NCBI GenBank assembly: GCA_964016885.1
Contig: OZ024745.1
Span: forward strand, 22,134,001 to 22,198,000
DNA from: Eledone cirrhosa
Taxonomy: Eukaryota
Direction of reading: 5' to 3'
DNA length: 64,000 nucleotides
Shown: in pieces, positions 1 to 64,000 of the stretch
How the letters are laid out: each line of letters begins with the position of its first letter
How positions within the stretch are numbered: the stretch's first letter is position 1
Made by a program: the position numbers and the translations under genes
Notes under the pieces: model-generated
What the model was told of the DNA's origin: nothing
The model's input: only the letters and a program-made list of their open reading frames with translations
Databases searched by the model: none

Positions 1-46
1 ATGTATGTGTATATATGTGCATAATTGTCTGACTGTGTGTATTTAT

Positions 47-138
<92 letters not shown>

Positions 139-382
139 GTGTGTGTGTGTATGTATGTCTCTATATTTATGTATGTCTGAGTGTGTGTGTGTGTGTGGTT
201 GTGTGTATATATACATGGGTATGTGTGTGTATGTATATATATGTATATGTATGTGTGTGTGTGTATATATATATATGTGTGTATATATATGTGTGTATAT
301 ATATATGTATATATATATATATATGTATGTGTATGTATGTGTGTATGTGTGTGTACATATATGTATATATGTGTGTTGTGTG

Positions 383-439
<57 letters not shown>

Positions 440-444
<5 letters not shown>

Positions 445-836
445 TGTATTTATATGTATGAGTATATGTTTTACTTGTTTTTATGTATATGCATACAAAC
501 AGGTTAATATGCGTGAGGTTAAGTATGTGTATATGTGTGTGTGTACGTATGTATGTATCGAACGTATGGATGTGTAAATGTGCGTATGTATATAAGCATG
601 TATATTTTATATCTATCTTTTATGTTTTTTTTATGTTTTTATTATATTTCTTTTATTATATTTCTTTTTATTTCTAACTTTATAGATACATTTTTATAAA
701 TATGCTGACTTTGACACTCTCCTTTAATTAATTACTCCCTACCTCCTTTTAATTCTGCATCTAAATGTAAGTGTGTGTGGCCGTGTTTATGTGTGCGCCT
801 CAATATCCATATAGTTATAATAATAATATATACGTA

Positions 837-870
<34 letters not shown>

Positions 871-1429
871 TGTGTTCGTATGTATGTGTGTGTTTATGTA
901 TATATGCGTGTGTGTGTATGAATGTATGTATATGTGTGTATATGTGTATGTGTATATATATATGTATATGTATGTATATTTTGTCTGTGGATTATAAACA
1001 TACAGAGACATTAGCCCTAAATTTTTATATTTACATACACTTTTCCGACATGCGTATGCATGTGAACATACATTTTTATGCATATCTGTGAACGAAGTTA
1101 CTTACATATATACACACACCTAACTGTATTTTCTTGATGAATTTTTATGTATTTCATTGGTCTATTTAAAATATGTTCCCAAACAGACCTGTAATTTTGA
1201 ATTGTTGTTATTATCAATAAATATACTTCATTATTTCTGAAGACAGCATATATATGTGATGGTATGTATATCCTCCTTGATAGTTTGTATAATTTTGTAC
1301 ATAGATCTTTTGAATATGCATGCCAATTCTAACACATATATGTCCTAGAAACGATCGTTAAATAATGAACTCTTTTTGTTTAATATAAGGAACTCTTTCT
1401 TTGTTTTATTCATTATTTTTTTTAATATT

Positions 1430-1432
<3 letters not shown>
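440..1432 (+). mobile_element. 3' UTR and terminal repeat of a Penelope-like element (coding part not in this segment)
   Basis: Homologous to the 3' UTR of the PLE at 52582-55722 (e.g. caaacagg..gtatcgaacgtatgga; cacacctaact..ttcttgat). Ends in an HHR shared with 33091-33731, then (TA)n. Confidence 0.75.
1227..1369 (+). ncRNA. Type I hammerhead ribozyme with long helix II insert
   Basis: ttcattattt-CTGAAGA-(about 105 nt self-complementary)-GAAA-cgatcg-TT-aaataatgaa; 10-bp helix I. Confidence 0.8.
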
Positions 1433-1464
<32 letters not shown>

Positions 1465-1465
1465 T

Positions 1466-1570
<105 letters not shown>

Positions 1571-1659
1571 GTTCAGTATGTGTGTATATGTTTGACATCT
1601 GAACGAGTATCCTCCACCTCCAACTAACTTACCCTCCACATCTTGGTCCCGGCCGATAG

Positions 1660-1760
1660 GATGGAGAATATATCATCCCGGAAGACAGCGAGGAAGACGA
1701 GCTGGGACAGCTATTCCACCACACGTACCTGCGGACAGCCCACTCCACTCCAATATCAGA
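1660..1760 (+). CDS. Candidate internal exon of an unidentified host gene (DGEYIIPEDSEEDELGQLFHHTYLRTAHSTPIS)
   Basis: ACTAAC branch-like site at 1623, C/T-rich tract, AG at 1658-1659, GC3-rich open frame, GTAAGG donor at 1761. Confidence 0.5.
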
Positions 1761-1916
1761 GTAAGGATGGGGTCCGGGTAGGAGGGGAGGGAGGACACAA
1801 GAAATACTGTACCAATACAATCCGTAAGTGGAACATTAATAACATATAAAACTTTTCTAAAGTTCAGCATGTAACTCTTCACCATTTTTCCCAAGTGTTA
1901 ATATCGAACTCCCTCG

Positions 1917-2104
1917 GGGGATTGGCAGTATCGGTAGAAGATCGGACGCCATGCTTTGCAGCATAGAGTTACGCCCCTTTATGGTCTGAGTTCAAATCCC
2001 GCCGAGGTTCACTTTGCCTTTCATCCTTACGGGGTCGATAAAATAAAGTACCAGTAATGTACTGAGATAATTGCTGGCCTTGTGCCAAAAGTAGAAACAA
2101 TTAT
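1917..2104 (+). mobile_element. tRNA-derived SINE (family S1)
   Basis: A-box-like tggcagtatcggtag, B-box gagttcaaatcc, central ctttgcctttcatcc..ggggtcgataaaataaagtaccag, tail gtagaaacaattatt; many copies in window. Confidence 0.85.
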
Positions 2105-2226
2105 TTCCTTTATATGATAAAAGCCAACTCTTTCTTTCGAGGAAAAATTTAAATAATGAAAATATTTTAACATACAGAAAGATAACAAAAGTCCACACAC
2201 ACACACATATATATATATATGTATAA

Positions 2227-2306
<80 letters not shown>

Positions 2307-2309
<3 letters not shown>

Positions 2310-2865
2310 AAGTTATATTTAAAATTGTTGGGTTACAACTAGTAAATATTTATAACTGATATAAAACAACTCGACAAATATTTGGAGTATATTTACAATA
2401 TTAAATAAATGGAAAACTATATTTATAAAACCATATTTATTTCATTATATATATTTCGGGGATATCATATTAACAATATGCTATGCCTTCATCAGACAAA
2501 ATACAATATAAACAGTTTTATAGATAAATATATTCGACATACCGTAATAAACATCAACTTCGTTTGAAGAGGTTTACTCTAGCAGTGAAAATACAGAGAG
2601 AAAGAAAGAGAGAAAGAAAAGAGGGAAAAACGAAAGAAAGAAAGACAAAACGAAGAGAAGGAAGAAAAAGAAGAAAAAGAAAAAGAAGAAATGCATGGAA
2701 CAAAATAGAGAGATGGAAAAATAGATAAAGTGAAGAGCTTCATGTAAAGAGACAGAAAGATATATATATATAGAGAGAGAGAGAGGAAATAGAGATAGAT
2801 ACATATATATATATAGAAAATTAGGTAGTGGGAGGTCATTTTGAGTAAGTGTATCAATGATACAT

Positions 2866-2904
<39 letters not shown>

Positions 2905-3902
2905 GCTCAAGTATTAATGTAAGGGAGATATATAGAGAGATATAGAGAGATATAGAGAGAGAAAAAAAAAAAAAAAAAAAAAAAAATTTAAAAATATCCA
3001 GACATATTCGAGGCGTAGAAAACCCTATGTTTTAATGTATTAGTATTTATATATTTATAAAACTTACACTACACTGTAAATATCAGTATTCCTGAGTGAA
3101 ACAAGTATTCACAATGTGTGAAAATTCATTATCTTATGTTTAGTTTTAAAAATTCATATGTCTATGTGACAGCTACAAATCTCAATTTGAATCCAACTGA
3201 TTCACTCCGCAAACTCTAAGTTATCGGAAAACATTCTCAATGTGGTATAAAAATTTGAGCGTATTATTATTCTTGCGATTACTCTACAAGATTATCTATC
3301 AAGCAGAAATAGAGAGCAGATTTCAATATACTAATCGAAAATATATATTATATTATAAACATAATAATAAGTAAAAATATAGAATAGAAAACTAAAAAAA
3401 TATTACGAAAGAATATTACATAATAAAAATATTGCATATTAAAAATACTACGTATTAAAAAATATTACGTATTAAAGATTTACATATAAAAATTTACATA
3501 TAAAAATATACATATAAAAATTTACATATAAAAATTTACATATAAAAATATATAAAAATATTAAAAAAATAAATAAAATAAAAATAAAAATATTATAGAA
3601 TACTACAATACTAAAAGAATAAAAGTAAAAATAAAAATAAAAATAAAAATAAAAATAAAAATGAAAATAAAAATAAAAATAAACCACAAAAAAACAACCC
3701 TTCAAAGTTAATTGACAATATATTGCCACGTTCACTACAAGACAAAGCCAAAAATTATCTATCAAATCACATCTAGCAAAGAATATCGTAAAAAAGATTA
3801 TGATGTCCAATTATGTCTACATATGTTCCTATGTTTAATATAGAAGTTTATCTAGTGTAAGGTTAATTCAAAAAATTTGGAGCATCGGCTTTTAGGGTAG
3901 CT
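2307..3902 (-). mobile_element. 5'-truncated PLE remnant (3' UTR, HHR and read-through tail)
   Basis: Terminal region matches 32510-32951 and 48283-48430; AT-rich UTR resembles 48500-49600; flanked by (TA)n. Confidence 0.7.
2438..2503 (-). ncRNA. Minimal type I hammerhead ribozyme
   Basis: rc: tattttgt-CTGATGA-stem II-GAAA-tatata-TA-atgaaata. Confidence 0.8.
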
Positions 3903-3934
3903 TAATATATATGTATATATATATATATATATAT

Positions 3935-3993
<59 letters not shown>

Positions 3994-3994
3994 T

Positions 3995-4724
<730 letters not shown>

Positions 4725-5768
4725 TAAAATAACAGATTAAAGTTTAAGCAAAGAATCGCTGCTTTCACCCTTAACGGGATCTTCTGAAACTAACAAAGTC
4801 AATCTGTAAACGCAGAACTGGATATTTCAAAAAACGTTGCAACCGGAGGAAGACAGGAAGACGATACTTTGGTTCGTGTTAACGTTCGCTGGCAAAGAAC
4901 GGGAAAAAACGAATTATACGTCAACCAGTAATACACTGGGTAATTGCTGGCCTTGTGCCAAAAGTAGAAACAATTAATAGGAGCGGTGAAAAACAATTAC
5001 GCGCAAAGACAAAACCACGTTTATGGTATAAAAGAGGTAGTAGATTAATGTTCTCTTAGGTGGTGCATAGAGACGTTCTCTGGCAATGAACGAAAAAACG
5101 AAGATAATAAGTCATATGTGGTGCGTGGAGAACAATAACACGCAAAGACAAAACCACGTAAATGGTATAGCAGAAATCGTAGACTAAAATTCTAACTAGG
5201 AGTCCAAATGAATCTCCGCTACAGAGTTAAGAACAAAGTAAATAAATACAATACAGAAGTAATAAAACAAATAAATACATACATGCAAACAGATACGTAC
5301 ATACACAAGCATACGCAAAACCTTACCATGGGTATACAAAACCACGCGCATATAAATATGCTTGTGTGTGTATGCTTGTGTACAAATAAATAAATAATTA
5401 TATAAACGTATATAAGTAAATAAATACGTATATAACTAGCGCACACGCATACCTACATATAAATACACGAATGTTCGGAGACGTAAGTCAACTAAAACAA
5501 GAAGTACACATATACACACACCCACCATACGTACGAACCTGCACACTCACGCGGACGCAAAACTCCCGTATACACATAGCCAAACCCTAATTACCAGAAT
5601 ATGTAAAAATTATACGCTATAACAGTCAAATATACGTACGAGAAGGTATACATACCTTCACAAAACATACGGGTAATATATACTTACCTATGCAAATAAG
5701 TAAAGGAATAAACAAAACATATACTTAGCTCCCACATCAAGACGTAAAATATCCACGTATAGATCGTG

Positions 5769-6395
5769 CTATCCGTTAGGGTCTAACGTGGGGCTGTAAT
5801 ACAGGAAAGTTTTGTGCAATTTATGTTTACAAGCCGAAATTGCCTCAGATTTTTTGTTTAAGATGTGGTCTGTAGCGTAGAGTATTTCCAGGGCCTCAGC
5901 GGCGCAGAGGTCACATGGTCTTTTATTTCCGTTATACGATCTAGCCCTAGCTAGGATATCCCAGTGTAACTTATATTGGGTGTGGTTGTCTTTTAGACTC
6001 CAGATATAAGCTGAAAGTGACGTCATATTCCTTCTTAGAGGGTAACGAAAAGAATGGGTATGCATGTAAAGACGCTGCTTGAAACTATTGGCGGTTAACC
6101 CTATGTAGGCCCTACGGGACGTGGGTGTTACAACCTTACATTTGTAGACAATGTTACTAGAGAGGTATTTCCCGGATAGGGGGCAATCAGCCCGATTCCT
6201 ACAATTACAGTTAGTACTAACTACAGGGTTGCACGTGTTCCTACGGCTAGGTAGTTTAGCTAAATTTGAAGCTGTGATGTTATGTGCAAGGTTAGGAGTC
6301 GTAGAGTAAGAAATTTTAATAGTATTTCTATTAAAAATTTTACTATATTTATGTGTAGGGGGAAAATGCTTCGTAATAAGGGAAAGAAAGATCTT
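5769..6395 (-). pseudogene. PLE ORF C-terminal fragment (Cys-rich linker plus GIY-YIG endonuclease)
   Basis: Frame is open upstream of the listed ORF: KHFPPTHKYSKIFNRNTIKISYS..NCNCRNRADCPL..IVYKC..AYIGLT..FKQR..CDLCAAE..CKH. Confidence 0.9.
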
Positions 6396-6659
6396 ATCTT
6401 CGTTTTTTCGTTCATTGCCAGAGAACGTCTCTATGCACCACCTAAGAGAACATTAGTCTACGACCTCTTTTATACCATAAACGTGGTTTTGTCTTTGCGC
6501 GTAATTGTTTTTCACCGCTCCTATTAATGACGTATTATTCGTTTTTTCCCGTTCTTTGCCAGCGAACGTTACCACGAACCAAAGTATCGTCTTCCTGTCT
6601 TCCTCCGGTTGCAACGTTTTTTGAAATATCCAGTTCTGCGTTTACAGATTGACTTTGTT

Positions 6660-6710
6660 AGTTTCAGAAGATCCCGTTAAGGGTGAAAGCAGCGATTCTT
6701 TGCTTAAACT
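6660..6710 (+). ncRNA. Hammerhead-like motif with U4A core variant (inverted copy 4741-4791)
   Basis: agttt-CAGAAGA-tccc gttaa gggt-GAAA-gca..tgc-TT-aaact. Confidence 0.55.
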
Positions 6711-6808
6711 TTATTTTAATAAATATTTGCTCTACGGTTCTTATATATTTGATATATATTTTCCTTATCGAGCCCTCTTTGGATTTTAGTCTTCAATTTT
6801 ATTATTAT

Positions 6809-6848
<40 letters not shown>

Positions 6849-6851
<3 letters not shown>

Positions 6852-8460
6852 GGAAAATTTGAACAGGAACAAAACAGAGAGGCAGTACAACGAATGTTTA
6901 TTAATTTCACGCTCTGGAGAGTGGGGTGGTGGTGGGGAACGACGTTTCGGGCATAAGCCCTTCCTCAGGTGAGAAGTGTGTGGGAAGAGAGTTCAAAGGG
7001 TGTGTAGAGGAGTGGTGGAGAGACATATAGCGAAGAGGGGGTGGGAGGAAACGGTGCGAATGAAATTAAAAATAAAAATAAAAATAAAAATAAAGCATGA
7101 TCAAAATAAAATGAAATGAAATAAAAATAAATATAAAAGCATGATCAAAATAAACTGAAATTAAAAAGGGGTAAAACAGGTGGTGGAAGGGTGTGGGGTG
7201 TGTAGGGGTGGTGGCGGGTGGAGTGGGGAGAGGGAGACGGGGTGTCCGAGGGGGAGGGCTAAAGGTGGTGTGTGTGTGTGTAGGTGTACGTGTGTGTGTG
7301 TGTATGTGAAATCAAGGGTTGGGGGAAGAACGGGGTTCCATGTTCAGGAAGAGGTGTGTGTGGGGTGGGGTGTAGGTCGGAGTGTCTGTGCGTGTGGATA
7401 GAGGGGTGGGGGGAGAGGAATCCGGAGGCTGAGGGTGTAAATATGTGGTGGAAAGCACGTGTGTGTGGGGTTTAAGCGTGTTGTGGGTGTAGGTGGCGTG
7501 TGGGAGAAAAAAAATTGTTGGGGGTGTGTGTGTGGGTGAGTTATATAGGTGATTCCGTAAGAGGATGAGGTTGAAATGTTGGTAAACTCCTATGATGTTA
7601 GTAGATTCCACGGTGGTCAAGTTCCACATACGAGTATTCCATGAAGAGATGGTCGGAAGAGGAGACATGTGGGGTGCGCGCGCAACAGGAAGTGGTCAAG
7701 GCGGTGGGAGTGCTGTGTGTCTGTTTGTGCTGGGAGGTGGTCAGAGGGCATAGCAGCAGTCGGGTGGAATGGTAAAGGGGCGAGGATGGGTCGGTGTGAA
7801 AGTTGGAGTGAGGAGGGTGTGTGTGTGTATTAGTAGAGGTGTTAGTGGGATGAGTGAGTGTGGAGAAAGGGTGTGGGTGGACCGGGGAGAGAAGGGTGTG
7901 GGGGTCGATGGAAGGAGTGTGGCGTACTGGTGTGTAGTTTGATGAAGGGGGTGTTAGTGGGTGTTTGTATACGGGAGGTGGGGAAAGGGTTGAAAGCAGG
8001 TGTGAGTGGGGGTTAGTGGTGATAGGGTGTGTAGAGTTGGTGGTGTACGAGGGTGTGTGGGTACGTGTACGTGGGGTTGCGGGGTGTTAGTGATGTTAGT
8101 TGCGTGTGGGGTGGGTGGTGTAAGTGGGTGCATGTGTTCGTGTGCTTGGGGTCAGGGGGTGTTAGTGATGTTAGTTGCGGTGTGGTGGGATGGAGGTGTG
8201 GGGGTGAGGGTTAGTGGTGGTAGTAGGGTGTGTGTTTAGTGTGAGCGCGTGTATATATGTGCCGGTGGGTGTGTGCGTGTGATAAGGAGGGGGGAGAAGA
8301 AGGGAGGGATGTTAGTATGTTAGTTGGGGAAGGGTGGACGGATGAGGGGTGGAGTGGAGGTGTTAGTATTGTTAGTTGTGGGGTGGGCGGTGAAAAGGAG
8401 GGGTGTGTTAGTGGTGTTAGTGGGGGATGTGTGTGGGAGGAGGGGGGCGGTCGAAGGCTA
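6849..8460 (-). mobile_element. G/GT-rich non-coding repeat with HHR-core-like motif, probably PLE-derived (second copy 38413-39540)
   Basis: About 1.1 kb similarity to 38413-39540; rc CTGAGGA-agggc ttat gccc-GAAA-cgtcg at 6938-6968; (TA)n at its 3' end. Confidence 0.65.
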
Positions 8461-8639
8461 AAGGAATAAGGGTGGGGAGTTCAGGCCGGGGGGGAGTGTG
8501 GGTCTGTAAGATGAAGATGGTTCTTTGTTCGACTCTAAGGAGATTGGCGGATGTTCCGTGGCATTGGAGTAGGCCACAGACTGTGAGATGGCGTGCGGAA
8601 TGTCCAGGGGCTCCAAAGTGGCGGGCGATGGGGGAACTA

Positions 8640-9590
8640 CCACCGAGACGAATATCCTGTCACATTACAGCTTCAGCATTCAGTGACCAAAAGAAGGGAG
8701 CTAGATGTAAAAGCCAAACTCGCTATCTTCAATTCGGTATTCGTGCCAAATCTTACTTGTGGGCATGAATCTAAACTATAATAAAGTAAGGAGTGCAGGA
8801 CTGCGTCCAGAATATATATATTTTTTTATCCCGTTTGTAAAATAAGTTGGATTACGTTGAATAAATAATATGAATATAAATGAATATTACATAATTTATC
8901 TACTAAATTTCGCTATTCTTCATTAAATATAAATAATTTTGTTGCTTATTTTAAGATTCACTTCTTTAAAATTTTCAAATATCAACACTTCCGGTTAGCA
9001 ATCGCTTAAATAAACAGTCATATCTTTCCGTCACCAATTTTCTCCTAATGCAGTTTATATATAATATCGTCTTTTTTTAATGTATCATGGATTACGTTAC
9101 TGATTACATAAGACAGTGTAACGCACTCTTCGTTCAATTTCTGTGTATATTGTCAATTATGACTTTATTTGATGTATCATATCTACATGCATATATACTT
9201 GCGTATAATATCAATATACACACTACACATGCTAGCAGAAAACCACCCGAAAGGTGGTTTTTCTGCTAGTCTTGTGTAATGACCGAAAGAATATGATCGC
9301 GAATACAAATGGATGAAATGGAGTGCCTCAGTAGGGTATTCGGAGTAACGCGATTGAATGCAGTGTGTAGCTCGGACATCAGTAGAGTCACTCCAGTTTG
9401 AGCTGCTACCACTCCGAATTTAGAGATCACAGTTCCGATATTCCGGGCATGTGGTTAGAATGTCTCAAAAAATGAATCGCTGGGCAGATTTAACGGGCAA
9501 AAACCAACCGGTAGGAGACCCAGATGTAGACCCTGGGCAAGATGGTTGGGTGACATCCAAGATCTCCGCTGGTCTCGCTTAACGATTCAG
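8640..9590 (+). mobile_element. Degenerate RTE-clade LINE fragment split by a Helitron
   Basis: ..ELDVKAKLAIFNSVFVPNLTCGHE | SCVMTERI..GHVVRM..GRRPRCRPWARW resumes in phase across the 8770-9269 insertion. Confidence 0.75.
8770..9269 (+). mobile_element. Non-autonomous Helitron (500 bp)
   Basis: 5' TC, 3' hairpin aaccacc-cgaa-aggtggtt then CTAG; inserted between A and T (gaa^tct) with no TSD. Confidence 0.8.
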
Positions 9591-9658
9591 GTGGCTCACA
9601 CACACACATACACACATAAACACACGCACACACACACACACACACATACACACACACA

Positions 9659-9710
<52 letters not shown>

Positions 9711-10054
9711 TACATATATGAGAGAGTATTGAATTTTGCTTGGAGCATTGTGGAACATGAAAAATGGCCATTTTTGGAAGCGTCTACAAGGCAGATGGAT
9801 AAATCTCCGGCTAACAAGATCAGGTGACAGTAGGAAGAATAGGAATAAAGAGGAAAGGAGGAAATAGGAAAAATAAATGTGAAATGAAATGAAAACCAGA
9901 GATGAAGTTAACTTGGAATCGATTTATTGGTCCTTATATTTCTGATTTTTCACCTTTCATCAGATGGAGTTTGAACGAAATTCGGTGTACGCGTACACGA
10001 AATCGGGACGGTAATTCAGAGGTCGTCAATATATATATATAAATATATATATAT

Positions 10055-10250
10055 TTATTAAAATAACAGATTAAAGTTTAAGCAAAGAATCGCTGCTTTC
10101 ACCCTTAACGGGAAGGGTGAAAGCAGCGATTCTTTGCTTAAACTTTAATCTGTTATTTTAATAAATATTTGCTCTACGGTTCTTATATATTTTATATATA
10201 TTTTCCTTATCGAGCCCTCTTTGGATTTTAGTCTTCAATTTTATTATTAT

Positions 10251-10253
<3 letters not shown>
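10055..10253. mobile_element. Short fold-back PLE terminus of the 4721-6812 family (further fragments near 32447, 51115, 60717, 62445)
   Basis: Inverted arms identical to the ends of 4721-6812; (TA)n flanks. Confidence 0.8.
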
Positions 10254-10296
<43 letters not shown>

Positions 10297-10302
<6 letters not shown>

Positions 10303-10660
10303 GTGAGGTTTTTTTTTTACAAAATGAAAAATAACCGAGGTGTCCTACACGAGTGAAAGTATAAAGAAAAAAAGATGAAATCGAAAATGCAACTGGAGTC
10401 TTATTTAAAAAAAATATATATATATTTATTTGGTTCCTTTACCGGTTTCGCAGTTCTTCTGCTTTTCAAAGGGTGAGTTGAGATGGTGGGTCTGTGGTTT
10501 TTCTCACATCAGATGTGAGAAAAACCACAGACCCTCCATCTCAACTCACCTTTTGAAAAGCAGAAGAACTGCGAAACCGGTAAAGGAACCAAATAAATAT
10601 ATATATTTAAAAAAAAAATAAAACTCCAGTTACATTTTCGATTTCATCACTTTTTCTTTA
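10297..10660. mobile_element. Fold-back HHR element centred at about 10510
   Basis: Near-perfect palindrome of about 150-bp arms plus a one-sided extension; (TA)n flanks. Confidence 0.8.
10549..10586 (+). ncRNA. Minimal hammerhead with U3-A8 covariant core (inverted copy 10436-10473)
   Basis: cctt-TTGAAAA-gcag aagaa ctgc-GAAA-ccgg-TA-aagg. Confidence 0.7.
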
Positions 10661-10673
10661 TATATATATATAT

Positions 10674-10860
10674 AATATAGAAAAGACTTGTACAAAACTA
10701 GAACTATTTCATTCGGGAGAAATCATCAGGAAGCTTCCTGATGATTTCTCCCGAATGAAACAGTTCTAGTCCCGTAGAGGCCTATTCTATATTAAATATT
10801 TATACTCTGCTTTGTATTGAGTACCTTGCTGTGGTTACTCCCGATTGAACCCGGGATAAA

Positions 10861-10865
<5 letters not shown>
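10674..10865. mobile_element. Fold-back element with HHR core, centred on ggaagcttcc
   Basis: CTGATGA..GAAA at 10738-10760 and its inverse; extension carries ACTC..GAGTAC. Confidence 0.65.
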
Positions 10866-10900
<35 letters not shown>

Positions 10901-10905
<5 letters not shown>

Positions 10906-11271
10906 ATATTAAATAAATGGAAACTATATTTATAAAACCATATTTATTCTATTATATATATTTCAAAGGTAGCAAAACTTTGGTACGCTCTCATCAGATA
11001 AAATACAAAAAAAAACTTGAACCGTTAAGGTATCTTTTCTTGGTTATGTCAAAATTTATAAAGCAAACTTTGTATTTTATCTGATGAGAGCGTACCAAAG
11101 TTTTGGTACCCTTGAAATATATATAATAGAATAAATATGGTTTTATAAATATAGTTTCCATTTATTTAATATCATTGAATATTATACTCCAGAAAACTGT
11201 CGAGTGCTCTCAATCAGTTATAAACATTTATATTTGTTGAATTACCAACGAATTGAATATCCCTTTAGCTT
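10901..11271. mobile_element. Fold-back PLE termini with two HHRs (10945-11005 minus, 11073-11133 plus)
   Basis: tattttat-CTGATGA-gagcgtacc..ggtaccctt-GAAA-tatata-TA-atagaata; same family as the 48283 PLE end. Confidence 0.85.
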
Positions 11272-11521
11272 ATATATATATATAATCATGGATCAACTAA
11301 GCACTCTTGCTATATTAAGACATTTTGATCTGCTTAACTTCAATGACTATGCTTGTAAATAACATTATTTTTTCTTCCACATTGATTTTTTATGTTCTAC
11401 ATTATGCACGTTTTTTTTCCTTTTTCTTTTTTCTTTTCACTTCATAAACCTTGTTTGTAAATAACATTATTCTTTCTGCACCTTCTGTTTAACATGTGCG
11501 ACACCACACTAATACATTTCA

Positions 11522-11564
11522 CTATCATTTGATAATGCATACAAATGCTGAAACCGGTAATAGA
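11522..11564 (+). ncRNA. Hammerhead-like motif with U3-A8 core in a (TA)n-flanked element (about 11285-11755)
   Basis: TTGATAA-tgcat acaa atgct-GAAA-ccgg-TA; helix I imperfect. Confidence 0.5.
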
Positions 11565-11750
11565 CAATAATTAAATATATAAATAGATAAATAAATGTGA
11601 TTGTTAAATAATAAATAAATCAACTAATACCTTAACACTTCACACAAAGTAAAACATTTCGTTTTAACCATTTTCTAACCCAGAAAAAAAGAGAGAAACA
11701 AAAAAGGAAAAAAAAATATTTTTCTTCCTAATAATCGTCTCTTTCTCCGT

Positions 11751-11802
<52 letters not shown>

Positions 11803-11899
11803 ACGTATATGCGTGTGTGTGTGCATGTGTGGGTGTGAGTCTGTGGGATGGAATGAACCTGCATGTACTTACTAGTTTAGTATGCGTGCACAAGAAGCT

Positions 11900-12364
11900 G
11901 CAGGGCTTAGTGGTTAGGCTGTTTGATTCATGATCGTAAAGCTATGAGTTCGAATCATGCGGTGTGTTGTATCCCTGATAATCTATTTCACACTGTTCCT
12001 ATGTACGTAGGTATTTTGGATGAATTTATTAAGATTTGTTGGTGAAGCAAGAGACTCTCTAGGAGAAGGTAACTCTGATATAAAACCTACGACTTCGTTT
12101 ATATCCAACGATGTAGACCAGTTCTATGTTTTGGGTAAATGCATTCGATGTTCAGAGAGTTGGATTGGCTCCGGGCAACGCCTTTCCTCACTTTAAAATA
12201 ATTTCAAGTAAAGGCATCGGTTGAGATGTGACATTTTTTGCGCTGCATGGGATTGTTGGCGATGGGCAAGTCCCTAGCAGGACTAAAAAGCCACGTCCGT
12301 GATACTCATGCTTAAGTACCAAGCGATGGCATTACTTGAAATCAAGTTGCAACCACCATCATCA

Positions 12365-12370
<6 letters not shown>
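11900..12370 (+). mobile_element. Degenerate tRNA-head SINE followed by RTE-derived sequence related to 3995-4605
   Basis: ggcttagtggttag..gagttcgaatc boxes; ctaggagaaggtaactctgatataa; 3' tacttgaaatcaagttgcaaccaccat. Confidence 0.45.
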
Positions 12371-12450
<80 letters not shown>

Positions 12451-12743
12451 TACATACATGCATATATATATATGTACATATGTATATATGTATAAATAAT
12501 TATATGTATATATATAATTATATAAGTAAGTAGCTATGTGTATATATGTCTATGTATGCGTATATAGAGAAGAAGAGACGCAAGCAATATGAGGGAGAGA
12601 GAATGAAGGAAGGAAAAGAAATTTCGTTTGACTAACTGACAGTCTAACAGACAAACCTACAGGAAGGCAGTGCTCAGGCAAACAGGAAGATGTAACATAT
12701 ATTACATTTGGACATTCTTCAGGAAATAGCGGCAGCTGCAGCT

Positions 12744-12764
12744 GTAGTAGAAGTAGTAGTAGTA

Positions 12765-12842
<78 letters not shown>

Positions 12843-12876
12843 ATGTTGGTGGTGGTTGTGGTAGTAGTGGTTGTAA

Positions 12877-12914
<38 letters not shown>

Positions 12915-12989
12915 TTAGTGGTGGTAGTGTTGGTAGTGGTAGTAGTAGTGTTGGTGGTGGTAGTGTTGTAGATGATGGTGGTGGTTGTG

Positions 12990-13022
<33 letters not shown>

Positions 13023-13730
13023 ATGTTGGTGGTGGTGGTAGTGATGGTGGTGATGGTGGTGAGGGTGGTGATGATCGCAGTGATGGTGGTGGTGGTGGTA
13101 GTGATGGTGGTGATGGTGGTGAGGGTGGTGATGATCGCAGTGATGGTGGTGGTGGTGGTAGTGATGGTGGTGATGGTGGTGAGGGTGGTGATGATCTCAG
13201 TGATGGTGGTGGTGGTGGTAGTGATGGTAGTGATGGTGGTGATGGTGGTGATGATCGCAGTGATGGTGGTGGTGGTGGTAGTGATGGTGGTGATGGTTGT
13301 GAGGGTGGTAATGATCGCAGTGATGGTGGTGGTGGTGGTGGTAGTGATGGTGGTGATGGTGGTGATGGTGGTGATGATCGCAGTCATGGTAGTGGTGGTG
13401 GTGGTAGTGATGGTGGTGATGGTGGTGATGATCGCAGTGATGGTGGTGGTGGTGGTAGTGATGGTAGTGATGGTGGTGATGGTGGTGATGATCGCAGTCA
13501 TGGTAGTGGTAGTGGTGGTAGTGATGGTGGTGATGGTGGTGATGGTGGTGATGATCGCAGTCATGGTGGTGGTGGTGGTAGTGATGGTAGTGATGGTGGT
13601 GATGGTGGTGATGATCGCAGTGATGGTGGTGGTGGTGGTAGTGATGGTAGTGATGGTAGTGGTGATGTTACTGAAGGTTTCATTGGTGGTGGTGGTAGTA
13701 GTAATGGTTGTAGTTTTGCCATCATATTGA
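12744..13730. repeat. (GTA)n followed by a roughly 60-bp minisatellite built from GTG/GAT triplets with a gatcgca marker
   Basis: gatcgcagt recurs about every 60 nt from 13073 to 13620. Confidence 0.9.
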
Positions 13731-13859
13731 TGGTTCTATTGGTAATAGTAGTTGTGCTGATGGTAGTTTTAAAGATGGTAGTGATATTAGTAGTATTGAT
13801 GGTTTATAGTGGTGATAGTGGTTGTGTCGATGGTATTGTTGGTAGTAATATTGATTTTT

Positions 13860-14110
13860 AATTCAGGCACAACGTCAACATATTTGGGGAAAGAGCAAAG
13901 TTGATTAAATCAACTCAGTACTTGACTGGTACTTTATTTTACTGACCCCTAAGCATGAAACAAAAACTTGAGCTCGATGGGATTTGAACAACCCAGAATA
14001 AATACTGCAATATCATTTCATCCAATGTTCTACTAATTTTGCCAATGCCTTGCAAATCTGATTTCGATGGGATTTGAACTCAGCGCTCAAACCCTTCTAT
14101 TCAACGTTCC
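13860..14110 (-). mobile_element. Degenerate S1-related SINE(s)
   Basis: actggtactttatttt..gggatttgaactcag. Confidence 0.55.
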
Positions 14111-15154
14111 AATTACTCTGCCAAATTACTGCCGAATAAATGATGATAATTTTTCTAATTATCATTTTCATTTTTATCATTCAACTCATACTGTAATTAT
14201 GTTTGTGATCTTATTTGTGTGACTGGTGAAGGGCCATCAGAGTTTCTCGTGCCATATGAATGAAATTAGGTAGACAGAAACTGCGTGGAAGCCTGTCAGA
14301 TAGACTGTACCTATGATTCAAAGGGTCAGCTGTGTCAGACACACTATGTCACGCTGAAGAATTACATTAATATTACACGTGCCTGTGGAATGCTCAGCAA
14401 CTTTAAGATACGTAAATTTCATTAGTAGGCTGTTCCGTTGATCTATCAACTGGAAACAGATGGGGGTCCATTCGGGTTTTTTTCGTTTGTTATCGGGGCC
14501 ATGACACTGAAAACCATCCTCGTTTTGTTAATGTAACCCTGTCAGTGATAGGAGCAGACACTTGAGATTTAGTGGCAAGGTGTCATTGCCTGAGCGGCTG
14601 TTTGAATTGTTCATATGTGTGTGTAAGTAACGTACAAGACTTCTCGAACTTGCTCTGAGAAATTGTTGAAAACGATACCAAATATTAATGACAAATGGTC
14701 GGTGGTTTGTTGAGGTGGTCGGTTGGAAGGGCGGTCGGGTGGAAAAGCGGTCGACCGGGTCAGATATTTGGGTGGTTGGGTGATAGTAGTATTTGAGTTG
14801 ATGAACGGGTGATTGTATGCAATAAGGATGCTAATATACAATTACCGTAGCTACGGTTACATTGTGGATAGTGTGAATTACATATGAGGAGTATAAATAC
14901 ACACACATACACACTCACACACGCACACACTCACACGCACACACGCACACACTCACATTCACATGTACACACACACAGGCACATTTATATATGTATATAT
15001 AAATACACAGCTATACATAGGTAGGTTAGTGTACATCCATCTTTGTATCAACAAACGCACATACACTCGCCACAAATAAAAGAAACATAATATAATATAT
15101 TAATATATATATATATTTATACTTAATATATATATACATATATGTATATCTATG

Positions 15155-15265
<111 letters not shown>

Positions 15266-15270
15266 CTATG

Positions 15271-15338
<68 letters not shown>

Positions 15339-15355
15339 CATATATATATATATAT

Positions 15356-15400
<45 letters not shown>

Positions 15401-15404
15401 TAAA

Positions 15405-15790
15405 TGGAAAAGAATGAAACGAAATTTCATTTCTCACTCTTAGTATGGCTGATACTTAAATGTAAGTATGTATGTATACGTACATACATATATGTATACA
15501 GACGTACATATATATATATATGTACGTATGGGTTTACCGAATATTTTTTATAATGCTCGGTTTGTTTGTTTGTAAACAAACAGCCCGAATTACGCCGTAC
15601 AGTGTTTAGGCAACCACGCCACCTTTTTGTTCAACACTGACACAGGAACGATGTACTAGTTTCAAGCTTATTAGCTATCGTCAGCATCGTATACCTTCCT
15701 GCCAGAGGGCTGAACGTCTGAAAGTATATACTTTCCTTATGCATATTAACGGCTGAGCAGCCTAATTTGCATATCGAGTGAGTTAGTCAT
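15405..15790 (-). mobile_element. Partial copy of the 453-nt HHR monomer family (HHR 15648-15690)
   Basis: rc acgatg-CTGACGA-tagc taataa gctt-GAAA-ctag-TA-catcgt; homologous to 44503-45435. Confidence 0.85.
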
Positions 15791-15830
15791 ATATATATAT
15801 ATATATATATGTATGTCGTACATATAGTCG

Positions 15831-15940
<110 letters not shown>

Positions 15941-16129
15941 CATGTATGTATGTATGTATGTATGTATGTATGTATGTATGTATGTATGTATGTATGTCGC
16001 TCGGAGGTTTTTGCAGCAGTCATTCTAGTGCAGTCTGGCCACCACCTGTTAAGAGTGCCGTTGTAGTGAATACTTGAAAACTTGGCCAATCATTGCGAAC
16101 AGTTCAACAGTTGCTTCGTTGTATTTATA

Positions 16130-16164
<35 letters not shown>

Positions 16165-16291
16165 CGCTCTCTTTCTCTCAATATATATATATATAATATA
16201 TATATATATTATAATATTATATATATATATATACAATAATAATATATATATATATATATATATACAATAATAATAATATATATGTATATAA

Positions 16292-16355
<64 letters not shown>

Positions 16356-16505
16356 CATATAGATATATAGGAGTGTGTTAATATAATGTGCTTATGTACG
16401 TATAGAACAAATAGGCATATATACATCTGTTTATTTCTCTCCTGTTCTCTATCTATTACTCTCTCTCCATCTCGTCCTTCTTCTCTCTCTCCTCAATAGT
16501 CTCAT

Positions 16506-16537
<32 letters not shown>

Positions 16538-16709
16538 CCCTCTCTCTCTCTCTCACACACACACACTCACACACTCTCACCCTATTTCTTTCGTATTCCA
16601 TCTCATTGCCCTTTTGGTACCATGTCTAGTTTACTCAACCACTTTTTATTTATTCTTTCACCTAATCTTTATCTCACTTTTGTCCTCAATCTGTACACAC
16701 GCACAGATT

Positions 16710-16740
<31 letters not shown>

Positions 16741-16897
16741 ATGCGTGTGTGGATGGGTGTGTTAACAAACGTTTATTATCATAAATAAAAGAATGACACA
16801 CACACGTACACATGATCACACAACTGGATACATGTATATGTGTGCACATATATATATCTATATCTATATATATCTACATATATATATATATATATAC

Positions 16898-17012
<115 letters not shown>

Positions 17013-17034
17013 TGTACGTATATATATATATGTA

Positions 17035-17116
<82 letters not shown>

Positions 17117-17161
17117 TTTATACACATATATAAATATATCTACATACATATATATATATAT

Positions 17162-17851
17162 TTATCCAAAATTAAATTATGGTTGTCATGTTTGAGAGAC
17201 ATGCGCCATATTCACTGCAGAATAAGCTCAAAGATTCCAATGAATAGATCCGACCATTTTATATCAACTAGAAATTGATTGACACATATATATATATAAA
17301 ATAAACACATGAAACAATCTCAGGGAATAATTTGTAAAGTGTGTAAGCACACATAGCTAGGTAGGTAACTAATTAATTAAAGTTTAACTTGAACTTCAAA
17401 TATATATACCTTTTAATTTTGGATATTAAATTGTAGAGCTAATTCGGTTGAATGGACTCGGCTGTAATTTCTAGCTGTCGATAATCCTATTCACGCCACT
17501 GGGATGACGCGGTGCGGTGTCTGTATTTTTTATAAAATGCAACACGTGGTTCGAGTCATTCACAGATTTGCATTTGCTGTGTAAACGCAGATGTTTTGAT
17601 CTTCTCCTTTGGTGACCATCCGGGATTTGACCGCTGTGATTTACTGGTTAATTGGTGAAATATATTTGTTATTTAAAGAAATATATACAAAGGAGATTAA
17701 TCATTTTAACAGGTATCTATATTTGAAGTTCTAGTTAAACTTTAATTAGTTACCTACCTAGCTATGTGTGCTTACACACTTTACAAATTATTCCCTGAGA
17801 TTGTTTCATGTGTTTATTTTATATATATATATGTGTCAATCTATTTCTAGT

Positions 17852-17856
<5 letters not shown>
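17162..17856. mobile_element. Fold-back element (arms about 17261-17415 and 17705-17856); no clear HHR
   Basis: About 150-bp inverted repeat with one-sided extension, (TA)n flanks. Confidence 0.65.
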
Positions 17857-17892
<36 letters not shown>

Positions 17893-17897
<5 letters not shown>

Positions 17898-18017
17898 TTA
17901 TAAAACAAATCTGTATTTTATCTGATGAAAGCGCACCATAATTTGCCTTGGTTGCCCTTGAAATATGTATAATAAAATAAATATGGTTTTATAAATATTG
18001 TTTCCATTTATTAATAT

Positions 18018-18021
<4 letters not shown>
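17893..18021 (+). mobile_element. Solo PLE terminus with HHR (17914-17979)
   Basis: tattttat-CTGATGA..GAAA-tatgta-TA-ataaaata. Confidence 0.8.
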
Positions 18022-18061
<40 letters not shown>

Positions 18062-18065
<4 letters not shown>

Positions 18066-18892
18066 AAAAGGAAAAGAAAATGCTGACAAATTTTTCCCAG
18101 TGAAAAATAATTTAATTAGGAATAAGTATAAATTAGTAATAAGTATTAGTTAGTACTCAGTTTTAGTTTTAAGTTTTTAAAGGTTGCACAATTCTTATGC
18201 TTTTCAAAAATAGTTTTGAGATAGAGTGCACTTGAATTTTGCTCTATTCTGATTAGTTTTGGAAATTGTTCCTGTTTTATAAACACAATGACGTAAACAC
18301 ACATGTTCTATGGTGCAACACAAATACACACAAATTTGCATACCTTTTGATGTTTATAGATATACACGTGCCGAAACGCACACATACACATACGCACACA
18401 TGTATTGCACATTGATGGGTGCATACATATTTGTACACAAGTATCCCATACAGCAGGGCCTAATGGATTTCCTTTGCAGTACGTACAATCTGGACTCACA
18501 CACACCTTGGTGTTATGACAATACTATACATCATTTCACCTCTTTTATTATTGATGTTATTGATGTTCTTTTGAGCGAATCGTTTTTGCAAATGACTGAA
18601 AATATCGAATAATGCGCGCCATTTTTACCAGTACCACAAAAATACTGGTCCATCCACACACACACACACACACGCATGCACACGCGAACACTCATATACA
18701 GACAGACATACACACACACACGCGCACACACACACACTCACACACACTTCTCCGTATAAGACAAGAGCTGAAAAATATGTTTCAACTTGTTAAAATACCC
18801 CCCACCCCCACCTTCACCACCACAAACTCACACGTACACACACATTCCTACTGACCGATTCATTTCCATTATCACAGCAATGAACCACTTTG

Positions 18893-18928
<36 letters not shown>

Positions 18929-19452
18929 TTGTCTTAATAGACACCTGAACTGTTGACCTCTCAACATGACTGCAACTCAATCAAGCGGAAAAGGAAACTC
19001 TTCGACAAACCTACATTTGACGTGAAACCAGTTCACGCTAAAATCAATTTAAACATTCACGTGACTTCTACCGACCAATCAAAATTGTTTTGACTACAAG
19101 AATTTTTGCAATACGAATTGGCGCGAAATTTATAGTGCTTATTCACGTGACTTTCAACAACCAACCAAATCTTAATACCTCCCAAGCCCCTTTTTTCACA
19201 TAAAACAGGAAGAATTTCCAAAACTGATCAGATTAGAGCAAAACTCACGAGCGCTCCATCTCAAAATTATTTTTGAAAAGCATAAGAAATGCGCAACCGG
19301 TAAAAACTTAAAACTAAAACTGAATACTAACTAATAGTTATTACTAATTTATACTTATTCCTAATTAAACTATTTTTCACTGGGAAAAATTTGTCAGCAT
19401 TTTCTTTTCCATTTTACTAATATATCACAACTCGTGTGACACACCTCTATTA
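18062..19452. mobile_element. Element with about 175-bp inverted ends (18062-18235 and 19250-19420) and a 1-kb interior; solo end copy at 58975-59146
   Basis: Inverted similarity; ends hold a degenerate HHR-like TTGAAAA-gcat..atgc-GCAA-ccgg-TA related to 10549. Confidence 0.65.
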
Positions 19453-19792
19453 AAAAAAAAATATATATATATACATATATATATATATACTTAATACAAA
19501 ACGAAAACTAAGGTTGTTATTCAAATCCCATCTATAATTTCAGTATCACTTCTATTGAGGTAAATGTAGTGCCAGTACAGAGAATCAATTAAATAATCAA
19601 TGAAACAATTAATAATTAATCATTTAATAAATTTATATTTAAATTTTCGACTTTTAAAATTCTTAAATCGAAAATTTCAAGGACGTTCTGGCAAAAATTC
19701 CAACTTCGCCAGGAAAATGTTTTTACTACAAGTCTCCTGACTTATTGGAGCCCAAGTTTGTTTTGTCTAGTATAACTTCATGTCGAGTTTAA

Positions 19793-20205
19793 TAATTGTT
19801 TCTACTTTAGGCACAAGGCCAGCAATTACCCAGTGCATTACTGGTACTTTATTTTATCGACCCCGTAAGGATGAAAGGCAAAGTCAACTTCGGCGGGATT
19901 TGAACTCAGATCGTAAAGGGACGTAACTATGCTGGAAAGCATGGCGTCCGACCCTCTACCGATACTGCCAATACACGAGTTTAATAATGGTTTCTTATAT
20001 AGGCACACGGCCAGCAATTTGGGGGGAGGGGCAAGTCGATTAAATCGTCCACAGTGCATTACTGGTACTTTATTTTATCCAGCCCGTAAAAATGAAACGC
20101 AAAGTTATCCTCGGCGGGATTTGAACTCAGGTCATAAAGAACCGTAACTATATGCTGCAAAGCATGGCGTCCGACGCTCTACCGATACTGCAAATCCACC
20201 GCCCT
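19793..20205 (-). mobile_element. Two tandem S1 SINE copies (19793-19972, 19985-20205)
   Basis: Reverse complements of 1917-2104. Confidence 0.85.
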
Positions 20206-20328
20206 CATGTCGACTCTACTAATGCATTGAACTTGAGCTTAACGAAACTTACCAAAAATAACAGTGGGAGGTTCCACTCTAATTGTGTGTATGAGTGAGT
20301 GTGTCTATAAATATATATATATATATAT

Positions 20329-20520
20329 GAGAATGTTCAAGACCCCGACGGCAGAGCTCAAGCCGTTTCACCAGATATTTGACTCAGAAATAGCCGTCGA
20401 AACAGCTTGAGCTCTGCCGTCGGAGTTTTGAACATTTTCATATTACCCACTCTACTACCCAACGTACTGAGTACTCTGGTGCGTTATGGTCCACCTGGTT
20501 CCTTACCAGACTTCCTTCGC
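20329..20520. mobile_element. Fold-back terminus of an HHR family with full helix III (other copies 22753-22931, 27863-27925, 29520-30338)
   Basis: GAAA-c(g/a)gc ttgagctct gccg-TC-gg(g/a)g; inverted arms; shared tail ggtgcgttatggtcca. Confidence 0.75.
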
Positions 20521-20537
20521 TATATATATATATACAT

Positions 20538-20610
<73 letters not shown>

Positions 20611-20614
<4 letters not shown>

Positions 20615-21437
20615 AAGATAGACATAGAATATTCGAAAATATTCTGTATGTTTATAATAAACATTTTGAAGACCAAATCGCTATAGAATAGAATACGTCA
20701 CGTATTACAATTAGATTCTCGATAAAAGCAAGGGAAGTAACCTACGCGTTTCATTCTTATTAGAAATCTTCAGGATTACATATCCAGTGCTTTTATCGAG
20801 AATGACACAGCTAGAGACTTATAGAATACTTAGCTGTGTACAGGAACTGGTTTGAAAGAGCGGTTGCCGGACCGGCAGAAATTAGAAATTGGATTAAATG
20901 CTCGGAAATAGCGATATATATGTGAAGATAGACATAGAATATTCGAAAATATTCTGTATGTTTATAATAAACATTTTGAAGACCTAATCGCTATAGAATA
21001 GAATACGTCACGTATTACAATTAGATTCTCGATAAAAGCAAGGGAAGTAACCTACGCGTTTCATTCTTATTAGAAATCTTCAGGATTACATATCCAGTGC
21101 ATATGTAATCATATTTATTAAAGAGCATTTAATCCAATTTCTAATTTCTGCCGGTCCGGCAACCGCTCTTTCAAACCAGTTCCTGTACACAGCTAAGTAT
21201 TCTATAAGTCTCTAGCTGTGTCATTCTCGATAAAAGCACTGGATATGTAATCCTGAAGATTTCTAATAAGAATGAAACGCGTAGGTTACTTCCCTTGCTT
21301 TTATCGAGAATATAATTGTAATACGTGACGTATTCTATTCTATAGCGATTAGGTCTTCAAAATGTTTATTATAAACATACAGAATATTTTCGAATATTCT
21401 ATGTCTATCTTCACATATATATCGCTATTTCAGAGCA

Positions 21438-21443
<6 letters not shown>
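20611..21443. mobile_element. Retrozyme-like element: 310-nt non-coding monomer, about 1.6 copies (minus) joined head-to-head to about 1.0 permuted copy (plus)
   Basis: 20611 repeats at 20921; inverted arm 21123-21443 starts and ends with gagcatttaat; HHRs at 20737-20779, 21047-21089 (minus) and 21247-21289 (plus). Confidence 0.88.
21247..21289 (+). ncRNA. Minimal type I hammerhead ribozyme
   Basis: gtaatc-CTGAAGA-tttctaataagaat-GAAA-cgcg-TA-ggttac, enclosed by the 15-bp stem ttctcgataaaagca/tgcttttatcgagaa. Confidence 0.88.
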
Positions 21444-21508
<65 letters not shown>

Positions 21509-21530
21509 GCGAGAGAGGTAGAGAGAGAGG

Positions 21531-21608
<78 letters not shown>

Positions 21609-22242
21609 GAGAGAGAGAGAGATAAACAAAACAAAAGGACCATGACTGTTAATTGTACATTTAATTGGCCGACATATTTCGCCAGGCTATCTGCTTGTCT
21701 CTCTGTCTATAGCAATTGATCTATCTATAGCAATTGATCTATCTATATGTAGCTATTTGTTTACCTATCTCTGTAGGAGATTTGGGGGTGAGAGGGTCAA
21801 CACGTATAGATATTTGTGATAGTATGAATAAATTAATATATGAATAATAAATACACACACATATATAGCCACTTAGTTTGAGAGCTAATCTAAATATTTA
21901 TGAGTAAGAGATATTATTCCATTCTGTATTTCAGAAGTTGGGTTCGACACCCGCTTAATACGAAGGTTTTGTTACGTTATATCAACAATTCTCTTCTGTT
22001 TACACCCAGAAGTCATGATAAGGAAAACAAAATAATAATGATAATAAACAAAATGAATGAAGGAAGAGGAAAATAAACAGATTCCTGAGGCGTCCCTTAA
22101 TCCAGTAGATGTAGAAAATAGCTGTTCTCGGAGAGTTACTCAAATACTTATAGAGATCTGTCCAGAGGGAAAAATATAAGAAGACTAAAATAAGCTGCAT
22201 GATTTCACAATCGACCTTCTCCCACAGGTACACTACACAATC

Positions 22243-22274
<32 letters not shown>

Positions 22275-22926
22275 GCTCATAAATATACAGTCACAGACAC
22301 ACATATATATACATGCAAACACATATATACACACATACACTTACATATATATATAAATACATGCACACATATGTATACATACGCATATACGTACATACGT
22401 ACATACAAACACACTCAAACATGCATGGACGCACATATACGTACACACATCCATCCATATATACACACATAAATACATGTACACATCTATACATATATAC
22501 ACACACATATATAAATAAATAAACATATATATTTACATATGTAGATATACCTACACATATACAAACATAGATAACTACTTATACACATACATATATACAT
22601 TGCATATATATATATATATATATTAAAATAACAGATAATATATATACACATGCAAACATATCCCCCCTTCATAAAAAAGAGTAAGTACTAGGCCATATTT
22701 ATGTTATGGCAATATAGCCAATAGCTATGATTTATTGTAATGTTGCAGTGTACTATGGATGGGAAACAATCTGAAAAATGGACCATAACGCACCAGAGTA
22801 CTCAATACTTAGGGTAGTAGAGTGGGAAATAGGAAAATGTTTAACCCCGACGGCAGAGCTCAAGCCGTTTCGACGGCTATTTCTGGACGCAAAAACAGCT
22901 TGAGCTCTGCCGTCGGGGTTAAACAT

Positions 22927-22987
<61 letters not shown>

Positions 22988-23142
22988 TAGAAGGGGTATT
23001 TAATTTGTTGGAAGTCCGACAAATATAAATATTTATAACTGATTTAGAGCACTCAACAGCTTACTGGAGTAAATATTCAATGATATTAAATATAAATATA
23101 GTTTCCATTTATTTAATATCATTGTGTGTGTATATATATATT

Positions 23143-23210
<68 letters not shown>

Positions 23211-23487
23211 TGTATGTATGTATGTATGTATGCATGTATGTATGTATGTATGTATGTATGTATGTATGTATGTATGTATGTATGTATGTATGTGCGTATG
23301 CTTGAGTTGTTTATACCTACATAAAGTATATCTCTCTCTCTAAATATATATATAATAAATAATGTAATCTGAGTTTTCGAATATTAATAATAATATTCGG
23401 TTGCAATTTTGAAAACAGCCTCTTTTTTAAGCCATGTCAGTAGAATGAGCCCCTCATTCTTGCTCTTGTGTTGGCATGTAACTATAG

Positions 23488-23531
23488 CTGCAGATCCTAA
23501 TTTTCTGGGTGATTACCCGTCATCAGTGCAG
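23488..23531 (-). ncRNA. Hammerhead motif with imperfect helix III
   Basis: rc ctgca-CTGATGA-cgggt aatc accca-GAAA-attagga-TC-tgcag. Confidence 0.6.
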
Positions 23532-24130
23532 TTTACTGCTCACCTGCCAACTGTCAGAGCTACTGAAAATATATGATATTTTCTGAAATATACAGTGACT
23601 GATCGGCTTGATTTGCATATTAGCAGATTGGCCAGTCAGTTCCATGTATACGAGCGATTAATGGCCGGCTTTGCCATATTCATGTGTGCGTGTGTGTGTG
23701 TGGGGGGGGGGGTGTATGTGTGTGTGTATTTTCTATAACAACTTTCACTGCAAACCATTCCGTTCATCAGTTATCGACTGCAGGCCTCTACCATTTCCGT
23801 ACTTTCCCATGGCATCTCTCCCTCCAGCGGTGCCAAACAGGTTTGATGCCACCAAGAAATATCCGAGGTTTATCATTCAGTCTCTAGCACAATTTTCTTC
23901 GTTATCCCTGCTACTATCACCATCATCCAGATGTTTATATAACTATTGCTATCATTCAGGAATTATGGTATTTGCTCATTGTTAAGGATTTTCTAGAGAA
24001 CTCAATACCGAAGTAAAGTTTCAAAATTCATTTTATTAAGGCTAAATAGTGAATGTTGTTACTCTAGAGTTTCGCTTGCTTATCACAGGGTCATTAGACA
24101 ACGACAATACACATACATACTCCGCCACCC

Positions 24131-24187
<57 letters not shown>

Positions 24188-24193
<6 letters not shown>

Positions 24194-25125
24194 CAAATAA
24201 CGAAACGAAATTAAATTTCGTTTCGTTTGTAACTCACTTTCGTATGACTGACGCTTAAACAATTAAGTTAAAAGTGTACATCCACATATGTATACTGAAA
24301 TACTGGTATGCATATAAACACACACACGTATACATATGTACATGTACCGAGTTTTTCAATGGACACTTTACTGTGAGTGTCTAGCTAGTCTGTATGTAAC
24401 CAAACAGACAAACCGGTTTTTAGAGTCATACTGGTTTTCAAGGAAACACCTTTCCTCTATTCTCCAGAGAGCCAGACAGGAATATTGGACTAGTTTCGAT
24501 GTTATTACATCTCATCAGCAATATTTACCCATCCTCCGGCCTCTCTAGAGAATCGTAAAAGCACATATCGTTATATGCTTTTTCTATGAAAATTAGTAGT
24601 GGGCAGACTAATTTGCATAGAGCGTGAGTACGTACCGGTTCAGCGGAAACGATAAAAACAAATAACGAAACGAAATTAAATTTCGTTTCGTTTGTAACTC
24701 ACTTTTTGTATGACTGACGCTTATTTGTTTTTATCGTTTCCGCTGAACCGGTACGTACTCACGCTCTATGCAAATTAGTCTGCCCACTACTAATTTTCAT
24801 AGAAAAAGCATATAACGATATGTGCTTTTACGATTCTCTAGAGAGGCCGGAGGATGGGTAAATATTGCTGATGAGATGTAATAACATCGAAACTAGTCCA
24901 ATATTCCTGTCTGGCTCTCTGGAGAATAGAGGAAAGGTGTTTCCTTGAAAACCAGTATGACTCTAAAAACCGGTTTGTCTGTTTGGTTACATACAGACTA
25001 GCTAGACACTCACAGTAAAGTGTCCAGTGAAAAACTCGGTACATGTACATATGTATACGTGTGTGTATTTATATGCATACTAGTATTTCAGTATACATAT
25101 GTGGATGTACACTTTTAACTTAATT

Positions 25126-25130
<5 letters not shown>
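24188..25130. mobile_element. Retrozyme-like element: 465-nt hairpin-rich monomer, about 1.15 copies (minus) plus about 0.9 inverted permuted copy (plus)
   Basis: 24189-24257 repeats at 24654-24723; inversion junction about 24724; HHRs 24481-24525 (minus) and 24861-24905 (plus). Confidence 0.88.
24861..24905 (+). ncRNA. Canonical minimal type I hammerhead ribozyme (GUC site)
   Basis: aatattg-CTGATGA-gatgt aata acatc-GAAA-ctag-TC-caatatt; all helices perfect. Confidence 0.92.
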
Positions 25131-25196
<66 letters not shown>

Positions 25197-25197
25197 A

Positions 25198-25360
25198 AAT
25201 AAAAAAAATAAGATGCTGAGGTTACATATATCGATTAAACGATATATGTAACCTCAGCATCTTATTCTGTTATTTTATAAAATTCTCCATCGTAACTAAA
25301 AAAACGATTGTTGAGAGCTCTCTCCTCTTTACTCCTGTTTTTACCAAAACAATCTTTTCC
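25198..25360. mobile_element. Small fold-back with one-sided extension
   Basis: aataagatgctgaggttacatatatcg / cgatatatgtaacctcagcatcttatt. Confidence 0.6.
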
Positions 25361-25362
25361 AA

Positions 25363-25419
<57 letters not shown>

Positions 25420-25424
<5 letters not shown>

Positions 25425-25585
25425 ATATTAAATAAATGGAAACTATATTTAAAAACCATATTTATTCTATTATATATATTTCAAGGGTACCAACACTTTG
25501 GTACGCTTTCATCAGATAAAATACGAAGTGTGTTTTATAAATTTTGACATAACCAAGGAAAATGCCTTAACGGTTTTACTTGGAT
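25420..25585 (-). mobile_element. Solo PLE terminus with HHR (25463-25523)
   Basis: Same family as 10901-11271. Confidence 0.8.
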
Positions 25586-25842
25586 ATATATATATATCAT
25601 AAAACATGTCTATAGAATCACCAGATAAAATATATACCATTTCCTCTCCCAATTAGCATAAATAACCATATAAAAAATCGAATAGACCAAGCTATAAGAA
25701 TAAGGCTTCTATGAAGAAATCTCCAACGAATAACCGAAACCAACCCTTCGCGCCGGCTGCGACGGAATATTTATCGATATACAGTCAATTAAACAGAATT
25801 AGGTGTAAAATAAACTAGGAGAAAAGTGAATACATTTTATTT

Positions 25843-25917
25843 CCTCGACCATGGTTTCGTCCGCATTTTAAGATATACGATAGCTTCGGAACCTTGAGCA
25901 CCGAGCTCTTCAGGAAG
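25843..25917 (-). ncRNA. Hammerhead ribozyme in a (TA)n-flanked element (about 25600-25944)
   Basis: rc cttc-CTGAAGA-(48 nt)-GAAA-ccatgg-TC-gagg. Confidence 0.65.
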
Positions 25918-25941
25918 TTAGCTCAAATTTAGATAACCTCA

Positions 25942-26011
<70 letters not shown>

Positions 26012-26192
26012 TGAGGCACATACTGAGTTCGATATGAGTTGATTGCTTACTCTTCACATGGATGTATATATACCTGACATACACTTTTTCGGACGATACG
26101 GATGTGTATATACCATAACATACACTTGAAGATGCGGATGTTACAATTCAATCTATACATGTATAACAGAACACAGAACTGAACTTACTTGC

Positions 26193-26237
<45 letters not shown>

Positions 26238-26740
26238 GGGCTGTGGTTAACCCAATATTTCCAATTTACATCGTCAAATTGAGATTTGACCAATGTAGCA
26301 TATGTTGTTTTGTAAACGAACTTTCGGTGAATGCTGTGTTGGTATATTCTTATTCTTATATTTGTTGTTTTTTTTCTATGACATCGCTTCGGTATGTGTA
26401 AGAGTGTGTGTGTACCCACTCACACTAATTGTGACCTTCTCTGGTTCTACAGGTTTGATGCTGTGTTGATATGTGTATATATATATATATTGTTTTCCTT
26501 TGACCTCGAGCCGGTGAGTATGGGTGTTGAGTGTGTGTACCCACTCACATTAACTGTGACCGACTGTATTTCTACAGATCTGATTAATGTCCAGCGTCCT
26601 TTGCAGCTATGGAGATTTGACAGTTTTGTGATCCTAACTGAAGCTGATAGGAGTCGCCGTATTTCTGACTACCGGATCTTCATATGATGGAATAAACTCT
26701 GTGAGTGAACATTGCTAATTTTCTCCCTCATATCAATTCA

Positions 26741-26822
26741 TTTTCACCTGATGAGATCAGTGATAATTGATCATGGCTTTACGATCGATCTATCTCTTAT
26801 TGAAACATCTGTCATGATTAAA
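26741..26822 (+). ncRNA. Hammerhead-like motif near a (TA)n tract
   Basis: CTGATGA-gatc..-GAAA-catctg-TC; helix I mismatched. Confidence 0.5.
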
Positions 26823-26859
26823 ATGATTGGAATTTTACCTTGCCTTCAGATTTTCATTT

Positions 26860-26929
<70 letters not shown>

Positions 26930-27150
26930 CTGTAAATGTTCATGGCTGTGTAAAAGTTGATGAAAATTACTTTTATAATCTATCATCTCTACCCTTTTGA
27001 GTATGAAGGTTGACATCTGTGAGATTTATACAAAAATTAAATGTTGATGTAACTAATGGCAAGCTAACTTATTTGACACTCTCTTAGATTCTATCATTCA
27101 AGGATATGGGAGGGAGATACGCGTGAAGGAAACAACCACTGTATTTGACT

Positions 27151-27484
27151 CAGCGTTTATCAATCGGTGCTCTACGGAACCCTAGGGTTACGCAAGAGGT
27201 CGCTAGGGGTTCTGCGAAAACTATGATAAAAATATAAAAAAGATTAATAATAGAATATAATTGTTTTTACTTTGGCACAACGCCAGCAATTATCCCAGTG
27301 TATTACTAGTACTTTATTTTATCGACCCCGTAAGGATGAAAGGCAAAGTTAACCTCGGCGGGATTTGAACTCAGAATGACAAGGGCCGTAACTCTATGCG
27401 TCAAAGCATGGTGTCCGTCCCTCTACCGATACTGCCAATCCATTTTATGCAGTGTTCCACAAGGATAAAAAGATTGCGAAACTC
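27151..27484. mobile_element. Possible hAT-type MITE interrupted by an S1 SINE (27259-27442, minus)
   Basis: Degenerate ends cagcgtttatcaatc / gattgcgaaac and internal ggaaccctaggg..ctaggggttc; SINE is clear, MITE is tentative. Confidence 0.45.
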
Positions 27485-27923
27485 AAATTAGGTGGGTACT
27501 TATTTTCTTGATCACTGGTTGTATGAAACAGTGTCCACTCTCCCTTGATTTGAACTCAGATATAAATAAGGAAGATATTTAAATATATTATGACATTTAG
27601 ATTGCCGTTCTACAGAATCTGCTACCCAACACCATAAATAAATACTGAAGGAAATATACGTATATAATGTTGCTATTATGTTATACGGTTGGCAAAATGC
27701 CTGACATCTTCCGATGCTTACTATAATAAAAATAGATACATAGATGCAGACACACTCATACAGATGCACATATACACACACACTATGGATATATGGATTT
27801 AATGATTATATACATATATAGAGAGAGATTGTAAGATAGATTATATATATATATATATATATAGGAAAATCTTCAAGACCCCGACGGCAGAGCGTAAGCC
27901 ATTTCAACGGTTATTTCTGGACT

Positions 27924-27979
<56 letters not shown>

Positions 27980-27988
27980 GCGCGCACG

Positions 27989-28031
<43 letters not shown>

Positions 28032-28602
28032 TTCGGACAACGAACAGCAGAGGACACGTATCGTTCCTCTTCGACAGATAACCCTCCTCCCCCCAGAAAA
28101 CCCCCTAGTTGATGGATGTGAATCCGAAATATAGGGACAATTAAATCTCTCGCAAGGTAACTATATCTCGTGTTATTATTTTTTTTTTACGCTCTTTCAT
28201 ACGTTCTTCTACACACTATACATCTCATTCTACATTCACTTACATCTCTCTCTCCACCACCGGATCTTGTTACCCGGAGAATTACCCATCTGCATTGTTG
28301 AGGCTTCCAAAACAACCAAAAGGAAATAAATCTAATTATTTCAAGCAAACTTCAATACTCTCTCTTATATATATATATATATATATAAATTTAGCGAGAA
28401 TCGCATTTCGGCGGGTAGAAATTAGCGAAACGCAACTTCCGTAATGTGTAGACAAGCGTTCCATGGATATGAAGAGGATACCAGAGCTATAAACATGAGT
28501 TAAAAAAGTCATACAAACTGAGACGACGGTTAAGAAGCCATTAACCACCAGAGCCAAATAAGCGAACAAGCTAAGCGGGTCAAACAAAATAAGATATGAT
28601 TG

Positions 28603-28694
<92 letters not shown>

Positions 28695-28726
28695 TAGTCT
28701 TCGCATTTATTATTATTACTATATGC

Positions 28727-28868
28727 GAGTTACGGCCCTTTATGGTCTGAGTTCAAATCCCGCCGAGGTTAACTTTGCCTTTCATCCTTACGGGGTCGAT
28801 AAAATAAAGTACCAGTAATACACTGGGATAATTGCTGGCCTTGTGCCTAAAGTAGAAACAATTATTAT
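28727..28868 (+). mobile_element. 5'-truncated S1 SINE
   Basis: Matches 1967-2104. Confidence 0.85.
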
Positions 28869-28884
28869 TACTAAATATATATAT

Positions 28885-29190
28885 AGTTGTTGTATGGTTG
28901 CCATAAATGCGTCTGTATGTGGTATGCCGTTTGAGCACTCCATGCTCGCGCAGAGCAGAGTATATTATTATAGATAACGAGGAATCAGTGATGCATCAAA
29001 ACCCAATTTATTAACATATTACATATGTTTCTCCGTCGATCAGCTCAAGGCAGGATCTGAACTTGCGAATGCAGAGTCGGGTTCGATCTGTAACAGATCC
29101 TGCATTGAGCTGATCGACGGGGAAACATATGTAATATGTTAATAAATTGTGTTTCGAAGCATTACTGATTCCTCGTTATCTATAATATAC
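28885..29190. mobile_element. Fold-back PLE terminus containing only the 3' half of an HHR
   Basis: Arms about 28964-29058 and 29095-29188; GAAA-catatg-TA; extension with ACTC..GAGTGCT (rc). Confidence 0.7.
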
Positions 29191-29191
29191 A

Positions 29192-29321
<130 letters not shown>

Positions 29322-29519
29322 TGTGTGTGCTCGAACCTTTTGAACTTACTTAACGCCGAGAGAATAATGTTTTTAGAAAATGCAGTATGCTCAGGCACAG
29401 AAAATAACTGTAAGTACAGTGAGTTTTTATAAAAGAGGGAAGGCTTGTCAAGAATACAGGGCTGGAATTAGTGAGGCGCAATGGGGGCAGTTGCCACGGA
29501 TCCCTTGCATATATATATA

Positions 29520-30335
29520 GGAATAAGTATGACCCCGACGGCAGTGCTCAAGCCGTTTCGATGGCTAATTCTGGACTAAATAAGAATTTTTAGCCTGGTA
29601 AATAAATAGCTGAACTTCTCAGGGGGTAATTCCATATATGGTAAAATAGTGATTGTCACAAGTATTGGTCAAAAGTTTGTTGTTAAGACATATGATTCTA
29701 TCATGGCATTTTGTGGAGGGTAGGGGTAGCTGAACTTGCCGGTAGAAGAAAGGGGAAGAGGGAGTAGAGGAAACCCAGTCAAGCGTTGAAATTGAAATCT
29801 ATACAGCCGATTCTAAGGATAGTGTATAGAAGATCGAAAAAAGTGTACTAGAGGAGGGTAGGGGGGTTGAAAAACTAGGTAAATCGAAAGGGAGTAAACA
29901 TAAAAGCCATTATAAAAATGAGGAAATATAAATATAAAAAATATAAAAAAACAATTTCTGGTTACTACTAACCTTCCACAATCACCAAATCTCTCATTGG
30001 TATTACTAAGCTATAGAAAAGTTTAATAGGTGGAGTGGAATACTAAATACGAGATTGTAGTGAAATAATTTTATAAAGCCATCATTACAGGGGGTCTAAC
30101 ACTACTACTATAGTTAGTAGAAATCAGCCAATGCTATCTCACAATGACAGGTTAATAAGTTGAGGTCAAACATACTAAAGAACTAATACGAAATATTAAT
30201 TCAGAATCCCAAAACATAAATACTAATACAATATATATAAATAATAATACAATACATAAATACTAATACACTATACATAAATACGAATACATTGGTACGT
30301 TATGGTCCATCTGGTTCCTTACCACATTTCCTTCG

Positions 30336-30338
<3 letters not shown>
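29520..30338 (-). mobile_element. PLE 3' UTR with HHR (29532-29627) plus short inverted tail fragment (30290-30338)
   Basis: rc acccc-CTGAGAA-long stem II-GAAA-cggc..gccg-TC-ggggt (core slightly degenerate). Confidence 0.65.
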
Positions 30339-30399
<61 letters not shown>

Positions 30400-30402
<3 letters not shown>

Positions 30403-30779
30403 GAGGTTATATTTAATTTGTTGGGATTCAACAAGCTTAAACATTTTTATAACTGATATAAAGCACTCAACAATTTAGTGGACTAAATACACAATATATT
30501 AATAAATGCAAAATATATTTATAAAACCATATTTATTTTATTATACATATTTCAAGGGCAACCAAGGCAAATTATAATGTGCTTTCATGTACTATCTCCA
30601 CTATCCAGGAAGCTCCAACCGTTAAGGTTGTCTTTTTTTCCGGGTATGTCAATATTTATTTATAAAACAAATCTGTATTTTATCTGATGAAAGCGCACCA
30701 TAATTTGTCGTGGTTGCCCTTGAAATATCTATAATAAAATAAATATGGTTTTATAAATATAGTTTCCATTTAATAATAT

Positions 30780-30785
<6 letters not shown>
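30400..30785. mobile_element. Fold-back PLE termini with HHR (30676-30741 plus)
   Basis: Same family as 17893 and 48283. Confidence 0.8.
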
Positions 30786-30814
<29 letters not shown>

Positions 30815-30818
<4 letters not shown>

Positions 30819-31216
30819 ATCAAGAAAGAAGCGTGACATGGTTTGCTATACAATAAGGGCTTTATTCACATTGCTGACAATTGTTTCTCTGAACTGGTAG
30901 GTATAGAGATAGCTACCCGCCTGTTTTTGCGTCAATCGATCACCAATACTTTGTTATAACCAGTCAATTCATCAGAGCATGCGAGCATCAGAGCATCAGA
31001 GAAACAATTGTCAGCAATGTGAATAAAGCCTTATTGTATAGCAAACCGTGGCACTCTTCTTTCTTGATTTATCATTACTCCAAGTGTAAAGTACATAGAA
31101 ATCACCGAGTACTCGCAGCATCACTATGGAAACCTCTTGTTGAGTCAAACTTAGCCAAGCGTTAATACTATCGACTACATCTAAGTGGACTACCTATAAC
31201 AATAATTTGTTATCCC

Positions 31217-31217
<1 letters not shown>
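30815..31217. mobile_element. Fold-back element with HHR (30867-30983 minus, long helix II, GUC site)
   Basis: rc tgct-CTGATGA-..-GAAA-caattg-TC-agca. Confidence 0.75.
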
Positions 31218-31239
<22 letters not shown>

Positions 31240-31257
<18 letters not shown>

Positions 31258-32000
31258 GACAGGCACAGACACACACACACACACATACGCACGTATACAC
31301 ACTGACACACACACTGAAACATACACACACGCAGAATCACACACACACACCTAAAACATACACATACACCCACACACACTGAAACATACACATACGCACA
31401 ATCACACACACACACCTAAAACATACACATACACACACTCACATCTGACACACACACACAGACACACACACCTAAAACATACACGTACACATACACTCAC
31501 ATCTGACACACACACACACACACACAGACACACACACACCTAAAACATACACGTACACACACACTAACATCTGACACACACACAAACACACACACCTAAA
31601 ACATACACGTACACATACACTCACATCTGACACACACACAGACACACACACCTAAAACATACACGTACACATAAACTCACATCCTACACACACACATGCA
31701 CACATACAGACACAAACACCTAAAACACACACGTACACATAAACTCACATCCTACACACACACATGCACACATACAGACACACACACCTAAAACACACAC
31801 GTACACATAAACTCACATCCTACACACACATGCACACACACAGACACACACACCTAAAATATACACGTACACATACACTCACATCTAACACACACACACA
31901 GACACACACACCTAAAACATACACGTACACATACACTCACATCTAACACACACACACACAGACACACACACCTAAAACATACACGTACACTCACATCTGG

Positions 32001-32030
<30 letters not shown>
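31240..32030. repeat. CA-rich minisatellite, unit about 65-75 bp
   Basis: cacctaaaacatacacgtacacatacactcacatctgaca repeated about 11 times. Confidence 0.9.
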
Positions 32031-32031
<1 letters not shown>

Positions 32032-32346
32032 AATGGCAGTCCAGTTGGGACTTACAGAGATTATCTATGGCTACTTAAAGATTAAAGGGGATTTACTGAG
32101 AGATAGACTCCACTGTTAGATTCAGGCAACACTTTCCAAACATACTCTCCATCACCCATTCCTACCTGCTTCCCTGTCTCCTTTCTTTCTTTCTTTCTTT
32201 CTCTTTCCTACGTTCTTTCTTCTATCTGTCTTCCTTCGAAATATCTTCTTCTCGTCTCATTCAGACACATTCGTTTTCACGTGCGTCTCAATGTGTTTCG
32301 AACTCTGCATTTCTTACATTCTTAATTACCTTTCTCTCTCGCTCTC

Positions 32347-32449
<103 letters not shown>

Positions 32450-32509
32450 ATAATAATAAATTTGAAGACTAAAATCTGTTATTTTAATAAATATATATAT
32501 ATATATATA

Positions 32510-33912
<1,403 letters not shown>

Positions 33913-33919
33913 TATATAT

Positions 33920-34388
33920 GAATATTTGTTTTTAAGGTTGCTTAGAAGCGTCCATAGGTGGTATGCCCGTTGAGCACTATATGGTCTTTCAGAGGAGTAA
34001 GACAGAATTGAGTATACCAATGGAAATTTAACCAAATAATCAAAATATTAACAAAATAGAACTTATTGTGATCAAATATATTTTATTATGCATATTTCAG
34101 AGGTACTTATTGTAGTACAATAAAGCAATGCAAATATGAGATATGTAGCACTCAACAGTTTATAGGACTGGAGTATAAATAATATAAAATCAAAAGATGG
34201 TTAAAAGAGTTCCATGTATTTTATTATGCGCATTTCAAAAACAAATATCATAATGTGATGATATTTGCGATCTCATCAGATAAAATAGGGAGACATGATA
34301 TGAAGCTTAAAAAGCACTTGCAAGCTGAAGTGTTAAATCAACATATGTTGATTTAACACTTCACTGGAACTCTTTTAACCATCTTTTG

Positions 34389-34395
<7 letters not shown>
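33920..34395 (-). mobile_element. Two adjacent PLE termini, one with HHR (34217-34287) and a short inverted arm
   Basis: rc tattttat-CTGATGA..GAAA-tgcgca-TA-ataaaata; matches ends of 39945-44438 and 39558-39920. Confidence 0.75.
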
Positions 34396-34437
<42 letters not shown>

Positions 34438-34438
34438 T

Positions 34439-34479
<41 letters not shown>

Positions 34480-37275
34480 ATTTCTGATTATCTATCATGC
34501 TTTACCTATTCCATTTTTATGTTTCTTGGTTTTCTTTCTATATGTTGTTCTTTTGCTCATGTAGCCACTTTCGTAATCTTTCTTCCATTCTATCATTCTT
34601 ATCTTCTTTCTTTTTTATATTATTTTTATCCCTCGCTATTTCCTACTTTCTTTCATTCAATTTCTCTCCCTTTCTTATCCATCCAACATCATATTTCTAA
34701 CTATATTAGAGTATCAAATATTTTAACCCTTATCCTCTTCTAGAGGTATAGTTTATACTGAAAATCGTTTCAAACAAAAACAAAAGCACACAACAACAAA
34801 CCGGTTAAAACCAAAGAAATTTCGGCCAAATTAAGCATGAACATTTTCGCAAAATGGCAAAGCGGTTCAAACCAGTTCAAACTTGATCGATCTGGCTTAC
34901 AACATTTCAGTCCAGTTGAAGTCAGATTAAAACAATTCAGAATGTTTCAAATGCATTAAAATCGAAGTAAATCTCCATAAATCAAGCTCAAATTAGCTCG
35001 AAATCCCGCAACGCAAAGTCCTATCAACTGCTCAATATGATGTTCAGCCTGATCATATTTGTTTAAAACAGTTCTACAACTTCCCTGTTTCTCAAACCAG
35101 AAACAGTTTCTACACAACCAAGAATAAATAAGGGAAAGAAACGTAAAAATATTTAAACTGGCACAAATTGAATCAATCCAATGCAATCCAGGGGCTTCTC
35201 ACCCCTGTTGATGGAACCCCTCCTTTTTTGACCTCCAGCGCTTTCTCTTTGGTTTGAGACTTGTCAGGGATGTAGCCTTGTCCACCACCCTTGGCCAATT
35301 GCGGGCTTGTGAGGCTATTTAACCCATAGTTGGGGTGGACTTTTTTAATCAAGTGAATTGTAACTTCTAACTCCGATTTCCCTCGCATTGGTAGTCTTCT
35401 AGAAGACCATGGTCACCAATAATTTCTTTTTAAAGCCATAAAATAAATATATTACCTTTTAAAAGAAAGTTAACGTTAGCAAATTGGAGGAAATTAACAG
35501 AAATTTCATTAAAATTGCAAATATAATTAATAGCTCAATCCAGAAAAAGTAAACTGCAATAAGCTAGGAGGTAACCAGAAGGTCCTGTGCAATTTTAAAA
35601 CAAGGCAAACTAATGTAAATCAGATCAAATTTGTTCCAATATTTTTATACAAGTTCAAACACGCCTAGACCAGTTTAAACCAGTTCAGATTAGGTTCCGT
35701 CAGACCAAATCGTCTATAAAGGGATCCAAGTGAACTAGAGTGGATATAAAATATAAAAACTGTCATTAAACACAAAAGAAATTGCATATAGTATGGCCTA
35801 TGCTTGAGAAAACCTGATAAAAAACAGAAAATTTGATTAAACCAAGAATATAAGAGTTGAAGACTGTCAATGTTTGACCAAATCTCGATTCACGTGGATT
35901 CGGATTCACTGTTTAATTAGGGACAAAATAAAACAAATTGCTTCAAAAGAGAATCAAGCCTTCGTAAATCGTTACCAATTTCATCCTGTAGCGGTTTGAT
36001 CCAAAATTGATCAAAATTGATGCAAATTAGCATTAAACAGATGAAATGGCTTAAATCAAGAATAATCATGTTCAGGCAAAAATATATAAAAACAAAGAGG
36101 TTAGAATCTGTTAAATCTGTCCTAAGTATTTTTAACCTTCTTTCGAAATAGTCCATAAATATCGAAATGGGTTACAAAGGATTAAAAAAATAGGCTCATT
36201 TACATGGAACAGAAAATAGCGTGTAAATATACCCCCCCCCCCCCCCCAACCCCCCATACACAAATATTCAATTTAGACAGTTTTTATTCAATCAGATCAA
36301 TATTATCCAATGAAGACCAAAGTAACCCAATCGACAAGATATCTGAAACCGAATGGCAGGAAAAGGTAAATATACTGACGAATTTCAAACAACTTCAAAG
36401 ATGGAATATTCTGCTATTTGCATTGTAAGTATGGAGTGTTTTGTGATTGTAGCATGGCCACGTCGAGAAATTCATTTGTGTGACATATTGTGACTATAGG
36501 AAATGAAGTTAAGAAAAAACAAACAATCATACACAACTCTCCTGCACACGACAATTAAACAGAGAGGAAATCCAACGGCGAAACATTTACGTGGTCATTG
36601 CGTCTGCAAAAAATAACAGCCAAATTCCATTAAAATTCGACCAAACTGTCTTAACAGAAAGCACATTTATTGATATTGTACAAAGTACATTCTCCTTGGC
36701 AAAAATGCAAAAAATTCGAAGTAGTCAGGTAGAATGGTTTTGATCATATCTTCGCTTCTTTGGGGCCGACTTTGGGTTAAACAACAATAACAACACTAAA
36801 TAAATCTATCAAATTAAATCACACCTTTATACAGAAACATTAAAGTGATTATTGCAAGCTATATGAAATATTCCTTACACAATTCATTGACCAGTCGATA
36901 AAAGTTGAGAAAGTAAACCTCTCACGTCTTTGTCACATAATAAACTTTTCACGTGCAGCTCTGATTCACTTCTAAAACCATTTTCATTCCACTTTGTACT
37001 TACCTTAATGAATATTGGTTTCACTGCTTGTCTCACCTGTGATACATACTGACATGTTTGCCGATTTACCAAATCTGTTATTTTTCTTACACACTTGTCT
37101 GCTGCGTATACACTAGATTGTTTAAAATATTTAACCCTGACCGCTATCGTTATCTTTCTATATACAAACGAAACAGTTATATATGAAATAAAAAATGCCT
37201 ATACTCTACCAATGTATTACAGAATCTTTTTTAATTGTAGTTACCTTCAGACACACACATATATATATATATATT

Positions 37276-38119
37276 GCACTGGAGAAACACCAGGACTCTG
37301 GCTTTACTGTAGCACCGGCTCAGAGCAGGAGAGTGGGGGCGAAAAAGGTATCGGATGCTGAATTTGCCGACGACATAGTTTTGGTGACAAATACAGTGAA
37401 GGAGGCAGAGGATTTGATGCGGGAGGTTGAGACTGTGTCGATGAGTGTGGGGCTGAGAATGAATGAGACTAAAACAAAATATCTGGTAGAGAATGTTGAG
37501 AAGCCAGAGGGGATCACTAATGTAGGCGGGAAGCCGCTGGAATTGGTTGAGGACTTCCTGTATTTGGGAGCAAAGATTGGGAATACGGAGGATGATGTGG
37601 TTGAGAGGAAGAGCAAGGCCTGGGCGGCGTGCCACAGCTTGAGATCGGTGTGGAAGTCGGACCTTCGTAGAGACCTGAAAATCCGCCTCTTCATTGCTGT
37701 AGTGGAGTCTGTGCTGCTGTATGGGTCTGAGACTTGGACACTGACCAAGAAACTCACTCAGATGGTGGATAGGTGCTACACGAGAATGCTGAGGATGGCT
37801 CTGAACATTAATCAGTATACACTGAGGATGAAAAACTCAGAGCTGTATGGGAGCATCCCAAAAGTCAGCTCAAAAGTGACACAGAGGAGACTGAGGTTGG
37901 CTGGACATGCTCACCGACATCCAGAGTTGACATTGCACTCAGTGCTCCTTTGGGAGCCCCTACATGGACACACTAGAAGAGGAAGACCAAGGTTAACATA
38001 TGTTGATGCGCTAAGGACAGACACTGGTCTGTTGGAGATGCAGGATATGGCAGCGATAATGAGGGACAGAGACCGCTGGAGAGAACTCGTCCATGGATCT
38101 CGGGAATTTTACCCGCCTT

Positions 38120-38121
<2 letters not shown>
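37276..38121 (+). mobile_element. 5'-truncated RTE-clade LINE: RT C-terminal part with intact frame, ending in (AT)n
   Basis: EFADDIVL, VGLRMNETKTK, FLYLG, LLYGSETWTL, RRLRLAGH, RRGRPRLTY, RDRDRWR. Confidence 0.92.
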
Positions 38122-38157
<36 letters not shown>

Positions 38158-38291
38158 CATTAAATACGTTAAATATATATATATATAAAGACATATATAT
38201 ATATATACATATATAAATGAGCGGAGCAAGCAATTATCAAACAATCCTTTAAATAAATTAAAAAACGATTTAAATAATCACCTGTTCTGTT

Positions 38292-38371
38292 GCTGTTACC
38301 GACGGTTTCACCAATCCAAAGATTGGAAATCCAGAGAATTTCCAATGGAAAGAATTAGATCTTCAGACAGC
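38292..38371 (-). ncRNA. Type I hammerhead ribozyme in a short (TA)n-flanked element
   Basis: rc gctgt-CTGAAGA-..-GAAA-ccgtcgg-TA-acagc. Confidence 0.75.
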
Positions 38372-38377
38372 TTATTT

Positions 38378-38412
<35 letters not shown>

Positions 38413-38414
<2 letters not shown>

Positions 38415-39540
38415 GAAAAATTGAACGGGAACAAAACAGAGAGGCAGTACAAACAAATGTTTATTAATTTCACGCTCTTGAGAGTGGGGTGGTGGTGGGG
38501 AACGACGTTTCGGGCATAAACCCTTCTTCAGGTGAAAAGTGTGTGGGAAGAGAGTTCAAAGGGTGTGTAGAGAGTGGTAGAGAGACATATAGCAAAAAGG
38601 TGGTGAGCGGAAACGGTGCAAATGAAATTAAAAATAAAGGCATGATCAAAATAAAATTAAAAAGGGGTAAAACAGGTGGTGGAAGGGTGTGGGGCGTGTA
38701 GGGGTGGTGGCGGGTGGAGTGGGGAGAGGGAGACGGTGTGTCCGAGCGGGGAGGGCTGAAGGTGGTGTGTGTGTGTAGGTGTACGTGTGTGTGTGTGTGT
38801 GTGTGTGTGAAAGCAAGGGATGGGGGAAGAACGAGGTTGCATGTTCAGGAAGAGGTGTGTGTGGGTGGGGTGTAGGTCGGAGTGTGCGTGCGTGTGTGGA
38901 TAGAGGGGTGGGGGGAGAGGATTCCGGAGGCTGAATGTGTAAATATGTGGTGGTACGCACGTGTGTGTGTGGTTTTTATGCGTGTTGTGGGTGTAGGTGG
39001 CGTGTGGGAAAAAAATGTTTTGGGGTGTGTGTGTCGGTGAGTCATAAAGGTAATTCCGTAAAAAGATGTGGTGGAATGCTTAGTAAAATCCTTGGATGTG
39101 GTGGATTCCGGGATCAAGGTTCACATACGTGTAATCCGTGAAGAGATTGGTCGGAAGAGGGGAGATGTGGGGTGCGCGCGCAACAGGAAGTGGTCAGAGG
39201 GTCAAGGCAGGAGGAGTGTTGTGTGTCTGTGTGTGCGGGGAGGTGGTCAGAGGGCATAGCAGCAGTAGGGTAGAATGGTAAGTGAAGGTGTGTTGTGTGT
39301 CTGTGTGTGCGGGGAGGTGGTCAGAGGGCATAGCAGCAATAGGGTAGAATGGTAATTGAAGGTGTGTCAGTGTGTGCGGTGGACAGGGGAGAGGATGGGT
39401 AGGTGTGAAAGTTGGAGTGAGGAGGGGGTGTGTGTGTATTAGTAGAGGTGTTAGTGGGATGAGTGAGTGTTTGAGAAAGGGTGTGGGTGGAGCGGGGAGA
39501 GAAGGGTGTGGGGGCGATGGAGGGATTGTAGTGTACTGGT
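38413..39540 (-). mobile_element. Second copy of the G/GT-rich HHR-core family (see 6849-8460)
   Basis: Colinear similarity; rc CTGAAGA-agggt ttat gccc-GAAA-cgtcg at 38501-38531; internal duplication of about 70 bp at 39215-39365. Confidence 0.7.
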
Positions 39541-39557
39541 ATATATATATATATATT

Positions 39558-39920
39558 ATTATTAATTCAAAATATTAACAAAATAGATATTCTTGTGATC
39601 AATTATATTTTATTATACATATTTCAGAGGTATTGAGTTAAGTTTAACAGTACGTCCTTATCAGATAAAACAGGATGATGCATGACATACCCTGACATAG
39701 TAGATAGTTAAGATTCAGTCATGAATCTTAACCATCTACTATGAAATATGTATAACCTCTGAAATATGTATAATAAAATATAATTGATCACAAGAATATC
39801 TATTTTTTAAATATTTTGAATTAATATTAATAACTCTGGAAAACCTAAATTGTTGAGTGCTTCCAATCTATTGTAAAACTCATTCTTTGATGTATTCATT
39901 GAACCTTGTCTAACTTTTAA
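39558..39920. mobile_element. Fold-back PLE termini with degenerate HHR (CTGATAA)
   Basis: Inverted arms 39558-39632 and 39755-39826; tail with ACTC..GAGTGCT. Confidence 0.7.
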
Positions 39921-39944
39921 ATATATATATATATATATATATAA

Positions 39945-42900
39945 TGTAGGAGGTGCGTTTTATTGTAGTACAATAAAGCAATTCAGATATCGGATAAGAA
40001 GCACTCTACAGTTTGTGGGACTGGAGTATGCATAATATAAGATCAAAAGATGGTTAAAGGATTTCCATATATTTTATTATGCGCATTTCAAAAACAAACA
40101 TCATCAAGCAATAATATTTGTGTTTTCATCAGATAAAACAGGAGAACATGATATGAAGGCTAAAAATACACTTGTTGATAGTGCAGTTTTAAATCAACAT
40201 ATGAAAAGTGGTTTTAGATTGATGTGTGATATTGGGAAAAATATTTTATTTAGGGAGGGGGGGGGGGGAGGATGAAAAAAGGGGGGGAGGAGATGAGAGT
40301 GAAGGTGGAGAGGGAGAGATGGGTGATAGAGAGAAAGAGATAGTTTTTATAACTGAGAAAAAGATATATTGTTTTAATATAGAGAGGTTGGGAACAGTTG
40401 GGAGATAATGTATAAATTAAAGGAATTTGAAAATTAACGAAGGGAAATTATGTATGAAGATGGAGAGAAAAAAAATAATAATTGTGGGTGAATATTCTAA
40501 CGTCAAAAGAAGAAATGTATGTATTGTGGCAATTTCAAAATTAGCGAAGAGAAAAATTGTTAAGGTTTGTGTGTAGAAGGATTTGAGAAAAATAATGTGA
40601 AGTTAAAGTTTGTATATTGAATTGATATGTATTAATAATGAGTTCGTTGATGGGGAGAAAAAAATAATAATAAATTAAGGATGAAATTGAGATTAAAAAG
40701 ATTTATGATAGAGAGAAAAAATAATAATGATTGCGGATGAATATTCAAAATGTCAAAAACAAATGTTATTATTTTACGAGAAGATAGAATGAGGGTAATG
40801 AGTAAACGAGTATTATAGAGTGTATAATGCCCTTTAAAGTAAGGTAGATGGGTATATTTTAAAGAGGTGTATGTATATGTGCCTTTGAGAAAAGATTCTA
40901 AATTGATAAAGAATTGAATATTAACTGTAAAAGAGGTGTATGTATATGTGCCTTTGAGAAAAGATTCTAAATTGATAAAGAATTGAATATTAACTGTATA
41001 CTTTGTGAAAAGTTCTATGGAATTTATGCAGGCAGATAGAAAACAAATCTGAGCGTCTATTTATTATAGATTCTAGGTTAGAGATAATGGTAAATTTTTC
41101 ATTTAGGCAGAGATTACAGATTTTAGATAGAGAGCTGTTCAAGTATGAGGATGCAGAAGAAATCTTTTTCCAAAAGATGTTATATTTAATGTTTTTGTCT
41201 TTTAAGGACCATATGAGTTCTGAGAGAGCAGTGTTAGTTCTTTTAAGTTTGTATTTGAAAGATGAATGATGATTATAGAGACGAGCTTTAAAAGAGGTGG
41301 AAGTGGAGCCAAAATAGGTGAAGGAATTGGTGCTAGTTATAATTTTACATTCATAAATTAAGTTTTTATCGAGGCAATGGTTGTTGAGAGGACATTTATT
41401 TTTAATGCGGCAGTTGCAATTAGAGAGATTATTAATGAGTGATCTAGTGTTATCTATAGAAGGAATTGGATTGGAGAAGTTGTTTGCGATAGGAATAATA
41501 GGAATAATAGTTTCTTGATTTAGAGTTGGATTATGAACATTTAGCGAAGTTGTGTTTGACGTTGTATTTGGGTTTACAGAAGTTAGCCTAGGGTTTACAA
41601 TGACGTCGGGAGTACTATTACTGTTATTATGAAATTCAATATTGGAAGGAAGAGATTTAGTATTTAATATTTTGTTGTTGTGTTTAGAGATGATGTTGGA
41701 AATATTGGAGGATGTAGAATACGAAAATTTGATGGTGTGTTTGTTAAATATTTTACTATAGATATGTGAGGGAGGGAAGCATTTATTTAAGGCACTAAAA
41801 AATAATTTAGGAATATTGTTATTAATAGAGATGGAGAAAGGAGCATTATACCAGATTATGTTTTTGTATCTAGGTCTTTTATTAAAATTATTGGAATGGT
41901 CATGATTAATTATTCTACTGTAAGTTTTCCTAGAATTTGTTTCTTTATTATATTTGATTTTATCTGGATAGCCGGCTTTAGAAAGTGCGTTATTATAGTA
42001 ATTGGCGTTAGCATCAAAGATGTTTTTATTAGAAGATATGTTAGATATTCTATTTCCAATATTATTAACTATAGCATTCTTGATATTGGTAGGATGGTTA
42101 GATTTAAAGTTAACATAATTAAGATTCTCATTGTTTTTATGGTAAGGGTAATATAGGCTAATTTCTTGGATGTATCTCTTAATCTTGACACTGGCCTATA
42201 TTACCCTTACCATAAAAACAATGAGAATCTTAATTATGTTAACTTTAAATCTAACCATCCTACCAATATCAAGAATGCTATAGTTAATAATATTGGAAAT
42301 AGAATATCTAACATATCTTCTAATAAAAACATCTTTGATGCTAACGCCAATTACTATAATAACGTACTTTCTAAAGCCGGCTATCCAGATAAAATCAAAT
42401 ATAATAAAGAAACAAATTCTAGGAAAACTTACAGTAGAATAATTAATCATGACCATTCCAATAATTTTAATAAAAGACCTAGATACAAAAACATAATCTG
42501 GTATAATGCTCCTTTCTCCATCTCTATTAATAACAATATTCCTAAATTATTTTTTAGTGCCTTAAATAAATGCTTCCCTCCCTCACATATCTATAGTAAA
42601 ATATTTAACAAACACACCATCAAATTTTCGTATTCTACATCCTCCAATATTTCCAACATCATCTCTAAACACAACAACAAAATATTAAATACTAAATCTC
42701 TTCCTTCCAATATTGAATTTCATAATAACAGTAATAGTACTCCCGACGTCATTGTAAACCCTAGGCTAACTTCTGTAAACCCAAATACAACGTCAAACAC
42801 AACTTCGCTAAATGTTCATAATCCAACTCTAAATCAAGAAACTATTATTCCTATTATTCCTATCGCAAACAACTTCTCCAATCCAATTCCTTCTATAGAT

Positions 42901-44429
42901 AACACTAGATCACTCATTAATAATCTCTCTAATTGCAACTGCCGCATTAAAAATAAATGTCCTCTCAACAACCATTGCCTCGATAAAAACTTAATTTATG
43001 AATGTAAAATTATAACTAGCACCAATTCCTTCACCTATTTTGGCTCCACTTCCACCTCTTTTAAAGCTCGTCTCTATAATCATCATTCATCTTTCAAATA
43101 CAAACTTAAAAGAACTAACACTGCTCTCTCAGAACTCATATGGTCCTTAAAAGACAAAAACATTAAATATAACATCTTTTGGAAAAAGATTTCTTCTGCA
43201 TCCTCATACTTGAACAGCTCTCTATCTAAAATCTGTAATCTCTGCCTAAATGAAAAATTTACCATTATCTCTAACCTAGAATCTATAATAAATAGACGCT
43301 CAGATTTGTTTTCTATCTGCCTGCATAAATTCCATAGAACTTTTCACAAAGTATACAGTTAATATTCAATTCTTTATCAATTTAGAATCTTTTCTCAAAG
43401 GCACATATACATACACCTCTTTAAAATATACCCATCTACCTTACTTTAAAGGGCATTATACACTCTATAATACTCGTTTACTCATTACACTCATTCTATC
43501 TTCTCGTAAAATAATAACATTTGTTTTTGACATTTTGAATATTCATCCGCAATCATTATTATTTTTTCTCATAAATCTTTTTAATATCAATTTCATCCTT
43601 AATTTATTATTATTTTTTTCTCCCCATCAACGAACTCATTATTAATACATATCAATTCAATATACAAACTTTAACTTCACATTATTTTTCTCAAATCCTT
43701 CTACACACAAACCTTAACAATTTTTCTCTTCGCTAATTTTGAAATTGCCACAATACATACATTTCTTCTTTTGACGTTAGAATATTCACCCACAATTATT
43801 ATTTTTTTTCTCTCCATCTTCATACATAATTTCCCTTCGTTAATTTTCAAATTCCTTTAATTGATACATTATCTTCCAACGGTTCCCAACCTCTCTATAT
43901 TAAAACAATATATCTTTTTCTCAGTTATAAAAACTATCTCTTTCTCTCTATCACCCATCTCTCCCTCTCCACCTTCACTCTCATCTCCTCCCCCCTTTTT
44001 TTCATCCTCCCCCCCCTCCCTAAATAAAATATTTTTTCCTCGCACATATCCTCCCTTCGTTAATTTTCAAAATTTTTAATTTATACAGTATCTTCCAACG
44101 GTTTTCAACCCCTCTATGTAAAAAATATATCTCCTCTCAGTTATAAAAACTATCTCTTTCTCTCTATCACCCATCTCTCCCTCTCATCTCCTTCCCTTTT
44201 CATCCCCCCCCCTCTCTAAATAAAATATTTTTCCCAATATCACACATCAATCTAAAACCACTTTTCATATGTTGATTTAAAACTGCACTATCAACAAGTG
44301 TTTTTTTAGCCTTCATATCATGTTCTCCTGTTTTATCTGATGAAAACACAAATATTATTGCTTGATGATGTTTGTTTTTGAAATGCGCATAATAAAATAT
44401 ATGGAACTCCTTTAACCATCTTTTGATCT

Positions 44430-44438
<9 letters not shown>
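39945..44438. mobile_element. 4.5-kb palindromic PLE: two 5'-truncated copies joined head-to-head at about 42159-42193
   Basis: Arms near-identical in inverse orientation; HHRs at 40070-40140 (minus) and 44329-44399 (plus); (TA)n flanks. Confidence 0.95.
42166..43362 (+). CDS. 5'-truncated PLE ORF: end of RT/thumb, Asn-rich linker, Cys motif and GIY-YIG endonuclease (mirror copy about 40990-42158 on minus)
   Basis: FLDVSLNL, YVNFKSNHP, IIWYNAPFS, CNCRIKNKCPL, LIYEC..YFGST, FKAR, CNLCLNEK, CLH; no native start. Confidence 0.88.
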   Translation: MDVSLNLDTGLYYPYHKNNENLNYVNFKSNHPTNIKNAIVNNIGNRISNISSNKNIFDANANYYNNVLSKAGYPDKIKYNKETNSRKTYSRIINHDHSNNFNKRPRYKNIIWYNAPFSISINNNIPKLFFSALNKCFPPSHIYSKIFNKHTIKFSYSTSSNISNIISKHNNKILNTKSLPSNIEFHNNSNSTPDVIVNPRLTSVNPNTTSNTTSLNVHNPTLNQETIIPIIPIANNFSNPIPSIDNTRSLINNLSNCNCRIKNKCPLNNHCLDKNLIYECKIITSTNSFTYFGSTSTSFKARLYNHHSSFKYKLKRTNTALSELIWSLKDKNIKYNIFWKKISSASSYLNSSLSKICNLCLNEKFTIISNLESIINRRSDLFSICLHKFHRTFHKVYS

Positions 44439-44502
<64 letters not shown>

Positions 44503-44506
<4 letters not shown>

Positions 44507-45435
44507 TTGTAATATAATGAAACGGAGTTTCATTTCTCACTCTTAGTACGGCACTTACTTAAATGTAAGTATGTATGTATACGTACATACATATATGTAT
44601 ACAGACGTACAGTAGCATGCATATATATATATATATACATACAGGTACACATATATATATGTACGTATCAGTTTAGCGAACGTTTATTATAACGCCCGCT
44701 TTGTCCGTTTGTAAACAAGCGAACAGCCTGATTTATGCCATACGGTGTTAAGGCAACCACGTCAGCTTTTTGTTCAACACTGACACAGGAACGATGTACT
44801 AGTTTCAAGCTTGTTAGCTATCATCAGCACCGTATACCCTTCTGCCAGATAGTTGAACGTTCGAAAGTATATACTTTCCTTATGAAAATTAACGGCTGAG
44901 CAGCCTAACAGGACAAAGCGGGCGTTATAATAAACGTTCGCTAAACTGATACGTACATATATATATGTGTACCTGTATGTATATATATATATATATATGC
45001 ATGCTACTGTACGTCTGTATACATATATGTATTTACGTATACATACATACTTACATTTAAGTAAGTGCCGAAATAAGAATGAGAAATGAAATTTCGTTTC
45101 ATTATATTACAACTTATCGTTTTCGGTACGCCTGGCCGACTGAACTCACTCGATATGCAAATTAGGCTGCTCAGCCGTTAATTTTCATAAGGAAAGTATA
45201 TACTTTCGAACGTTCAACTATCTGGCAGAAGGGTATACGGTGCTGATGATAGCTAACAAGCTTGAAACTAGTACATCGTTCCTGTGTCAGTGTTGAACAA
45301 AAAGGTGACGTGGTTGCCTTAACACCGTATGGCATAAATCAGGCTGTTCGCTTGTTTACAAACGGACAAAGCGGGCGTTATAATAAATGTTCGCTAAACT
45401 GATACGTACATATATATATGTGTACCTGTATGTAT
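44503..45435. mobile_element. Retrozyme-like element: 453-nt monomer, about 0.9 copy (minus) plus about 1.15 permuted copies (plus)
   Basis: ggacaaagcgggcg at 44911 and 45364; HHRs 44791-44833 (minus) and 45237-45279 (plus). Confidence 0.88.
45237..45279 (+). ncRNA. Minimal type I hammerhead ribozyme
   Basis: acggtg-CTGATGA-tagc taacaa gctt-GAAA-ctag-TA-catcgt. Confidence 0.88.
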
Positions 45436-45444
45436 GTATATATA

Positions 45445-48212
45445 TATATATATATAATAAATGGGTACAAAATATACGCAAGTATACATACATAAATGCG
45501 GCTGAGGGACAACAGAAAATATCTGGAGTTAAAAACACAAGTGACATGTGATGTCTGGTAGTGAAAGAAAAGGGGAAAGTAAAATAAATGTAAATAATGT
45601 ATAATTGTTAAGATATAAAGTTAATGAATCAAATAGCGGGGGGGGGGGGGGGTCACTACTGGATGTAAAGTAAAAATAAAGATAAGTAAAGCTGAATGAG
45701 AAGTCTATAAAAAAGGTAAGTTAAGGAAAGTGAAGAACAAGAGTTTATGGAGGATAAGTGTCTGAAAGTGAGTTAAGTTTATATGAGCTGGAAAGCAAAT
45801 ATGATTTCATGAGTGGGCAACTGATGAACATTTCTGTTTTTGCATTTAGGCAGGTTTTTGGTGATTTAAGGTTCTGTAAAAACCAATATTTTTCACTTAT
45901 GCAGAGTGCGCATCTTCTTGTTCCTCTTGCGTATTCTTTAGAATGGTTCAAAATTGACCAATCTAATTTATATTGGATACCTTGGTCCTTCAAATCCCAA
46001 ATTCTGCTAGCCAGAGCTGTTGTAAATCTTTTTTCAGGATGTCAGAAAGATGCGACATGTAAGTAATAATGCATTTTGAATTTGTCTTGTGTCATACCCA
46101 CATATCGTTCGCTGGTGGCTGGTAGGTTGTTGCTTTGTTGCTGGTGGTTGTCACTTTGGCCTCATATACAATGGCTTTGGTGTTGCATTTACTTTGTAAT
46201 GAGCATTCACTTTTGACTCTACAGGAGCAATTTTGATATTCTCTGGGTGTTTTCTTATTAAGGATAGATTTAATAGAGGGACCGCAGGAGTAGTTGATTT
46301 TGACACAATTTCTATTGAAGATCTTATAGTATCTATGTGTTCTAGGGAAATGTTTATCTAAGAGCTCTGGGAATGTTTTGCCTACATTAGTTTTAACTGC
46401 TAAAGAGTAGGGGGTGTGAATCAGATTATTTTTCTTTTCCTATTATTATGTTTAAAGGAGTTAGTATTGTTGGACATGTACTTAATCGGTTCACTAAATC
46501 CACTATTTTGAAGGGCTTTATTATAGTAGGTGGATGCCTTATTGAAAATAGCTTCTGAGGAAGAGAGGGTGGAGATCCTACGGCTAATATTAGGGATGAG
46601 ATTTTTAAATAATATAGGAGGATGGCAAGAGCCTTTATTTATGTATTTTAAATTTTCATTAGGTTTATGGTACGGTTTATAAGAAGCAGTAGACAGATCT
46701 AGGTTTACATCTAGAAAATTAACATTAGAAAGGTTTCTGGCAATTGTAATTTTAAGATTAAAACTAGCGAAGGTTTTTATTAAGTCTTTCCTGAATCTGT
46801 CTATGTTATGGCCTATCGTAGTATGGGAAAGTATTAGACCATCGTCACGATAAAGCCCAATGGTATGGTTATGGAATTTCTCTTTAAGTGTGTAAAGGAG
46901 GAATAGGCCGACTAAATCGCACACGTCAGCACTGTCAAAAGAACCCATTGAGACATCGAAGGGGTTCTCTGGGTTAGATTTTATTTTACCCAAGTATCAT
47001 TATTAGTAAACAGTAAAGTATTTCTAGCATGCAAAATGACATTCTCTTCAATATCAGAAATATTAATAAACTTTTTAGCAAAATTTAATGCTTTTGTTAA
47101 AAGAAGGAGAGTAATAGACGGGTAGAAGTCTACAATGTCAAATTGGGTGAATCTAGAACTATTTTTATCTTTAATATTTTTAAACCAATGTACTACAGAA
47201 GAGCTATTTATCCATTGGAGTAATTCTGACTTACTTCTAATATGTTTGTTTATGTTATTTAATATTTTTTTGCTAGCAAGGCCGATTTCAGTCTTAGCAG
47301 GGTTGATTAATCTACAACTGGGACGATTATTAAAATCGATCTTTAAGAGTGATATAGGCATTACGTTTTGCAAATGTTTCTGTTCTATTGTCTATTTTAA
47401 AAAAAACTAGCTAATTCTTTGGCGTCCTTATTAATAGTATTATAGGGATTTATGTTAGCTCTTTGGTATTTAGAGGTGATGCTATCTGTATAGAGTTGGT
47501 CATGTAAGTTATTATTAACTTCGTATTATTAACTTCAGAGAAAATGAACTTATTTTTAGAAGATTTGAATTTTGAAATATCGTTAGAGGGTTTAGATTGA
47601 AAAGAGTTAAAGTACTTACGGAATTTGATTTGGTTAATTAAATTAACTAAGTCTAGTTCAAAAGCGGTCATGTCTTTTACCCTTTGTGGGTATTTATGAG
47701 ACTTGATGTCAAAGTATTCTGTAGAGTCCGTGATAAAGTGTCCGTCGAAAATCAAAGCTTTCCATCTCATCCTTTTTACAACTTTTTCTACTTTGTCGAT
47801 CAACATTTTAGTGTAGGAAGTGTTAGAAGGTGTTGGTATATTCTTGATGGAGTAATCCAAAAAATAACAATCCATGTTAGGTATTGGTTAAAATTCCTTT
47901 TAACTGAAGAGTGCTCGACTTTAAGGGCCTGGAAGGTGCCAGAATCATATAAATGTAGAATATGCTACAATCATTCCGTTGGGAGCTGTATAAGTATTGA
48001 AGTTTTCGTTGAAAATTGAAAAGGTCAGAGGAATGAAGAGTGCTATATGTAAGTTCCAGAACAGAGCTAAATATTTAATGTATAATAAACAATACAATAT
48101 AATTACCTCATTACCAAAGGTTTCCCGAATAATACGAATACAAGAAACGTCCGCATTCGTCCGTCAGACAAGGCAATTTAAAACATAGTGAAATATTTCA
48201 AAAATCATCTCA

Positions 48213-48213
<1 letters not shown>
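45445..48213 (-). mobile_element. Near full-length Penelope-like (Naiad-like) element with 5' HHR repeat; 3' UTR cut at (TA)n
   Basis: 5' HHR 48101-48177 homologous to the 3' HHR of the sister element (52606-52683); ORF pieces below. Confidence 0.92.
45745..47875 (-). pseudogene. Frameshifted PLE RT-GIY-YIG polyprotein gene
   Basis: YSIKNIPTPS, KRMRWKA, CRLINPAK, FDIVDFYPSI, FDVSMGS, LYRDDGL, CALCISEK spread over several frames. Confidence 0.92.
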
Positions 48214-48255
<42 letters not shown>

Positions 48256-48282
48256 TATAGATATATATATATATATATATAT

Positions 48283-50791
48283 AATATATTAACAAATATA
48301 AACTATATTTATAAAACCATATTTATTTCATTATACATATTTCAAGGGCCACCAAGGCAAACTATGGTGCGCTTTCATCAGATAAAATATAATATACGTT
48401 AGTTTTATAAATAAATATTGACATACCCTGAAAAAATGAAACCATTCTGGTTGGAATCTCCTGGATAGTGAAGTTATTAGATTTATTGTTGGTTTATTAT
48501 GCAAATTAATGACGGGAAGGTTTAAACAACAGTATATTTAAATTAAGCCGTTAGAATAAGGAAGAAAGAAAGAGAAAAAAACGAAAGAAAGAGAATAAAC
48601 CTGAGTATATTTAAGTGAGAGAGAATATTAGTTATAAGGATAGTAATAGCGTAATTTTGAGAGAAGAGGCGAAGAAATGAATATAGCGTGGATGAATACC
48701 GTAGCGTGGATAAATAATAATATCCGGATTCATTATAATGATAAGCTGAAGAATTTTATCTAATGTTTAATTAATAAATTTGATTAAATGTTTAATTAAT
48801 AATTTATCAATTCAATCCGTAGTTTAAATGTGTATGTTAGATTATTAAAAGTGAGACCTATATATTATTAAAGAATATATATTATTAAAATATATATTAT
48901 TAGAAAATATGTTATTATTACAAAACCATATATAATTTTATTAATTATTAATTAATTATTTAAAAGTTTAAAATATCCGAATATTTCTAAGCCTATGGAA
49001 ATTCCGAGAGTTTACAGAAGAATGATCCCTTATTTGTAATAGCAGTAGAGCGTAAAGGAAATTGCTAGTGATTTATTAATAATTTAGATAGCTCTAAGGA
49101 TTAAATACTATGAAGTTAAGATCTTAAAAAATTAAATTTTCCATCTTAATAATGTAATTAGAGTATGAATCTTATGTTATTTTATAGCAAGTTATAATTT
49201 CATAAATCTACCTGTTATACAGTTATGACTGTTAAAACATAAATTTCTTTGCTATAACGTCTTAACATTTAACATTTTTTCATAGGAATATATCTAAAGC
49301 ATAAACCATAAAAAACTCTTTCATAAGAGTATATCTATAGAATATATTTAAAGTATAAATTTTATATATATATATAAACATTTTTATATATATATATATA
49401 TTAAGCATTTGAAAAAGATAGAAATATAGAAATATTTAAAAAAATGAATTGTAATTTTTAAAAATATAAGAATATAGAAAATAAAATACACAGTATAAAA
49501 TATGAATTATGAATTATAATTTCCTTATACCCATCAGAGGAATTTTCAAAAAAATCCTTCTTCAAATCTTTCAGTACGTTTATCAAGAAAAGTTTTTCAA
49601 GAAAAAAATGTTTTCCAAGAAAACATTGTTCTTTTAAGAGAGTTATAAGCAGCCATATGAAGGAATCTAATGAATTATCGATAGGTTTAATAAAGAAGAG
49701 TTATGTATTACATTTTATATATATATATTTAAACGTTGAGTTCAATCTATGTTTGCAAGAACTGAAAAGATTATTCCTTAAATTAACAGAATTCTTACTT
49801 TTTAATATAAAGAATATTTCCTCTATACGAAGAGCACAATTTTCAGAAGAAGCATTGAATGGAGGAGCTTTGGAGATAATATTCCAAAGTAAAGAATAGA
49901 TAGTGTTCTTTGATTTTAGGTCCCATAGTAAATTAGATAGAGAAGTTGAAGATTTTTTATTTATATTCGTAAAAGAGCATTTATGGTTATTAAAACGGGA
50001 CTTAAAATCTGTGGAGGTAGAGCCTACGTAATTAAATGAATTTAAATTAGTTTTTACATTACAATTATATACTATATTTTTAACTAAACAATTGTTATTT
50101 AACGGACAGTTAGATTTATTTCGACAGTTACATTTATCAAAATTTAAGTTTCTAGGAGCCGTATTATTCAGTTGGATATTGCTGGGGTCATTAATGGTAT
50201 TCTGGTTAGGTTTTAAGTTTCTATTATTAATTCTATTAATATTCTGCGCTAAATTACTGGTGGTTGAATACGTTAATTTTATAGTATGTCTATTAAATAT
50301 TGAGTAATACCTATGTGTTCTAGGGAAGCATTTATCTAGAGCTTTAAAGAATAATTTAGCAATAGGAGTTTTAATACTTAATGAGAAAGGAGGAGCGAAC
50401 CATAATATATTCCTAGTTCTATTTCTTTTTTTGTTTTTCGAATTATTGTAAGGTTTTCTATTATAGTTGTTAAAATTATGGTTATTTGTCATATCATTAT
50501 TATCAATGTATTTAATTTTATTACTATATCCAGCTCTACCTAACGCTTCGTTATAATATTGCGCTTTATCTTCAAAAATATTCTTATTAGCTGAAATTCT
50601 AGAAATACGTTGCTGCACAGAGTTTACTATAGTGTTTTTAAGGGATCTGGGGGTGATTGGAATTAAAATTAACGTAGTTTAAGTTCTCGTTTATTTTGTG
50701 AAATGGATAATACAGACCATAGTTTGCCTTGGTGGCCCTTGAAATATGTATAATGAAATAAATATGGTTTTATAAATATAGTTTCCATTTG

Positions 50792-50797
<6 letters not shown>
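48283..50797 (-). mobile_element. 5'-truncated PLE with 3' HHR (48324-48389) and short inverted terminus (50715-50797)
   Basis: ORF 49701-50618, long AT-rich 3' UTR, inverted copy of 48283-48368. Confidence 0.9.
49701..50618 (-). pseudogene. Truncated PLE ORF (thumb, linker, GIY-YIG); homology continues to about 50720 past a frameshift
   Basis: ILWFAPPFS, CNCRNKSNCPL, IVYNC..YVGST, FKSRF, CKH. Confidence 0.88.
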
Positions 50798-51114
<317 letters not shown>

Positions 51115-51153
51115 AGCAGCGATTCTTTGCTTAAACTTTAATCTGTTATTTTA

Positions 51154-51199
<46 letters not shown>

Positions 51200-51228
51200 A
51201 ATACTTTCTATACCTTTCATTTATATAT

Positions 51229-51290
<62 letters not shown>

Positions 51291-51641
51291 AGATGATTTT
51301 TCAAGGCAATGTTAGCAACGCCAGAACTTGAACCACTAAACTACCCATAAACACAGAGAAACAACCCGTTCCTTTCTGGTGTTAACGTCAACTACACTAT
51401 GATAAGGCAACCAGAAACAAAAAGGAAGACTGAGAGGACGAAAGAAAAAGAATGTGTAACTGTTTCTGTATTGGAACACACTAACGAGATTTGCTCAATG
51501 ATGGTATGTGCCATCTGGATATCACGATTGCTATCTAATTCAGTTCTGCATCTGTGAAAATGTTCTACGTCATTCACTTTCACCGAACCATTACGTGCCA
51601 TATGCATATATACAAACATCCTTGTATACACACACATAGAG

Positions 51642-51743
<102 letters not shown>

Positions 51744-51810
51744 AATATATATATATATAAACATATACATATGTATATAAATATTTATATATATATATAT
51801 AAATATGTAT

Positions 51811-51843
<33 letters not shown>

Positions 51844-51863
51844 AATAAACATATACATATGTA

Positions 51864-51912
<49 letters not shown>

Positions 51913-51921
51913 ATATACATA

Positions 51922-51968
<47 letters not shown>

Positions 51969-52228
51969 TAGCAGTATGTTCATGCTTCTTAGATCTGGAA
52001 TGGGTGACATCTTGCAGTGAAGAAACGAGAAGGCAATTGCTTAATTAAAACTTCAATTTGTGACAAAATTGCGTATTAAGCGAGTCTAACCGTGTGAACG
52101 AATTAACGATTTTGTGTTTGAAATGATGCGAAGAGAGTCTGGTGGAAAATCGTCGTCAAAGTAGCTATGGATACAGGGGGGGTGGCGAAGAAATGTAGGA
52201 CAACGAATCATAATGATGTAAATGACTG

Positions 52229-52358
<130 letters not shown>

Positions 52359-52480
52359 GCCTCACGACTGAGCTCTTGCCCTTTCGATAGTAAATTCTAA
52401 ACTAGAGGGTTCTGCTGAGTATTGGTCTTTCTTGTTTAAAACTGTTATCATCCGTCTCTCTCTCTCCATCCCTCCCTCAC

Positions 52481-55722
<3,242 letters not shown>

Positions 55723-55784
55723 GTATATATATATATATATATATATGTAAATATATATATACATATTTATATTTATATATATTC

Positions 55785-55950
55785 CAACCCACCCGTCATC
55801 TCAATCTATCTTATTTCTCATTCTTTCTTCTGATGAAGGACTAGCGTCCGAAACGTTACGACGCTATCCTGCTATATCAAGCGTTAACCTAATATATCCC
55901 TTCCATATACTGTACCGATTGTGTTGTTATTTGTGTTTACCTTTTACACA
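55785..55950 (+). mobile_element. Short element with HHR core; related fold-back at 58630-58930
   Basis: CTGATGA-aggac tagc gtcc-GAAA-cgtt at 55830-55857; shared 3' end ccttccatatactgtacc..tttaccttttac. Confidence 0.6.
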
Positions 55951-55959
55951 CACACACGC

Positions 55960-56076
<117 letters not shown>

Positions 56077-56411
56077 TGAAAATGGTGAGCTGTGCTGTTG
56101 CAAATATGATCCCACACCGGACGAAATTCTTTCCTCGGTCACATTCGCAAGATGGTGTCTTTCGTCTTCTCGTCAATATTCGCAAGTTCTTCAAAATGAA
56201 TTATTGACTTGATTTTCTCATTTTTTCCTCTCTTTACGTTGCCTCACCATTCGTGTTTATTTACCCGTTTCTCTTTCTCCACCCAACTCTTTTTATCCCA
56301 ATAACTTATTTTAGTTATTGCATCGCCCTAGCCTGAGGTATATGGTCTGTAATGCGAAGAAATACCTATTATGGCTAGTAGACCACTGATGATGGATAGT
56401 CCTGGAGAGAG

Positions 56412-56460
<49 letters not shown>

Positions 56461-56699
56461 CTCATGGTTTAGTGTTTCTGAAGAAGACGGTCGATTGAAC
56501 AGGAATTTTGAGACTAGAAATAGGTAGTAGTGTAACCACGACCAGGCTCGTCGATATATCGATCTTCCATGATCACTCGACCCTCTGAAACGATTGTTAA
56601 ACAATGAACTATTTAACTACGTACGTCTAACTTCTGTATTTTTTCGTTGTTCTATGCACACACATATACATACACACACACATATATATAATATATTCT

Positions 56700-57000
56700 T
56701 AGAATATGTAGAATATTTACAATGCAGAAAATAACTGTGAATACAGTTGAAATAATAGGTTAGAAAAGCGGATAAAATACCCCTATTGACGGGAAAAAGT
56801 GGCTATTAGCAGCTACAGAAAATAACACTCCATACTTCTCAAATTCTGAAATTTTATAGGTATAGCTGTATAGATTTAGATTCTCTGTAGCAACTGCTGA
56901 CCACATTTTCCCCTCTATTTTATACGATAGTCTTAGCTGTTATTTCTAGCAGTCAATTGTGTACACAGTTTTTGTGGCCGAAATTTTCTATATTTTCTAT
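56700..57000. mobile_element. Old imperfect fold-back, MITE-like
   Basis: gggaaaaagtgg..gctacagaaaat / attctctgtagc..ccacattttccc; aactgtgaatacagttga / tcaattgtgtacacagtt. Confidence 0.45.
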
Positions 57001-57049
57001 GAATTTCATTTCACCCAACTCTCAGATTGTTTATTTACAAAGAGCAATA

Positions 57050-57195
57050 ATGGTTTCTGATTTAGACACAGTACATTACTGGTACTTTATTTTATCGTCC
57101 CTATAAGGATGCGAAGTTAACCTCGGCAGGATTTTAACTCAGAACGTAAAGGGCCCTAACTTTATGCCATAAAGCATGTTGTCCGACGCTCCACA
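57050..57195 (-). mobile_element. Degenerate S1 SINE
   Basis: ttactggtactttattttatcg..gttaacctcggcaggat. Confidence 0.7.
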
Positions 57196-57229
57196 GCCCA
57201 GCCAAAAGATTACTATCGATGGTACATTA

Positions 57230-57579
57230 GGAGGAGGAGGATGGTTGGAAGGTGAAGAGGGCTGGTGGAGGAGATTGGAAGAGAGGATGAGGAGGGGTTT
57301 AGATGTCGGAGGATGTTTGGAGGGGGATGACGGTGATGATAAATTTGAGGAGAGGTATGTTTTAAAGAAGAGGACGATGAAGATGATGGTGGTGGTAAAG
57401 TTGATGATTAAATATGGTTGCTTCGTTGGAGGCGGTGAAGGTGGTGAGGGTACAGATGGCGATGATGGTGATGATGATGATAGTTATAATGATGATGATG
57501 ATGATGATGATGATGATAATGACGTACTTGATAAGGATGAGAATGATAATAATTGAGGACAGTATTATAATTAATTAAT

Positions 57580-57632
<53 letters not shown>

Positions 57633-57991
57633 TGAAGCTGGTGACGACACATGCGATAAAATTAATGATGGCCGTCGAGTATAGTGAACTAGATTGATGA
57701 AGTAATCAATATGTGCGGCAGTAGCGGCAGCAGCAGCAGCAACAACAACCCTTACACCAAATACTAACACTATCACCACCACTACCATCATATGATCATC
57801 ACCACCACCACCACCACTTACATCACCATCACTAACACAAACCATCACTAACACAAACACCAACATCATCACCACCACCACAATAACAACAACAACCACT
57901 ACAACCACCAGTCACCAACACGACCATCATCACTACCACCACCAACATCGACGCATCCTCAACACAACGACAACAACAAAAACTACTACTG

Positions 57992-58066
<75 letters not shown>

Positions 58067-58420
58067 GTCTGACGACCATGACTATGATTAAAGATAGGAA
58101 TTGAAGACCCACAATGACATTAAGATGGGGTGGGGGGGGGGGGGATGGAGCTGGGGGAGTTGGCGGAGGAGCAGGAGGGAGGCGAAGGTTTATAGAAGGT
58201 TGATGATGATATTGATTTTGAGAACGATGATGATGACGAGGAGGAGAAGTTGGAATTGTGTTAAGCTGGTTGGTCATAATTAGATTGAGATAGTGAGTGT
58301 TGTTACGTTACTGTTGGTGCTTCTTGTTGTCTGGGGTAAATACCAGAGTTTTTGTATGAGAATTATGATGATGATGATGAATATGGTGGTGATGATGATA
58401 ATGATGATGATGTTGAGGAC
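57230..58420. repeat. Mixed trinucleotide low-complexity region (GAT, CAC, CTA, GAG)
   Basis: Direct reading. Confidence 0.85.
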
Positions 58421-58766
58421 ATGTAGGGCTCGATAAAAATAAGTGTGTGACTAAGATGACTTGAGGATGCTGGCCCAGTATGACCGCAATATAATGATTG
58501 AAACCAGTGAAAGAATAAAAAAATATATATATATAAATCCATCCATTCTTCCCCCACCCTATGCACACACACATGCCCCAAACCCCAACACATACACGTG
58601 TAGATATATACATGCATATATACATATATTCTAATTTTTCATGGTTTCTTCCGATAAAAAACAAGCCTCCGAAACGTTAAAACCCTCTTCCCGCTATTTC
58701 AAGCGTTTAACTAATATATTCCTTCCATATACTGTACCGTTCGCGTTGTTATTTCTGTTTACCTTT

Positions 58767-58805
<39 letters not shown>

Positions 58806-58810
58806 AAGGA

Positions 58811-58847
<37 letters not shown>

Positions 58848-58928
58848 GGGGGGGGGGGGGTATGTAAAAGGTAAACAGAAATAACAACACAATTGGTACA
58901 GTATATGGAAGGTATATATTGTGTTAAC

Positions 58929-58973
<45 letters not shown>

Positions 58974-59142
58974 CGGGCGCTCTATCTCAAAATTATTTTT
59001 GAAAAGCATTAGATATACGCAACCGGTAAAAATCTTAAAACTAAAACTGAATACTAACCAATACTTATTACTAATTTTTACTTATTCCTAATTAAACTAT
59101 TTTTCACTGGGAACAATTTGTCAGCATTTTCTTTTCCTTTTA

Positions 59143-59193
<51 letters not shown>

Positions 59194-60282
59194 GCATCAG
59201 CAATGTGAGAAGGTTGAACCGTTGAATTATACGTTCTGCCCATCAGGCAAGTTTCTACAAGGTTTACCTCGACACGACAATATGAGAAAAGATTCTGCCC
59301 CAAATTCCAAGCAGTGAAGTCGATCCCAGTTCCTAAAGATACAACGCCACATACATATAAATACACAATTTTTTGTTAAATTATTGAATTACATTCCTGT
59401 TCTGTACTACTACGACAGTACACATTCTAAAATTTAATTATAATTTAATGTTTTAATAAATTCATTAAGCATTAAATGATAAATTTAATTACTTCGCAAT
59501 CATACTTCTATTGTTTCTTTTTAAATCAACACTTTTATACTTTCTTAATATCACTTGTGTCTTTGACTGATATACTGTACTGTTTAGTAATCGTAACCAA
59601 GTGTAGAGAAACATCCAAACATGCGTAGAAGCAACCAATATTTCTTAACAAAGACTCATTGAAACAAGTCTTTCTATTACATACATTTTCGAATAACAGC
59701 TGTTTTTTCAATATAGAACTTAAAAAATGGTTCAGTGCATTAGTCGCGGACTCTGTGCATTTTCGAGGCAGAAAATGACAGAATGGATTTGTGCATTTGA
59801 CTTTTTAAAGGTTGTATTTCTTTCATGAAGTTAACTTCTGCTATTAGTTAGCAACTTAGCGTATGATTCTTCAGGAAAGTAATTGAGAAACTGATGACTT
59901 CATGATCAATAAATTTGAAGATTTGCAAACCAGCAGGGCTTAGATTTATCTCCTGTTAAAGTAGCTTTGGATCATCTAAACATTTCCCCCCGCATATACC
60001 CTCAAATTTCAGTAATATTCTAGCATTATATATTCAAACAATTAGCAGATTACATTGTGTCCTACTCTGTCTAAAGTTCAGATGATGTCCTAAACTGTGA
60101 CACATATTTATTGATTTTTATTGATCTTTAAAGATTCGAAAATTTGAGACGATTAGCGAGAAAGTCTGCTGCACTGCAGTTTAGACGAAAGCTATATATT
60201 CTTCCAGAAATAAGCTGGGTTTCCATCAGATATCGTTGCAGTTGTTCATAGAATACTGATTTCATTATTTTGATAATAATAG

Positions 60283-60508
60283 GATGGTGCATTGGTAGCA
60301 TCGGTAGAGCATCAGATTATATGATTTACTCCATGTAGTTACGCCCCTTTACGTTCTGAGTTCAAATCCCAACGAGAATAGCTTTGACTTTCATTCTTAC
60401 TGGGTCGATAACATAATATACGAGTAACACACTGGGGTCGATATAATCGATTTTCCAATTCCTCCAAATTATTGGTCCTATGTCTAATTCAGAAACCAAC
60501 CATTATTT
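60283..60508 (+). mobile_element. Diverged S1-related SINE
   Basis: tggtagcatcggtaga, gagttcaaatcc, ctttcattcttactgggtcgata. Confidence 0.75.
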
Positions 60509-60639
60509 TGTTAATAGTACTGTGTATTTGTCAATAGTTTCAGTGATAGGTGCCTGATTCCTTGTTAATTCTAGATGCTACACACGTAGCATATCAATGT
60601 TTTGTTCACATACACACACACACACACACACGCACACAT

Positions 60640-60704
<65 letters not shown>

Positions 60705-60803
60705 TACATATATATAATAATAAATTTGAAGACTAAAATCAGAAGATCCCGTTAAGGGTGAAAGCAGCGATTCTTTGCTTAAACTTTAATGTTATTTTAA
60801 TAA

Positions 60804-60849
<46 letters not shown>

Positions 60850-61119
60850 CACATTTTGACAGAAAGGAAAATATGTGACATAGAAAGCTAACTAGTCTCA
60901 TATCTGATTACTTCATAAATTCAACTGAGTTTTAATCTTTATTGGTCTTCAGTTAATAAATTATATCTATGATGTGTTCCATTTTGAATGTTATGCCCTC
61001 TAGCGGTAACAACGTTGTTATATGGTTGTCGTCAGCATTTGGTATGTGAAACCTTCTGTAGATGTCCAACAGAATATATTGACTTTACCTTTTTCTTTGT
61101 GCTATTGTAATATATATAT

Positions 61120-61314
61120 AATTGTTTCTACTTTTGGCACAAGGCCAGCAATTATCCCAGTGCATTACTGGTACTTTATTTTATCGACCCCGTAAGAATG
61201 AAAGGCGAAGTTAACCTCGGCGGGATTGGAAGTCAGATCGTAAAGGGACGTAATTCTTTTTTGCTGCAAAGCATGGCGTCCGACCCTCTACCGATACTGC
61301 CAATCCACCGCCCT
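61120..61314 (-). mobile_element. Full-length S1 SINE
   Basis: Reverse complement of 1917-2104 with a ggcggtggattggcag head. Confidence 0.88.
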
Positions 61315-62388
61315 TATGTAATATATATGAAATGCAAGTGATATAGAGGTAGTGTATTTATATTACCTAGAGAGAGAGGAGGTAACAAGAGATGGAAGGG
61401 GAAAGAGAGAAATATATTATTAGGCAACACATTTAATATACGATATCTTCGTATGTGTTGAGGTTCTCTTGAGGGCCAATTTTTTTTTTTACCGTTTTAT
61501 GACTGAAGCAGATAAAGAAGTAACCTACATGATTTAATTCAAGCTTTTAGCATGTCATACCTGTATGAATATATACCTAGTTTTGATTTCTAGTTCAACT
61601 CATTTATTTAGGTTTTTATCGCGTATCATAGCCTGATAAATATATACATATTTTTATCCTTTAGTTAGACCGAATGAATGTAGAATATAATGAATTGCCT
61701 ACAAACGCATGGATATTACAATATATTTTAATTCACTATTTTTTAGATTCTTTTGTTTTGTGGGGTAAGTGCAGTGCCTATTATCCATCTCAGGGGCTCC
61801 AAGAAAAGTTTAAGGGAGAGAGGGAGGGAAAGAAGAATGTATATTCAGGTCGGATACCTGCCCGAATGCTTGTAACAGAGAGGACTCCGCTAAATGTAAC
61901 TGAAGAGTCGGATGGTAGCGTTAAACCGGACAACAGATTAAGTCAGCCATCCATTTCTCAACAGACACTACTAATACCTCATCCATTCCGCTACTTAACT
62001 TATATAATCTCATCAACACATTGTAAAATTGACCTGAGCTAGATATAATCTTACTCAAATAAATCCAAACAGTCTCAAACGTATTCAAATTGATCTTACA
62101 ACAGTCAAACATAACTCAAAATACGTAAACTCATGGAAACACACTTAAATGTATTAAAATACTGGCCGTATCTAATTATGATTTTAGATTTCACGAACGT
62201 CTAAAAAAAACTTTTAAAAACATTGAAAACGACCGGAACACATCAAACCGTGTCAGTCAAACTTACTCTAGCCTTACGGCAAGAACCAAAAGACGGACGA
62301 CATATTAAGGCAGATAACTCTACCATGTGATTCCTTTTTGCATTGCAGGTGTCTCTCATTTTCTCTGACACATCCTTATTCCTTTTAG

Positions 62389-62449
<61 letters not shown>

Positions 62450-62564
62450 TAAGTATTTGCTCTGTTTCTTATATATTTTATATATTCTTATATACTTGAT
62501 ATATATTTATCCTTATCGAACCCTCTTTGGATTTTAGACTTCATGTTTATTATTATTACTATAT

Positions 62565-62659
<95 letters not shown>

Positions 62660-62660
<1 letters not shown>

Positions 62661-63822
62661 GTATATATATAAAATTAAGTATGTGTGTGTGTGTGTCTGT
62701 GTATTACCTGTAGGGGCCTACATCTTATGACCGATTTTCATGAAACTTTACAGGCTCATAGATTAGTCATCGGGGGAGTGTTTTCTATATATCAGCGTAT
62801 TGTTTTTTTTTTATTCCGGGGTCATTCTGCAGATAAAAATCGATAGGGGGTCACCTCTTTTTAGGTATCGAAAAATAAGATTTTGGGCTCTAGCTCCCAC
62901 ATTTTGCCACCGATTTCGTTCAAATTTTAAAGCAAAATAGAATTTATCATTGTACATCCTGTAATTGCTTTATATTTTGCCTTTGTTGTTCAGGGACGGC
63001 ATTGCAGCCGCTTAAATATTCAAAAATACTACTTTTAGACTCAAATTTCCACTTTTTCGGCTCTAGCTCCCACATTAATCAACCTACTTTGTTCAAATTT
63101 TACACTACGCTAGATCTGATTATTTCACGTCTTAACCTGCCTTTACATTTTGGATTTTTTGTTCAGGAACGGCGTGGCAACCGCTTAAATATTCGAAAAT
63201 AACATCTTTTCGCTCAAATTTCCACCTTTTTCGGCTCTAGCTCCCACATTTTTCAACCGATTTCATTCAAATTCCACCTCACACATAAATCAATTTATTT
63301 GGTTCAACTTTTATACTACGATAGAACCTATCATTGCACATCTTATAATAGCTTTACACTGCATTTTTTGTTCAGGGACGGCAACCTATCATTAGCTTCC
63401 ACATTGTTCAACCGATTTCGTTCAAATTCGAAACTTCGGCTCCACCTCACACATAAATCAATTTATTTGGTTCAACTGTTATACTACGATAGAACCTATC
63501 ATTGCACATCTTATAGATAATCAAAGGCAAAAGGATGGCCACTGACGGCCAGCTTTTAGTTGTGTATTTGAGAATTCATCGGTTTCCAATCAAGTAGCGT
63601 GAGGAAATTTGGCTTAGTGTTAGAGGTCATTACCTCCCACCCCCAGCATGCCCCTTCATCAGTCACCCGCGTTTCTCAGTGATAGAGGTCATCACCACTT
63701 TCCCTCGCATGGCCTGTGTCTGGCCATAGATGAGTCATCGAGAAGCAGTCGGTAAGATCAACACATTTTCATCAAAGCAGATATTATTTTACCTACCCAG
63801 GCAACGCTGGGTACTGCTGCTA

Positions 63823-63823
<1 letters not shown>
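62660..63823 (+). mobile_element. Non-autonomous Helitron-like element with internal repeats of about 173 bp
   Basis: 3' hairpin tacccag-gcaacg-ctgggta then CTAG|T; ggctctagctcccacatt at 62886, 63059, 63233; 5' end hidden in (TA)n. Confidence 0.7.
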
Positions 63824-63867
<44 letters not shown>

Positions 63868-64000
63868 GAGTGTATAACATCCTGAACGTTCTGAAGAAGT
63901 TCGACATTATCGCTGCAAATAGTCACATTTCTCGTCAGCTGATTCTATTTTTTTTAAAATCTGGTTGCCTTAACGTTTGTCTTCGTTAAGCTCACCCTAA

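Follow-up and report, generated by a model that had tools for sequence, protein, structure and literature searches.

A two-armed hammerhead element in Eledone cirrhosa, very probably a PLE-mobilised retrozyme, with a likely record of RNA editing

The element at positions 24188-25130 of a 64,000-nt stretch of Eledone cirrhosa DNA, hereafter the window, is in all likelihood a PLE-mobilised non-LTR retrozyme. We think it reasonably likely, reading from sequence, that such two-armed insertions at (TA)n are PLE-written from a single RNA of unit length, likely circular and likely edited by ADAR, with two start sites, and we lean towards a single-circle mechanism for them. Taken alone the window copy is ordinary, being short and, with a single hammerhead in each arm, a dead end; its family gives countable predictions: strict pairing of two end sites (A+B), template variants common to both arms, and edits in every pass.

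The region is flanked on both sides by (TA)n runs and consists of two outward-pointing arms, with the following features.

24133..24189, no strand: (TA)n run, the left target site, adjoining the left arm
24188..24723, minus strand: left arm, 536 nt (1.15 monomer units of 465 nt), running leftwards to its tail-bearing end at site B
24188..24257, minus strand: tail of ~70 nt between end sites A and B, with a hairpin at 24199-24227
24466..24536, minus strand: left-arm type I hammerhead, core start 24518, predicted cut after 24488
24653..24723, minus strand: second tail copy, forming the 5' end of the left arm, placed from direct repeats and yielding the 465-nt period
24721..24723, no strand: head-to-head junction of the arms, a 3-nt overlap
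24721..25130, plus strand: right arm, 410 nt, 5'-truncated, stopping at site A, tail-less
24850..24920, plus strand: right-arm type I hammerhead, with CUGAUGA at 24868-24874, GAAA at 24889-24892 and GUC at 24896-24898
24875-24879/24884-24888, plus strand: stem II of the right-arm hammerhead, with compensatory pairs in stems I and II
25129..25196, no strand: (TA)n run, the right target site, adjoining the right arm
24336..24548, plus strand: 70-aa ORF on the strand antisense to the ribozyme, with a mirror copy at 24838-25050 (minus strand); we do not regard it as a gene

Self-comparison of the window aligns 24256-24665 with 24721-25130 as arms of 410 nt that are 99% complementary and separated by 55 nt. 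They differ at 3 of 410 positions, which supports the view of an earlier note on this DNA that near-identical arms mark a young insertion. All three differences lie on the left arm, one of them being A>G on the ribozyme strand, and this counts against the reading we prefer. Direct repeats (54 nt at a spacing of 465 and 20 nt at a spacing of 466) bear out the 465-nt period and inverted arm which that note described, the period arising because the ~70-nt segment sits at both ends of the left arm. The more-than-unit-length copy at this locus is the left arm and the tail-less copy the right arm; the "permuted inverted arm" of the note is the standard inverted 5'-truncated copy of a PLE.

The longest stop-free frame within the window element is 76 aa, with no RT plus GIY-YIG ORF. 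Pfam is as silent on the mirrored 70-aa ORFs as the earlier note, which recognised no motif in them, and the antisense frame is open in just 22 of 95 fully covered family copies (99 examined); on these two results we reject a protein role. For a transcript running through the window locus, folding predicts a 410-bp hairpin of -774 kcal/mol that buries the hammerhead, and with one hammerhead per orientation the locus cannot itself release a unit-length monomer.

Folded as a circle, the natural 465-nt monomer (24652..24188, minus strand) reaches -150.1 kcal/mol, whereas 60 dinucleotide shuffles of the same sequence average -98.9 +/- 6.6 (z -7.7, with none of the 60 as good), so the proposed comparison with shuffles came out in favour of a structured element, and the fold is branched, as had been claimed. 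All six hairpins listed in the earlier note are found in the sequence, and the circular folds of both strands contain them; because hairpins themselves fold in either strand, the antisense circle is likewise strong (z -7.4). Five other 465-nt stretches of the window, folded as controls, gave z values of 0.0 to -1.25, and the monomer of subfamily C gave -12.3.

The hammerhead, described earlier as a perfect GUC hammerhead, is indeed intact and carries its GTC at 24896-24898, but its helix III has just one A-U pair, capped by a palindromic CUAG loop, so that the hammerhead is not of the canonical monomer-active form. Rfam HH9 matches both window arms at 32.7 bits, below the gathering score of 52, and the 81-nt hammerhead alone folds with a z of just -1.41 and without helix III. 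An alignment of six sequences from the main family, a subfamily and a sister family, scored against a specified structure, has 97.5% of its cells paired and 6 of 15 pairs compensatory, with 0 of 500 shuffles as high and slid-structure controls at 54% paired at most, a modest test because the six rows amount to about three lineages. No ribozyme was found in the antisense polarity of the unit. The idea that the scissile C is a mutational hot spot was also considered and rejected, with 16 variant matches against 1,518 for the overlapping standard pattern (raw counts). Hammerheads with a weak helix III are described as weak alone and active as dimers, with circRNA products for the axolotl retrozymes (PMC7229834), and the consulted part of PMC7761336 agrees on the activity; among Xenopus retrozyme dimers assayed in vitro, one of nine cleaved and eight did not, according to the part consulted of bioRxiv 10.64898/2026.07.22.740005.

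The family is large. A 26-mer from the tail hairpin has 8,935 exact genome matches, a 25-mer from the GUC hammerhead 1,518 and a variant marker 789, each with a control of 0. We mapped 99 stretches, picked by similarity, by position on contig C1 or by variant patterns and leaving aside nine duplicates of place or segment, array stretches L065-L068 and overlapping loci L114-L145; they comprise 65 simple two-arm insertions, 24 one-arm insertions, 5 complex ones and 5 that run off the stretch. The unit is a short, tandem, non-coding one with a period of 465-471 nt and appears to lack LTR/PBS/PPT organisation. At least two consecutive hammerhead units, the mark of an "active" retrozyme in bioRxiv 10.64898/2026.07.22.740005, occur in the family, though not in the window copy with its one per arm; among the 28 hammerhead-to-hammerhead spans listed, 26 belong to the main family.

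Insertion ends follow a strict plan. The 3' ends fall at two sites, A at ~230 nt past the cut site and B ~70 nt beyond A, and simple two-arm insertions pair them as A+B in 63 of 65 cases, the other two having one odd end; A+A or B+B pairs do not occur (0/65). An inverted 5'-truncated copy with a one-sided tail is hence the rule, as those 63 insertions attest, and 145 of 161 standard ends adjoin TA runs, in keeping with (TA)n targeting. Arms overlap at the junction by at least 1 nt in 39 of the 63 A+B insertions. The 5' ends are spread uniformly around the unit (KS p 0.32), with 2 of 126 lying within 5 nt of the cut site (3.0 expected), while 104 of the 126 arms span that site and 75 exceed one period. 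Since arms span the cut site and 5' ends are not enriched there, the template was not a cleaved linear monomer.

Some further observations concern transcription and relatives of the family. An snRNA-type internal promoter, of the kind that newt satellite 2 carries (PMC2220036, as far as consulted), was considered because the octamer ATGCAAAT is present in the unit, and found no support: three U2 upstream regions hold no full octamer, and the 36 comparisons made gave two weak matches at shuffle level, while in the youngest subfamily the octamer is gone. Among public runs none of RNA was listed as holding the element, which says nothing about its expression. Two runs from organisms B and C, which may be RNA or low-coverage DNA, each gave one contig of 497 or 499 nt, about one period plus 31; these lengths would fit a closed assembly-graph loop, but tandem DNA gives the same, and we do not count them as support for a circle. 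A sister retrozyme family, ~70-77% alike over the hammerhead region, lies in the window at 44500-45420 and 15400-15790; it keeps the CUAG helix III, has a GUA triplet, is two-armed at 44.5-45.4 kb and yields 4,025 first-look candidates in the genome, and in part of 15 loci it has two analogous ends ~58 nt apart, with TA-rich internal stretches that blur the mapping. Another hammerhead family, with a UAUA palindromic loop (window 2495, 10997/11081, 17922, 25515, 30684, 32608/32764 and 48381), forms opposed pairs ending ~60 and ~150 nt past the core on (TA)n, and is possibly the "first" family that the earlier note implied. A loose hammerhead-core pattern has 33 matches in the 64 kb, many of them opposed pairs beside (TA)n and some due to chance. 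Near-perfect short palindromes beside (TA)n at window 22836-22927, 10070-10149, 25199-25274 and 25490-25510 are probably small two-armed insertions of other families.

Hydra-type PLEs are plausible drivers of the family because Hydra elements target (TA)n (PMC8557442, in the part consulted). Their ORFs are abundant, with the motifs CxCx5C, DKT and RWK in window ORFs, and one PLE family of the window is rich in young copies, of which some keep a 719-aa frame open. The assignment to Hydra comes from these motifs, as four PLE-type window ORFs match no Pfam family. Comparison of the retrozyme with 30 loci of the 719-aa family found nothing in common beyond simple repeats, and with the PLE ORF regions of the window no similarity. 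Hydra-type ORF fragments, unrecognised by Pfam, lie at 40990-43362, 46421-47887, 49701-50678, 53889-55766 and 5769-6452, and at 40.0-44.4 kb a coding PLE is inserted as two inverted arms, each of which bears a hammerhead. At 37192-38121 there is a 309-aa C-terminal fragment of a LINE/RTE-like reverse transcriptase (weak RVT_1, DUF6451).

Arms and passes within an insertion resemble one another as copies of one template would. With four array stretches and three complex loci excluded, tandem passes differ by 0.8% and arms by 1.0% in the pooled data, and the between-locus median is 5.3%; the nearest other locus is on average 0.7% away, so that arm identity alone is no proof of one molecule. Of the locus-specific changes, 39, at 21 loci, are found in every pass of both arms (95 loci counted, excluding 8 that are arrays or complex).

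A young subfamily, L146-L159, found at several places on contig C1, carries a compensatory swap of A-U to U-A in stem II and a GUU triplet. GUU cuts more slowly, and this subfamily offers a natural experiment on a link between weaker cutting and longer insertions; its median arm length is 2.55 units against 1.2 in the GUC group (p 0.002). The GUU triplet goes unmentioned in PMC1636495. Internal divergence of the subfamily is 0.07% (31 differences in 44,399 letters), its arms reach 23 units, and L150 and L151 together show 3 differences in 12,212 letters over 27 units. This youngest subfamily also holds the most units (median 7 vs 2.4), often in both arms at once (8.7+4.9, 4.2+3.0 and 4.1+23), and almost no sub-patterns are common to some of its units. 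Across loci, unit number and within-locus divergence are not significantly related (p 0.14). Arrays L065-L067 (C1, 95.62-95.65 Mb), L031 and L161 contain 12 to >58 units with higher-order repeats, which shows that DNA-level expansion into satellite-like blocks does occur.

The changes present in every pass are strongly skewed. On the ribozyme strand A>G outnumbers T>C by 32 to 7 among all-pass locus-specific changes (22 to 7 without L044, p 0.0045), in contrast to 21 against 36 among single-pass changes (Fisher p 1e-5), polarity being taken from the five nearest loci, with some G>A calls at L149 representing a retained ancestral A. At L044 all 10 of 10 rare all-pass changes are A>G, lying close together immediately 5' of the hammerhead and recurring in two or three passes; a marker for this haplotype has 2 genome matches, both at L044. 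A double A>G at L158 is present in 4/4 passes, in both arms, and at no other place in the genome. Of the 6 differences that separate older from derived members of the young subfamily, 5 are A>G, and the window copy has A. We read this skew as likely A-to-I editing by ADAR; the expected neighbour preference does not reach significance (5' G in 2/32, 5.9 expected, p 0.11). Editing acts molecule by molecule, so identical marks across passes point to one monomer reread, and edited haplotypes that are unique in the genome yet stand in every pass favour rolling-circle reverse transcription of one edited RNA, though their source copy may be absent from a single assembly. We found no report of genomic evidence for retrozyme editing in the literature searched, largely open-access main texts.

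One change departs from this pattern. The A>G at 285, traced genome-wide to 33 matches at 6 loci, is in all passes at L146, L186 and L190, and in 2/7, 1/5 and 1/2 covering passes at L187, L188 and L189; L188 in addition has a 4-nt deletion confined to one unit of each arm. Its presence in some units only at three loci argues against a pure monomer circle and fits multimeric templates or later DNA events.

The strongest competitor to copying from a circle, although we judge it unlikely, retains the identical element and PLE and changes the template: an array already present would be read through into a linear multimer that stays uncleaved, which leaves no need for a circle. Long arrays exist as possible sources, at 3 of the 6 loci with the 285 change not every unit carries it, and the longer arms belong to the slower-cutting GUU subfamily. 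Uncleaved RNA is, moreover, the dominant in vitro substrate of the Anolis PLE in the portion consulted of PMC11167929. What speaks for a monomer instead is that unit-wise editing of such a multimer predicts an A>G excess among single-pass changes, and the excess lies in the all-pass class (32 vs 7, against 21 vs 36), that the L044 and L158 haplotypes have no source elsewhere in the assembly, and that old arrays are heterogeneous while young long arms are homogeneous. The age of the long arms also makes it improbable that short copies insert first and gain their units and arm identity later, in DNA, through unequal crossing-over and gene conversion: the subfamily with the most units is the youngest, often long in both arms, with hardly any sub-patterns common among its units. 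Local amplification is nevertheless favoured for vertebrate retrozymes (bioRxiv 10.64898/2026.07.22.740005, as far as consulted), higher-order repeats do occur in L031, L065-L067 and L161, and the 70-nt terminal repeat of B-ended arms could seed such growth.

That the first cDNA snapped back to template the second arm, with no independent priming from the other DNA end, seems to us very improbable, even if it would account for variants common to both arms and if perfect symmetry is seen at 3 of 63 junctions and mirroring in a few variants. The 5'-end offset between arms follows a uniform distribution (KS p 0.76), the lengths of the two arms show no correlation, either arm may be the longer (35 B, 28 A), and strict A+B pairing would demand a second site-specific step. 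We hold it equally far-fetched that the unit is a mere pseudo-LTR of an autonomous PLE, left behind as 5'-truncated fragments, since all mapped arms longer than one unit run 5' into a further unit, the inverted arm or flank, and neither the 30 loci of the 719-aa family nor the window PLE ORFs resemble it; in favour of this view the ends are PLE-like and Xenopus retrozymes resemble PLE pLTRs in the consulted part of bioRxiv 10.64898/2026.07.22.740005. The least probable reading is that of an endogenised viroid-like RNA replicating from RNA to RNA. Both strands fold far better than shuffles, and mussel retrozyme circles are not exact matches to genomic copies (PMC7229834, in the part consulted), yet the ribozyme occurs in a single polarity, the fold is branched rather than rod-like, and the viral and metagenome contigs searched hold no exact hammerhead match. 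The term "viroid-like" used in the earlier note thus suits a structured, hammerhead-bearing, unit-length element and fails for an autonomous RNA replicon: with one polarity, a chromosomal family of thousands of copies, a PLE footprint and no viral or metagenome match, this is not a viroid.

Copying from one circle, the reading we prefer, is consistent with earlier proposals. Retrozyme circles have been proposed as templates for PLE or LINE reverse transcriptases (PMC7229834), and tandem and inverted PLE insertions are named as an unsolved mechanism in PMC8557442, which also describes the PLE anatomy of an inverted 5'-truncated copy, a one-sided tail and (TA)n targeting; the Anolis PLE, for which uncleaved RNA is the main substrate in vitro, has two internal RT start sites and two-strand priming (PMC11167929), each source being cited for the part consulted. 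In the scheme we propose, multi-unit copies would be transcribed by read-through, neighbouring hammerheads would pair via the palindromic ACUAGU and cut as dimers, and a host ligase would close the monomer, so that the element probably passes through circular RNA. The lone hammerhead of a monomer circle would cut poorly and the circle would therefore persist as template, its hairpins open to editing by ADAR. A (TA)n-targeting PLE would then prime from both strands at sites A and B, one per break end, reverse transcription would roll 0.1 to 23 turns around the circle, and the two cDNAs would be joined head to head at short overlaps. More tentatively, with a probability that we put a little short of even, a PLE dimer may load one ADAR-edited circle, each subunit starting at its own site, and the edits may then seed new subfamilies. 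If true, RNA editing would drive heritable evolution of a genomic element, and the genome would hold a molecule-by-molecule record of circRNA retrotransposition; the skew points to germline A-to-I editing written back into DNA.

Known systems share parts of this picture. Hammerhead viroids and viroid-like circular RNAs (Avsunviroidae) are alike in being small, highly paired, hammerhead-bearing and of similar size, and differ from the present element with its one-polarity ribozyme, type I dimer form, thousands of chromosomal copies and retrotransposon footprint. The metazoan non-LTR retrozymes of coral, mussel and axolotl (Rtz331/Rtz353), in the consulted part of PMC7229834, have the same non-coding tandem unit of <50% GC, one type I hammerhead per unit, a highly self-paired circular fold and thousands of copies, and axolotl HHR_Amex1 has the same one-pair helix III with a palindromic tetraloop. 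At 465-471 nt the unit exceeds the 150-450 nt first reported for metazoan retrozymes (PMC7229834) and lies within the 51-972 bp range of a 2026 survey (bioRxiv 10.64898/2026.07.22.740005), both as given in the parts consulted. Retrozymes known from these sources form head-to-tail arrays, whereas here most insertions consist of a pair of opposed arms whose two fixed ends lie in (TA)n, and no target duplication is visible; their circles were seen by northern blot (PMC7229834), and ours would follow from the DNA. The portions consulted of PMC7229834 and bioRxiv 10.64898/2026.07.22.740005 contain no genomic editing record such as the putative one seen here. The EN+ PLEs Hydra, Neptune and Naiad, as far as PMC8557442 was consulted, resemble the family in partial tandems, an inverted 5'-truncated copy, a tail at one end and (TA)n targets, and Anolis Poseidon (PMC11167929, likewise) in two internal start sites. 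In contrast to EN+ PLEs, the present family has no RT/endonuclease ORF, a tail of ~70 nt where theirs has 30-40, arms with as many as 23 full passes, and an A+B pairing that can be counted, in 63 of 65 insertions.

Follow-up and report, generated by a model that had tools for sequence, protein, structure and literature searches.

The window, meaning the whole stretch of 64,000 nt that was analysed, begins 22.1 Mb into its contig, in a genome of 3.0 Gb that is rich in simple repeats. At positions 44503-45456, between (TA)n tracts, two arms of a hammerhead repeat lie back to back: a minus-strand arm of 406 nt (44908 to 44503), an inverted copy with 96-99% identity, and a plus-strand arm of approximately 545 nt. 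Both carry a type I hammerhead with a helix I of 6 bp, a helix II of 4-5 bp and a palindromic ACTAGT helix III of 2 bp. The first-pass annotation had described a 453-nt period at this locus, and the period is real, in that GGACAAAGCGGG occurs at 44911 and again at 45364 on the plus arm, 453 nt apart; however, the arms are opposed rather than in tandem, and direct repetition is limited to 82-88 nt within the plus arm. The features of the locus and of related copies elsewhere in the window are as follows, where family A is the 453-nt type of this locus and family B the 465-nt type.

44430..44502, no strand: (TA)n tract, left target site
44503..44908, minus strand: inverted arm, 0.9 unit, 5'-truncated within the 12-mer, with a long ('tail') 3' end into (TA)n
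44791..44833, minus strand: the inverted arm's type I hammerhead, predicted to be cut between 44797 and 44796
44909..45456, plus strand: direct arm, 1.2 units, ending in the unit's own (TA)n
44911..45363, plus strand: one 453-nt unit; its fold has -140 kcal/mol and z -7.9, against z -3.3 for the opposite strand
45049..45066, plus strand: hairpin with the short 3' end of family copies in its loop (about 45059)
45060..45115, plus strand: 'tail' of about 58 nt separating the two fixed 3' ends; the long end, at 45115, precedes T4 at 45120-45123
45154..45165, plus strand: 12-mer TATGCAAATTAG, including the octamer; 5' arm of a hairpin with 45179-45189
45196..45203, plus strand: TATA-like box GTATATAC, 43 nt past the start of the 12-mer (47-49 in host U6-type promoters)
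45231..45283, plus strand: type I hammerhead, predicted cut after 45273
Parts of this hammerhead, plus strand: helix I 45237-45242/45274-45279; CTGATGA 45243-45249; helix II 45250-45263 (first pair U-U); ACTAGT helix III
15402..15788, minus strand: older subfamily copy A2, one arm, 12-mer 15762-15773, tail-site end
23290..23680, minus strand: family C copy (about 400 nt), octamer 23611-23618 with a U1/U2-like TCAGT after it, helix III damaged
24190..25130, both arms: 465-nt family B, two opposed arms, one with a tail end and one with a short end

The direct arm stops about 60 nt before the usual short site and is adjoined by a Penelope-like element; we infer that the missing 60 nt or so were lost. 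The unit has a typical length of 453-517 nt, a GC content of 37% and no complex frame of at least 100 aa on the ribozyme strand, and a single stop-to-stop frame of 110 codons lies on its minus strand. No reverse transcriptase (RT) or GIY-YIG frame is present in the unit, nor is one joined to it in the loci read. The hammerheads of 44503-45435 were not among the 150 of 188 Rfam matches listed, and for the 465-nt family Rfam gave HH9 at 32.7 bits, under the cut-off of 52.

Judged by its sequence, the unit qualifies as a non-LTR retrozyme. The metazoan elements of this kind described in the available text of Cervera and de la Pena 2020 (PMC7229834) and of Li, Clavereau and Pollet 2026 (bioRxiv 10.64898/2026.07.22.740005) are, as here, non-coding tandem units of 150-450 nt with one type I hammerhead each, a GC content below 45% and a self-paired fold. 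Their RNAs were shown as circles, whereas a circular form of the repeat studied here is a prediction.

Family A units measure 418-545 nt, mostly 459-517 nt (45 natural monomers), because an internal (TA)n tract varies in length, also within arrays; 453 nt is therefore the length of this copy only. The diverged third copy noticed earlier, with a G-U to A-U change in helix I, was found again at 15402-15788 (minus strand) and is 86% identical, with ACGATG/CATCGT against ACGGTG/CATCGT. Family B has its 12-mers in the window at 24767-24778 (plus strand) and 24608-24619 (minus strand), and the octamer reported at 23611 near another hammerhead does lie there (23611-23618, minus strand), approximately 90 nt ahead of the hammerhead of family C. 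Family C (L051-L070) has one to three tandem octamer-like blocks per unit and, in some copies, T-run expansions at the tail site. Two further hammerhead repeats were observed: family D, a two-armed repeat of 310 nt without the octamer (window 20604-21443; also L244 and L284), and family E, a 338-nt unit with an ATGCAT helix III found in a 600-kb sample (L275:9350-9875 and L232). Five odd octamer-plus-hammerhead matches (L101-L105) yielded no new repeat family.

A pattern combining the octamer and the hammerhead core gave 32,968 matches, counting every unit of arrays and some chance matches, against one for a control pattern. Copies are dispersed over many chromosomes, and arrays run from two up to about 30 units; in 60 evenly spaced stretches of 10 kb, A-type copies (at least 75% identity) occur in six, B in three, C in three and D in two. 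Contigs of sequencing run X1, of unknown kind, hold the family at great depth and X6 gave two low-depth contigs, while runs X4 and X5 match at the TA-rich end only; none of these runs enters the argument on expression or range.

The first-pass annotation had taken the 453-nt and 465-nt units to be structurally homologous, a claim to be judged by alignment and covariation of both monomers. Aligned over their full length from cut to cut, the A and B monomers are identical in 300 of 499 columns (60%) and score 259.5 against 26 ± 14 for shuffled sequences (z 16.7); the parts after the ribozyme (z 4.3), around the tail (z 5.4) and around the octamer (z 17.4) also score beyond shuffles. The order recorded earlier for both families, ttatcgttt, actcac, tatgcaaattag, a loop, taattttcata and then a hammerhead with an ACTAGT helix III, is indeed common to them, and the large indels sit downstream of the TATA-like box. 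When folded as circles, both show the same order of hairpins in a conserved multibranch fold, with z scores for the ribozyme versus the opposite strand of -7.8 versus -2.5 (A) and -9.9 versus -7.7 (B). When 11 copies from six subfamilies are compared, both partners have changed in 26 of the 91 consensus pairs, which amounts to few independent events because the copies are essentially two lineages. Mapping one fold onto the other pairwise keeps 72% of the pairs against 31-51% for slid controls, a weaker result than the multi-sequence fold, with 26 of the 64 changed pairs kept and 38 broken. These results confirm that the 453-nt and 465-nt families are homologous and co-linear, both in sequence and in covarying structure.

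In the ribozyme alone, the catalytic core is invariant and 6 of the 16 helix I and II pairs change on both sides. The earlier statement that helices I and II differ between the families and still pair holds, as 92.9% of their cells are paired against 34-52% in slid controls, with one exception: in all 9 A-type rows among the 15, helix II lacks its first pair (U-U in 8). The conserved pair at this position is G-C in the available text of PMC4209133, according to which animal type I ribozymes with such a hammerhead layout act as dimers. The U-U next to the core may weaken the family A ribozyme.

Similarity to family C is weak (A versus C, z 3.8 global and 2.2 local; B versus C, 2.2 and -1.0). 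Families A, B, C and E are probably related, and the analysis supports a diversified clade of non-autonomous retroelements made up of these four. The clade is old, as had been suggested; the subfamily at this locus, however, is young, its best family A copies being 1.6% off the majority base, mostly through G>A and C>T changes. Scars of RNA editing were not seen in young family A copies (A>G 14 and T>C 24 of 341 substitutions).

Whether the octamer is a promoter element or only structural had been left as an alternative, and it bears on how the unit is transcribed. We compared the host genes for U1, U2, U6, U6atac, RNase P and MRP (L161-L226). The element TATG(C/G)(A/T)AAT(T/G)AG lies at -77 to -79 of three U6 loci, the best U6atac and RNase MRP, all of which have a TATA box at -30; the retrozyme 12-mer is an exact match to one host U6 promoter and near-identical to four more. 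It was found in none of 11 U1, U2 and RNase P regions, which instead have TCAGT or TCAAT at -55 to -58. The RNase P promoter groups with those of Pol II-type genes, yet its gene ends in a T-run. Among 27 U6 and 8 U6atac matches, most of the dispersed ones (14 U6; 7 of 8 U6atac) lack the element at this position, and we read these as putative retrocopies.

A matrix built from four host promoters placed the four A/B copies at the top of about 128,000 window positions (19 bits; next 12), compared with leave-one-out scores of 11-23 for the host promoters, and MRP, fetched only after this matrix had been built, scored 19.1 bits. With a five-promoter matrix, A reached 20.2 and B 16.0, against 17.1-20.6 for the five host promoters from which it was made. 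In the 600-kb sample, six of nine matrix matches are retrozyme copies and three lie elsewhere, B copies falling just below the threshold; the octamer word is present in five of six ACTAGT-type copies and in no other hammerhead type. In family E the word is retained in the TGAG form seen in the host, and a TATA box is present at the same offset. Its sequence there is TATGCAAATGAG, with TATA at offset 44 and T6 past its long end.

The 12-mer is also one arm of a hairpin in A, B and E, a hairpin that the host promoters do not fold. None of its nine pairs changes on both sides, unlike most other helices. Because the 12-mer matches the host U6/U6atac/MRP proximal element and is the sole hairpin arm without compensatory change, we conclude that the octamer is more than structure, and the 12-mer is likely a working promoter element.

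The strongest alternative accepts a retrozyme mobilised by Penelope-like elements, as set out below, and sees in the octamer an ancestral feature of the RNA only, a hairpin arm or protein-binding site, the RNA coming from host read-through. The hairpin conserved in A, B and E would fit this, and the TATA-like box is misplaced by 4-5 nt: its offset is 42-44 nt in A, B and E and about 44-46 nt, weakly, in C, against a tight 47-49 nt in the five host promoters, and spacing matters in snRNA promoters (PMC1761439, available text). A host distal element, TTACCTCCCTT, observed near -257 to -288, is absent from A, B and C; the same is true of U6atac and MRP. Being probably related, A, B, C and E also do not count as independent samples. 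Against a role in the RNA only stand the 12-nt exact identity with one host U6 promoter and near identity with four, its absence from the 11 Pol II-type regions, a TATA-like box at a fixed offset after the word with the large indels confined to the sequence downstream, a 12-mer helix without covariation where other helices covary, and a 600-kb sample in which other hammerhead types never carry the word and five of six ACTAGT-type copies do. We therefore regard this alternative as unlikely.

Returning to the 12-mer as a promoter element, the choice of polymerase is close, and we lean only slightly to Pol III over Pol II. The word is that of the U6, U6atac and MRP genes; Pol II is possible because the TATA offset fits the host TCAGT-to-TATA distance. 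In favour of Pol III, runs of at least four T are absent from the predicted transcripts of A, C and E, with one in B and two in the wordless family D, and a T-run (T4-T6) comes after the tail site in A, B and E as well as in some copies of C. Counting against an snRNA-type promoter, A, B and E score poorly on a U1/U2 matrix (-3.0, -23.8 and -11.1), the TCAGT element being weak in A and absent in B and E. Family C, which has TCAGT about 26 nt before a TATA-like box, scores 16.5 bits on the U1/U2 matrix, the top of 127,930 positions. Family D has a weak CCAGT/TATA match of 3.1 bits; it also carries TTACTTCCCTT, which is identical to the L177 host U6 distal element and lies about 255 nt ahead of where the next unit is predicted to start. 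This may be due to chance, because the motif overlaps helix I and occurs in seven other sampled stretches.

The ends of the insertions bear on how the unit is copied. In family A, 65 of 70 3' ends fall at two fixed sites, 34 at the short site in the hairpin loop and 31 at the tail site about 58 nt further on; in family B the figures are 59 of 62 (28 short, 31 tail), with the sites about 68 nt apart. These counts are approximate because some loci overlap and many were picked for holding the full query. The arms are permuted, as the first-pass annotation stated, with 3' ends that are fixed and not random. Among loci with arms on both strands, one short arm is combined with one tail arm at 15 of the 19 A loci and 18 of the 24 B loci; the others, 44503-45456 included, are truncated, complex or interrupted by the locus edge. 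The 5' ends, by contrast, are scattered, and only 5 of 69 in A and 5 of 60 in B lie within 20 nt of the cut site; neither the cut site nor the predicted start shows any clustering among these 69 A and 60 B ends, and for this reason we infer that the template is a circle or a multimer. A peak of 5' ends at positions 120-140 of the unit was put down to the TA hairpin, through either mapping or fold-back. The insertion targets are (TA)n.

An inverted arm, two fixed 3' ends and a (TA)n target make up the footprint of Penelope-like elements, which explains the arm layout; it was missed by the first-pass annotation and places the element in a known kind. In the available text of Craig et al. 2021 (PMC8557442), both Penelope-like elements and their non-autonomous Chlamys derivatives such as MRC1 have partial tandems, an inverted 5'-truncated copy, an optional tail and a bias towards (TA)n targets. 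Their tail is 30-40 nt long, against 58-68 nt in the retrozyme, which has no ORF; tail length equals the distance between two internal RT starts in the part of Frangieh et al. 2024 (PMC11167929) that was available. There are no LTR ends on the unit, and its ends are of the Penelope type. Very probably, then, this is a retrozyme mobilised by Penelope-like elements.

At least three types of Penelope-like elements are abundant in the genome, one with open frames over 1200 aa. The window itself holds several with an RT followed by a C-terminal GIY-YIG (40027-44442, 45455-48019, 48290-50678, 53500-55766 and 4720-6713), some with inverted arms and hammerhead types of their own. By motif we take these to be Hydra-like, and the clade names used here, Neptune-like included, are likewise read from motifs; a 'Naiad' label was dropped on account of the C-terminal endonuclease, and Pfam returned nothing for three of the window frames. 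A perfect inverted repeat of 1236 nt lies at 40930-43422, and a fragment of a LINE-type reverse transcriptase at 37192-38121 (plus strand; RVT_1, E 2e-5). A young Neptune-like family (L111-L135; 33,867 first-look candidates) has open frames over 1200 aa, a 55-nt tail and, in the copies read, a hammerhead core without a clear helix I partner. The 3' regions of the Neptune-like family, of the second type (L136-L160) and of five window elements show tails or (TA)n ends of other sequence, without the octamer. The unit has no sequence link to any autonomous family compared: it matched none of seven 3' regions of Penelope-like elements, the highest z in 35 comparisons being 3.4, and no partner was found among them.

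The tail, the inverted arm and the (TA)n targets are also features of autonomous elements, and Li et al. (bioRxiv 10.64898/2026.07.22.740005), in the text available, link retrozymes to pseudo-LTRs (pLTRs) and find pLTR homology in Xenopus. The unit could accordingly be the pLTR of an autonomous Penelope-like element, and its copies the 5'-truncated insertions of that element. This is very unlikely, as the units stand head to tail in arrays of up to about 30, the unit and the Penelope-like frame are separated by (TA)n or opposed in the loci read closely (L012, L048 and L059), and the seven pLTR regions gave no match such as that of Xenopus, although a rare parent is possible given that the best 40 candidates per DNA search were taken.

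Homogeneous family B arrays of about 30 and 14 units were observed at C1:5738331-5751969 and C1:14044540-14050763. A-B junctions without (TA)n occur in L030 near 1940 and in L284 near 4756, and such direct junctions could be template switches or deletions. Rare variants common to all units of a locus are confined to a few loci (L090 and L110; single variants in L011, L024, L025 and L078), and sharing of this kind does not prove a single circular template. Long homogeneous arrays, an internal (TA)n of variable length within them, substitutions that are mainly G>A and C>T, and a U-U pair that may weaken the family A ribozyme could suggest a repeat of satellite type that spreads through DNA recombination and slippage of microsatellites, with hammerhead and fold as relics, but dispersal over many chromosomes, two exact 3' ends with scattered 5' ends, an invariant catalytic core, covarying helices and a fold asymmetry that favours the ribozyme strand make this highly improbable.

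Taking these observations together, our favoured reading, which we hold on balance and from the DNA sequence, is that of a protein-free non-LTR retrozyme with Penelope-type ends and an snRNA-type internal promoter, which would be cut, circularised and copied in trans into (TA)n. Each unit would contain the promoter, and transcription would start near 45227, a position given by the promoter spacing, some 15-27 nt ahead of the hammerhead core. Transcription would continue across the T-run at the tail site and give multimers, which paired hammerheads would cut (after 45273) into units carrying the promoter at their 3' end, and the cut units would then be circularised. The promoter would thus lie outside the primary transcript and inside the ribozyme-cut circle. 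A Penelope-like RT supplied in trans would start at two internal sites, one per nicked strand, and by running past the cut site, on a circle or a multimer, would give new copies that regain the promoter ahead of the ribozyme. As part of this scheme, a circular intermediate seems reasonably likely. More tentatively, the clade may have captured an upstream U6/MRP-type Pol III promoter of the host and kept it through RNA-based copying, its sister families sampling other parts of the host snRNA promoter kit, the TCAGT element in C and the distal element in D; we put this at somewhat less than even.

The promoter of newt satellite 2 holds an octamer and a proximal element. This hammerhead repeat (Coats, Zhang and Epstein 1994), as cited in PMC2220036 and PMC6765202, has its own snRNA-type promoter and, as here, a short helix III needing dimers; its promoter is of the Pol II type (PMC6765202), whereas the word found here matches the Pol III-type U6, U6atac and MRP genes of the host. 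The TATA spacing of the retrozyme is nearer to the host U1/U2 layout. In the Schistosoma hammerhead SINE-like repeats, according to the same two sources (PMC6765202, PMC2220036) as available, a Pol III promoter stands ahead of the hammerhead, so that cutting leaves it at the unit's 3' end and makes tandem copies necessary, as here. Single Schistosoma copies are said there to lose the promoter, whereas the copies studied here usually extend beyond the cut site and regain it, and the promoter here, unlike theirs, resembles upstream U6-type elements. Self-promoted hammerhead repeats have precedents in newts (an snRNA promoter, Pol II) and in Schistosoma (Pol III).

Within animal retrozymes, the available text of PMC7229834 and of Li et al. 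makes no mention of a pair of fixed 3' ends, of insertions with two arms or of a promoter inside the unit, and Li et al. report cleavage for one of nine Xenopus dimers. In a search of openly accessible papers and preprints, we found no paper on cephalopod retrozymes or on an octamer or U6-type promoter in a retrozyme. The kind of element, a non-LTR retrozyme, is already known, and the likely snRNA-type internal promoter is its variant feature.

What transcribes animal retrozymes and what mobilises them are open questions in the literature cited. Metazoan non-LTR retrozymes coexist with Penelope-like elements, which have been proposed as their helpers (PMC7229834; Li et al., available text), and the two-start-site footprint, seen in most of the ends scored, gives direct genomic support for such a helper. 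The likely U6 and U1/U2 promoter elements of the host are now defined, which is useful for the expression of small RNAs and guide RNAs. If the proposed scheme is true, it would represent a route by which an element retains its upstream promoter where ordinary retrocopies lose theirs.
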